In this document: piece after piece, positions 1-64,000 of the stretch | Position numbering within the stretch: position 1 is the stretch's first letter | Layout of the letters: the number at the start of each line of letters is the position of its first letter | From: Mustelus asterias | Taxonomy: Eukaryota | Direction of reading: 5' to 3' | NCBI RefSeq assembly: GCF_964213995.1 | Contig: NC_135802.1 | Coordinates: 57,474,001-57,538,000, forward strand | Length of the DNA: 64,000 nucleotides | The notes under the pieces: model-generated | Seen by the model: only the letters and a program-made list of their open reading frames with translations | Database searches by the model: none | What the model was told of the DNA's origin: nothing | Made by a program: the position numbers and the translations under genes

Positions 1-102
1 TTTGCACCAGTATACGGTATGTGACAGTAGCAATGATTCCTTTGCAGCACCTTACTTTCCTTTAGCAGTGACTCTCCAATCTCTGCTTATACTTCCATGC
101 AG

Positions 103-1074
103 GAGATGCCATTATGCCTTCGAAATCAGCCCAGAACCTGCTTCTGACCCGGGGGAACGCACAAGTTCTGGATGTGTCTCAGTGCGACGTGCTGACAGTG
201 CCATGCATGAGCTGCAACAAGAAGGTGTACGCGTTGAATGCCCGCCACCACCGGACCCTGCACCGCATGCTGGAGCTGCTGCAGTACCCGGCGGGCAGCA
301 AGCCGGTCAGCCTCCTGTCCCTCCGGCTCCGCCGCCGCAGCATCATTGCCAAGAGGATGCGCTCCAAGAAGTTCAGCCCGCTGGAGCTGCAGAAGATCGA
401 CTTCGCCTACGAGATGGTCAAGTCCAGCCGCTTGCTAACGTGGCCCTTCCTCCTGGAGAGTCCCATAATGTGCAGAGAGGAAATGCCGCTGCCCCTGAGG
501 CTGCCGGACACCTCCTGCGTGAAATCTCTGGGCATCTGGCAGGACCGGAACACCGCCCGGAAATCCCAGATGGAAGGCACTTATGTTTTCATGGATTGCT
601 ACGGTGGTCGCAGCGACGCCTGGTTCATCGGGGTCTTTGACGGCTGCCACGGCGCGTCCGCGGCGCAGTTCGCCTCCGGAGACCTGCCCGTCCTGATGCT
701 GGAGCAGCTGGCCACAGCTGGCCACCCCTACACCTTGTCCAGCAACAACCGGGCGCACCTCCGCAGCTACAACCCCCTCTTTCCCCGGGGCAGCCCGGAG
801 GCGTCCCACCTCACCCCCGACCAACCCGAGAGGAAGGGCAGCAAGCAGCACCTTTACTCCTCCATCCACGTGGCTTTCGCCAAAGCCTTTTGGAAGATGG
901 ACCGGATCTTGCTGCTGGGCCGCAGGGAGCGCTCCAGGGTCCGCTGGAGCGGCTGTACAGTCGCCGCCTGCCTGCTGGAGCCGGCAGTGGCCCGCTCCCG
1001 GAGTGCCAGCGACACTGAGAGCCTCTCAGAGGAGAGTGTGTGTGAAATCGGAACGCTGCACATTGCTAACGCAG
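103..1074 (+). CDS. PP2D1: Protein phosphatase 2C-like domain-containing protein 1, large N-terminal exon (probably exon 2; in-frame ATG at 114)
   Basis: ORF 114-1091 has PP2C motifs (QMEG, FIGVFDGCHG, WSGCT, LHIANAG). Candidate acceptor ccatgcag|GA at 102/103; donor GCAG|gtaatg at 1074/1075 (phase 1). Confidence 0.88.
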
Positions 1075-1144
1075 GTAATGTTGGTCACTGAAAATAAAAC
1101 ATAAATAGTCCGGGCTCTGCTCCCTTTTACATCTTTAGTTAGTT

Positions 1145-1605
1145 ATGATGTGGAGTTGCCGGCGTTGGACTGGGGTGGGCACAGTAAGAAGTCTCACAAC
1201 ACCAAATTAAAGTCTTAACAGGACGGCACAGTAGTTAGCACTGCTACTTCATAGGAACCTGGGTTCAATTCCCAGCTTGGGTCACTGTCTGTGCAGAGTC
1301 TGCACATTCTCCCCGTGTCTGCGTGAGTTTCTTCTGGGTGCTCCAGTTCCCTCCCACCATCCAAAGATGTGCCGGTTAGGTTGGCTGGCCATGCTAAATT
1401 GCCATAGTGTCCTGGGATGTGTAGGTTAGAGGGATTAGTGGGTTAAATGTATGGGGTTGTGGGATGGGGCCTGGGGTGGGTGCAGACTCAATGGGCCGAA
1501 TGGTCTCCTTCTGCACTATAGGGCTTCTATGAGGTTTATTTGGAATCACGAGCTTTCTGAGTGCTGCTCCTTCACCTGATGACTTTAATCTGGTGTTGAG
1601 AGACA
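1145..1605. mobile_element. Collapsed inverted-terminus remnant of Penelope family A, interrupted by a SINE
   Basis: 1145-1220 and 1532-1575 match the left end of the PLE at 11669; 1583-1605 is the inverted copy. Confidence 0.7.
1221..1531 (+). mobile_element. HE1-type tRNA-derived SINE
   Basis: Degenerate tRNA-like head with GGTTCAATTCC B box; central GTGTCTGCGTG..TTTC domain; CR1-like tail. Confidence 0.85.
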
Positions 1606-1756
1606 TTTTTAGTTGATGAGGCTGTTTGGGAGACATCTCGGCCAAGCATTGCTATTGCAACAGATCAAATACCCATGCTGGCAATCTAATCCAAAGATTT
1701 TTTTTTTAAATGTTCAAAATACCAAGGATGAGGAGTTTAGTGTGATTTTGCTGCCC

Positions 1757-2866
1757 TGTCTGCTGTGGCCACCACCTCTCGGTAGAAACAGGTGAGGAAA
1801 GTGGGCTCCAGCTCAGTCAATAGATTTTTGGATACTACGGCAATTAATGGATATGGAGATGGTGCCAAGTTAGAAGGTCAGCATGATCATGTTGACTGAC
1901 AAGTAGGTTCCAAGAACCAGGTGGCCCATCTCCATCTCCTATTTCTTATGTCGTAGGAGTGATAGTGCAAGGTCACTGTTATTGGAGCCTCTTCTAGCAT
2001 GGTCTGGAGAAGGACACCTCTGTGTGACTGTCTCCTCCCCATCCCATTTGAAGGAGCACTGTACCCTACCCTGTACACTTTACACTACACTATACCCTAC
2101 TCTTTACACTATACACCACACTGTACCCTAATCTGTACACTATACCTTACCCTGTACACTATACACTACACCATACCCGGTACACAATACAGCATATCAA
2201 ACCTTACTCTGTACACTATACCATACTCTGTACACTATACACTACACTATACCCTACCCTGTACATTATACAGTATACTATACCCTACTCTGAACACTAA
2301 GCACTACACTATAGCCTACTCTGTCCACTATACAGTATACTCTACTCTACATACTATACACTACACCCTACCCTATACACACTATACCCTACTCTGTACA
2401 CAATATACTAAACTATACCATACCCTGTACACTACAATATACCCTACACTCTACCCTATACACTCCACTATACCCTGTACACTGTACAGTACATTATATC
2501 TACCCTGTACACTATACACTACACTATACCCTACCCTGATGCCAAAGAGCTCAGTCGACTGATGCAATACCAGCACAACAAACTTGGACCACGGAGGTCT
2601 AAACCACCAACTAACAGTTCACTCCAACAACAGTGACCTTGCACTATCACTCCTACGACATAAGGAATAGGAGATGGAGATGGGCCACCTGGTTCTTGGA
2701 ACCTACTTGTCAGTCAACATGATCATGGCTGACCTTCTACCTCAACTCAATCACTCAGCACTATACCCATATCCATTAATTGCCTTAGTATCCAAAAATC
2801 TATTGACTGAGCTGGAGCCCACTTTCCTCACCTGTTTCTACTGAGAGGTGGTGGTCACAGCAGACA
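1757..2866. repeat. Inverted duplication 1: arms 1757-1987 and 2622-2866
   Basis: Arms are reverse complements with a few substitutions and one ~12-nt indel. Confidence 0.92.
2055..2540. repeat. Degenerate TACAC/TACCC mini/microsatellite
   Basis: Recurring CTGTACACTATACCCTAC-like units; gives rise to the spurious Y/T/L/H-rich ORF 1999-2562. Confidence 0.9.
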
Positions 2867-3119
2867 CAGACTGACCCTCAATCCTTGCCCCCTCACCCAT
2901 CCAATATCAAACACCCTGTCTACATTTTGCTGGCTCAGAGCTGGAGCACAGGGAACAATGCCCACGGAACATCCCTAGACAGCCAAATGAAGTTTTATTT
3001 TTGAAGAGGGGAGTAAGAAGACCTGCCATCGCAAAACACTTTATTGTCCAGACTTTGTCCAATTTTGATTCACAATGAAACCTTGAATAAAATAATATCT
3101 TTATTTACCAAAATCCAAA

Positions 3120-4035
3120 AGAAGATCCATTGAACTCTGTCTTGATTATGCTTGATGGTTGAGCACCCACAGCCCTCAGGAGTATGGAACTCCAAAAGTT
3201 CAAAAGCCTTTGAGTGAGGAAAATTCTCTCAGTCCCAAATGGCTGACCCCTTATTCTGTAACTGTGACCTTGTTCTCTTGATTCCCTCGCTGGAAGAAAC
3301 ATTTTTTTTTAGCATCTACTCTGTCGAGCTTCTTAACATTTTATAGCTTTCAATTCTTCTGAACTCATGGGAATATAGACTTAATCTATTCAATTACTCC
3401 TTCGCGAACAATCCCCTCATCCCAGGAACCAGTCTCGAGATCCTTTGCTGCCCTCCCTCTAGGTAATGTCTGTCCTTCTTTAGATGAGGTGACCAAAACT
3501 GCACACTACTCCAAGTGTGGTTTCACCAATGCCTTGTGTAAATAGTTGTCTCCTTTACTTCTATGTCTCCAAACTTTGTAACAAAAAATAAAGTACCATT
3601 TGTTTTCATAATTACTCACTGTACCTGCATGTTGGTTCCTGTGACTCATGTGAAGGGCATCCAGCTCTCTCTGAGTGCAAACATTTCCCAGTCTTTTACC
3701 ATTTAAAACATATTGTTTTTTTTATTTTTCCTGTTTTGCCACATTATCTCCCATCTACCATGTTCCTAACCACTCAACTAAGCTACTACCTATGTCCCTC
3801 TGTAGTCTATTTGCTTCCTCCTCACTACTTACTTTCCCACCTGATTTCATATGATCTGCAAACTAGGATATATTACTCTTAGTCTCCTCATCAAAGTCAT
3901 TAATATAGATTGTAAATGGCTGAGGTACTGATCCTTGTGGTACTCTGCCAGTTACAGCCTGCCAATCTGAAATGTTGTTTATTCCTATTCTCTGTTTTCT
4001 GACAATTCACCAATCCTCAATCCATGCTAACACAT
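3120..4035 (-). mobile_element. Degenerate CR1 LINE ORF2 fragment
   Basis: Minus-strand remnants such as GHSYRIRGQPF..FLTQR..NFW and FADD-like sequence near 3850. Confidence 0.75.
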
Positions 4036-4139
4036 TACAAAGGCAGAGCAGAAAGGAAGAGATCATAGAGAAAGAGTAACTATCAGAGAGAGGAAGAGAC
4101 AGAGGAAGACACCGTGTAGCAAACCAAATCCACACACTT

Positions 4140-4440
4140 TTTAAATTCATTCATGGGATGTGGGTGCCGCTGGCTAGACCAGCATTTATTACCCATCCCT
4201 AATTGCCCTTGAGAAGGTGATGATAAGTTGCCTCCTTGAACCGCTGTAGTCCATGTAGTGTAGGTACACCCACAGCGTAGTGAGGGAGGGAATTCCAGGA
4301 TTTTGATCCAGTGACAGTGAAGGAACGACAATATGGTTCCAAGTCAGGATGGCGTGTATCTTGGAGGGAAACTTCCAGGTGGTGGCGTTTCCATGCCACT
4401 GTTGCCCTTGTCCTTCTGAATGGTAGCGGCCTTGGTGAAT
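4140..4440 (-). mobile_element. 3' end of a second LINE family (family B, L2/CR1 group)
   Basis: ORF2 C-terminus SFTVTGSKSWNSLP..QRFKEATYHHLLKGN, then tail GGGCAATTAGGGATGGG..CCCACATCCCATGAATGAAT. Confidence 0.75.
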
Positions 4441-4649
4441 TCAAAATTTACTCTACTGAGGAGCATTTAATGAAGTGCCTTTCCTTCATCAAACAGTTTA
4501 TCACCAAGCTATACCACCAGCTGCAGCCCAATGTAAGTCTTGTGGTCAGCTTCTGGTCAGAAGTGCTTTAATGTCGTAGGCTCCTTTCAGGACGCAACAA
4601 GTGATATCAGCCACAACTCCCAATTTATAATACAGATTACAGGTCACTA

Positions 4650-5200
4650 AAAGTAGCAATGGAGGTTAACAAGGCCATAAAAAAGCAAACAAAGCCTTGT
4701 AATTCATCTCCATATGGATAGAATTGAAAAACAAAGAAATTACTTTAAACTTGTACTGGATCTTGATCAGACTATAGACAATTCTTAGCTCCATATTCTA
4801 AAAGGATAAAGAGGCACTGGAGAAGGTACAAAGAAGATTTACTAGAATGGAACCAGAACTGAGAGGTTATACATTTCAGGAGAGATAATCAGGCTGGGCT
4901 TTTTTTTTCTCTAGAAACAGAAGACTGAAGGATTATCTGATCAAGGCTATTAAAATTATGAAAGTGTTTAATAGGGTAGGTGTAAAGGAGATCTTTCTAC
5001 TTGGGGTGAGGCCAAAACAAGGGCCATAGATAATTGAAAAGAACAGCACAGATGCATTAAGAGGAAGCTAAGTTCATAAGCACATGTGGGAGTAATGATA
5101 GAGGAAAATGTTGATGGGGTGAGATGCAGAAGGATAGGAGGAAGCTCAAGTGCAGCATGAACATGGGCTTGGACAGCTTTAGTTGAATCTCTTGTTTTTG
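4650..5200 (+). mobile_element. Degenerate CR1 LINE 3' fragment
   Basis: ALEKVQRRFTRM-like coding remnant and CR1 tail. Confidence 0.7.
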
Positions 5201-5289
5201 TGCTGTAAATATATTTTTTAACATTTTGTATATTTGATGTATCAGGGAGGTAACCAGCACTAAACCAGCATCCATTTCCCAAGGAAAGA

Positions 5290-5735
5290 GCAAAGCAGTT
5301 CCAGAGAGCACTAGGTTCTGGCTTTATATGCCAGGCTTCTCAATTGGGTGCCATAAACTGCACATTCATTGCTATGTTTGTTCCTCATCTCCAGCCTGAC
5401 AACGTCATCAATAAAAAGGTTTTCCATTCCCTGTGTACATATCTTGCAAGTTCTATGTCCGTTGCAGTCATGTCTAACTCATCTTCTATTAGTATGCTGT
5501 GTTCCCTTTATTGAAAATAAGCTGCTGCGTTACAGGCCAGCTACTGGGTAACGAAAGCTATGCCTCCAGTCTTGTCTCATGGCTTCTGTCAGGAACCCAC
5601 CACAGTTGTGGAGCATGCCCACAACAAATGCCACAATGCCACAAGGAAAATTATTGAGCAACCGGTCTGAGTACTCAAGCATAGCTTCTGTTGCTCGGAT
5701 TGTTTCCAAGGTTTGCAATACACTCATGAGCATGT
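5290..5735 (+). mobile_element. PIF/Harbinger (HARBI1-like) transposase relic
   Basis: Frameshifted motifs GAINCTFIA (GAIDCTH), INKKVFHSL (NRKGFHSL), LLGNESY (LLGDxGY), HNKCHNATRKIIEQ..VLKHSF. Confidence 0.7.
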
Positions 5736-6072
5736 ATCTGGGTTTGATGTTGCCGGCTTCTAGAACAAGAGGTCACAGGTATAAGTTGTGGTAGATTTTA
5801 AACTGAGATGAGGAGGAACTACTTCTTGCAGAGAGTGGTGAATTTGTGGAACTCACTGTCCCATAGCGCGGTGAAGTCTGAATCGTTGAATGGTTTCAAG
5901 AAGGAGATAGATATATTTCTGATAAAAAGTGAGTTAAAGGGATATGGGGAACAGGTAGGGAGGTGGATTTGAGACCAGGGAGAAGTCAGTCAAGATCTGA
6001 TTGAATGGTGGAGCAGGGTCAATGGGCTGAATTGTTTACTTCTGCTCCTAATTCCTATGTTTCTATGTTCCT
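5735..6072 (+). mobile_element. CR1 LINE 3' fragment
   Basis: SRTRGHRYK..EMRRNYFLQRVVNLWNSL, ending in a CCTATGTTTCTATGTT tail. Confidence 0.85.
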
Positions 6073-6920
6073 GCTTCACTGTCATGATGACTCAACCTTT
6101 ACAACCATGTAGGTAGTAACAAGTGCAGGAGAACAAAGAGGAAGAGGAGTGTGACCAAGAGTGCCCCTAGCTGCCGGAGCTCTCAGAGACCAGCTCATTG
6201 AAGAGTATTTCACCTAGATCATTTCTCCTGTTCCCCAGTCACCAATAGTGTCATAATTCTTATCACTTTCCTTCAGTTCAGATTTATGGGTCTTGCCTTA
6301 ACTCACTACAAAGCTAAACATAAACACCAAATCCAGCACAAAAGTTACATTTATCAAACAAATATTCTGATCATGCTTCTCCCAGGCTTCTTTCCAGGCA
6401 AGCACTTAATGTCTGTTGTGTATGCTTCTTTTGCTATTCTTATGCTTCTATGAATTGTTTCCCTTGAGGCTACAGCCTTATAATTAAAAGCTGTTAAACT
6501 TCCATTGAGAACACTTCAGATGGTACTGGAGGATGACTGTCAACAGCGCTTCGCCAAGAGAGCTCGGCTACAGATTTCACATCTTGTTGTGCATGCATTA
6601 GTTTGGACCTGCTGGCTGTATGGCAAAATTAACTGTACTGACAGAGTGGCTAGTGACAGAGCAGGCATGCACTGTGAGAAAGAACACGAGGGGAACCAGT
6701 GTCCCTGCAAGCTACTTGCAACCATGTTTCCCTAACGCAAAGGTAGCAGTTGTTTGAGCTTCCCCGCCAGCAGTGAAAGCTGCTTTTGTAGCCTTATGAA
6801 CTTCCAGAACAGCAGTCTGTGCTACCTGTCATAGTAGTCATCTGAACTTTGTCAGAGCTACAGTAACAAAGTCCATCATGGTGGGTTTCATGTGGTGTTG
6901 GTGGCTTTGATCACTCGGTT

Positions 6921-8455
6921 CAAGTTAGACAGAATAGTCTCCATGTTGCTCTTGAAACCTTGAGGCCATCTGGAGTTCAACCCCTCCATGTACACATTGT
7001 GCACAAACTCTCTGACAGGTTGAAAAGTGCACCTAACATTCCCTGGCAAATGACGATCAGTTCTCTCAAATTCTGTAGCTGAGTCCTCTGTGACAGAACT
7101 GGTATGTGACCATGCCCTTCAGGGGTTGGGCTTACTATCCCTTTGTTCTAGCTCTTGCATAATTTAAAGCAAAACATGCGCAGCACAGAAAGATATCATT
7201 CAGCCTTTTATGACTTTTCCTGCACTTTGAAAGATCCATTTCCTTGCCGCAAACAATTTGGCTGCTGTGATTTCTACATTGGCTGCGTTTGCTGCCAGTG
7301 CCGTGAATGTACAGTTGTATATGTGGCTGCCATTTTTATTGGGGGTGGGCAATGTGCAGCAGGGTGTAGGCACACTCATCACTGATCCTAGAATTGGAAA
7401 TATTACAATGTCAGCAGCATCAAGTTAATACATTTAACAATGCCCTCCACCCACAGCTCACCCCACCTTCAAGCATCATTTTCTTTGCAAATCTAGAATG
7501 GTCCTTACAATTGCATCTTAGCTTCAATTGTGAACACAGGTCTCCACAAACTTAGCTACAAATCATAGCCTTATAAACTGAGACAGGCTGAAGTGAAAAT
7601 CTTACACTCTCAGATGTTGAAGTAAAGCCCTGGGACCTCACAAACACAAGTCATTTGTTGCCATTTTGGACAATGAAGTGAGAAGTTATCAGCATTTATA
7701 AAGGTGAATCTCTGTGCATTTGCTGATGAGTGTGCATGCGTAGATATGCTGTCAGACTCGGAGACCATCCTCCTTTGGCAGGAGTTACAGAGGTCTACAT
7801 TACTATTGTGACTAAACTTTAGAAGTAATTAATTGGCTGTAAATCACTTTGTGACAAAAGGCACTGTATAAATGCAAGTCTTTCATTCCAATTGTTCCAT
7901 GCCCCTGCTATTATCCCATCGCAAATATTTCCCCCTCAAGTATTTATCGAGTTTATTTTCGAAAGTAATCACTGAATCTGCTTCCACCATCATTTCAGGC
8001 AATGAACTGCAAATCATAACCGCTCACAGTGTAATGTATTTTCCTCGTGTCATCTCCTGTTCATTTGACAATTAAATCTGTGTCCTTGTTACTGACTCTT
8101 CTTGAAATAGTTTCTCCCTATTTACTCTATCAAACCCAGCATGATTTTGAACGCCTCTATCAAACATCTCCCTAACTTTTCTACTTTAAGGGGAACAATC
8201 CCTACCCTCACCATATAGCTGAGGTCTTTAATCTAATTTCTGAAGCCCAACCCCTGAAGGGCATGGTCACATACCAGTTCTGTCACAGAGGACTCAGCTA
8301 CAGAATTTGAGAGAACTGATCGTCATTTGCCAGGGAATGTTAGGTGCACTTTTCAACCTGTCAGAGAGTTTGTGCACAATGTGTACATGGAGAGGTTGAA
8401 CTCCATCTGGCCTCAAGGTTTCAAGAGCAACATGGAGACTATTCTGTCTAACTTG
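6921..8455. repeat. Inverted duplication 2: arms 6921-7133 and 8243-8455
   Basis: 213-bp arms are reverse complements with 3 differing bases counted by eye. Confidence 0.95.
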
Positions 8456-9045
8456 TCTGAGATGATTCCTGCAGGAGTAAGAGGTACATTTTCCAAAAGA
8501 TTATAATCCTTTCCTTAACAGACTGAGGAGTATCCACATTCTTAACTGCTGAAATTAGTGATCTGACAGACTGGATTCAAACTCAGCTTCAACTGTTAAA
8601 TGGGCATTGAATCTGGCATCAAGTGTGCCAGTCTGTTCCTCCCCAGTTGGGATTGTTACCAGTGTGATCTTTATCTCAGAGGAAATGACTTGGAATTTTT
8701 ATGATCTTCCCATTAACGATAATTAATCCACATTTTCATTTTATGAAGTGCACAATTTTAATCAACATTGAATTGAAATGTTTCTGATCTCCACTAGGTG
8801 TTCCTGTTCGATGTTCACAGGCATTGTGATTTTATTAAAAAATGATCAGAATTGAACTTGAAATGTGATTAATTATTGTCATTTGTTTACAATCTTGAGC
8901 ACTTTTTAAAGTCTCTGTAAAAAACCAACACATAGCTGTTGTCTGCGCACAATAAGTAAGCATTACAAAGTCACTAACTATTTCCACCTTCAGTACATAA
9001 TCAATAAATTAGTATCATTTAAACTATAAGCATGTCTTTCTGCAG

Positions 9046-10319
9046 GTGATGTACATGCTGTCTTGTGTAGAAATGGAAAAGGTTACCGTTTAACTGAAAA
9101 CCACAGCACCTCAAACCGTAAAGAATGTAAACGTATTCTTCTGGCTGGTGGAACAATCAGTAAAAATGAACAACATGGGCTTGTAGAGGGATTCATTCAA
9201 TCAACACGAGGACTTGGATTCCATGGAGACCCCAAGCTTAAAACATCTATTGTACCAATACCACATACTGCCTCTGTCCCTATTGATTCCTCATGCCAGT
9301 TTCTTGTTCTAGCTTCAAGTGGATTTTGGAAAGTGCTAAGTAGACATGAAGTAGTTTCAATCTCATTGGAAATGCTTTCTTTTTATTTAAGATCTTTTCA
9401 CACACAATCTAGAGAAATCCGCTCAGTAGTTCATTCTTTACACGTTATGGAACCAGATGTACACACTGTTGATAAAAGTTCCACTGTAGCACAGTTGCTT
9501 GAGGAGTTTTCACAGCAGGGACATAGAGATGCTTTGATGTCCCTTAAACGTTTGTTTGAGGAGGTATTAATAAGTAAGAAACATGGCTGGAAGACCATGA
9601 AACCTCTAGCCAAGCGTTTAAAATTAATGAAAGATCGTGATTCTCTTTGGCAAGCCATGCGTAATTTACTTCAGAACATTCCAAGACAGGAAAAATCCAA
9701 GTCACCAATTGAAAAGATTATAGAAGTTGTGTCAAAAGAGCTGGAACATGACAGTGGTATATTCGTGAAAAGTGTGCCCAAAGATACTTTAAATGAGAAG
9801 AACAGTGAAGACAAGACAAAAGCAGACAATTTTCTTGAGAAGTCTCTACCAGAAAATGAAGGTAAGGACAACGGGACTTTCATAGAACACAAGGAGCATT
9901 TAACAAAAGAGAAATATAATGATAACAAACTATCTGTGATTCCTGAGGCTGAGTTGTCTTCACACACCGAGAGAATAAATGGTCACCTAAGCCAAGAGGA
10001 TATATCCAAAAAATTAAAGAAGCAGAAATCGGTGATCTGGCATCCTGAGCAAATTGAACCAACTCCTTCAGAAAAGTTTGCCATTGAAAAATTAGATGAA
10101 GAAGCTTATCTTATGAATCAGGACGAAGCCAGTGAAGTTTCAAGTCAGGAAACACCCGATGAACGACAAGAAATTCAATATGAAACTCTAGCAAATACAA
10201 TCAGCAAACGATTAGTTGAAATTGCTAAACAAGCAGGAGCTTCTGACAACATAACAGTGCTCATATTGTTGCTTCCTGGATGTAATAAATTAATCCCTAA
10301 AAGAGAAGAAATGACATAA
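9046..10319 (+). CDS. PP2D1: PP2D1 terminal coding exon
   Basis: Acceptor tctttctgcag|GT at 9045/9046 continues the frame as G-DVHAVLCRNGKGYRLTENH, then TRGLGFHGD, QFLVLASSG and GASDNITVLILLL. Spliced CDS from ATG 114 is 2235 nt (744 aa). Confidence 0.9.
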
Positions 10320-10577
10320 GTTCCTCCATTTCAGAAGTGGTGCATCTGAAGAAAGTTCCTTGGCAATCATGCCTGGAGGCCACACTGCCGTCAGTGACTA
10401 GGGTGGATTTTTCCCACATAATTTGTATGAGACTATCCTCCATTCATTGTTCGTTTGTCTGGAAAAATTGTTGTCGTTTTGGGCATGAGTTCTTATTGCT
10501 ATTGTTGGTAGAGACTCTTAAATAGATTCTGTAGATTGTTTGCTGTAGTGTGCTCTTTAAATAGACTCTGTTTGCTG

Positions 10578-10587
10578 AATAAATAAA
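10578..10587 (+). terminator. Candidate PP2D1 polyadenylation signal (overlapping AATAAATAAA)
   Basis: About 260 nt after the stop codon, followed by GT/T-rich sequence. Confidence 0.5.
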
Positions 10588-11758
10588 CTTTGTTTGCTGT
10601 GAAATACATTGTTTTATGTAAGTCTTGCTGTAAGACCTGGTCTGTGTCCAACTCCCTAGCTGACACTCTGGGGTAAAATACTCTGTATAGTGTGATACTG
10701 AGCAGTAAAGGTTCAGCAGATGCAATCCAATTCTTTGTTAAGTGGACTGATCGCATCTGGCTCAGTGGAAAAATGTGACAAATTACTTAACTTTCTCTGC
10801 GATAGGGAGAAGATAAAATCAGCCAGCATTTCTACAGCTTATTGCTGGGCATTAATCATCCTGAGAAATGTGTGACAAATGCTGTGTCTGGTTGCAGATC
10901 AAATTTGACACTAATGCCCTCCTGATAAGATAGCCCACATACAGTATTAACCTGAAACTAGAGAAGGTGCAGAGGAAGTCCATAATCAGATGAAGAGTTT
11001 GGCAAAACCGAGACCTTGAAGACTTTATTTTAATATTGTTGTGCTGCTTTCCACTTGTCTGCAGACAAATTGACAATCTTCCCAACAAGATGGAAGGGAA
11101 GTCAATGGAAGTAGGCCACAGCTGTAGACCAGTGGGGACAATTGCTAGCATCCAGAAGACAGTGTCAGCTCAAGACCATAATTGGGAGCAGGGGATTGGA
11201 AGAAACAGAGATTTACAGATTAGGAGTAGGGGTAGACTACTCACACCCCCGAGCCTGTTCTGCCAGTCAATTTGATAATGGCATATCCAACTGTAATCTC
11301 AATGCTACATTCCTATCTATCTCTGATAAATTTTCACCGCTTTTCTAAAATCAATAATCTATCTAGTTCTGCCTTAAAAATGTTCAAAGACTCCATTTCC
11401 TTCACCTTTTGAGGAAAAAAGTCTCAAATATTCAACACCCTCAGATAAAAAAATTCTCATCTCTGCCTTAAATTGGTGACGTTTTTCTTTCAACAGTGAT
11501 CAAAACATTTAAGATCCTGAGGGGTACTGCCAGGGTGGATGTGGAGGGGATGTTTCCTCATGTCAGAGAATCTAGAACTAGGGCTCACTCATTTAAGACA
11601 GAGATGAGGAGAAACGTTTTCTTTCAGTGGGTCGTGAGTCTTTGGGACTCTCTTCCTCAAAAGGCAGTCATGATGTGGAGTTGCCGGCGTTGGACTGGGG
11701 TAGGCACAGTAAGTAGTCTCACAACACCAGGTTAAAGTCCAACAGGTTTATTTAGTAT

Positions 11759-11793
11759 CACGAGCTTTCGGAGTGTGGCCCCTTCATCAGGTG
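11759..11793 (-). ncRNA. Minimal type I hammerhead ribozyme
   Basis: Minus strand reads CAC-CUGAUGA-A-GGGG(ccaca)CUCC-GAAA-G-CUC-GUG. Confidence 0.8.
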
Positions 11794-12707
11794 AGTGAAG
11801 TTCACAAACAGGGCATATATATATACTCCTCAGAAGACAAACATGGGGCACGGCGGACAGAGTACCCTTCGTCGTCCAGTACTTCCCCGGAGCAGAGAAG
11901 CTACAACATCTTCTCCGGAGCCTTCAACATGTCATCGATGAAGACGAACATCTCGCCTAGGCTATCTCCACACCTCCACTACTTGCCTTCAAACAACTGC
12001 GCAACCTCAAACAGACCATTGTACGCAGCAAACTACCCAGCCTTCAGAAGAACAGTGATCACCTCACCACACAACCCTGCCACAGCAACCTCTGCAAGAT
12101 GTGCCGGATCATCGACACGGATGCCATCATCTCACGTGAGAACACCATCCACCAGGTACACAGTACATACTCTTGCGACTCGGCCAACATTATCTACCTG
12201 ATATGCTCAGGAAAGGATGTCCCGAGGCATGGTACATTGGCGAGACCATGCAAACGCTACGACAACGGATGAATGAACACCGCTCAACGATCACCAGGCA
12301 GGGGTGTTCCCTTCCTGTCGGGGAACACTTCAGCAGTCAAGGGCATTCAGAATCTGATCTTCGGGTGAGCGTTCTCCAAGGCGGCCTTCACGACACATGA
12401 CAACGCAGAATCGCTGAGCAGAAACTGATAGCCAAGTTCCGCACACATGAGGACGGCCTCAACCGGGATCTTGGATTTATGTCACACTATCTGTAACCCC
12501 CACGACTTGCCTGGGTTTACTAAATCTCACTAACTGTCCTGACTGGAGACAATTCACACCTCTTTAACCTGTGCTTAACCTTCTCTCCACTCATATTGTC
12601 TGCATCTGTAAAGACTTGATTACCTGTTAATACTCGCATTCCAACCATTATCTTGTCAATTGAGTTTGTGTCTATATATGCTCTATTTGTGAACTGAACT
12701 CTTCACT

Positions 12708-12742
12708 CACCTGATGAAGGGGCAACGCTCCGAAAGCTCGTG
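12708..12742 (+). ncRNA. Minimal type I hammerhead ribozyme
   Basis: CAC-CUGAUGA-A-GGGGC(aac)GCUCC-GAAA-G-CUC-GUG; predicted cut after 12739. Confidence 0.85.
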
Positions 12743-14139
12743 CCACCAAATAAACCTGTTCGATTTTAACCTGCTGTTGTGAGACTACTTACTGTCAAAA
12801 GGCAGTGGTAGCAGAGTCTTTGAATATTTTTAAGGCAGAGCTAGATAGATTCTTGATTAACAAGGGGGTGAATGATTATTGGTAGTCAGAAATGTGGCAT
12901 TGAGGTTACAACCAGATCAGCCATGATCTTACTGAATGGCAGCACAAGCTTGAGGAGTCGAGTGGCCCATTCCTGGTCCTAATTCAAATGTTCATGTGAC
13001 CTCTGATTCTAGATTCTCCCATAAGAGGAAGCATCCTTTCCATATCCATCCTGTCAAGCCCCTCAGGATCTTATATTATTCAATCAAGTCACTTCTTACT
13101 CCTTTAAACTCCAGCAAGTACAAACCTGACCTGTCCAAACTTTCCTCATAAGACAACCCACCCATTCCTGGTTTTAGTCTAGTTAACGTTCTCTGATCTG
13201 CTTCCAATGCATTTATATCCTTCCTTACATAAGGAGAACAATACTGTACATAGTTCTCCAGATGTAATCTCACCAATGTCTTGTATAGCCTCCCTTCTTC
13301 TGAATTCAATTCCCTTCTCAATAAATCATAATTCTATTTGCTTTTCTAATAACTTGTTGTACTTGCATACCTTTTGAGATCCCTCTGCATCTCAGAGCTC
13401 TGCAGTCTCGCACCATTTAGATATGTTGCTTTTCTATTCTTCCTGCCAAAATGGACAAATTCACATTTTCCTACACTTCAGTCACTTAACCTATCTATAT
13501 TCCCTTGTAGCCTCCTATGTTCACTTCACAACATACATTCTTGCCTATCTTTGTATCAATAGCAAATTTAGCAGCTATACCTTCAGCCCTTTCATCCAAG
13601 TCATTGAGCTGATTGGGATGAGGAAAGGGTGTGAAAAGAGGCTTTCGGGAATAATCCAGGCACAGGGATTCTGGGGATGGCGAAGTCAGGCTCCTGGCAG
13701 TGACTTGGATTGGGAGAGGCCAAAGGCTTCCTTGTGAAGCTTGCCTGTTTTAAGCACACCTGTTATTTCTGACCCATAATGGCTGAATAAAGACTAGACA
13801 TTTAGTACCTTAAGGAGTTGGCAGTTCCCACTTCAGATCAGCTGCCAGGCTCCCTTTCAGTTCCAGTTAAATTTAAGTTCTGAGGCCAATAATGTCATCA
13901 TGTGTACACCTTCCCCACCACTGCCAATGTTTTGCAGAATCCTCCTGAGTGGCTTGAGTATATTAAAACTTACAAGTCAGGTGAATGGGGTTGTGTTACT
14001 TGATCCTGATATTTTAATCCCTAGGGATCTTGATCCGTCTATTGTGGGTGTGTTTGGGTGATGGTGTGGGAGATTAACATTGAGGCCATAGTGTTAAAGT
14101 GAAGATTGGCTTGAGTGAGGTACTGGAGGACTTTTTCCT

Positions 14140-14452
14140 ATTTGTTCATGGGATGTGGGCATCGCTAGCTAGGCCAGTAATTATTGCTCAACTCGAGGGT
14201 CATTTAAAAGTCAAGCACATTGCTGTGGATCTGGAGTCACATGTAGGCCAGACCAGGTAAGGACGATACATTTCCTTCCCTAAAGGACATTAGTGAACCA
14301 GATGGATTTTTTGGACAATGGTTTCATTAGACTTTTAGTTCCGATTTTTATTAAATTCAGATTTCACCATCTGGTGGGATTCAAACCAAGGTCCCCAAAG
14401 CATTACCCTGGGTCTCTGGTCCAGTGACAATACCACTGTGCCACTGCCTCCC
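14140..14452 (-). mobile_element. MER131-like (MetaSINE-type) tRNA-derived SINE
   Basis: Minus strand: head GGGAGGCAGTGGCACAGTGGTATTGTCACTGGAC, core CATCTGGTTCACTAATGTCCTTTAGGGAAGGAAAT, family-B LINE tail. Confidence 0.75.
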
Positions 14453-15049
14453 AAGTGACTGCTAGAACTTGTGCAACCTGTGGTAAATTACTGTCTTGAG
14501 AAAGGGATAAGAGATGATCAAAAAAGAGAAAAAAAAATTAGTGAAAATTAATTTATTCTCTATTTGGAGCATACTGCATAATTCATAAGTGCCTAAATTA
14601 TATTAAATGCTTCAACATTTAAAACTCTGTGACAAAAATCTATTTTTAAATTTTGATTTGTTTTCTTTAAATGGAATATTTAATGTTGAGATTTTAAGGG
14701 GATAATTTTAACTTTTGCTGAGTGTGGCAAACTAGGAGTGGCATCTTAAATGTTCAGTCTGGATTTCAGTCCCATTGCTGTTAAAAAGGAAGATCAAACA
14801 AGAAATATAATGGGCTGCCAATGTGAACATCTTAGGTGAAAATTACCCAGAGTACCCATGCCTTGCCCGACCATCATTGGCAGAACCTTCTGTCATAAAT
14901 GGAACTCATTGTACAAATGCATCTGCATAGCTTCAGTCATCCCTTATCATTTACCAAGATCCACACTTTTAACCTTGCCTTTGGTCACCTCCCTTAAATT
15001 TTCTCATAACTTCTAAATATCTGATTCCTCTTACGAATTGTCTTTTGAG

Positions 15050-15332
15050 AACTAAGAACAGTACAGCACAGAAACATGTCCTTCGGCCCACCAAGCCTGC
15101 GCCGACACATGACCCCTTTCTAACTTAAAGACCTTTTGCCTATACATGGTCCATATTCTTCTATTCCTTGCCAAAATGCCTCTTAAACGTTGCTATTGTA
15201 ACTGCTTCCAACACCTCCTCTGGCACTTACCACCTTCTGTGTAAAAAACTTGCCTCTCACATCTCCTTTAAACGTTCCCCTTTTTACCTGAAGCCCATGA
15301 CCCTAGTAATTGACATTTCTACCTTGGGGAAA
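15050..15332 (-). mobile_element. CR1 LINE 3' tail fragment
   Basis: AGAACAGTACAGCACAGAAAC..CCTTCGGCCC tail resembling that at 18900. Confidence 0.75.
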
Positions 15333-15339
15333 AAGACAC

Positions 15340-16858
15340 AAACGAGTCGTCCGGACTTGGAAAAATTCATCAACTTCGTCTCCAGTTTCTATCCCTCCAT
15401 CACCTTCACCTGGTCCATCTCAGACACTTCCCTTGACCTTTCTGTCTCTATTTCCAGCAATAAACTATCTACCAATATCCATTACAAGCCCAGTGACTCC
15501 CACAGCTATCTGAACTACAGCTCTTCGCACCCTACATCTTGTAAGGACTCCATCCCTTTCCCTCAGCTCTTTCGCCTCTGGCATTGTTCTGATGATGCCC
15601 CTTTCCAAGGTGATGCTTCTAATATGTGTTCCTTCTTCCTCAACCGTGGTTTCCCACCTACAGTTGTTGACAGGGCCCTCAATAACGTGCGGTCCATCTT
15701 CCGCGCCCTGACCCTCACTCCCTCCCCTCCCCCGCAGAACAAGGATAGAGTCCCCCTTGTTCTCACGTTTCACCCCACCAGTCTCCGCATGCAAAGTATA
15801 ATCCTCCGCCATTTTCGCCAACTCAAGCGTGATGCCACCACCAAACACATCTTCCCATTACTCTGTCAGCATTCCGCAGAGACCGTTCCCCCCAGGATAA
15901 CCTAGTCCACTCCTCCACTATACCCAACAACTCTTCCCATCACCCACGGCACCTTCCCATATAATCCCAGGTGTAACACCTGCCCCTTTACCTCTTCCAT
16001 GCTGACCATCCAAGGCCCAAAACACTCATTCCAGATTAAGCAGCGTTTCACTTGCATCTCTTTCAATTTGGTCTATTGCATTCGCTGCTCTCAATGTGGT
16101 CTCCTCTATATTGGAGAGACCAAACGTAGACTGGGTGATCACTTTGCTGAGCACCTTCGGTCTGTGTGCAATCAGGTCCCTTACCTTCCGGTTGCTTGCC
16201 ATCTTAACACATAATCCTGCTCCCATGTCCACATGTCTTTCCTTGGCTTGCTGCAATGTTCCAGTGAAGCTCAACGCAAACTGGAGGAACAGCATCCCAT
16301 CTTCCCACTAGGTACTTTACAGCCTTCCGGTCTTAACATTGAATTCAACAACTTCAGATGATTAGCTCTACCCCACCTCGACGCCTTTGTTTTCATTTTA
16401 TTTAGTTTTCAAATGTTCTCTACCTTTTATTTCTTTATTGTCTTTATTTTTCTTTCCCCCCACTCTTTCCCCTTATTTTACCCCCTTTGCTTCCCTTTTT
16501 CTCAACTTACCTCTCCCAATCCTCACCCCCCCCTCCCCCAACAGCTTTATCTGTCACAGCTTACCCTCTGATTTTAATTTCTCTGCCATTTGGCCATTCA
16601 CACCTTCTATTCCATCTATGGACTGCCATTAGCAACCTTTCCCCGTGTTTTTATGGCCATGACTCATCTTTCATTCCCTCACCCCACAGTATAAATAGCT
16701 CCCACTTTCTATGCCTTTTAGCTTTGACAACGGGTCATCTGGACTCGAAACGTCAGCTCTTTTCTCTCTTTGCAGATGGTGCCAGACCTGCTGACCTTTT
16801 CCAGCATTTTCTCTTCTGATTTCAGATACCAGCATCCGCAGTAATTTGCTTTTATCCT
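15340..16858 (+). mobile_element. 5'-truncated Penelope-like element (family B): RT thumb/linker plus GIY-YIG, frameshifted
   Basis: HYKPSDSHSYLNYSSSHP..KDSIP, FLNRGFP, RVPLVLTFHP, LVYCIRCSQCGLLYIGETKRRL..AEH; pyrimidine-rich 3' region ending in a hammerhead motif. Confidence 0.92.
16720..16758 (+). ncRNA. Minimal type I hammerhead ribozyme, U3-A8 core variant
   Basis: AGCU-UUGACAA-C-GGGUC(aucug)GACUC-GAAA-C-GUC-AGCU. Confidence 0.72.
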
Positions 16859-17289
16859 GGGATATTAAAGGCTGTGGGTATGATTAGCGAACAAGACTAG
16901 GGGATTGTAAAAAAAATATTAGCACTGTGTAGAAAAATATTAGCACTGACTTGATGGACCAAATGGACTGTTTCTAAGCTATAACAGTCTGTGTTTCCCA
17001 GTAATGGCATCCTGGATGCTTCGTATTTAACACAACAGTTTTATGCCCTTAATAGATTGGATAAAAATGAAGCTACTCCATTACCTTGCCTCCTTAGATC
17101 GTCATTCTGGAATGAAAATGGAAGAGGGATCAAACGCTTTGGCTTGCTTGTAGGACAAAACTGATGGTGTAACATTGCATTGTTTATGAACAATATGGTA
17201 CATAAGAAATGCACCAAAATAGATGTGAAATCAATTGGACACCTTCACTGGGTTCAGTGTTATTTCTACACAGGGGAAAAGTGCGTTTT

Positions 17290-18400
17290 TAGAGTCATAG
17301 AGGTTTACAGCATGGAAACAGGCCCCTCGGCCCAACTTGTCCATGCCGCCCTTTCTTTTTTAAAACCTCTAAGCTAGTCCCAATTGCCCGCATTTGGCCC
17401 ATATCCCTCTAAACCCATCATACCCATGTAACTATCTAAATGCTTTTTAAAAGACAAAATTGTACCCGTCTCTACTACTACCTCTGGCAGCTTGTTCCAG
17501 ACACTCACCACCCTCTATGTGAAACAATTGCCCCTCTGGACACTTTTGTATCTCTCCCCTCTCACCTTAAACCTATGCCCTCTAGATTTAGACTCCCCTA
17601 CCTTTGGAAAAAGATATTGACTATCTAGTTGATCTGTGCCCCTCATTATTTTATAGACCTCTATAAGATCACCCCTCTGCCTCCTACGCTCCAGAGAAAA
17701 TAGTCCCAGTCTATCCAGCCTCTCTTTATAACTCAATCCACCAAGTCCCGGTAGCATCCTAATAAATCTTTTCTGCACTCTTTCTAGTTTAATAATATCC
17801 TTTTTATAATAGGGCGACCAGAATTGCACACAGTATTCCAAATGTGGCCTTACAAATGTCTTGTACAACTTCAACAAGACATCCCAACTCCTGTATTCAA
17901 TGTTCTGACCGATGAAACCAAGCATGCCGGATGCTTTCTTCACCACTCTGTCCACCTGTGACTCCACTTTCAAGGAGCAATGAACATGTACTCCTAGAGC
18001 TCTTTGTTCTGTAACTCTCCCTAATGCCCTACCATTAACTGAGTAAGTGCTGCCCTGGTTCAATCTAGCAAAATGCATCACCTCGCATTTGTCTAAATTA
18101 AACTCCATATGCCATTCGTCAGCCCACTGGCCCAATTGATCAAGATCCCGTTGCAATTGGAGATAACTTTCTTCACTGTCCACTATGCCACCAATCTTAG
18201 TGTCATCTGCAAACTTACTAACCATGCCCCTTATATTCTCATCCAAATCATTAATATAAATGACAAATAACAGAGGACCCAGCACTGATCCCTGAGGCAC
18301 ACTGCTGGTCACAGGCCTCCAGTTTGAAAAACAACCCTCTACAACCCTCTCAAGAAGCCAATTTTGTATCCATTTAGATACCTCACCCTGGATCCCGTGG
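17290..18400 (-). mobile_element. CR1/HER1 LINE ORF2 3' part
   Basis: ORF 17515-18312: VPQGSVLGPLLF, KFADDTK, HLEYCVQFWSP. Confidence 0.95.
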
Positions 18401-18896
18401 CAATTTTAATTGCCACTGTTACATTTTGACCCACTTGTTTCAGCAACTGCTCTATACACAAGTACACCTCAATTTTATTGCTTTCTTCCAAGTACTGAAG
18501 AGAGAACTATTTGGAATGTAGTTAGAATTATTCAGTGCTGTAATACAGTATTAGGGTGACAACTTTACTCTGGAAAAGCATGAACATTGAGGCCCAAAAG
18601 AACATTTATTTTCTTCCCAGTGTGAGAGAGGTGTGTGTATATCTGTGTTTGTAGGAGAGAAGGGTGTGTGTCCGTGCGTGCCCGTTTGTCTGTGCAAAGA
18701 AGAGTATGTGCGCATGCACGTCTGATATAAGAATCCAGATCTCCAGCAACACTCCTAATATTTAATGAATTTGTGAGCAATAGAAACAGCATCACTCCTC
18801 CAATTATATTGATAAAAAGGTAAGACTTAAGTACTTGTTGAATAAAATAAATTATAAATGCATGCATATATGAATGTATACATATAAATGTATACA

Positions 18897-20665
18897 TATA
18901 GAACAGTACAGCACAGAACAGGCCCTTCGGCCCACGATGTTGTGCCGAGCTTTGTCTGAAACCCAGATCAAGCTATTTCCTCCCTATCATCCCAAAGTAC
19001 TCCATGTGCCTATCCAATAGCTTCTTAAATGTTCCTAAAGTTTCTGACTGCACTATCCCTGCAGGCAGTCCATTCCACACCCCAACCACTCTCTGAGTAA
19101 AAAACCTACCTCGGACATCCTTCCTATATCTCCCACCATGAACTCTATAGTTATGCCCCCTAGTTACCGCTCCATTCACCCGAGGAAATAGTCTTTGAAC
19201 GTTCACTCTATCTATCCCCCTCATTATCTTATAAACCTCTATCAAGTCTCCTCTCAACCTCCTCCGCTCCAAAGAGAAAAGCCCTTTCCTCATAAGACCT
19301 ACCCTCCAAACCAGGCAGCATCCTGGTAAATCTCCTTTGCACTCTTTCCAGTGTCTCCACATTCTTCTTGTAGTGAGGTGACCAGAACTGCACACAATAT
19401 TCCAAATGTGGTCTCACCAAGGTCCTGTACAGTTGCAGCATAACCCCACGGCTCTTAAACTCAAACCCCCTGTTAATGAACGCCAACACACTATAGGCCT
19501 TCTTCACGGCTCTATCCACTTGAGTGGCAACCTTCAGAGCTCTATGGATATGAACCCCAAGATCTCTCTGTTCCTCCACATTCTTCAGAACCCTACCTTT
19601 GACCCTGTAATCCACATTTAAATTTGTCCTACCAAAATGAATCACCTTGCATTTGTCAGGGTTAAACTCCATTTGCCATTTCTCAGCCCAGCTCTGCATC
19701 CTATCTATATCACTTTGCAGCCTACAACAGCCCTCCACCTCATCCACTACTCCACCAATCTTGGTGTCATCAGCAAATTTACTGATCCACCCTTCAGCCC
19801 CCTCCTCCAAGTCATTTATAAAAATTACAAATAGCAGAGGACCAAGCACTGATCCCTGTGGCACTCCGCTGGTAACCAGTTTCCAGTCCGAAAATTTTCC
19901 ATCCACCACCACCCTCTGTCTTCTGTTAGATAGCCAGTTACCTATCCAATCGGCCAAACTTCCCTCTATCCCACAGATCCTTACTTTCTTCATAAGTCGA
20001 CCATGGGGGACTTTATCAAACGCCTTACTAAAATCCATGTATATGACATCAACTGCACTACCTTCATCTACACGCTTAATTACCTCCTCAAAAAATTCTT
20101 TCAAATTTGTGAGGCAAGACTTGCCCTTCACAAATCCGTGCTGACTATCCCGGATTAATCCGCATCTTTCTAAATGGTCGTAAATCCTATCCCTAAGGAC
20201 CTTTTCCATCAACTTAGCGACCACCGAAGTAAGACTAACCGGCCTATAATTACCAGGGTCATTTCTATTCCCTTTCTTAAACAGAGGAACCACATTCGCC
20301 ACTCTCCAGTCCTCTGGCACCACCCCCGTGGACAGCGAGGACCCAAAGATCAAAGCCAAAGGCTCTGCTATCTCATCCCTTGCCTCCCAAAGAATCCTAG
20401 GATATATTTCATCAGGCCCAGGGGACTCATCAACTTTCAGTTTATTCAAAATTGCAAGTACATCTTCCCTCCAAACATCTACTTCCTCCAGCCTATCAGC
20501 CTGTGACACCCTCTCTTCCTCAAAAACATGGCCCCTCTCCTTGGTGAATACCGAAGAAAAGTATTCATTCATCACCTCTCCTATTTCTTCTGACTCAATG
20601 CATAAATTCCCACTACCGTCCTTGACCGGCCCCAACCTCACCCTGGTCATTCTTTTATTCCTCAC
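18897..20665 (-). mobile_element. CR1/HER1 LINE ORF2 RT fragment with one frameshift
   Basis: ORF 19229-20737: NYRPVSLTS, QHGF, DFSKAFD, GVPQGSVLGP, FADD; C-terminus in ORF 18973-19395. Confidence 0.96.
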
Positions 20666-21300
20666 ATAATACTTATATAAATTTATATAACTTATATTCT
20701 TATATAAATTTGTTATTGTGTGTTTGTGCAAAAACATTCAATCTTTTGTGGTTTAATTCTTGAAATAATGTTTCTCAGGGTTTCACCAGTATCCCGGGGA
20801 GGTCAAAATAATTCTGTGGCTGGAAAAGTTAAGGAAACCCGACTTTAAGTGAACACATTGTTAAAACACCATTAAATGTGTTGCCCACCAATTGAATTTA
20901 AAGTCAGGGAGTAGGAATATGGGCTTTGATTTAGACTGAACCACTATTGTTGGCTCCAGACACACAGGAGGTTGGAGTTGCGATGCAAGTTTTGGTGGTG
21001 TCCAGAATTCCAGTGGGAGAATTAGAGATCCTAACTGTAATTGTACAGATTATTGAATGTGAAGAAAAATACAACTTTCCGTTAATTTATCTTTTGATAG
21101 TATATTAGTGAGATGAATCAAAACATTCTAAATTATTCAGATTTGGGTAAAAGAATAACCAAATTTTACAATTCTCAAAAAGATTAAGTAGAAAATTTCC
21201 CGAGAGATTTTGAGGTGAAAAATCAGTTAAAATATGTAAATATAAAAAAGGTATTTTATCTAAATAAAGTTTTTACAAAATTGATCATATTCAGAGAGAT

Positions 21301-21640
21301 TCATAGAATCATAGAAATCGTACAGTGCAGAAAGAGGCTATTTGGTCCATCGAGTTAGCACCGACCACAATCCCAGCCAGGCCCTACCCCCATATCCCTA
21401 CATATTTACCCACTAATCCCTCTAACCTACGCATCTCAGGACACTAAGGGGCAATTTTAGCATGGCCAATCAACCTAACCCGCACATCTTTGCTCTGTGG
21501 GAGGAAACCGGAGCACCCGGAGGAAACCCACGCAGACATGAGGAGAATGTGCAAACTCCACACGGACAGTGACCCAAGCCAGGAATCGAACCCAGGTCCC
21601 TGGAGCTGTGAAGCAGCAGTGCTAACCACTGTGCTACTGT
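21301..21640 (-). mobile_element. HE1-type SINE
   Basis: Full head, central domain and tail on the minus strand. Confidence 0.9.
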
Positions 21641-22174
21641 TTCAATCACACATGTATTACTTACAATCCTTCCTGAATTGGTCGCAAACTGCTATATCAT
21701 TGTTAAAATTCACTGCTTACCTGACAGGCGGTAGCAGTTGTCTAAACAGGTACAACAGCAACTCGGGAAGGTGCTATATCCGATTCCACAAATTATCACG
21801 GATTGAAACAGCCTATGCTGAGGTTGCTCCATAGTGTACCTCCTTTGATAACAAAAGCTGAATCTGTGATTTTCATACTTGTGAATTTAGGCCAACATGT
21901 CCTCTTCAAGCCCCTCCAGTTTGAGAACCACTATTATGTATGTTCTTAGTCACATAGGTTGAGCTAGTCCAGTGTGAGGAACTCTGGATCAAAGCCAAAA
22001 ACTGATTAACATGGTTTTGGAGCCATTGATAGGTCTCTTTTGAAGAAGGATGCCCAATTATCATGGTTCAAGCTCTAGGAAGAAATTAATAAGTCACGCG
22101 ATGTATGATTTTTGTCCAACTAATTAAATTCTGACAATACTAGTTTTTGAAATATGCCTTTTTTATTTAAGTTT

Positions 22175-22463
22175 TTAAGTTTATTTATTAGTGTCACAAG
22201 TATGCTTATATCAACACGGCAATGAAGTCACTGAAAATCCCCTAGTCAGCACACTCCAGCGCCTGTTCAGGTAACACGGAGGGAGAATTTAGCATGGCCA
22301 ATGCACCTAACCAGCATGTCTTTGGACTGTGGGAGGAAACCGGAGCACCCGGAGGAAACCCACACAGACACGGGAAGAACATGCAAACTCCAGTGACCCA
22401 AGGTGGGCATTGAACCTTGGTCCCTGGCGCTTGACGCAGCAGTGCTAACCACTGTGCCACCGT
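22175..22463 (-). mobile_element. HE1-related SINE with an alternative 3' tail
   Basis: Same head and central domain; tail GACTAGGGGATTTTCAG..CTTGTGACACTAATAAA, as at 38180. Confidence 0.85.
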
Positions 22464-22959
22464 ATTAGTTTACACTATGCTTGTTCAACCCCAGGCCCGT
22501 TGGCTGCATCTGTCTGCTGAAGTGTCTGACCTCTCTGTAGCCCACAGAGAAAGATTCTACTACAGGCTGCCCTGCTCCCATGTTTACTGCTGATAAGGCT
22601 CATTTAGGGAAGGGAGTGGAGAAGAGATTGGCTGCCACGTGAGGGATTGAGAGTATGCGTGTAAGTGTATACCATCCCTTGGCTTTGTGACAGGAAAAGT
22701 CTTATTGGAAAACCTAGGTCCTTGGTTGAAGGAATATTAATTTTATTAGTTTCATGGTTTGAATAGATGTTTCGTGACTTTAATGGGAGGCTGAATTTTA
22801 GTATTTCTATTATTTCCTTGTGATTGAAATGAGGAAAATAATGGCTTGATGAACATCTAGCCAATCAGAATCCTGGAGTACTCTAATACATTTGAATATA
22901 CTACCAATATATATTTGCCAAAATTACTGAAAGGTATGCCAGGACACAATATTGTTTTT

Positions 22960-24250
22960 GTTATTCTTTTATGGGATACATATCTCTGGGAAGGCCAGCA
23001 TCTGTGGCCCACCCCTAATTGCCACTGGACGGGGATGTTGTTCTGCCTTCTTAGATTGTTTTAGTCCACATGGTGTATGTAGGTACATTTACAGTGCTGT
23101 TCGGGAGGGAGCTCCAATGATGGTGAAGGAAGTGATGTAATTCAAAACCAGACTTTGCAGCTTGGGGGAAAGTTGCAGGTTGGTGTGCCTATGCATCTTA
23201 GGCTTCGAGGTGACAAAAGGTGTGGATTTGGAAAGTGCTGTTGAAAGAGCTTTGGTAAGTTGATGCAGTGCATCTTGTAGATGGTACATACTGTTGCCAG
23301 TTTGTCAGTGATGGAGGGAGTGAATGTTTGTGAAAGGATTGCCAATCAACCAGGTTGCTTTGTCCTTGATGGTGTCAAATTTCTTGTGTTGTTGGAGTTA
23401 CAAAGTGGAGAGTATTACATGACATCCCCGATTGTTTTGCAGATGGAGGAGAGGTGGCAAATTACTGGCCACAAAATTCCCGTCGACTCACCTGTTCTTG
23501 TAGCCACAGTATTTAAATGGAATTTAACAGTGAGGGATTTAGTAATGGTAAAGTCGCAAGTAATATTCATGCCAGAAGCCTGAATGTTGCCTAAATGCAG
23601 CAAGATCTGGACAGACTGCTTTGGTATCTAAGGAGTCATAAATGGTACTGAACATTGCAAAGAGCGAACATTCCCATATCAGACCTTATAATGGAGGAAA
23701 GGTCATTGATGAAGCAGCTTGTAGATGTTTGGGCTTCAAAAGAACTCCAACAATGTCCTCAGGCGGAGATGATTGGTTTCCAACAACCAGAACCATCTTC
23801 CTTTATGCCAGGTACGACTCAAACCAATGGAGTTTTTCCCCAATTAACATTAACTTCAATTTTGCTATGGCTCCTTGATGCTACCTTCCTTTCGATGCTA
23901 TCTTGACATCTGGGACAGGCACTCGCTAACCTCACCTCCTGAATTCAGCTTTGTTCCGAACGAAGTTGCAACGTCAGGACAGAGTAGCCCTAGTGGAACA
24001 CAGACTGACCATGTCTCATAAGTACTGTTTGATAACACTGTCAACAATACCTTAGTTCTGTATCAAGTCTTTAATAATACTACCAGGCTATTGTCAGAGT
24101 TCAAAGCCTTTACAGTGTCCATCTTCAGCTGTTACTTAATATCACATTTAGTGAATCAAATTGGCTGACAACTGGTACCTGTGATGTTGGGGGCCTCAGG
24201 AAGGCAAGGTGGATAATTCACTTTGCACTTCCGGATAAACATGATGCACA
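22960..24250 (-). mobile_element. Old family-B LINE relic
   Basis: Degenerate copy of the tail at 4140; TVCTIYKMHC.NLP..QQHFPNP remnant. Confidence 0.6.
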
Positions 24251-24589
24251 GCATGGTGTGCTCGATCCCCCCATATGGAACAGGAGTGATATGGTGCATA
24301 GGTCAACACAAATAAATAATTTCACCAGAATGAATTTTAAAAATGGAGACGTTCCTCAGAATCCAAGAAATGAATATGATTCCCTTTGAAAGTTCATTTT
24401 CTTCAAACCATTTAAAAGTATTTAAATATCCTTTATCAAAGGAATCTCAAAGTTCCATCAGAAATTGGATAGTGTACTGAACTTTAGCTTTCAGGTCATA
24501 TGATATTTGAAAATAAGTCATGGATGGATGCTTGACAGATTTAATATATTCCTAACATTCCAGTTCAGAAATTTCTCAATGATTTAACA

Positions 24590-25841
24590 CCAACATTTTG
24601 AATATATTTATTTACATGTATATTTTAACAAAATGATTAGAGACGTCCAATTTCTAACAGGTGAATAAATACAAAAACCTTTAAATGTTAATTTTAGTTG
24701 AAACACTGCATTCACATGGATTGAGTCAAAGGAGGAAGAGTTTACATCAGATTATGACTACTACCTTGATAATTGTATATTTAAAAATTCAATCATTAGC
24801 TTGCCCATTGTTAGATGCAAAGCCATTACCCTTGCTCCTTTTGCTAGATGCTTCATAATGCAACTGCAATTTTTTTTTTTAAACCTGTTGTGCTACTGGT
24901 TTATTAGATAATTCACCTTTTAGAAGATATGCCCACAGTACTGCAAACTAACTACAAAAATTGTGCATTACAATGGAAAAAGAAAACATTCTGTAACAAA
25001 AAACACATTTGGGAACTTGAAAAAAATTACTGAAGGAATACATGGTCATTACTTACAGTACATACATTTGTAGAGTGCTCTGTCATATTTATATCATAAT
25101 TATAAAGTTTCATAACCCTTCTAGAGCAAATCATCTGATCTACTTCAATTAGTTCTGTATTTTAATGATTTTTTTCAATATGGCATTCCTACCAGAGCAG
25201 TCTGATAAGTTTATGTAAATGCAGACCAAGTCGTAATACCCTATTTACAAGAAGTGGATCTCAGTAAATCGCAAAGTAATGATATTGAGGGAATATACAC
25301 GAGAAAATATTAGTGCAAGGAGTGGTACAGCTTTTACACAACAACCTGCCAAAATAGAGTTCAATTCCATTATAATTCTTTCTGCAGGTCAGATTGCTGA
25401 ATGGAACTTTAACATTTTAAAGTTATTTCCAATAAATAATTAGATTATATTGGTTTTAATAATATACTGTACATCCAATATAAACATTTAAGAAGCATTA
25501 ACCAAATGGTCACCTCTTAGTTAATTGGATACAGTCAATAGTACAAATTTCAATTGAACCAATTTAAGCAGGTTTTAAGGTTTCATTAATTTTTCATTAG
25601 TTCATCCCTACAGAAGGCAAAATTTATGCTTGTATTGAGCGATGCATGCATCTACCAACTGAAGAGAAGAACACTTTACATTTTAAAAGTTCTTAAGACA
25701 TAAATCTTGTATTAGAAATGTAACTATATGCTTTTGTTCTAAATTTTGAAATTGTTGAGGGTCATCTGTTAACACCAGATTTTCCATTACAAAGCAGTAG
25801 TGAGGTGGATACTTGGAAATGGAATTGCATTAGAAACAGGC
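24590..25841 (-). promoter_or_regulatory. RAB5A: RAB5A 3'UTR with candidate poly(A) signals (AATAAA 24607-24612 and 24900-24905; ATTAAA 25161-25166)
   Basis: Repeat-free AT-rich block after the stop codon; contains miRNA seed matches and Pumilio elements. Confidence 0.65.
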
Positions 25842-25957
25842 CTAGTTACTACAACACTGGCTCTTCGTCTGTTGGGTGGGTTCATGAAGATCTACTCCTC
25901 TGCTTCTTCCACTGTTTGGTCCTGTATTCTGAGGCTCATTCTTGGGCAATTTCTTTG
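25842..25957 (-). CDS. RAB5A: RAB5 last coding exon, (A)[37 protein letters not shown]
   Basis: Acceptor ccttgcag; TAG at 25842-25844; CCSN prenylation motif. Confidence 0.93.
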
Positions 25958-26164
25958 CTGCAAGGACGAGATTACAAGTCTGACAGTTCATTTCCTGGGC
26001 CATACCAATCTAAGTGTGTTTCAGTTTTTCTGCTCAAAAGAACCTTTTGCATTTGCATCACTTTCCTACTCAGTCAGAAATACTGTATTTCAAATCTCTA
26101 CAGATGGTCCTAACTCATACTCTGGCACTATAACTTTTGGAAACTTATAACAGCCTGTCATCTT

Positions 26165-27430
26165 AATTCCCTCGCTGACCTCTGTCCTTGGCTTGCTACA
26201 CTATTCCAATGAAGATCGACGCAAGTTTGAGAAACAGCATCTCATTTTTTAATTAGACACTTTAGTTTTCCAGGCTCACATTCAACAATGTCAGATTATA
26301 ATTTCTATCCCCTTTTATTTTTGGATGACACCTTATGTTTCTTGTCCCATTACCATCTCCTATGCCTTCCACCATTATCTCTCATTTAAATCTCCCCTGC
26401 CTTCCATCCTAACAGTCTTAAAACACATTACATCTTCAATTTTCTCTAGTTCTGATGAAAGGTCAGAACTGGGAGTTGGCATGAAACTGCAGGAGACTGT
26501 CAGGAGCTGAGGAGCACCTATAAATAAAGCCCAGGGATTGCAGTGTGACCTACCTTGCTGGGAGTTGGAGTTGAGTAGATGGGTGCACTATTTCACCTGC
26601 AGGGAGGCAGCAGTGAAACAAAAGTGCAGTGGTGACTTCACAGGCAGATTGGCCGGAAAGTGCTCAGTTCAAGGGACAGTGTGTCGAAAAGCAGCTTAGG
26701 ACACAGGAGTTAAGGTAGATCTATAAATAAGAACTAAGTCCTTAAAATAAGTAAAATTTTAAAATAAAAAAATATATATCTGAAACACATACCCGTGTGG
26801 TTACGAAGCATACAGCTTTTAGTCAGTGGTACTAGCATTCAATAAGCACAGTACTCCAAGTTAATTAAAGTTATCAAATTAAGTTACAGTCAGAAGTTTA
26901 CAGCACGGAAACAGGCCTTTGGGTCCAACCTATCCAAGTTAACTAAATAACAAGTTAGAATGGCAAGGCAAGTGAGATGTTGCAACTGTGGAATGAATGT
27001 GTTTTGGGCACCAAAGCAATCCAGCACTAGGTGGACATGGAAAGGATGTTTCCTCTTGTGGGGAACACAGGTCATCCTTTCAGGACAGATGAGAATTTTT
27101 TTTTGTCAGGGTTGTGCGAAGTCAGGACTCTGCCTTAGAAGTCAGTGGAAGCAGGGTCATTGAATATTTTTAATGCAGCAGTAGATTGATTTCCTTGCCT
27201 AACAAAAATCCACCGTTATTGGGGGTAGATGGGAATGTAGAACTCAAACACAAACAGATCAGCTATGATCTTGTTGAATGGCAGAGCTGGCTCGAGGGGT
27301 TGAATGGCCTATTTCTACTCCTATTTCATATGTTTGTTATGTCAACTTCAAAACATTAACTGTGTTTCTCTCCACAGATGCTGACTGGCCTTGCCGAGTA
27401 TGTGCAGCATTTTCTGTTTTTTATTTTATA
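26165..27430 (+). mobile_element. Penelope family-B 3' relic split by an internally deleted CR1 (about 26470-27340)
   Basis: RRKFEKQHLIF remnant; CTGATGA at 26452; PLE tail CTCCACAGATGCTG resumes near 27345. Confidence 0.6.
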
Positions 27431-27719
27431 TTTAACTTTCCTTTTCAACAGCCCCTCGCAAGAGAAAGGGGGAAAGAGAGAAAATGAACGAAGTGAAATA
27501 GGCAAAACAAATAAAATTAAGTTGCTTGTTGAAACATTAAATAGTTTCAGGTGAAAAATAGGTTAGAATGTGTAAATGCTTAGCTTAAGGAATTAATTGT
27601 TCCTCCCAAGTTTCTACAAACTGAAACAATGAGTTTAACAACTTCAGATCTTGATTCTCTTAGGCAGCAGGCATTGGTAACCAGAGCCATTGGAAGAAAA
27701 GGAGATGTGGGTTATTCAC

Positions 27720-28128
27720 TGGTTTTAGAAGAGTGAGGAGGGATCTCACAGAAACTTATAATATTCTAACAGGGTTAGACAGGGTAGATTCAAAGAATGT
27801 TCCCAATGGTGGGGGAGTCCAGAACTAGGGGCTAGAGTTTGAGGATGAGGGGTAAACCTTTTAGAATTGAGGCAAGGAGAAATTTCTTCACCCAGAGGGT
27901 GGTGAACGCGTGGAATTCACTATCACCATATGTAGTTGAAGCTAAAACGTTGTCTGATTTCAAGAAGAAATTAGATATAGCTCTTGGGGCTAAAGGGATC
28001 AAGGAATATGTGGGGGGGGGGGGGGGTGAAATCAGGATACTGAATTTGATGATCAGCCATGATCAAGATGAAAGGCGGAGCAGGCTCGAAGGGCTGAATG
28101 ACCTACTCCTGCTTCTAGTTTCTATGTT
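27720..28128 (+). mobile_element. CR1 LINE 3' fragment
   Basis: RMRGKPFRIEARRNFFTQRVVNAWNSL. Confidence 0.88.
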
Positions 28129-28784
28129 AGTACTTTATGGGGATCACCTATTGATGCACGATTGACAGGGTCTTTCACATCCCTTGGGTCTACCTGCTTT
28201 TCTTCCACCACATTCCTTGGTCATGGAGATTTACTTGGAAGGTTTTCCATACTTCCCTTTGTTGCTATCCTGTTGTAAACATTTTCACCTCCTCTGGAAA
28301 AATCTTGTGTTTCTATACTTATTGCCTGGCTTCTTATCCCTTGTTACTTTGTTTATTTTTGCTCTCAACCTTATTAAAATAGATTTCCCTCTTGCTCTTT
28401 GCCTGCATCTATACCTTCGCTCTGCACTTATTAAAACCTTTCCATCTCCAAACATCTTCCAGTTCAGAAGTCGTCATTGACGAGAAGCATTAACCCTGTG
28501 CATCTCTTTACAGGCCCACTGCAATTTCCAGTGTTTCATTTTTATTTAGCATTTAAGTGTCTGCACATTTGGTTTAATGGTTACACTCATTTAGAGAGAA
28601 GTTACATAAATAAGTTAAAGTAATCAAATTACATGGTTTGTACATTCCTGAAGCATCTCACTGTCCAAAAACTTACATAAGCAGCTTTTATTTGAATACT
28701 TTATATGCAGATTCAATTTTTAATGAAATTTTATTGCAGCAAGCTGCAATTTATAGACATTCATTTCGATGTAATCAAGCTTAC

Positions 28785-28878
28785 CTATTGCCAAAAATAT
28801 TTCATTCACATTCATTGAAGTTTTTGCAGATGTCTCCATGAATAATAAGCTGTTGTCATCTGCATAGGACTGTGCTTC
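28785..28878 (-). CDS. RAB5A: RAB5 coding exon 4 (94 nt), [31 protein letters not shown]
   Basis: AG/GT flanks; ETSAK G5 motif. Confidence 0.95.
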
Positions 28879-30287
28879 CTATAAAACAGATCAATTAGTT
28901 AAAAAGCATTTTGTTTGGAGGCTGTCTGCAGAATTACAGCAACTATCTCACCCTTTTCAAAAAGGCACAATTGGAATACATCCAGTTTTTCTACCACAGA
29001 ACAAATATTTCTTTGTGTAGCATGGTCTGCAGTAAACACTTGAGAATGCCATTCTTGTGGACATTAGGGATATATAAATTCTGCAATGTTTAAAAGAAAT
29101 TCAATACTCAAGCAGTAGAACATTTATGCAAATTATATATAAAACTACTCTATTAATCAATGTTTTGATTTAAAGTTTCTTAGGTCAGTGTTTCCATTAT
29201 TTATTTTAACTCTCACCCTCCTTCCCTACAAAGCAGCAACTCATTTTGAGGTGAAGTGCTGTCAATGCACACTTGGACAATGAAATGACAGCATTCGCAT
29301 TTACCAAGAAGAAAAACTGTTCAACAGGGCAAAGTCAACCCAGTCAATTGGCCTCATTAGCTTATTCCCAATGATAACCAAATTGTTAGAAGGAATTGAC
29401 AGCAGTGCTATTAAGTGGCACTTACCAATAACCTGATCTTTGATATTTAATTTGATTTTGGCAAAGGCCACACAGCTCCAAACCAACTTCCTTGGTCCAA
29501 ACATGAAAACAAAAGTTGCATTCCAGAGATGGGGCAAGTGACTGATAGACACTGTGGCAGATTTCGACTGGAGTGTGGCACCAAGTTATAGTGAAATTAA
29601 TGAGAATTAGGGGGTGAAACGCCACAGGTGATTGAAGTCAAGACAGCTATGGTTGTTGAAGGCCAATCATCTCAAATATCTGATCACTTTTAGGGGTCAG
29701 AGGACTTTCCCAGAATTATTTTTCCAAGGAGATTACTTGGCTGCTAATAAGACAGGGAGCATTGGGCAGCTTGTTGCCCAGTTACAAGATGTCTCATTAG
29801 GACAGAAACCCCCCCCCCAGCTGATTTCTGTATTTTTCATACATTTGAAATAAAGCTGCTTTATAATTTATCATCATGCCTCACATCACCAAATGTTTAC
29901 TTGGCTTGCCTTCAGGGAGATAAAGTAGTACATGAGAAGATAAATATCTGGTTCACGTCACAAGTCACTACTGAGCAGAGAGAATCAACTTCCAACAACG
30001 TAAAAAGATCAGATTGCTTACAGGAGCAACTGTGGCAATTGAACCAGAGAAGGACCAATGGCAAGCCCAAACCTGTAATAAGTACTATGGAGAAGAATGT
30101 GTTTTTTGAAGAGACTGTTAACAACTACTGGTTTAGAATTCAAGTGACCAATTAAATCAGAAGTTGTTAGTCACAAGTGTGAAAGATGTACTTTACAAAA
30201 CATTTGCTGCACACATTCAAAGCCAACTCAAACTGTTTTGAAAATATTTTTACTGCACACAGCAACAATTGCTCATCTTTTACAAAC

Positions 30288-30410
30288 CTGGAACTCTATC
30301 GCTCTCTTGTTCGCAAGATCAGCCTTGTTCCCCGCTAAAGCTATTACAATGTTAGGACTTGCTTGCCTCTGAAGCTCCTTAACCCAATTCTTGGCCCGTA
30401 CAAAAGTATC
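30288..30410 (-). CDS. RAB5A: RAB5 coding exon 3 (123 nt), [41 protein letters not shown]
   Basis: AG/GT flanks; NKAD G4 motif. Confidence 0.95.
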
Positions 30411-30524
30411 CTGCAAAGAAATGGATGAAGGAAATAGTGAACATAAGAATTTTTACAAATCTGCCAAACAATGGACAGACAGCTTTCAAGCACCTGTCCT
30501 GAGGACCAATGTTCTGCAAAGCAT

Positions 30525-31760
30525 GAAGACCATAAGACATAGGAGCGGAAGTAAGGCCATTCGGCCCATCGAGTCCACTCCACCGTTCAATCATGGTTGA
30601 TTTCAACTCCATTTACCCGCTCTCTCCCCATAGCCCTTAATTCCTCGAGAAATCAAGAATTTATCAATTTCTGTCTTGAAGACGCTCAACGTCTCGGCCT
30701 CCACAGCCCTCTGTGGCAATGAATTCCACAGACCTACCACTCTCTGGCTGAAGAAATTTCTCCTCATCTCTGTTCTAAAGTGACTCCCTTTTATTCTAAG
30801 GCTGTGCCCCCGCATCCTAGTCTCCCCTGCTAATGGAAACAACTTCCCTACGTCCATCCTATCTAAGCCGTTCATTATCTTGTAAGTCTCTATCAGATCT
30901 CCCCTCAACCTCCTAAACTCCAATGAATATAATCCCACGATCCTCAGACGTTCATCGTATGTCAGGCCTACCATTCCTGGGATCATCCGTGTGAATCTCC
31001 GCTGGACCCGCTCCAGTGCCAGTATGTCCTTCCTGAGGTGTGGGGCCCAAAATTGCTCACAGTACTCCAAATGGGGCCTAACCAGTGCTTTATAAAGCCT
31101 CAGAAGTACATCCCTGCTTTTGTATTCCAAGCCTCTTGAGATAAATGACAACATTACATTTGCTTTCTTAATTACGGACTCAACCTGCAAGTTTACCTTT
31201 AGAGAATCCTGGACTAGGACTCCCAAGTCCCTTTGCACTTTAGCATTATGAATTTTGTCACCGTTTAGAAAATAGTCCATGCCTCTATTCTTTTTTCCAA
31301 AGTGCACGACCTCGCACTTGCCCACGTTGAATTTCATCAGCCACTTCTTGGACCACTCTCCTAAACTGTCTAAATCTTTCTGCAGCCTCCCCACCTCCTC
31401 AATACTACCTGCCCCTCCACCTATCTTTGTATCATCGGCAAACTTGGCCAGAATGCCCCCAGTCCCGTCATCTAGATCGTTAATATATAAAGAGAACAGC
31501 TGTGGCCCCAACACTGAACCCTGCGGGACACCACTTGTCACCGGTTGCCATTCTGAGAAAGAACCTTTTATCCCAACTCTCTGCCTTCTGTCTGACAGCC
31601 AATCGTCAATCCATGTTAGTACCTTGCCTCGAATACCATGGGCCCTTATTTTACTCAGCAGTCTCCCGTGAGGCACCTTGTCAAAGGCCTTTTGGAAGTC
31701 AAGATAGATAACATCCATTGGCTCTCCTTGGTCTAACCTATTTGTTATCTCTTCAAAGAA
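30525..31760 (-). mobile_element. Young 5'-truncated CR1 LINE with an uninterrupted ORF2 3' half
   Basis: ORF 30603-31802: DFQKAFDKVPH, GVPQGSVLGP, FADD through to the natural stop. Confidence 0.96.
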
Positions 31761-32669
31761 CATTGTTGGAAAAAAAACTAGACACTGGTTTGGCAAGATC
31801 ATGAGGGTTATTTGAGGCTTGTCATTTTAAGAGTGTGCTGTGCTTTAATTCTGTTCAAAGTTGTACCCCTGCTAAGTAACACATATAACATTATGGCTCA
31901 CAAAGCTCTGAATACCAAATACATTCAGTTCCTGCCAGGTGTGGGGGCTCCATTCCTGCAAATTCTCGAAGTGTGAAATTGCAAACGATGAACCCGCTCA
32001 TGAGCAGAGTTGGCACATGCGCAGTGCTCACTGGCTGTGCAGGAAAGGAGTGTTTAACATTCTAAGTCAGGAATATGTGAAATTTTATGCCACAAACTGT
32101 GATTACGTTTACAATTGCATTCGCGCAGGCAAACAATTTTGTAATAGAGGGGCTAGCAAACAAGGAGTTGTTTGTGCACAGAAATTACAACCTAAAGTTT
32201 TACTGATGACTAAAAACAGTTTAGATCACCTTACAGGTCATCAGATATTATCTTAAAAAATTAATCCTACCACAAAGCTAAAAGACAGGTGAAAGACTAT
32301 TTTTTCAAGGGACCTTTTGTGACTCATTGCTTGCTTATGGATTTTTTTTTTTAACCTAAGAGAAGGATGTAATAGCCAGGTATGTTGATTTTAAAAGAGG
32401 AAATTTGAAAAGGTTTTCAATTTTGGACTATAGCGAAAAAGTTTCTAAATATTGAGACAATCCAGCTGTGAAAGGAGGGAGCTATGACATTCACTGAATT
32501 ATACATTGAGTTAATTTGTGCCAGTTGCTATATTGCGTAACAGTGCATCTTCCTTTTCAGGTAGTTTCAATCCAACGTTTTGAAAATATAAAAGGAAATC
32601 TTAGCTACTGCTCTACTTCAAAAAGAAAATCAAAGAATCTGTTACTTGATTGAGAATTATGTATTTGTA

Positions 32670-33900
32670 CCATAAGGACATATGAACATGAAATAAGAGC
32701 TATTCGACTCCGAGTCTGTCTTGCCTTTCAATAAGATCATGGCTACTCTGTTTGAGTTTTGAATTCCACATTCCCATCTACCCCTAACAACCTTTGATTT
32801 CCTAGCCTAATAAAAATCCACCCACCTCAAAAAATTCAATGACCCTGCCTTCTGAGGCCAAGTTCCGAAATTGCACAACCCTCAGAAAATGTTCTCATCT
32901 TTGTCCAGAGGGCAACCCTTAATTTTAAAACAGTGGCCTCTCGTTCTGGACACACCCAAAAGTGGCACCATTCTTTCCATGTCTATCTCAAGATCGTTCA
33001 GGATCTTATCAATAAAGTCACCCCTCACTCCTCTAAACCCCAGTGGAAACAAACCCAGTCTGTCTATCTTTTCCTCATAAGACAACCCACTTTCTCAATT
33101 TAGTAAATCTCCTTTAAACTGCCTCCAATGTATTTACATCCTTTGTTAAATGAGACCAAAACACGATATTCAAGTTGTGGTCTCACCAATGCCCAGTATA
33201 ACTGAAACACAAGATCCTTATGTTTAATTCCTCTCAAAGAACAGAATTCAATTAGTCTTAATTATTTGCTGTGCCTGCACACTAACACTGACTCATGCAA
33301 GAGAATACCTCGATCCTGCTAAAGCTCGGAATTCTGCAACCATTCTCCGTTCCTGTAGTCATAGAAATCATAGAAACCCCACAGCGCAGAAGGAGGCCAT
33401 TCGGCCCATCGAGTCCGCACCGACCACAATCCCACCCAGGCCCCACCCCCACATATTTTACCCGCTAATCCCTCTAACCTACGCATCCCAGGACTCTAAG
33501 GGGCAATTTTTTTTTTTAACCTGGCCAATCAACCTAACCCGCACATCTTTGGACTGTGGGAGGAAACCGGAGCACCCGAAGGAAACCCACGCAGACACGA
33601 GGAGAATGTGCAAACTCCACACAGACAGTTCCTTTTTAGTTTTCCTGCCAAAGTGAAAAACTTTACATTTTCCCACATTATACTCCACCTGCCAGATTTA
33701 TGCCACTAAAATCAATCTAACTATCAATCTGCAAACTCATGTCCTCTTCTACAAATTTAGCTACCATGCCTTTGCTCCCCACATCTAAATCACTAATACA
33801 ATCTGTAAAAAGTTGAGGCCCCAGCACAGGCCCCTGTGGGGCTCCAATTGACACATCTTGCCAATTTATCCAAAGTGTCTTCTGCCAGTCAATCGTATCA
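32670..33900 (-). mobile_element. Degenerate CR1 fragment containing a truncated HE1 SINE (33358-33628)
   Basis: SRTRGHCFKIKG, GAPQGPVLGPQLF and MEYNVGKCKV remnants either side of the SINE. Confidence 0.8.
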
Positions 33901-34009
33901 ATTTTGGACATAAACACAATGTATTAAATTTATACAGACATACATGGTCAAGGTGCTAACTACAAAAATAAAGTACTGATAGTCACAGCCTGCACCCCAA
34001 ACTTCAGAC

Positions 34010-34098
34010 GGAGGCCATTCGGCCCATCGAGTCCGCACCAACCACAATCCCACCCAGGCCCCACCCCCACATATTTTACCCGCTAATCCCTCTAACCT
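34010..34098 (-). repeat. 89-bp direct copy of SINE segment 33392-33480
   Basis: One mismatch; shares copy-specific bases with the neighbouring SINE. Confidence 0.85.
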
Positions 34099-35139
34099 GG
34101 AAAACTACATCAGATGGTACCCAACTCCAAACTGATTTTTCTTTTAGAAAAAGTGTTCCTTTTGGGAATTAACAGTATCTACAAATCTTTGAAACGCAGT
34201 CAGGCTTCAAATTCAACTTAAACCTTCAGCATTAATGAAGCAATTTGATCCAGTTTGCTTATTCGCTCAGAAAAGAGAAGCTAATATCTCACCTGATATT
34301 TTATAAATGAGGTGAAATCTTAAGATGCAAAATAAAAATGTCTAAAGAAAATTTTGCCCAGATGCAAAGGAAAAACAGAAGATTTGAGGGGAACTGGGCA
34401 GATGTAGTGATTAGAAAATAGGTCAAATGGTACGCAATTACAAAAATCATTATGAAACAAACAACTACAGACGCATCAATTAGATTTTATTCACTGTGTA
34501 AAATAATGGAATCTATTCTCAGGAGTAAGCTTGACTAAGTTGCCTGATTATCTTAAACAGCAGAGATTTAGAAGGGGAAGGTTTTGCCTGCTAAATTCGC
34601 AACTTGTGTTTTAAAAATGTTGACATCCAAAATGAACTATGGAAAGCCCCAAGCCAATATAGTGTACCTAGATTTCCAAAATGAATCCGAAAGTGCAAAT
34701 TAGTATGAAAATCAGAATCCCTATAGTGCAGAAGAGGGCGTTCGGCCAATCAAGTCCGCGCAGACTCTCTGACATGATAGAGCATCTCTCCCACACCTTT
34801 CCCATGGCTAATCCATCTAACATATCTTGGGATACAATGGGCAATAGCCTGCTAATCTTTGGACTGAAAGGAGAGGAGTTCAATGAAAGCAATGAGTACT
34901 TTACTTTCAGATGGTGGGACTGTGTATGGCCCTATATTGGCTCCACCATTGTTTCTAATTTAGTTCAGTTCCAGATTAAGAAACTAAATGCAAATCCATC
35001 AAATATAAAGAGGATACTAAACTAGGTTTTGGCAGTTGATTTGAAGCAGGCTGTCAATTACAGATTTTGCAGAAAATAGGTAAAGTGGAAGAACAATGGC
35101 AAATGAATATAAATGCAACTGTAAAGTACATTAGCATCA

Positions 35140-35690
35140 TTATGATACAGAGAAGCCATTTGGCCCAAGTACCATGCCAACCTCTCAAGAGGGATCCAGT
35201 TAGTGTCATTCCACTTCTCTATCCCTGTAGCACCTCGGTTCCTAAAAGCCCTAAAAGCTTAACTTCTGTAAGATGCCAATCCTACTTCCTTTTGAAATCA
35301 TTAATGATCTCTGCTTCTACCACCCTCATAAGCACCATGACCCAGGTCATTACCCCTCGCTGTGTACAAAGGCTCTTCCTAAAATGCCTCTGCACCCTTG
35401 CTCACAACCTTAAATCTGTGACCTCCAGTCCCTAAATCATCAAAACCTATTATGATCTTGTACACCTCTTATCAAATCGCCTGAATCGCTTTTGCTCCAA
35501 GGAGAACAACCACCGTTTCACAAATCTAACCATTTGGCTAAAACTCTCTGGAAGCATTGTTGTTAATCTCCTTTGCATCCTCTCAAGGATCCTCACATCC
35601 TTCTTGAAGCGCAGTGAACAGAATTGGACACAATTGTGATGGCCTAACCGGAATATTATAAAAATGCAGCATGCCGTCTCTTTGTACTAA
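35140..35690 (-). mobile_element. Old CR1 3' relic
   Basis: Degenerate tail and VQFCSLRFKKDV remnant. Confidence 0.6.
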
Positions 35691-36214
35691 ATCAGTTGCA
35701 AGTCTAATCAGCAGAACAGGCATGATTTTGGGAGAAACCCTCAGTTTCATATAATAGCTATCAAGCTTGTCATACTATATCCTTGCATCTATGTGAAGCA
35801 TTTTTTAAATCAAATTCTCAAAGCACTGAAAATGCCCTACTCAATTTTCAGCTCAAAACATCCTGCTATTCCACACACAGCCTAGCATGCTTGACCTATT
35901 TGTTTAGAGTAGTTTTGCCAATTAAAAATCTCTAGCTTGTTTCTAAACAGTAATGCCAGCAGATAATTCAGCTCAATGTTCTCCCCAGATTTGGTGCTTC
36001 CCACAGCACACAGGATCTTAACATTTTAGTACCATTCAAACAAACAAAGCTGTACTTGATGGTCACAAAACACACTATATGAGGTGCTTTCAATGAAACA
36101 AAGTTTGAATATTCTACATTTACTGGAAATACTATTTTCAGTCAATCTGAATCTCTGAAGTACTCCACCAAAATTAAGAATGCAGCTGTAATGTAGTTGT
36201 ACAACTCCACTTAC

Positions 36215-36366
36215 ATCATTTGTAATGTCGTATACCACTATAGCAGCCTGCGCTCCTCGATAGTACATTGGGGCCAAGCTGTGATATCTTTCTTGTCCTG
36301 CTGTGTCCCATATTTCAAATTTCACAGTTGTGTCATCCAGGCATACAGTCTGAGTTAGGAAAGCAG
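36215..36366 (-). CDS. RAB5A: RAB5 coding exon 2 (152 nt), (A)[50 protein letters not shown]
   Basis: tttcag acceptor, gtaagt donor; WDTAGQE G3 motif. Confidence 0.97.
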
Positions 36367-36994
36367 CTGAAACAGTTGATGCAGTTAAAAATTTGAATAT
36401 TTTTTGAACTGGATAGCACAAACAAAATTTGTCAGCAATACAAAAGCTTAAGAGTTACAAAAATTTGCTTGCTTCAAAGAAGAGTTTTTATTTACACATT
36501 TAAAATTATGCATTCAAATTCAGGAATATGTATCAAAGTCATTAAAATAGTTACAAGCAGCATTTTTATTCATTGAGGACTCAATTAGAGTTAACCAGCT
36601 TGGAGCACTTCAATATCAACTGTTTGACCTTGTAGTCTATGGTCACAACCACCATTTTCGTCCAAACCAAACAAAACTGATTCACAAAAATAGAAATTAA
36701 AATAGTAAATGAAAGTAATTTGAAACCAGCTTCTCAGATTAGCAGATGCAAATGAACCTCCAAAGCTGAATTTCAACAGTAATCTTAAAAGTATTACTTG
36801 GCATGTTTAGTTTTAAAATCAGGCACATATTGTTTGTCTTTGTGTTGCATATGCTATGATAAACGTTTCATTACAGAATTTCCCTGCATGAGATGCAAAA
36901 CAAATATTTTGTTTTAAAAAGTTGGGACTTATACATTGTTTACTTCTCTACTTGAGAAACAAATTTAGGTTTTCAAGCTCCATGAGAGAATTTA

Positions 36995-37165
36995 TCATGG
37001 CTAGTCCGCACATTATTGGACTGTAGGAGGAAACTGGAGTACACTGAGAAACTCACGCAGACACAGGGAGAAACTCCACACAGTCACCCGAGTCTGGAAT
37101 CGTACCCAGGGCTCTGTGGCGCTGTAAGGCAGCAGTGCTAACCATTGTGCCACCATGCTGCCCGC
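36995..37165 (-). mobile_element. HE1-type SINE, 5' part
   Basis: tRNA head and partial central domain. Confidence 0.75.
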
Positions 37166-38179
37166 AAGGATCTCACCTCGCTGCATTCAACTCTTTTGTC
37201 GATGTTTGGACCAAGGCCATCATGCGGTCAGGAGCAGAGCAAGTTTGGCAGAACCAAAACTGAGCATTGGTGAATGAGTTATAGCTGGAAACAAAAACTT
37301 GGTTAAGGATGTCAGGTCCTAATTATAGTTCAGAAGCTCCTAGCATTTTAAGATTCTAACTTTTAAACAGAATGATATTGCTCGTGAGTGGGAAGGTTTA
37401 GATCCTGGGATTTTGCAGCATTTGTGTATGGGGGAGGGGGGGGGAAAAGAGAGAAACAGAGGTAGGCTTGCGGTTGTGTGTGTTGGGGGACAGAAATGCT
37501 GGGATTTGGTAGCTTAAGCTGCTTAATTATTTCAAGAGGTGCTTAGTTGCATGAGCAACCTTAACTCAACAGTATTTTTCAGTTTATTTCCTCTAATGTG
37601 GAGGGTAGGGAAAGGCGGGAAGCAACTCAAAAGTCAATGAGGATGTTGTGCCATATAAAGACGACAATATTACTGGCAACTGAATAGATCAAATTCTGTT
37701 TTTATGTTGTAGTAGATGCCAACCGTTTTGGGGGATCAAATTCGTCTTTTGAAAACTGTAAATTTTAATTAATGCAACTCATTTATATTTCTTTACCTAT
37801 GTATTTATTCCTTTCTCTCAAGACCTATGATACACAGGATAATGAAAAGCTTAATGTGACAAACCAGGGATAGCTATGTGACAGCAATTGTGGGTGAAAA
37901 CGAAATGAAGGACCCTGTTGTATTGGATGATGGGTTATGGGAAATCGATAATCTTTGAGCTTTGGAGTGCTAAGCATTCTAGATCATGGGAGTACTGGGA
38001 CAGGAAGTTTGTCTTTGACCACTCTTGGCCATCAAACCACTCCTTTGCTCTGCTCCTTGCTGTTAAGGCACCATTCTACAGCCCACTACATTCCCAGCCT
38101 GAAATGAATGGAAGCGCAAAATGTGCTTTTGACTATTGCCCACCACCCTCCATGCACACTAACATGCGTATTTTTAAAT

Positions 38180-38472
38180 TTTAATTTTATTTGTGTGTCA
38201 CAAGTAGGCTTACATTAGCACTGCAATGAAGTTACTGTGAAAATCCCCTAGTCGCCACACTCTGGCGCCTGTTCGGGTAACTGAGGGAGAATTTAGCTTG
38301 GCCAATGCACTGAACCAGCACGTCTTTCAGCCTGTGAGGAAACCGGAGCACCCAGAGGAAACCCATGCCGACACGGGCAAAATGTACAATCTCCACACAG
38401 ACAGTGACACAAGCTGGGAATCAAACCCAGATCCCTAGCGCTGAGAGGCAGCAGTGCTAACCACTGTGCCAC
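38180..38472 (-). mobile_element. HE1-related SINE with an alternative tail
   Basis: Same structure as 22175-22463. Confidence 0.85.
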
Positions 38473-39249
38473 ATATAAACCCAACAGTTAAGAGTGGACA
38501 GGGTCTGGGTAATGGTGGGCGGAAAGGTCCAATGTCCAGAAACAGACGAGTCAGGGTGGCTTGCAAATGCCATTAGTAAGGATGAATGAGGTTCTGTTCA
38601 AGGCCTCGCTGTGATTAAGGTAGCAGCAGAGCAAGAGTCTGAGGGAAAAAAAGTGCACCTCACGATTTTGCTCATTGGCTGGATGTGGAAAATGCATTCA
38701 GCTTGTTTTATCACATTTGAATTGGTTGCATTAATTCTATTCAAACTGAGTGAACAAACTTTATTTTAAAAAAGTAAGGGTTTAAACTACGCAAATTCCA
38801 AAAGAGATGAGAACATACTGAATGGAAATGAATTAGTTCAAAACCTAGGTTACAGCAGATATATTACTTCAAATAGTAAATTTCCATGTTTAAATTGTTT
38901 AGCTTCAACATGGGGGCCTGTTTAGCATTGAATTTCAGTTTAGACTTGTTTCATGCAGGAATGATTGTAGGGCCGTTGGCATGACTGGCATTTTGGGAGT
39001 GGACTTTGCCATGCTCTGATTCACCTTCTAGAGGCCGGCAGCCTCTGCAGCACACTGACTCTCCTTCCCTCTCCTCCAGATTGTGCCTTACGTCCTGCAA
39101 ATCAAAGTCACTTGTCTGCATCTTGCCATTCAACTCCAAAGAATGCTCAGGGGAGGGAAGTGACACACATTAGAGGCAGGGAGCTGGAGGTTCAGCAAGA
39201 GAGTGGGTCTGCAACAAGCGGGAAAGTGAGGGAGCACCAGTGACCATGA

Positions 39250-40045
39250 ACACTTTGGAGGAAATAATAACAAATGGGATTACTATCTCAATGGAAACAA
39301 ATTAAAACATGCTACCGTGCAAAGGGACCTGGGGTTCCTTGTGCATGAGACGCAAAAGCCCAGTCTGCAGGTACAACAGGTGATCAAGAAGGCAAATGGG
39401 ATGTTGGCCTATATCGCGAGGGGGATAGAATATAAAAGCAGGGATGTCTTGATGCACCTGTACAGGGCATTGGTGAGGCCGCAGCTGGAATACTGTGTGC
39501 AGTATTGGTCCCCTTATATGAGGAAGGATATATTGGCATTGGAGGGAGTGCAGAGAAGGTTCACCAGGTTGATACCGGAGATGAGGGGTTTGGATTATGA
39601 GGAGAGGCTGAGGAGATTGGGTTTGTACTCGTTGGAGTTTAGAAGGATGAGGGGGGATCTTATGGAGACTTATAAGATAATGCGGGGGCTGGATAGGGTG
39701 GAGGCGGAGAGATTCTTTCCACTTAGTAGGGAAGTTAAAACTAGAGGACACAGCCTCAAAATAAAGGGGGGTCGGTTTAAGACAGAGTTGAGGAGGAACT
39801 TCTTCTCCCAGAGGGTGGAGAATCTCTGGAATTCTCTGCCCACTGAGGTGGTGGAGGCTACCTCGCTGAATATGTTTAAAGCGCGGATGGATGGATTCCT
39901 GATCGGTAAGGGAATTAAGGGTTATGGGGATCAGGCGGGTAAGTGGTACTGATCCACATCAGATCAGCCATGATCTTATTGAATGGCGGGGCAGGCTCGA
40001 GGGGCTAGATGGCCTACTCCTGCTCCTATTTCTTATGTTCTTATG
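39250..40045 (+). mobile_element. Young CR1 3' fragment, near-identical to 52434-53228
   Basis: ORF 39317-39952; about 6 differences in about 790 bp by eye. Confidence 0.96.
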
Positions 40046-40439
40046 AACCAAAGGGTTGACATCAAGAGAGAGATGAGGCAGAGGACACAAACCAAAGGGT
40101 TGGCAATGAGAGGTAGGGCTAGAGAGCTGCAAAGGCTACAAACTGAAGGGTCGGCAACAAGAGGAAGGGTCTGCAGTGACTCTGATGGTCAGGTAGCAGG
40201 GTATGTAGTGAGCAAGAGGCTCAAGGAGGCAGCAGAAGAAAGTTAGCATATTTATATTTAAAAGTCATTTAATTTACCAATATAGGAATTTAGTATTTCA
40301 ACTTACAGGGTGTTTTAGAAAGGTCCTACAGAACAGAACTAGAATCAACTAATTGTTGTAATGGGAAAATCTTATTTGCTTCAAGTTGTTTCTTTCAGGA
40401 ATGCAACTACAACTTTGACAATGTACTGTATCTATTTTG

Positions 40440-41150
40440 TTTTACTCTTTTATGGGATGCGATTGTCACTGCCAAGGCCAGCATTTACTGCTCGTCTCCA
40501 TTTGCCCTCGAGATGGTGATGGTCTTCTTGGACCACAGCCAGATGTATCAATGCTGCAGAGTCCAGGTTCTTTGACCAACAACAATAAAAGAAGAGCAAT
40601 ATAGTTATAAGTCTGAATGGTGGGGCTTGGAGGGGAACTCACAGACTATCATTACCATGTTATCCCTCGCGGTTCTTCTAGATGGTGGATATCGTGGATT
40701 TGGAAGGTACTGACGAAGGAGCCTTGGTGATTTGTTGAAGTGTATCGTGATTATAGTACACTATTGTGGTGGTGGAAGTGAATGTTGAAGGTAGTTGGGA
40801 GTGTCAATCAAGTAGGTGGTTTTGTCCTGGATGGTGTCAAGTTGAGAATACTGTTGGAGATGCACCTATCCAGGCAAGTCCACAGTATTCCATTACACTC
40901 CTGACTTGTGCCTTTTGGATAGTGGACAGGCTTTAGGAGTCAGGAGGCAAGCTACTTAGTGTAAGATTCCTAGCTTGCAATCTGTTCTTGCAGTTACAAC
41001 ATTTATATGGCTGGTCCAGTTCAGTTTCTGGTCAATGGGATGTTGACAGTGAGGAATTCAGTGATGGCAATGTCAATGGATGACTGAGGGAGATGGTTGG
41101 ATTGTCTCTTGTTGGAAACTGTTATTGCCTGGAACTTGTATGGCATCAAT
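40440..41150 (-). mobile_element. Old family-B LINE relic
   Basis: Begins with a degenerate TTATGGGATG..GGCCAGCATTTA tail, as at 4140 and 22960. Confidence 0.6.
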
Positions 41151-41934
41151 ATACACATTACTTTACTAAAACAAAGTTGATGACATCTCAAGATATATAC
41201 AGCAATAACAAGTCCACATTATGCTCAAGTTTTACAATTCACTGACCAGACCATATAAAGTATGAGTTTTGGACACAATGCCCCAAAGTTGATTTTTTTG
41301 CGCACTGTTTCTGAAATAAGTAAATTGACAGCAATTGTAAAGATGGTGACCTATTGGCAGGGGTGATGGTGGTGAGCATAGTCAGGAACAGTGGCTGGAC
41401 CATCGGCAGGTGTGGAGGGGTAGGCAATGTTCAGGGTGCTTGTTTGTGTACGCATGTGCGCGTGGGGGGGGCGGGTGTATGAAGTTCACTTGTTCGGCTC
41501 AAGTTGTAAAAATGTCTTTCCAACAAAGCTCCCACTGTTAAATCACTGTCAAGCCATCACCTATAATTAACAGTGGAAGCATCCCAGCTCCACCATACGT
41601 GCACAAGACTTTTCAACCGCAGCAATGTCTCAATATTCATCACTATTGCCAGCAGAAGATCCTAGCCCGTTTGATAGCTTAAATTTTTATGCAATAGCAG
41701 TGCACATACTGGAAAGAGAAAAAAAGATACATTTGCATTATGTACTGCATTTCACATCTTTATATCACAAATCAATTCACATTTTTGACACAACTTACAA
41801 GTTATACCAAAAGTGTGAATTGTCAATTTATCTACAGATTTCAATGTTATTTCTGGTACTCATTAGACATTCAACAGGTAGTATACAAATCTTCCATATC
41901 TACATTAGCATAGCACATCACTTTGTTTAAGGAA

Positions 41935-43570
41935 GGCTGCAGGAAAAAGCCTGGGAACCAGTGAGCCTAACATCTGTAGTGGGTAAGTTGTTAGAAGGTA
42001 TTCTGAGACAGGATCTACCGGCATTTAGAGGCAAGGACTGATTAGGGACAGTCAGCATGGCTTTGAGTGGAAAATCACATCTCATGAATTTGATTGCAGT
42101 CGACGTTGTCTACATGGACTTTAGCAAGACCTTTGACAGGGTACCGCATGGTAGGTTGTTGCATTAGATTAAATCTCATGGGATCCAGGATGAAGTAGCC
42201 AATTGGATACAAAATTGGCTTGATGAGAGAAGACAGAAGGGGTTGTAGAGGGTTGTTTTTCAAATTGGAGGCTCGTGACCAGTGGTGTGCCTCAGGGATC
42301 GGTTATCTACTGTTACTTGTCATTGATAGTAATGATTTAGATGAGAATTTAGGAGGCATGTTTGCAGATGACACCAAGATTGGTGGCATTGTGGACAGTG
42401 AGGAAGGTTTGCAACGGGATCTTGGCGGCATGGTAGCACAGTGGTTAGCACTGCTGCTTCACAGCTCCAGGGTCCCGGGTTCGATTCCCGGCTCGGGTCA
42501 CTGTCTGTGTGGAGTTTGCACATTCTCCTCGTGTCTGCGTGGGTTTCCTCCGGGTGCTCCGGTTTCCTCCCACAGTCCAAAGATGTGCGGGTTAGGTTGA
42601 TTGGCCAGGTTAAAAAAAAAAAATTGCCCCTGAGATGCGTAGGTTAGAGGGATTAGCGGGTAAAATATGTGGGGGTAGGGCCTGGGTGGGATTGTGGTCG
42701 GTGCAGACTCGATGGGCCGAATGGCCTCCTTCTGCACTGTAGGGTTTCTATGATTTCTATGAATTGGGCCAACGGGCTGATGGCAGATGGAGTTTAGTTT
42801 AAATAAATGCGAGGTGATGCATTTTGGTATATCGAACCAGGGCAGAACTTAGTTAATGGTAGGGCATTGGGAAGAGTTATAGAAGCAATAGATCCAGGGG
42901 TTAAGGTTCATAGCTCCTTGAAAGTGGACAAGGTGGTGAAGGCAGCATTCAACACGCTTGGTTTCATTGGTTAGAACATTGAATACAAGAGTTGGGACAT
43001 CTTATTGGAGCTGTACAAGACATTGGTAACGCCACACTTGGAATACTGTGTACAGTTCTGGTCACCCAATTATAGAAAGGATATTAAACTAGAAAGCGTG
43101 CAGAAAAGATTTACTAGGATGCTACCGGGACTTGATGGTTTGAGTTATAAGGAGAGGGTGGATAGACTGGGACTTTTCTCCCTGGAACATAGGAGGCTTA
43201 GGGGTGATCTCAGAGGTCTATAAAATAATGAAGTGCACAGATAAAGTAGATTGTCAACATCTCTTCCCAAAGGTAGGGAAATCTAAAACTGGAGAGCATC
43301 GGTTTAAGTGAGAGGGAGAGATACAGAAGGGTCCAGAGGGGCAATTTTTTTCACACAGAGGGTGGTGTCTGGACCAGGCTGCCAGAGGTAATAGTAGAGG
43401 GTACAATTTTGTCTTTTAAAAAGCATTGGGACAGTTATATGGATAAGATTGGCATAGAGGGATATGGGCCAAACACGGACAATTGGGATCAGCTTAATGG
43501 TTAAAAACTTGGCGGTATGAACAAGTTGGGCTGAAGGGCCTGTTTCCATGCTGTAAACCTCCATGGTTCT
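41935..43570 (+). mobile_element. Degenerate CR1 ORF2 fragment with an HE1 SINE inserted at 42424-42761
   Basis: VYMDFSKTFD, FADDTKIGG and HLEYCVQFWSP; the SINE is nearly intact. Confidence 0.9.
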
Positions 43571-43579
43571 ATCAGAGGG

Positions 43580-46500
43580 ACACTGGAGTTTGACCCATTG
43601 CTGGAATTGAAGGGATAAAGCGATCAGCTACATGGTTAGCGGCAGAAGTCCAATAAAGGATGAATGCATTTCAGTCGCAATCAAAGAATATGATCAAATA
43701 CAAGAAGCTATTGCTAACATGTGAAATCCAGTTCTACTGAGTACCACTTCCATAGAGTACCAGACTAGGGGAATTCAGTGCAGTGAGGGAAGAGGTGCAG
43801 CACTGGAATTTTAAAAATTTCAAGCAGCAGCTCAAGAGATGGACGATTCACAATAATGGCTAAGTGGAGGACTAGAGATGTTGCAAGTAATAGTTTATCC
43901 AAGGTACTAACTAGATTCTGAAAGAGGAAAAATATTTTTAGGGTCATGGACGGGCACCGAGAACTGCTACTTGCAATTCCTGTACCATATTGGAACTCAA
44001 CACCATTTGTTGTTGAGAGCAAACATTTTAGCTGCTTGAATATAAGTTTGGTTTCTGAACGCAAGGAGCATGGGGACCAATTATATTCAAAAGAGATGGG
44101 TTGCACCTCAACAGGACTGAGACCAATGTGATTGTGGGGAGGTTCATTTATGATGACGAAGCCTTAAAATAGTGATGGGCACCAGCATATTAGAGGAGGA
44201 GAAAAAAAAACGAACAACAGAATGTTGGATAGTACTCGAGAAGGAAACATTAGGTAAGAGCAGACCAAGGGGGCTCATGAGGAAGACAAAGATTTAGAAT
44301 GCACGTACATAAATGCATACAATTTGGTGAATATGGTTAGTAAGCTACAAACATGAACAGCTGAGCAGGAATATGATGCAGTGGCAATAACAAATGTGGT
44401 TTAAAAGTGATGAGGACTGGTATTTAATATTTACAGATACAAAGTGTTAAGATAGGGAAGGAAAATAGGGCAATGCAGTGGCTGGACTGATTAGGGAAGA
44501 CTGAGTGTTGGAAAAAGGGGACAAGTATAGAGCTGAGAAGCGCAAAAGGGTATGATTACAAACTATATACTGGATATTCTATAGGTCTCCAATTGAAAGA
44601 CAATGAGGAACAATTCTGCTGGGAACTCTCAGAAAAGCACAATTATAGAATGGTGCTATCGGAGGGATTTATTAAATTAAATATTGACTGGAATAAAGTT
44701 AAGAGTGGGGGGGGGGGGGGGGTTATTTCTGAAATGTATGTTCAGCAGAACTTCCTGGACTAGTTTTTTCACAGCAACTAGGAATGAAGCATTGATGGAT
44801 CTTGCACTGAATGAGGTAGGTCATGCAGACCAAATATCTGTTGGGCAATATTATGACTAGTGTAATCATATCAGGTTGAGATTAATAATGAAGAGGAACA
44901 AGAAACAACTGAAAGAACGTCTAAATTGGAAGAAGGCTAACATCAATGGGATGAGGAGACCTAACCTGTGTAAAATGGAACCAAATCGACAAAAACAAGC
45001 AAATAGGAAGAGGTGGGGTGGGGTCCAATAGGGACAAAGAAGGTCGTATATGCTTTGAAGCTATTGGGCATGACTAGAATACTTAAATAAATACTGCTGC
45101 AAAGCACTCATTAAGGAAGCACATGCTGACAATATGTTAGGAGTCAAGCTGATACAGATAACGGATGGAGTGAAAATGAATAGGCAGGATGTACTGGAAA
45201 GACTGGCTATGCTTGGAGTGGATAAGACACCTACGCCTAGAAGACTTGCAATACATGTCACTAAGGAGGTGGGGTGGAGGAGAGGGTGGAGATAGTGGAA
45301 GGTCTTCCAATCTTCCCTAGATATGGGAGGTGCCAAAGGATTGGAAAGTGTCAAAAATAAAATCCTTGTTCAATAAGGTGTAAAGATATTCCTGGTAACC
45401 ACAGTCAGTTTAATATCAATGGTGAGTAAGGTTTTACCAATAAAGGGGAAAAAAAGATATTTGAAGAGGTTTAAGTGATTTAAGGAGACCAAGGGTGGAT
45501 TTGTCGAAGGCAGATCATGTTCAACTAATCTAATTGAATTTTTTGACAAACAAACAGAGAAGATGTAGGGAATTCAGTGGATATTGAATACATGGATTTT
45601 CAGAATACCTTTGACAAACTGCCACATAAATAGTTGGTTAAAAAAGGTTCAATGAATGGGGCAGCAATCGGTTTGGATACAAAAAAAAATAGCAAGTTTA
45701 GGCATGTTTGTTTCGGAGGCTGTTCCTACAACGAACTGGAAAAGTCACTGCTTTTTAATTATATATACACATGACTTGGAGTAAAATTTCAATGTTTGCC
45801 TTATGAGACCAAACTTGGAGATGTGATCAACAGTGAGGATGATACCAATCAACTGCAACAGGCCACAAATGGGTTAGCAGAAAGGCAAGCAAGTAGATGG
45901 AATTTAACACTGTCAGGTGATGCATTTTGCAGAAGGATCAGAGGAGGCAATATAGACTTAATGCGACAGTTCTAAGAATGTGCCAAGAAGGGGAAACTTG
46001 GGGTTCATAAGCATAGATCTTTGAAAGGGGCAGGGTATATTGAGAGTAGCTAGCTAAGCATATGGAATCTTTCCTTCCTAAATTGAATATAAAAGCAGAT
46101 AAGTTATGCTAAACCTTTATAAAGCTCTGGTTAGGTCACAACTATTATTACAAGAGTAATACATTACGTTCTGGCTTAGGAAGGACATGCTGGCCCACAA
46201 AAGGGGACAGAAGAGATTTAACAGAACAGGCTCAGGGATGAAGCAATTTACTTACAGGTTAGGTTGAGAAGCTGGGATTGCTCCTCTTGGAGCAAAGGGG
46301 ATTTGTGGGAAGATTTGATAGCAGTGTAGAAGATTGTCAGGTTTAGATAAGGTAAACAAAGAAAAGTTGTTCCCATTAGCTGATACAAGGATTGGGGATA
46401 CAGATTTAAGATTTTGGGCAGGAGATGCAGGTGATGTGAGTGGCAATGATGTGCTACTGGCTGCCTACAAAGTGTGGTGGAAGCAGAAACAATTATTTCC

Positions 46501-46630
46501 AAAAGATTGGATAGGCACTTGAGGGAAATAAACTTGCAGGGCTGTGTGAATAGAACAGGGGAATGGGACTGACTGGAGTGCTCTACAGAGCCCCCAGCAT
46601 GGATGCCATCGTACAAATTGCCTTCATCAA
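43580..46630 (+). mobile_element. Highly decayed near-full-length CR1 (ORF1 esterase, endonuclease and RT remnants)
   Basis: DGLHLN near 44095; LECTYINA..EYDAVAIT near 44300; GFVEGRSCSTNLIEFFD near 45500; LYKALVR near 46120. Confidence 0.7.
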
Positions 46631-47499
46631 TGCCTAATGATATTGCGACCTGTGTCTTTGGTCAGACGGTTTTGATGATGCAGGAGAAGGAAAAACTGAC
46701 TAAAGGGAAGCAAAGAGTGCTGTGGGAGATATGAGCAAAGGCTTTAGTAGAAAATATGGGTTGTAGTTAGTATGGACAGAAAAGTTAGCGTTTATTTTAA
46801 GTAAGGGTGAGGATAGGTAACCAATTCCAACGTTAGCTAGCATGAGCCAAGAGTGAAGTTGAATAGTCAGGAGTTTCATTATAACAGAGTCAAGGGAACG
46901 TGGCCGAGATGAGCTAGGAAAAGACAGGTGTTGTTGAGTGAGCAACCGAGGGCTCCAGCAGTACAGAGCAGATAGTTACACTCAGGGGCCTGCAGCAAAG
47001 GCAGATGATCACATTATAAAGAAAATAAAGACGAATAAACCAACAAGTTCCTTCTACTGTATCTACAAAATGTAGGAAGTAGTGGTCAAAGATTCTGGCG
47101 AAAGAGATACAGACTCTGGAGTGACCTTTGCTATTCAGGATGTTCCTAGAACCCTGCACAGTTCAGCAAAGCTTGACGAGCGGAACTTGATAAAGGCCTA
47201 ATGGCTTCAAAAAAATATGAACCATTTCAAAATACACAAAAAAATAAGACCAAGCAAGCAGTAATAGAATTAACCAAAAGCATGTTTGAAAGAAGAGATT
47301 TTGAAGGAAGTGATCATGAAGAACTCCTCAGAATTAGAGCTAGGAAGCTGACAGGAGTTTTTACTTCATGACCAAACCACGGAGAAGTAACCAAACGTTA
47401 GGTGACCAGGCTACTGGTTGACATAGCCTTGAAATCTGTTCCAATTCTGAGTCAGAGGAAGGTCATGGAGAAACCTCCAAGAATGAATTTTGAATTGAG

Positions 47500-47665
47500 C
47501 AACAGGAGAGAAGAGAGCCAACATTGAGTTTAGAGGACCCTTTGTCAGAACTCGAAATATTGGCTCTATTCTCTCCCCACAGATGCTGTCATACCTGCTG
47601 AGATTTTCCAGCATTTTTTGGTTTTGTTTCAGATTTCAGCATCTGCAGTATTTTGCCTTTATTAT
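47500..47665. mobile_element. Penelope family-B terminus remnant with an inverted junction and a dead hammerhead
   Basis: GAGCCAACATTGAGTT..AACTCGAAATATTGGCTC hairpin; minus-strand CUGACAA core lacking GAAA; PLE tail follows. Confidence 0.65.
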
Positions 47666-48299
47666 AGGAGACAATGGAAGTGAATAGTGAATGATGGATA
47701 GTGAAATGCACATGCAGCAGTGTTTGAGGACAGTTGGGAGATTGCAAGTAGGCGTTTGGGTGAAGCTTAGGAAATCAAAGTGTGTGTTGCAAATAGCCTA
47801 ACTTGAGGTAACAAAAGTATGGAATTATACACAATGGAGGCAAAGAAATGATAGAGGCTGGCAGTGCTGTAGAAGCATTTCTTTTAAGTAGCGCAATAGT
47901 ATAAAATATAATCTAAATAGTAAGCGAAATAGCAAGATTTAATGTTCTTGTTAATCTGATCAAACTGTTCTAAAGATGATACTACTTCATTGTAAGTATT
48001 TTTGCACAACTTCCAACCAACTGACCTCTCTCCTGGTCTCTGCCACAAACATTACTAGTGACTCCGGCTGTCTGAGTTTGTTGGATAAAGTTGGTTTGGA
48101 ATCCTTGTTTGGTGCTGATTTTTATTTCAGCACTGTATCAAGAGCATGCTGTGATGGTTAGTAAGAGAGGTACGAGACTGTTGATTGCTGAATTGGGTTT
48201 GTCTGTACCATAACAGAATGAGCCAATCAGAGCAACATGACTGGAAAACAGACCTTACTGGATGCCGCCTGCTCTTCCTCTTTACCGTGCGCATAGTAG

Positions 48300-49100
48300 A
48301 AAAGGCTGTGCTCTCACGATCAAAGTTGCACAGGATGCAGCAAGCCATAACAAATCACGTCATGCACTCTGAAGAGTACTGTAGGACTATTCCAAATGGC
48401 CAATAGTATGTTCTATGGTATGTACGGCAGCATGATTCTTATATTGAGCATGCTGCTGACATGCACATTGGTAGGGCATTGGAGTCTTGAGCCAGGTGGA
48501 TATCCCTTGTTACATAGTAGCTTCTGGTTTCTTATGATGACTCGAGTTTGGTGATACAGCTGCCAGGATACTGATAATTAATCTGCATAATGATTAAAGT
48601 ACGGTTACAGACCATCTGAACACTGAGGAACCCTTTGTGGTACATCTCAATTTATATGTAGTGCTTACATAGTGAAGCCTGCAGTCAATGCTCCCCTACA
48701 ATCTGGTGAAACAATATGTTTGCTATGCCCATTTTTCTCTTGCTAGAGAGCAGCAATGCACTCCACTCACTTTGCATAGTCAGTGACCTCCCATATGCAA
48801 CAGTGGATGGCAAACTGCAAGGATGTTGAAAATGTCAATACCTCCAGCTTAGAAGTCCAGGGTCATAGTCACAGTCACCTTTGCAATTACTGACAATGCT
48901 GTCTTCACCCTGCTGAAGCTGCAGATATGCCTGCAACAAGTCACAGATTTCAGTGAAGACCTCCTTCGTGAAGGGGAGATATTGCACAATGTTCCTTGCT
49001 CTGGTAGGGATAGGAGAATTTCTCCCTAAAGACTCTAGATGGATATAAAGCTCTTTTCCACCTCTTCCCATTTAGTGCCTCATGTTCTCCTGTGTCACTT
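48300..49100 (-). mobile_element. PIF/Harbinger transposase relic
   Basis: FTKEVFTEICDLLQ..TALSVIAKVTVT, YPGSC and LLCNKGYP motifs on the minus strand. Confidence 0.68.
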
Positions 49101-49999
49101 CTCATTCGCTGTTACGCTGCAGGCCAAGGGGGAGAGAAACTACAGCACCCATGACTAGAAATAAATGACCCAAGCAGAATCAAGTCCATCAGCATGTGCT
49201 GCACCACTCCCCGCAGACCAACTTTTAGTAACAAAAATCTCCCGACACTTTTACTAACTCAACAATTGTCACTAAAAATCAAATAGCAACTGACCTGAAA
49301 GTGGTTAATGACCCTTTTAAATGGCATCGGTAGGAGTCACCTCCTACTGCCAAACACATTCAATTGTATAACTTGAGAACACGCACACAAGTTGGTGTGC
49401 AGATCCAAATGGTACCGACACAAACCTATGCCACTCTCAGATCAATAGAAATGACCTACCCGAAATGTTGGCCCAGAAACGATCATATCAAAACTGTGCC
49501 TGTCAGATGCAATTTTGAATCTAAACAAAAGCACCTTTGGCACAAAAAATACAAGTGCCATGCAGCCAAATTTTGCTGCACAAATCTCTAAACAAAAACC
49601 CGAAGTAGATACATTAATACCATTTGGTCTCCAAAGTAAATTTTACTCTTTCAAAAAAAATAACAAACTTCTCCAGCAAAAAAACCCAGAAGTACCAATG
49701 TTTTTAATGTGTTAAATAAATTTGATCATACGTCATTTGTTACTACTTTTGTGCAGCATTCAAAAGAAAACTTATACCCCTTTGAGCCTTTGCTGTACTT
49801 TTGGTTGGGCAGCAAATGGGCCACCAGTAAACTTTTAATCCCATCATCCTTTCTGAAAACAGCACAGAGATGTTAATCCGTGAAAGGGGCAGGGAAAAAA
49901 TGGATGTAGAGCACATAATACAAACATTCATACAGAAAAGTTACTGGATATAGTTACACTAAAAGCCTTGAGATAAACCCTCAGTGAATTAAAACTTAC

Positions 50000-50165
50000 C
50001 ACCAATAGTGCTTTCTTGATATTCATGGAACTGCCCCTTCACAAAACGAAGAACCAAACTAGATTTGCCAACAGCAGACTCTCCAAGTAGAACAAGCTTG
50101 AACTGGCAGATTTTGTTAGCAGCAGCTGGTCCATTCGGTCTCGCTGCGCCTCCCCGATTTGCCAT
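50000..50165 (-). CDS. RAB5A: RAB5 first coding exon (166 nt CDS; exon extends to acceptor at 50235), [55 protein letters not shown]
   Basis: P-loop GESAVGKS; gtaagt donor. The five exons total 651 nt (216 aa) in one frame. Symbol assigned from PP2D1 synteny. Confidence 0.95.
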
Positions 50166-51574
50166 GTCCTAATAAGTCACCAGATTCAATCGTGCGAAAT
50201 TAATACTTGTTCCTGGTCTCCTCGTCAGTTTTAGGCTAAAAAAAAAACAAGACTTTTCTTAAAGCAATGGTAATGTAAGAATATACAATCCTGCCAGGGC
50301 TTTATTGAAACGGGTAAATAATCTCCAAAAATGTTCCATTCCTGTACCAAAATTATGAACGATGTAAAAATACAAGATGATTTTCAGTTAATCAAATACC
50401 GAAAAAGAGCATTTGCTGAAAATCTGAAACAAATAGGAAATACTGGAAATCTACAGCAAGTTAAATCAGTATTTGTAAAGAGGAAAGACATTAATGTTTA
50501 GTGTACATCAGAACTGGAACTACCTACCCCACCCCAGAATAAGTGAAATCCAAGGCATTTTTGATTCTACCCAATTGAAATAACTGGGAAAAATAGAAAA
50601 TTCTCACGGGTGCATAGTAAAACTTTTGCTAACAACCAGGATGTTTTTCTCTGCTTGTTCCTTCAAGATGTTGTCAAGTAAGCCTTTACGCCACAAGCCT
50701 GGTTTCTTCTATCATTTCTCCACATTGTTCTTCCAAATGGCTAGCGCAACAGCTAATTGGTTTGATTACTCTTCAATAACTAAAGGTGCAAAAAGTGAAA
50801 TAAGGCTCAAAAATTGGAAGCAAAGTACAGAAGACGGAAAAGAAAATCAATTCAAAATTCTGAGAATTGGTTCTTTGATACCCACCTTGCAGCACTTCAG
50901 ATGGAAAGTGCTTCTGGAGTGCCCAATTGTTTGTGCAATTATTCAAATGTACCGCTTGAATCTCAGACTAAGGTGGTCTCAGATTGGATACTTATTCTAT
51001 TGAGTTAAGTGGTATCAAGTGGATTGAAATTGGGATGCTACAATTAGTACTCCAGGTACAGGAAAAGTCAGTTCTGAAACAAATTTTGAAAAAAGCCATT
51101 TCTAAACTTTTTACAAAGTCCAACTTTGCCTGAAATATTGCTTTATTCATTCTACTGCACATTTCCTACACAATAAACAAGATGAGGGTAAAAAGTGAGC
51201 CAGTGTGGTTATTCCACTGGGGGTCTTGTTTCAGAAACTCTATTTTTAAAAGACAAAATGATCTATTACCACCTTGAACATCAAGATTACGGAAAAATTG
51301 GAACAACATGTTTTAAGCAAGTTGCTATATAATTGGACAACAAATCTCTGTTCACAAAACCTATTTTTAGCTCAAATTTGTTTGACAGGGTTAGTCCTTG
51401 ACAGGCTCAGTCCTCTGATGTTTCCATTAGCAAGTATTCAGACTATGCCTAATTCATATCAACAACTTCCTCCATTCGTTATCCAATCGCGTCTACTTTC
51501 ATCAATAACTCCACTTTACATTCTTATGATCAATCTCCATAATTCAGTGCAGTGGAATTCGTGTTTGCCTTAGT

Positions 51575-53228
51575 GGGATAATGCAAATCATATTAATGTT
51601 ACCAGAGAGGCAGTGCTGGGTAGACTAATGGGACTGAAGGTGGACAAGTCCCCGGGTCCGGATGGAATGCATCCCAGGGTATTGAAAGAAATGTCAGAGG
51701 TAATAGTGGATGCGTTAGTGATTATTTATCAAAACTCGTTGCATTCTGGGGTAGTGCCGGTTGATTGGAAAACGGCAAATGTTACGCCGCTGTTTAAAAA
51801 AGGAAGGAGACAAAAGGCGGGTAACTATAGGCCGGTCAGCTTAACGTCTGTAGTAGGGAAAATGCTGGAATCCATTATTAAAGAGGAGATAGCAGGGCAT
51901 CTGGATAGAAATGGTTCGATCAATCAGACGCAGCATGGATTCATGAGGGGAAAGTCGTGCTTGACGAACATGTTGGATTTTTATGAAGATGTGACTAGGG
52001 CGGTTGATGGAGGAGAACCGGTGGATGCGGTGTTTTTGGATTTCCAAAAGGCGTTTGATAAGGTGCCCCATAAAAGGCTGCTGAAGAAGATTAGGGCACA
52101 CGGAGTTGGGGGTAGTGTGTTAAAGTGGATTGGGGACTGGCTATCCGACAGGAAGCAAAGAGTCGGAATAAATGGGTGTTTTTCCGGTTGGAGGAAGGTA
52201 ACTAGTGGCGTGCCGCAGGGATTGGTACTCGGGCCGCAACTATTTACCATTTATATAGATGATCTGGAGGAGGGGACGGAGTGTAGGGTAACGAAGTTTG
52301 CAGACGACACAAAGATAAGTGGAAAAGTGAATCGTGTGGAGGACGGAGAAGATCTGCAGAGAGATTTGGACAGGCTGAGTGAGTGGGCGAGGATATGGCA
52401 AATGGAGTATAATGTTGAGAAATGCGAGGTTATACACTTTGGAGGAAATAATAACAAATGGGATTACTATCTCAATGGAAACAAATTAAAACATGCTACC
52501 GTGCAAAGGGACCTGGGGGTCCTTGTGCATGAGACGCAAAAGCCCAGTCTGCAGGTACAACAGGTGATCAAGAAGGCAAATGGGATGTTGGCCTATATCG
52601 CGAGGGGGATAGAATATAAAAGCAGGGATGTCGTGATGCACCTGTACAGGGCATTGGTGAGGCCGCAGCTGGAATACTGTGTGCAGTATTGGTCCCCTTA
52701 TATGAGGAAGGATATATTGGCATTGGAGGGAGTGCAGAGAAGGTTCACCAGGTTGATACCGGAGATGAGGGGTTTGGATTATGAGGAGAGGCTGAGGAGA
52801 TTGGGTTTGTACTCGTTGGCGTTTAGAAGGATGAGGGGGGATCTTATGGAGACTTATAAGATAATGCGGGGGCTGGATAGGGTGGAGGCGGAGAGATTCT
52901 TTCCACTTAGTAAGGAAGTTAAAACTAGAGGACACAGCCTCAAAATAAAGGGGGGTCGGTTTAAGACAGAGTTGAGGAGGAACTTCTTCTCCCAGAGGGT
53001 GGTGAATCTCTGGAATTCTCTGCCCACTGAGGTGGTGGAGGCTACCTCGCTGAATATGTTTAAAGCGCGGATGGATGGATTCCTGATCGGTAAGGGAATT
53101 AAGGGTTATGGGGATCAGGCGGGTAAGTGGTACTGATCCACGTCAGATCAGCCATGATCTTATTGAATGGCGGGGCAGGCTCGAGGGGCTAGATGGCCTA
53201 CTCCTGCTCCTATTTCTTATGTTCTTAT
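51575..53228 (+). mobile_element. Young 5'-truncated CR1 LINE with an intact 507-aa RT ORF
   Basis: ORF 51613-53136: KSPGPDG, NYRPVSLTS, QHGF, DFQKAFD, GVPQG, FADD, natural stop and TTCTTATG tail. Confidence 0.97.
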
Positions 53229-53664
53229 ATCCCTTTCAAAATATTCAATTTCAGATTTCTCATTTCCTCTCGTGTTTCCTCCATCCTTGATGCAAAAATA
53301 ATTAATCTCAAATGGAACTCTTAGATCACTTCCATTGCCAAACTTACTTTTAAACTGTTTGCACTTTCACGCTTATGCTCTACACAAAAATCTAAGTCCA
53401 CCAAGGAATTCAACAGTACTTCAATAAAAAGGAAGGCACAAACATCCTTTTTTGTACTGTGGCACAAAATACAGGGTTTGTTTGATGGATCCTTCCTTTA
53501 CCTCAACCTCCCATCACAAATACCTAGTCTCCCACTAACTTGTTCTTTCCCAAGGTCTCAATTGTGAATCATTCCTATCTCTGTAGTTTTTCACTATACT
53601 GATTTTCAGAAAATTCTGGTTAAAATACAGCTGGAATAGAGGCAAGATTTCTGCATGACAAGAG

Positions 53665-53998
53665 ATAGAATTACAAAATCCCAGTGTAGGAGTCATTCAG
53701 CCCTACAAGTCTGCACTGACACTCCGACAGGGTGGGAGGCCTTGGTAAGATGCTCTCTGTAACACTGCACATTTACCCCACTAATCCCTTTAACCTACAC
53801 ATTTTGGGACACTAAGGGGCAATTTAACATGGCCAATCTACCTAACCTGTACATCTTTGGATTGTGGGAGGAAACCAAGCACCCAAAGAAACCCAGGCAG
53901 AACATGCAAACTCCATACAGAAAAACACCCAAGCCCAGAATCGAACCTGGGTCCCTGGCCCCATGAGGCAGCAGTGTTAACCACTGTGACAGCATGCC
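53665..53998 (-). mobile_element. HE1-type SINE (older copy)
   Basis: GGTTCGATTC B box and central domain. Confidence 0.8.
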
Positions 53999-55179
53999 AC
54001 CTTAGCTTGCACCATTTTCCCCAAGAAACTGTATGATTCTTCATAACGTTGGCAAGAGTTTTACATTTTGTTTGTATTCCTTTCACAACTCAATACTTTG
54101 TATCCTTTTTATTGTTGTTTTAACCCAATCTACTAGATTTCCACTTTGTACTGATACAATCTTCTCTTTTAGCTTTTCTTTTTTGACAGCCCCGCAGGAT
54201 AAAGGATGACTTTCTTTCATTCTGGTTTGATGGATTTTAAAATAACTGAGTCCAACACACAATCGGCAGACTGCCATTTGTGGAGCAGATGATGCTTGAA
54301 GGGTTGGGTAGGTAAGTTGCTTGGAGGTTTGTGCACACCCTTTAACACCTCAACTTCACCTCTGCACATTCCTGAAATCTCTTGATCTGCTTCATTTTAG
54401 TCAGATGCCAAGGTCACCCAATCAGTTGGTGGTTATGTTTGACCATTTCAGGCATACTTTGATGACATCGCTAAAGAGTTTAATCAAACTTGAAACTATG
54501 GCCATGGTTTACTGGGTTCTTGTATACTTCGGAGACTTGGTGGATGACATACTGCAAGCATTTCAAAGCACTGGCGAAGTACCACCAGCAGTGTCTTCTC
54601 AAATCCTCGGGCAAGAAAGATGGTCCAACAGCAGTATTTTCTCCCAAGCTAATTTACCCAGCTTCAAGGCACTAATCTACTCTTAGCTTTATACTGTATC
54701 TTATGTTTGCTGAGCATTATTTCACATCTAAACAAGTGCAGTGTATCTTTTAGGGGCATGTACTGGTCTTGCATCAAATATTTTCCTTGAATACCTCCCA
54801 CTGTTTTTAGGTTACCGGTTAATAATTCAGCCCAATTCATCAGTTTATGTCCCTTTCTTAGTTTATGACTCATCCTCCTCTCTTTGAAACGTCCATTCAT
54901 TTCTAATTCAGTCATGTATGGTTACTATTCACAAGAAGTTGTCTTACTGTCAGATTGTGTATTTGACCTGGCTCATTGCTCACCACTAAATCCAGTATGG
55001 AAATAATTCGAAAAGCAAAGATTAATTAAACCGGGGAAAAAAACTAAACTGAAAGCAAGAGTTCAGGTCAATTAGCAAGACTACGTCTTAATTTTTTTTT
55101 GTATTGCAAATAATTTAATCTGAAACAGTTCCTAGTTTCATAAATATTAACTAGTAAGACTGGAATTTGCTGTTACCTA

Positions 55180-55530
55180 TGGGGAGACAGTGGTGTAGTG
55201 GTAATATCGCTGGACTAATAATCCAGTTGCCTAAATTAATGCTCTGGGGACAGATTAAAATCCCATCACAGCAGCTGGTAGAATTTAAATTCAATTAATT
55301 CCTCTGGAATATAAAGCTAGTCCATGATAACTATTATCGATTGTTGTAAAAAGCCATCTAGTTCACTCTCCTTTATGGAAAGAAATCTGCAGCAGCGACT
55401 AATTACCTGGACTCACCTACATGTGATCCCAGACCCACAATGCGGTTGACTCAGCGAGACAAAGGGCAATTAGGGATGGGCAAGAAATGTTGGCATTCTT
55501 AGGAACACTCACATTCCCTGGAAGAAAAAA
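55180..55530 (+). mobile_element. MER131-like SINE
   Basis: GGGGAGACAGTGGTGTAGTGGTAAT head, CCATCTAGTTCAC core, GGGCAATTAGGGATGGG tail. Confidence 0.72.
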
Positions 55531-58096
55531 CTTGGCAAGATTTTATTTTTTTAAAATTGGCACCCAGTGTTTTTTAAATGATCAGAAAACGGCAAAAAAT
55601 CAGAAAGTCTCAATTCTACAGTCAGTCACAAAATAGTGAAAAGTAGGGCAAGTATACAACAATCATTGCATTGAGAGTTAGGACTGATTTAATAATCATG
55701 ATTTTAAAAGGTTAGCCATGATTCCCATCTACTGAACACTAATAAACTTATAGCAAGGACCAGAGTATAAGGACAAGATTGTACACTGAGTGCAGTCTTT
55801 TGAATATTGCAACAACACTAGCCAGAGATTCGTTTACGAAGAAATAACACTAAAGCAGGCAGCTGGAGAGCTGTTTGCATCCAGCAACTGCACCCCGGAA
55901 TAATTCAGCATGTGCAGGAAGCAATCAAGGAAAGAATGCTGGTAGTATCCTTTATGACAATATTCAGTTGTGATGCAATCACTCAAGGATTTTCTTTTGG
56001 AATGTCTGCTCCAGCCAGCTGATTTCTGTAAGACAATCTAACTACACTAAATAACTTTTACATACAGCAGCTTTAAACAGATTACATCACCAAAGATTAA
56101 TAACATATTTGTTCTTTGAAGCTATTTCAATGTGGTTAAATTAGGTAATGCAGAAGACATCAAGAACATAGTATTTCCTTTGCATCGAGATATGGTAAAA
56201 AAAATGCAGCAAATGAAATCATAAAAATGCTTGGATCACCTGAAATTTAGGAGCCAGTGATCATCATTACAAGGGTAACTGATCCCAATCAATCTCCATT
56301 GTAACTTAAAAGTTTGCTTTCGCATTCTTGAAGACTGCGAACACAGGTCCTCAGACTATAATGATTTATGAGGGAAACATCCCTCCAAAAACAGTTTCAA
56401 CTTTCATTTCATAACAATCGAAGGATAGATTGTTGACAGATCTAAAATCTTCCACTGAAAGCATCAGTGGTCAATCTATTTCCAGACAGCTTAATGAAGC
56501 CGAGTAGAGAAATATTTTATTGCAATGACTAAGATCAGCAGCTTAGAAGATATTGGGCATGAACCCATTTTATAACGGATCTCACCAACAACTCGAGTTA
56601 CAGCATTTCAGTCAAAATGGAAAATAAAAAAATCAAGAAAATTAGTACCTTGCTGCAGTTAGTAAATATCGGGTTCATAATTTGAACAACAGCTTTTGTG
56701 GCTCTTTATAGCAACAGCTACCCGTCACAAACACATCTGATTAACAGCACATAGGCAGACACCAAAATCATAAAAATGACATGGAAGAAAAAAGCTAGGG
56801 GATCTTTTATTTCATTGCTGATGGGAGAGTCAGAACTCTGTTTTATTTAGGATGTAAATATAGTGTGATGTTGGCTGTCAGTGATCAAGATATGCATTTG
56901 ATCGATGACAGCATAGCAGGAAGATTGTGTTTGCAGTTTGGGAGGGACTTGAGGATTTGGAAGACAACAGTCATTGAAATGGAGCAATGAAAAGTAGGCA
57001 GCAGCAGTGACTAATTGAGAAAATAAGTAAGGTGGAAGACAATGTTCAAGGTAATTTTTGGGATTATAAAAATATTAGAGGAAGTAATTGTGGATGGCGT
57101 AGCTAGCATTGGGGAAAGTCATGGTATGAGGCAAGTACGGTATTTAAGGGAATAATTAATGAGAAGGCAGCCAAAGGGCAGGGCAAGTTTGGATGGTGGA
57201 CATTGAAAAATAGTTACTTTCAGAATAAGTGCATAGGACACCAAATTTATAGCTTGGAGACGAACAGTATTAGAATACACCACGGGAACAGAAGTGAGTG
57301 ATTCAGCCCTCTTCAGCCTGTTGCACCATTCAAAATCCTGAACCCCCTCTCGAACAGCACTGTGGGTGTACCTACACCAAGTAGACAAGGTGGCAGCTCA
57401 CCACCACCTTCTTATTAGGCAATTAGGGAACTCTTTTTGTCCAACCAAATAAACAAAATCAAATTAATGGACAATAAGTGCTGACCTAATCAGTGGTACC
57501 TACATCCCATAGATGGTCTGTATTGACTTCAATTACTCATCTTTCCGCTGGTGGCAGTGGAGAATGCAGCAGTTGCTAGAATTACAACAGTAAGATAGGA
57601 CCAGTTATGGTTTGAAAAATAAGAGAGTCAGATTAAGAAATGGATATGGATCCTCAGAAGGACATCATGGATGAGTGAAGAGGATTGAATCCAACAGAGG
57701 AGGTATTGAGCAGCAGGGTGGAGCAGTCATGGAAAAGTGGATGGAGAGCAGAGCTGGGTCTCCAAGCTATGAAGCAAAATTAGTGACAAGACAACTCCTA
57801 ATGTTGCATTTAAAAATTGGAAAATATTGTTTTATTATATTAACGAATCAAGTGGTGTCAAAACCTGGCTAAGATCCAGAAATTACTGGTTAAGACTCAG
57901 GAACACTTTAATAAAATTATAAATATGGGGAAGGCAAAAAAACTCCCAAAAATGTAATTACTTACAACAATCACTCATATCACATATCCTATTATGAATT
58001 CTTGCAAATAAAATGAGCTAAGGCAATTTCATTAAATGTTCCATTACAGGACAAATTTCTAGCAGCATCTAAAGTGACTCATTTACAATGAGTACT

Positions 58097-58423
58097 TAGA
58101 AATCCTACAGCACAGAAAGAGGCCATTTGGCCCATCGAGTCTGCACCGACCACAATCCCATCCAGGCCCTACCCCCATATCCACCCACTAATCCCTCGAA
58201 CCTACGCATCCCAGGACACTAAGGGCAATTTTTTAGCATGGCCAATCAACCTAACCCGCACATCTTTGGACTGTGGGAGGAAACCGGAGCACCCGGAGGA
58301 AACCCACGCAGACACGAGGAGAATGTGCAAACTCCACACAGGCAGTGACCCAAGCCGGGAATCGAACCCAGGTCCCTGGAGCTGTGAAGCAGCAGTGCTA
58401 ACCACTGTGCTACTGTGCCGCCC
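58097..58423 (-). mobile_element. HE1-type SINE
   Basis: Complete copy. Confidence 0.92.
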
Positions 58424-60339
58424 TACTATTCCATAGAAATGAGATCTGAACAACTGTTTCCCAAAATTTGCAGAAAGCTAAAATCTAAATCATAGCTACG
58501 CTTTTCACATTGTTATTGTTCATCAAGTTACCTTAAAATTATTTTGGAAGTTACGGTAAAAATGCCCATGATAAATGGTTTTAGTATCTGTTGCTGCAGG
58601 AGACAATACACTAAATTGACTATTATGCTCTCAACTGCAAATATCAAAAGTTAAACAATTTGCATTACAGCTGTTCATCATCCTTTACAGAATGTTTTCA
58701 CGAACACTTTAAAAAACATTAGATAAATATCCTGTTGCTTCAATGACCTTTGCTGCACTTACTGCTCTGATAAAATTTTAGACAAAAGATTCATACAAGA
58801 GAAACCAGTGTAGATTACAATTGAATAGGACTGACATACTAAAGCTATATTAAACTTAAGGGGGCAAGAGTCAAAATAATAAGATCATAAGAAATAGGGA
58901 AATAATTTTAGCAACAAGGTACATTATGTTGCAAACAAAAATGATTAATGACTTAAAATTAGAATGCATTAATTTGGAACAAACATGCAACTTTTAAGAG
59001 TCTGTACAGTAACCAAGCAGTATTGGAGATGTTCTAGCACCTGACTGCTAAATACTATTCTAAAGTTGTTAAAAACAAAAATAGACTATAGAAAGGGTAT
59101 AGTTACATACTTGAATAGCAGCATACCTGTTCATTTTGCAGTCAACCTATGTGGAAATTAAGCATCAAGTAATTTAAGTATACTTATTTTTTCCCTTTAA
59201 GTTTCAAGCATCCTTATTCGAAGTTGAAAATCTTAACTGGTCATCTGTTGAATAGACTGTCAAGTGTTCACCTAAGGGTCACCATTTAACTTTTACGCTT
59301 TCTCAGAAATATAACTAGCTGCAATATAGCTGCTGCCCTATAATCAAATGTTTTAGTTGTTGGCTGCCATCACAAACTTTCACTTGAGAAAATAAGCAGG
59401 ACATCCTGTTTGAAAATGGAATCAAATTGCTAAACATTTTCAAGCTTCCACTTGTAATTCAACGAAAACCAAGACACTGGGTAGAAAAGGATCTTGAGGA
59501 ACTTGCATTTTTAAAAAAAATTGCTGCAAGATAGATATGGCCATGTTTTAGTCAGCACAGAGTAGGATCACAAAAAAGATTCTGTTTAAAGATTTTCTGC
59601 TAAGCATGATGACTCAATTTAATTGGAACTACCACTGAATAGTATCAAGTAAGGTTACTTAACAAGATTTCCAGAAATTCGAAGTAATAATTACAAGTAA
59701 ACCAAAGAATCAGACCGAACCAACCTTATTTTCTCACTACTTACATACTCAGTTGTTCCCAACCTACTGAGTGGTCCCAGCATTTTCAATTATTTCAGAT
59801 TTCCAGCTTCTGCAGTACTTTGGTTTTACAGATGATTACTTTCATTTACTCAAAAATTTCAGTTAACATGCAATTCTTTGCCATCCAGTTCTATAACCTT
59901 ACGAGGTTTGCTGTACCAAGTGGACAGAATGTTGACCTAGCAGCAACCGAATTCCTAATTGAGCTCGTGTGACATTAATTTTGTTCAAACATAGGTGAGA
60001 CAATCTTGAAGCAACTTAACATATTGTTATACTTCAACGCTATCTGGGAAACAATGAATCGTTAGCTTTAAAATAAATGTTAATCCGTTTTCGCATTCCG
60101 ATAATTGGCACCGTGTGATTTAATGTACTTCAAGAAATTGCTTACAAAAATGAACAGAGTACATCACCTGCGAGCACTCTCACACTGGCTCCACTAGAAT
60201 GGAAAGGGAAAGGTTGTTTACTGTCCCTTCCCATTTTACAAGCAAGCCCACAGTTGATGATAAAAGCTTTGACATAATAACTTTGCGAAAGAAGAAGCTT
60301 GCTCTAGTTACACAGCTTACGTCATCCCAGACTTACAAC

Positions 60340-61035
60340 AAAAACACCGGGGCCTGGAGGAGAAAGCGTCGCCGACCGGCCTGCCAGCGGGGGAGACAGG
60401 GGGGGGGGCAACCGGGCGAAGGCGCGGCGAGAGGGGATGCGGTCGGTAGAGGGTCAAGGGCGGGGTGTCCGGGTGGAGAGATAGGGGTCCGGGTGAAGAG
60501 AGAGGGGGCTGGGCGGGCGCCAGGGGTTCAAGGGCGGCGGCCCGGGCCACCATAAACCAACAGCACCGACTGTGAAATTGACCCAGCCCAACCCAAGCCC
60601 AATCTCGGAGGCTTCTCCCCTCGGCGGCCTCCATTCGGCGCTCGGTCTGACCGGTTTCTCGCCCTGGGTTTTGTTGTCGGTTCTACGTAGCCGGGAGCCG
60701 CCATTTTGCAGCGACTTCACTGACAGCCCGAGAGCCCGGGGACGGGGCTGCGGCTCCAACTCGCTGCTAAAATTAATGGGGAAGAGGAGGAGGAGCAGGG
60801 TGGGAAAGACAACAGGAACAAATCGCCCAACTTCCAGCATCCGACTCCTTACCGACTGAAGGCAGCGAAGGTCAGGTGGGTTCGGGGCCGCTCTCCCCGC
60901 CCGGCCGCTATGACATTAATCCGGGGCCTAGCGACTGCCCAAGCGCCCGCTCCGCCTCAGCACTCACACCGGAACTCATTGACACACGCATCACCGCCGC
61001 GTCACCTTCCGCTGCCTCTCGCACATGCGCGTTCC
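60340..61035 (-). promoter_or_regulatory. RAB5A: CpG-island promoter and probable non-coding exon 1 of RAB5A (candidate donor TCG|GTAAGG at 60853/60852)
   Basis: Sharp GC/CpG rise 10 kb upstream of the ATG exon; YY1 motif 60697-60708, ETS CTTCCG near 61006, NRF1-like GCACATGCGC 61021-61030. Confidence 0.75.
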
Positions 61036-61084
61036 ACACACTTGGCTACTTTTGCTACTTGTGAATTTGGGAGGTGTGTGTCTG

Positions 61085-61450
61085 GGTGCCAGTTTGGCTA
61101 AGATGGGTGGCACGGTAGCACAGGGGTTAGCACTGCTGCTTCACAGCTCCACGGACCTGGGTTTGATTCCTGGCTTGGGTCACTGTCTGTGTGGAGTTTG
61201 CACATTCTCCTCGTGTCTGTGTGGGTTTCCTCCGGGTGCTCCGGTTTCCTCCCACAGTCCAAAGATGTGCGGGTTAGGTTGATTGGCCATGCTAAAAATT
61301 GCTCTTAGTGTCCTGAGATGTGTAGGTTAGAGGGATTCGTGGGTAAATATGTAGGGATATGGGGGAGGGCCTGGGTGGGGTTGTGGTCGGTGCAGACTTG
61401 ATGGGCCGAATGGCCTCTTTCTGTACTGTAGGGTTTCTATAATTCTATAA
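61085..61450 (+). mobile_element. HE1-type SINE abutting the CpG island
   Basis: Complete copy. Confidence 0.9.
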
Positions 61451-62884
61451 GCTCAAGATGGGTTGCAATGCCTCATGTCAGCTTGGATCTTGCTTGTCTC
61501 CCTTTTATGGGGACCTTGAATTGGATTCAGTTGGATTTTGAATTTGGTTTTTGGGGCAAGCAAGGAATGGATTTAAGCTTGCCTGGTCCATTCTGATCAT
61601 TGGTTTTAAAATTAAGAATGGAGTAAAAATAAAAAAGACACTTGCTCATGATAAATATTGTTCACTGATTTTTGTTTATCATTAAAAATAACAAGACTTC
61701 ACATTTTTGTAATGGTAAGTCCTAATGAACTTATCACCATGCTGAAAGGTTAACTTCCCCCCACAGATGCTGCCTGACCCGCTGAGCAGATCCAGCACTT
61801 TCTGTTTTTTTATTTCAGATCTCCCAGATCCATATCAGTCTGCTTATATATATTTGTGCCTCTTTTTTTTCTCATATTGAAAGCCCAAATTTAAGCACTA
61901 TTAATGAAAATGGCTTTGCAAGGGAGAAAAGGGCCATGGGCAACAGGAGAAATGGTTTAGGCCTCATTTTCAGTTCAAGAATCAAGTGTATTTCAAGTTT
62001 TTAGGAGGAAAACTTCAAACTTTCTAAATTGGAGGAAATCTTATGGGAGGACGTGATATGATTGCAACCAGTATTCAATTAATTAATCATATCTAGGGGG
62101 GAACTTAAAATTAAATAGCATAGGAGCATGAATGATGATGAATTATTCAGTGAATTAAAATGTGAGGATTATAGTGTTGCAAAATGATTTTAAAACCAAA
62201 TTGTCATGAGTAGACATGTATATCCAGAGTGCCACATCACCAGTCAGTGCACTAAAACAACAATGTATTGTCCCACACCACAGCACATGGTGAGATCTGG
62301 AAAAATATATTTGATCCTGTGATGTAAGCTCCCGTATTTGTGTCTAAAAGTGGAATTATTTTGAACTTCTGGGAATCACAAGAAACATGGTGGCATGAGG
62401 TGTTTGTGCATAAAACACAAACATTATAAATGAAATAAATGCTGAATCAGATTTGGAAAAAATGATCCAAATTCATGCCAGAGAAAGAGAGAGAGAAACA
62501 TGAGTGCATGATGTGAAATAGAAACAGCTGCTGCTGTCACGGCAATGAATGTGTAGCTCCAGCCCAGGATGATCTGGAAGGCTGATGATGTTGTATGTTG
62601 CATTTATGAAGTTTAAACAAAAATGCACATTAACACTCACTAATTTTCTAAAAGACACTCATGAAGAAGTGTCAGCTTAATATTTCTGTGGACAGGAGAG
62701 AAAAGCTTCAGTAGGCTAATCTAACCTTTTTGCGTGAGTGGCCACATTTCCATATTTTTCTTCCTCAAGGGGCTGATGAGCAAATAACAGAAAGATAAGG
62801 TTTGATACAGAATTAAACATGATTTTAAAACTACCTTTGAAGTACAAAGAAAATAAATAACTTGCTGAGCAAAGATAAAGCAAT

Positions 62885-64000
62885 GACAAAGGAAGACCTA
62901 AACATTACCTATTGTCACTCTAAGTTGCATCTCTCAAAGCTGAAATGAAGTCATCTGCCGAGCTTCTTAATGGCAGAAAGTGGAAGACACCTTTACCAAG
63001 GAGGATACATTTTCTAAATGACCAGGAGGAAGTAAGGCAACAACTCTTTGATGCGCAGGTGGAAGAAAGTCCACACTTAAAGTGTGCCAAATCCTTTCCT
63101 AAGTTGTTGACAAACTGTGCAGATGTTGTGGGAAAAGTCCACTAGTAGTCAGATCTCGAGATTCCAAAACACAGTTTATTCAACGGAGCTCCGTGGAGAC
63201 AAGGCACAAGTCTGTAGCAAACCTTCTCTCAGTAAAATGACGGGAACGGTCCATCTTTATACTTTTTACACAATAGATGGACCGGAGATTTGAACATTAT
63301 CACATCGTTATAGGCAGATACAAACATTTAACATAGTATTGTTCTCATGAATGGGTACATTTCCTATGTCTGTGGCTATCAATGGTCGGTTTCGGCTCAT
63401 TCAGGTGCTAATCGGTTTTCCTGCATTCATATTTTCCCACTCTTCCTATGACTAATCTACTCCCTTTGTCTCGGGTTTTTTCCCTTACCTAAAAGATGTC
63501 TCGATCCTTGGCTGGCTTCCTGAGGTGTTTGTTAACTTTAAATCACTGTCTGTGATTCTAAATGGCTTGTCTGTTGGGTTTGATTTCAAGTGATCTTTGT
63601 CTAAGTGGAAGCCGGTGTCTGTTTTATGGTTCCTTTCCCAGTTAACTCTTTATGTGCCAGGTTATTCACGGAGGCCCATCTTCTCAACCTTGCCCCTCAT
63701 CTGAGGTTATTTTAAAGTGTGCTTTCCTTACGTTTTTCCCCTTACACAGATATAGGATCCAATCATGATAACTTGAAACCAGCAAAGAAGTGAAGCTGGG
63801 ACTCCATGATCATATGTCATTGAGACTGAAACTGGTAAGTAAAAGGGAAAGAACAGAGTCCATATTCAGCATACACCATAGCTGATCAAGCAGAAAAGGT
63901 CATCAACAACACTAGCAACATCACTGACAAGTGAGACAAGATCAGCAGCAACCAGCAGTGCAACATCAACATCACCAGCAAGTGATACAGCATTAGCACT
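62885..64000 (+). mobile_element. Gypsy-type integrase C-terminal relic, interrupted by a solo LTR
   Basis: KSSAELLNGRKWKTPLP (SPAELLxGR motif); after the LTR, EAGTP*SYVIETETG..KNRVHI (TPRSY..RRNRxH). Confidence 0.65.
63124..63746 (-). mobile_element. Solo LTR (623 bp)
   Basis: TG...CA ends with imperfect terminal inverted repeats; 4-bp TSD CAGA (63120-63123, 63747-63750); minus-strand TATAAA at 63257-63262 and AATAAA at 63175-63180. Confidence 0.85.

Follow-up and report, generated by a model that had tools for sequence, protein, structure and literature searches.

Two hammerhead cores in a head-to-head Penelope element of Mustelus asterias: probable passive cargo in a very large family

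Two hammerhead ribozyme cores on opposite strands of one short insertion, situated between convergent genes, raise the question of whether such an element acts on the transcripts of its neighbours or simply carries its ribozymes along. The insertion lies in a 64,000-nucleotide stretch of Mustelus asterias contig NC_135802.1 (positions 57,474,001 to 57,538,000 of the forward strand), here called the window, whose own numbering is used throughout. It is very probably a 5'-truncated, ORF-broken copy of an endonuclease-bearing Penelope element (PLE) with its two ends placed head to head, and its hammerheads are most likely passive cargo, which folding predictions show closed off in any transcript passing through the element.

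The insertion occupies positions 11669-12794, a minus-strand arm being followed head to head by a plus-strand arm, and is flanked by a 12-bp target-site duplication (TSD), TCAAAAGGCAGT, at 11657-11668 (left copy, plus strand, inside an older repeat) and 12795-12806 (right copy, plus strand). The same stretch is single-copy in two paralogues of the host repeat within the 64-kb window, which bears out the 12-bp TSD given in the preliminary description. The host repeat is presumably CR1-like; nested fragments of this type, in both orientations, make up the host site at 11219-11664 and 12807-13086, and give rise to additional inverted repeats around the insertion. At the left end of the insertion, a 37-nt PLE tail (11669-11705, minus strand), a feature described in PMC3846280, PMC8557442 and PMC11167929, is present only on the minus arm. 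It is followed by an inverted, 5'-truncated pLTR copy with a private 7-nt deletion (11706-11821, minus strand), and then by a short filler at the arm-arm junction (11822-11825), where 4 extra nucleotides (TA letters) stand out in comparison with loci L007, L009, L011, L017, L018, L022 and L026. The plus arm consists of the 3' remnant of the PLE ORF, with the RT-EN linker and the GIY-YIG endonuclease (11826-12496, plus strand), and of the 3' UTR/pLTR forming the tailless end (12497-12794, plus strand). The inverted repeat between the arms (11706-11800 and 12701-12795) is 92% complementary, and identity between this copy and the closest relatives scored is 88-93%.

Two stops (11958-60, 12398-400) and a frameshift near 12207 disrupt the ORF remnant. 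The frameshift splits the GIY-YIG motif, which accounts for an endonuclease match (PF01541, E 0.0019, 18.9 bits) under the cut-off of 22.6. The reverse transcriptase is cut off in this copy, while a longer sister copy, L036, which is 81% identical to the remnant over 89 aa, has RVT_1 with an E value of 2e-10. A CX2-5CxxC linker upstream of GIY-YIG defines the Neptune/Nematis clades (PMC8557442), and by its C-x4-C-x2-C motif (12078-12104, plus strand) the linker of the present element reads as Neptune/Nematis-type. Linker, GIY-YIG domain, pLTR and tail all agree with the earlier attribution to a Penelope element with minimal type I hammerheads. Two further remnants were seen in the window: a second short, tailed end piece of the same PLE family (1145-1222 and 1532-1604), and a remnant of a distant second PLE family (15129-16214, plus strand; GIY-YIG E 0.0043), whose endonuclease is 37% identical to that of the element over 35 aa and in which a core-pattern search found no hammerhead core.

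Each arm carries a minimal type I hammerhead with an AGCU palindrome. The plus-strand motif (12708-12742) has a stem I of 3 bp and a stem II of 5 bp, with a predicted cut at 12739/12740; the minus-strand motif (11758-11794) has 4 bp in both stems and a predicted cut at 11762/11761. In both, CTGATGA (12711-12717 on the plus and 11790-11784 on the minus strand) is followed by one unpaired A, stem II, GAAA and GCTC, and a core-plus-stem-II search across the 64-kb window returned these two motifs as the only ones of their kind. All features of the minimal type I hammerhead are present, namely the core boxes, an extra base after A9, G10.1-C11.1, a palindromic 15.2-16.2 and the lack of helix III. 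The two opposite-strand cores, both cut positions, which follow from the sequence, and the reduction of stem III to AGCU in both arms were therefore correctly described beforehand. The accompanying statement that stem II pairing is kept while the loops differ applies to the plus arm (5 bp, AAC loop), but in the minus arm a G>A substitution at a CpG has broken the C-G pair that closes stem II, leaving 4 bp and no compensatory change. An Infernal search had been proposed as a check; across 8000-18000, the Rfam scan gave no hit to a hammerhead family with E<=1, which is to be expected where helix III is missing.

The family to which the element belongs is very large. In the 3.68-Gb genome, its 33-nt end motif has 160,758 exact copies, and a 29-nt core pattern, which leaves out the subfamily with a longer stem II, has 63,511 exact matches. 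The reversed control pattern gave 0, so the hammerhead cores are not due to chance. The layout was followed in 60 stretches totalling 489 kb, which surround plus-strand matches within the initial 2.07 Mb of contig C1 and take in about 75 of the 100 matches listed; this sample contains 141 matches with 139 usable arms and leans to young copies, since it comes from one contig start and is centred on exact plus-strand matches. Altogether, 106 of the 139 arms stand head to head, forming 53 pairs, with exactly one tail in 50 pairs, both cores intact in 25, and a TSD of at least 8 bp in 47, compared to 2 of 257 mismatched (shuffled) flank-pair controls. Across 210 loci, many of which were picked for truncation, 156 pairs were found, 143 of them one-tailed and 132 with a TSD, whose modal length is 12 bp. 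The head-to-head layout with one tail and a TSD is the default of this family and, by a rough extrapolation, the genome total of such elements is of the order of ten thousand or more.

How such two-armed copies arise touches on matters that PMC11167929 and PMC8557442 treat as open, namely the mechanism of PLE insertion and the role of the hammerhead in it. The PLE of the anole, by prediction a dimer, cleaves both strands of its target and extends each of them, using uncut RNA as the template; its reverse transcription begins at two internal sites bounding the tail, and hammerhead cleavage is dispensable for its insertion in vitro (PMC11167929). A similar course is proposed for the shark family. 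The PLE endonuclease would cut the two strands with a stagger of about 12 bp. Primed by each exposed 3' end, reverse transcription would begin at one or the other of two start sites separated by about 37 nt, giving one tailed and one tailless arm as with the anole PLE in vitro (PMC11167929). Both cDNAs would read through the uncut hammerhead and then stop early, after which end-joining would unite them mid-element with an overlap of 0-7 nt or a short insert. We infer such two-ended priming from the way in which one cDNA per target strand fits a tailed plus a tailless arm around a 12-bp TSD. The clean junctions (33 of 48 pairs, the other 15 being left out of the arm-length analysis) mostly show an overlap of 0-7 nt or a short insert. 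Two-ended priming may already be in print; a search of the openly accessible literature, with subscription journals outside its scope, found no clearly on-topic paper on inverted or twin priming for Penelope.

Alternatively, a single cDNA could prime itself and be copied back, whereby one arm would be a copy of the other; the verdict on the present locus would be the same. Self-priming is discussed in PMC3846280, and the resemblance between arms speaks in its favor: 59 of 61 typed pairs have arms of the same subfamily (31% by chance), the fine haplotypes agree in 26 of 30 pairs, two of the 4 mismatches being trivial, and an identical rare core change is present in both arms of L089. However, self-priming predicts a fixed side for the tail, whereas among 17 clean and unequal pairs the tail was on the longer arm in 6 and on the shorter arm in 11, so that its side does not depend on arm length and no arm is consistently the first. 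Moreover, some single insertions unite differing arms: those of L064 and L123 belong to different subfamilies despite one tail and a perfect TSD, those of L068 have unlike haplotypes, each found in 5-6 other loci, and those of L088 have 25 differences in 400 nt. Judged from their sequences, these chimeric insertions favor two templates, usually from one source, over a copied-back cDNA. Later gene conversion could also yield such chimeras. Self-priming is unlikely, though a serious competitor. The clearest chimera is L064 (5400-5610), a short insertion with one tail, an 11-bp TSD and arms of subfamilies D and B.

Two-ended priming, as set out above, runs through an uncut hammerhead. If the ribozyme nevertheless cut part of the template RNA during transposition, arms beginning at the cut would record it. 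Truncations were counted as arms with homology ending at set offsets, with 30 loci per offset checked. In the 489-kb sample, 7 of 139 arms start at -1 to +1 of the cut site. A local excess is seen in subfamily B, with about 433 arm starts at the cut as opposed to about 168 at 4 nt and about 117 at 8 nt upstream of it. In contrast, a variant of subfamily D, the subfamily of the present element, has no such step (about 40, 45 and 78 at the same positions), and the subfamily B count at 5 nt downstream is no lower, its 850 being a raw number from uninspected loci, much of which comes from a palindromic join common to all subfamilies. Template cutting is further opposed by the preference of the joins for microhomology, by both arms of the present element having been copied across the uncut site, and by anole RNA, which in the available text of PMC11167929 is described without read ends at the cut site. 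On this evidence it is unlikely. A broader synthesis can be offered tentatively, with chances that we put somewhat below even. In it, the tens of thousands of head-to-head copies in the genome would be a fossil record of a dimeric protein with two RNAs, which lays one cDNA on each strand of a 12-bp staggered cut, starting at the tail-bounding sites, the truncated cDNAs then being joined by the cell; the mixed-subfamily arms would prove the two templates, and the subfamily B excess at the cut site would reflect ribozyme cleavage in the germ line.

The majority sequences of the four subfamilies agree at the core positions; variation between them is seen at N7, at H17 (which is U, A or C but never G), in loop II and in stem I. 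Stem I covaries between subfamilies (CCAT/ATGG versus CAC/GTG) with its pairing maintained. The invariance of the core between subfamilies reads as constraint in the source elements. Once inserted, the cores decay nearly neutrally and almost symmetrically at the core CpG, G12>A being present in 8,351 copies and C11.1>T, at the partner position of the CpG, in 9,236 (ratio 0.90); the 10% shortfall of G12>A leaves room for weak selection or strand bias. Core positions are less variable than non-core ones in the 114 of 198 typed arms used (1.44% vs 2.76%, p=0.009), in a comparison where typing relied partly on core letters, paired arms are not independent, and low-frequency source variants inflate the non-core value. 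Selection is likely to keep the hammerhead only in active source elements. The two intact cores of the present copy, at its level of identity to relatives, need no local selection, since intact cores in both arms are also found in nearly half of the sampled pairs. Apart from point changes, many copies have lost stem II, repeatedly and precisely, where short direct repeats enclose it; these losses could be jumps of the reverse transcriptase over the folded hairpin or deletions at the DNA level. The arms of L089 (4536-6542), which differ at only 4 of 850 nt, share a change at A6 that breaks the core; insertion of a ribozyme-dead RNA is the likely explanation, unless the arms were homogenized.

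The possibility raised in the preliminary description, that the element cuts read-through RNA arriving from either of two convergent genes with fold-back as an on/off switch, is given a very low probability here. Upstream, a gene with a PP2C domain has its last exon and 3' UTR at 9047-10600 (plus strand), with AATAAA at 10578-10583 and a contig end at 10600; we take this gene to be PP2D1, the name given earlier, which fits its adjacency to RAB5A. The X5 contig leaves the window at the exon start and ends at 10,600, 17 nt past AATAAA, 1.07 kb before the element and 2.1 kb short of the relevant cut (12739/12740). The spliced-looking X7 contig, from a related organism, comes closer: it reaches 11,557, about 110 nt short of the element. 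Its part at 10601-11557 lengthens the 3' end of the PP2C gene by about 950 nt beyond the first poly(A) signal, which means that read-through exists at least there; both contigs come from runs not recorded as RNA, break in repeats and carry no information on ends, strand or level. Among the matches listed, no contig joins the unique flank to the ribozyme. On the other side, the neighbor is convergent, as had been stated, but RAB5A ends far off: the stop codon falls at about 25,843, and the closest AATAAA signals (24,900 and 24,607) are about 12 kb from the element.

The architecture of the element itself points the same way. Both arms face outward, hence a through-transcript of either strand has just one sense ribozyme, and the antisense copy is in every case transcribed before it. 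In predicted equilibrium ensembles of the whole-element RNA of either strand, stem II has a probability of 0.000, with long-range pairing of the core at 0.999 and an arm-arm duplex of -179.7 kcal/mol; even in isolated arms, the predicted stem II probability is only 0.003 and 0.047. The idea that fold-back inactivates the ribozyme is thereby upheld in part, but the model predicts a permanent off state rather than a switch, and a core permanently buried in a duplex argues against the cutting of read-through RNA. Single minimal hammerheads do not cleave in vitro and dimers cleave little, a dimer being reportedly required (PMC4209133), although the anole PLE hammerhead cleaves with the help of protein (PMC11167929). 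Despite this precedent, the consensus fit of both cores and the short distance to the contig ends, the missing stem II pair of the minus arm, the frequency of doubly intact pairs, the remoteness of RAB5A and the lack of a bridging contig among those listed make cutting of read-through RNA extremely improbable, and a regulatory role at this locus is not supported.

The locus itself is of little weight: its layout is ordinary and already published, and the value of the present data is in the family statistics. More than 60,000 intact cores and tens of thousands of two-armed insertions allow counting tests of template number, tail origin and cleavage in vivo.

Inverted pLTRs with a one-sided tail and a TSD are known from EN+ PLEs (PMC3846280, PMC8557442), and dual minimal hammerheads on opposite strands were noted in Schistosoma (PMC4209133). 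In the openly searchable literature on Penelope hammerhead ribozymes, subscription journals being outside the scope, no shark data were found. Host-recruited regulatory hammerheads of the Clec2/RECK type (named in PMC6155905) would be located in host transcripts. Here the X5 contig stops at 10,600 and the X7 contig at 11,557, with the proviso that contigs break in repeats and show no RNA ends. Non-LTR retrozymes likewise have a type I hammerhead derived from PLE pLTRs (10.64898/2026.07.22.740005), but they are head-to-tail tandems with two sense ribozymes, while the present element is head-to-head with one ribozyme per strand and an ORF remnant. Identity with a non-LTR retrozyme was rejected on account of this layout, which has no tandem of at least two sense hammerheads. 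The closest structural match is with Adineta Pen2/Pen2a, which share an inverted 5'-truncated copy at the 5' end together with GIY-YIG at the C terminus (PMC3846280; scheme in PMC8557442) as well as a tail of 30-40 nt at one end and a TSD of about 10 bp (PMC3846280). Unlike in Adineta, the simple head-to-head form is the majority in the shark, in a family of more than 160,000 arms with a TSD mode of 12 bp, and no (TA)n target was seen at the insertion site. Poseidon of Anolis carolinensis resembles the proposed course of insertion, with two start sites bounding the tail, both strands cut and extended, an uncut template and a predicted dimer (PMC11167929); it belongs to another clade, the CX2-5CxxC linker found here being absent from Penelope/Poseidon, and the available text of that study leaves the inverted structure unexplained. 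The ribozymes, finally, share with the minimal hammerheads of metazoan PLEs (PMC4209133) the core boxes, the unpaired base after A9, G10.1-C11.1, the palindromic 15.2-16.2 and the missing helix III. Their helix II is 4-5 bp as opposed to 7-8 bp in Schistosoma, their helix I is shorter at 3-4 bp, and the 63,511 exact cores compare with about 4,000 in coelacanth and 9,000 in Xenopus, which were obtained by a different search (PMC4209133).

Follow-up and report, generated by a model that had tools for sequence, protein, structure and literature searches.

The window analysed here, a 64,000-nucleotide stretch of the Mustelus asterias genome, carries on its plus strand (16720..16758) a hammerhead motif whose core reads UUGACAA instead of the CUGANGA of strict search patterns. 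The two departures fall at positions 3 and 8, which pair with one another only in the active tertiary fold of the ribozyme (as described in PMC3884650), and covariation from C3-G8 to U3-A8 is reported for natural hammerheads, with in vitro activity cited (Perreault et al., 2011; PMC3088659). The locus raises the question of whether U3 and A8 are private changes of one decayed copy or the normal state of a Penelope-like element (PLE) family and, if the latter, how the two changes arose and whether selection has kept them.

Results

Letters and RNA folding agree with the initial annotation that the stems, the palindrome, GUC and the UUGACAA core are all present at 16720-16758, where they form a minimal type I hammerhead. 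Stem I is made by AGCT at 16720-16723 and AGCT at 16755-16758, and the core TTGACAA occupies 16724-16730, with U3 at 16724 and A8 at 16729. A base at 16731, bulged between positions 9 and 10.1, precedes stem II, in which GGGTC (16732-16736) pairs with GACTC (16742-16746) around a 5-nt loop, and GAAA (16747-16750), an ACGT palindrome (16750-16753) and GTC follow, with the predicted scissile bond after 16754. The predicted fold of the window copy recovers stems I and II. Like the published minimal hammerheads, this one has no helix III, a palindromic 15.1-16.1 (ACGU), an NUH triplet (GUC), a 4-bp stem I, a stem II opening with G10.1-C11.1 and one additional base between 9 and 10.1. Reading UUGACAA / GAAA, it lacks CUGANGA and departs at 3 and 8 in the manner of the published U3-A8 subtype: U3 and A8 are the family state, and the remaining core bases are intact. 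A scan of the window with Rfam at E<=5 returned seven weak hits and no hammerhead among them, so standard models miss the motif; the expectation that strict CUGANGA searches would pass over the whole family holds as well, since its core lies outside that pattern.

Upstream of the hammerhead, the ORF list and its translation identify a 5'-truncated, decayed 3' part of a Penelope-like ORF (15347..16361, plus strand), comprising the end of the reverse transcriptase (RT), a linker and a GIY-YIG endonuclease. The ORF is interrupted by stops and frameshifts, most of the RT is absent from the window copy, and the alignment of family copies begins at about 15347. [quoted passage not shown] Of the Neptune/Nematis linker signature CX2-5CxxC, the CxxC is present upstream of the GIY-YIG core (15972-15983, plus strand), and the first cysteine is unseen in the decayed window copy. 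The hammerhead lies about 360 nt 3' of the GIY-YIG stop codon, in the terminal repeat of the PLE where minimal hammerheads are located, and is followed by the 3' tail of the element (16759..16856, plus strand), with family homology stopping at about 16855-16856, as contig loose ends indicate. Pyrimidine tracts ending in CAG, resembling 3' splice sites, are found in this tail at 16759-16780 and 16805-16826 and are kept in the two families described below.

The window copy is about 1.5 kb long, and its end branch in the endonuclease tree measures 0.07 changes per site. Within its hammerhead the sole private change is the bulge at 16731, a C on the plus strand where the family has A: family alignments give A in 29 of 30 best-hit copies, the remaining one being the window copy itself, and A accounts for 99% of contig depth. 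Folding predicts a pair between this C and G12 (16747), which would make stem II longer in the window copy. With no tandem partner, a broken ORF and the private bulge change, the window copy is probably inert. It sits between ORF pieces at 72-1091 and 9030-10319 (plus) and at 36026-36454 (minus), which resemble a gene with a PP2C domain and an exon of a Rab5-like GTPase. Several long pieces of non-LTR RT ORFs, which we take to be CR1-like, lie elsewhere in the window (17515-20737, 30603-31826, 39230-39952 and 51574-53136).

We refer to the U3-A8 family of the window copy as family A and to its C3-G8 sister as family B; the genome searched comprises 3.68 Gb. An upstream-anchored family-A pattern of 29 letters, in which positions 3, 7 and 8 were left free, had 2,072 exact matches genome-wide and none for the reversed control, so the motif exceeds chance. 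By hand count, 96 of the first 100 of these matches carry U3-A8. Across all 2,072, C3 occurs 18 times (13 with A8 and 5 with G8, the latter all carrying family-B flanks) and U3 occurs without A8 52 times (37 G, 11 C and 4 T). A second pattern, of 35 letters and with no upstream anchor, gave 6,876 genomic matches, 6,656 with U3 and 220 without. A8 was present in 99 of the first 100 U3 matches, and a hand count of the first 100 of the 220 non-U3 matches gave 47 C3-A8, 9 C3-G8, 29 G3 and 15 A3, a mixture of states that fits change after insertion. For a core-independent sample, 98 distinct copies were taken from the first 100 places among the 7,131 matches to a tail-anchored pattern; U3-A8 was found in 70 of the 77 copies that extend to position 3. 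Loop II variants of the family are also U3-A8 (10/11 and 7/9), and contigs of organisms B and D, built from reads that needed 92% identity, which favours family A, have no variant at position 3 or 8 at 1% of depth or more. U3-A8 is the fixed state of family A, which has at least 6,656 copies, and these counts dispose of the possibility that U3 and A8 are private to the window copy. In organism D, U17 makes up 96% of depth (run X7 on L056) instead of C17; U17 is the family-B state, and the U17 form of the U3-A8 family carried by this related organism possibly represents an earlier master of the A lineage.

A family-B pattern had 6,698 genomic matches, the first 100 of which, counted by hand, comprise 70 C3-G8, 16 C3-A8, 7 U3-G8, 2 U3-A8 (one of them a family-A copy) and 5 others. 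CA and TG occur in similar numbers among them (16 and 25), as the CpG decay of a CG master predicts, and a core-independent B sample with T7 in 20/62 and A8 in 15/66 agrees. Read from its copies, then, the master of family B is C3-G8, and the earlier attribution of CUGACAA in family-B copies to CpG decay is borne out. In older PLE families (1,046 matches) the core is usually CUGAUGA or CUGAAGA, and C3-G8 has been retained. The two window copies that the initial annotation had presented as related were quoted with the right letters but are not members of family A. One (26448..26466, plus strand; CUGAUGA letters at 26452) is half a hammerhead of an older PLE family that breaks off inside stem II, and the other lies in a fold-back insertion of family B (47512..47662), whose minus arm has the CpG-decayed CUGACAA at 47548-47542. 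Belonging to other families, they are not steps in the history of family A. Another PLE family in the window has its own minimal hammerhead, with CUGAUGA and an AGCU palindrome replacing stem III, at 12707-12795 (plus), 11790 (minus) and 1578 (minus).

The states at 3 and 8 were then placed on a tree of 306 nt of endonuclease, built from all 42 copies, out of 536 hammerhead-like matches in the loci, in which no less than 200 nt could be aligned within 520 nt of a hammerhead. The tree comprises an A clade of 19 rows (support 85/86), a B clade of 22 rows (100/98) and one CUGAAGA outgroup; support for A is modest, the bootstrap was yet to converge, and rooting depends on a single long outgroup row. 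Separate A and B clades beside a CUGAAGA outgroup suggest, as the simplest history, a single origin of U3-A8 on the branch leading to A. With one origin only, the change at 3/8 is a single event, so that the covariation which the initial annotation had proposed to test on the family tree takes the form of a U3-A8 clade of its own beside a C3-G8 sister and does not amount to statistical covariation. Two family-A copies, L009 and L089, with cores UUGAGAA and UUGACGA, share a long branch (100/100) and appear to be a divergent or recombinant sublineage of the family.

An order for the two changes had also been proposed, in which CpG decay of the CUGACGA core gave C3-A8 and C3U then rescued the pair. 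That the transposing lineage passed through C3-A8 in this way is compatible with the reading of U3-A8 that we favour below, and we rate it, as a statement about order only, at somewhat under an even chance. Mutational supply speaks for this path, A8 being present in 15 of 66 B copies as against U3 in 1 of 55, or in 219 of some 6,000. Yet there is no C3-A8 subfamily: the state is found in only 13 of the 2,072 matches, and its 47 occurrences among the first 100 of the 220 non-U3 matches stand beside the 29 G3 and 15 A3. Moreover, the C3-A8 copies have no common diagnostic sites, the mirror arm is still U3 in two of three tail-anchored cases, and a U3-G8 wobble intermediate, or a revived resting double mutant, fits equally well. 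Genome-wide pattern matches and flank alignments disclosed no family with a C3-A8 or a U3-G8 master. U3-G8 was considered as a master in its own right, its 37 matches exceeding the 13 of C3-A8, but was rejected, as no diagnostic site is common to the 19 matches that were aligned, one of which belongs to B. Among dead B copies, A8 occurs in 22 of 90 with U3 and in 16 of 86 with C3 (Fisher p = 0.37), the two changes being independent; the 90 are the first 100 U3 rows of 219 B matches after ten were dropped (7 with a family-A loop, 3 duplicates). With no intermediate family, and with U3 and A8 independent in dead B copies, the data do not establish the proposed order.

To place the hammerhead within the transcript, we turned to its upstream flank and to the positions at which copies begin. 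A TATAAA box (16690..16695, plus strand) precedes the first base of stem I by 30 nt, a spacing shared by 60/60 A, 14/16 B and 3/4 other copies having the box, with a spacer sequence that differs between families. Among the 98 tail-anchored A copies, 31 start at the first base of stem I (16720) and 51 within its four bases; 22 extend further upstream, and the start falls within the hammerhead in 19 and at the cut site in 3. In 39 further A copies, many of them mirror arms, 19 start at the stem I start and none at the cut site. Family B resembles A in this respect (40/92 at the stem I start), and in other organisms too the loose ends of contigs cluster at the first base of this stem. The genomic pattern suggests that 16720 is likely the transcription start, which would make the hammerhead the very 5' end of the transcript. 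A 3' splice site (pyrimidine-AG, 16712-16721) was examined as another account of these starts and rejected, since the copies keep the AG and have unrelated flanks; a start site fits better.

The cut site left no comparable footprint, which speaks against strong catalysis. In family A it accounts for 3/98 and 0/39 starts, and 3 of the 22 internal starts is no excess (p = 0.16); two of these three are explicable by the repeated AGCT. Nor is the cut site among the six loose-end places listed per run for the organism contigs. An apparent footprint in family B was discarded: the five near-cut starts among 92 begin at the anchor, and four adjoin the 3' terminus of a different PLE, which makes them nested insertions. 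In four B cases the same CT just after the hammerhead is abutted, and in all the 3' end of the PLE family seen at 12707-12795 borders A or B repeats at six loci (L279, L283, L341, L342, L170 and L243); it is possible, judging from these junctions, that one PLE prefers inserting into another. Many short A insertions consist of two arms in head-to-head mirror orientation, with stem I's self-complementary AGCT at the centre (L188, L211, L219, L173 and others).

Between stem I and the tail end, a span of 135 positions, the majority sequences of A and B show 14 differences. The 39-nt hammerhead accounts for six of them: positions 3 and 8, two bases of loop II, N17 (C/U) and a single base of stem I (A-U/G-U). 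All six leave the fold intact. Both majorities retain the CpGs at G12 and in the palindrome, even though each of these bases has changed in 11-29% of copies. That the A/B differences spare the fold and that CpGs have been kept despite their mutability argues for purifying selection on the hammerhead fold, which likely acted in the transposing lineages. Intact ribozymes were found in 34 of 83 family-A copies and in 8 of 56 family-B copies. In a typical family-A copy the catalytic dimer has a predicted energy of -14.9 kcal/mol against -23.2 kcal/mol for the best predicted dimer fold, and in both families the catalytic dimer is predicted to lie about 8-9 kcal/mol above the best dimer fold, a gap that counts against the cutting proposed below.

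Discussion

We conclude that the window probably holds a dead, 5'-truncated copy of an abundant PLE family with a minimal hammerhead in its terminal repeat, in which U3-A8 is the normal core, a derived compensatory swap of C3-G8 that was likely kept by purifying selection on the fold, and whose cutting is predicted to be slow, as a dimer, and probably protein-aided. Transcription would begin at the first base of stem I, 30 nt past the TATA box. Where elements stand in tandem, pairing of the 5' hammerhead with the 3' one through the ACGU palindrome would lead to a cut after GUC that releases unit-length RNA; such cleavage would need two hammerheads, probably together with the element's protein. 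Reverse transcription may begin some 100 nt downstream from the hammerhead, as it does in an anole element (PMC11167929), on a template that would usually be RNA with an intact cut site, either uncut or re-ligated. The double change itself is most simply read as the sum of two easy transitions, one by CpG decay at G8 and the other a C>T at 3, whose order the data do not fix.

The U3-A8 pair was implied at first to be a novelty, and this it is not: the same covariation is already in PMC3088659 and, for PLEs, in PMC4209133. Perreault et al. give several U3-A8 examples in a broad collection, and the portions of PMC3088659 drawn on here do not describe family A. Closer to it are the U3-A8 minimal hammerheads reported from the pLTRs of Cercyon PLEs in Schistosoma mansoni, with about 1,300 hits (Cervera and De la Pena, 2014; PMC4209133). 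As described there, Cercyon has in common with family A a minimal type I fold without helix III, a bulged base before stem II, G10.1-C11.1, a palindromic 15.2-16.2 and a location in the PLE terminal repeat, and its core, too, was missed by the first descriptor used. Family A differs from it in its vertebrate host, its 5-bp stem II, a putative Neptune/Nematis-type endonuclease, its homogeneous set of at least 6,656 copies and a C3-G8 sister that shares its genome; PMC4209133, in the parts considered here, makes no mention of sharks. The literature covered, which takes in some of the key hammerhead papers, contained no shark-type U3-A8 PLE family, and the papers covered on TATA boxes and start sites contained nothing on TATA-to-hammerhead spacing. 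Family A is a new and very abundant example of a concept already published, so a specialist would not be surprised by it.

Functional work is available for the anole Poseidon element PAc, in which a hammerhead lies in the pLTR and an internal RT start makes the tail (Frangieh et al., 2024; PMC11167929). As reported there, uncut RNA is the main insertion substrate and the 3-8 pair is required, yet catalytic mutants insert normally in vitro and no RNA reads end at the cut site. PAc and family A share the pLTR hammerhead, but PAc belongs to the Poseidon clade, has a C3-G8 core and an ORF that starts inside stem II, and the swap tested in it was G3-C8, not U3-A8. In a pairwise scan of a type III hammerhead (PMC9901934), rescue is reported by G3-C8 only and by U3-A8 not at all; the two text supplements of that paper give no value for 3/8 mutants.

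These studies bear on the earlier claim that U3-A8 implies selection on catalysis. Selection on the fold is supported, since the A/B differences spare it, but catalysis is not singled out over the fold itself or protein binding, given that one PLE inserts without cleavage in vitro. The hammerhead of family A could be a vestige that cuts weakly or not at all, its fold kept for protein binding, as an RNA 5'-end structure or for an overlapping promoter or start, with U3-A8 fixed by the hitch-hiking of two common transitions in one master. We regard this as unlikely. Neutral decay does often make U3-A8 (A8 occurs in 32 of the first 100 among the 219 B matches with U3), the anole PLE could insert in vitro without cleavage, the type III scan found no U3-A8 rescue, and cut-site starts amount to 3 of 137 copies. 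Against a vestige it can be said that, among the positions constrained by catalysis, exactly 3 and 8, which pair solely in the active tertiary fold, changed together when the equally mutable G12 and stem III CpGs did not, that N17 varied between C and U as the NUH rule permits, and that the U3-A8 swap recurs in unrelated PLEs (PMC4209133).

More speculatively, and in our estimate with a rather low probability, the U3-A8 family may be a genome-scale natural experiment in ribozyme tuning, in which the hammerhead forms the first 39 nt of a capped transcript, the core has become slower and CpG-proof, slow 5' cutting spares the intact RNA preferred by the RT, and the swap helped the family to outgrow its C3-G8 sister and to keep many more of its genomic ribozymes intact (34 of 83 copies against 8 of 56). 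It is very improbable that the interrupted palindrome CTTTG-A-CAAAG across the core was simply perfected by quasi-palindrome template switching, without selection, for although the palindrome is directly visible in the 16722-16730 region of family copies and lies at the centre of fold-back insertions, dead B copies show no association of U3 with A8 (p = 0.37) and a competing CUUU/AAAG RNA hairpin, rejected on folding, is unpopulated (P = 0.00).

A compensatory swap kept with its fold thus remains our preferred account of the core, and with this family the known U3-A8 hammerheads gain a very large vertebrate set. Descriptors with a fixed core, together with Rfam, miss thousands of motifs in this one genome. 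Finally, U3-A8 and C3-G8 sister families whose hammerheads differ at only 6 of 39 positions offer a clean natural pair in which the role of catalysis in PLE transposition can be tested.
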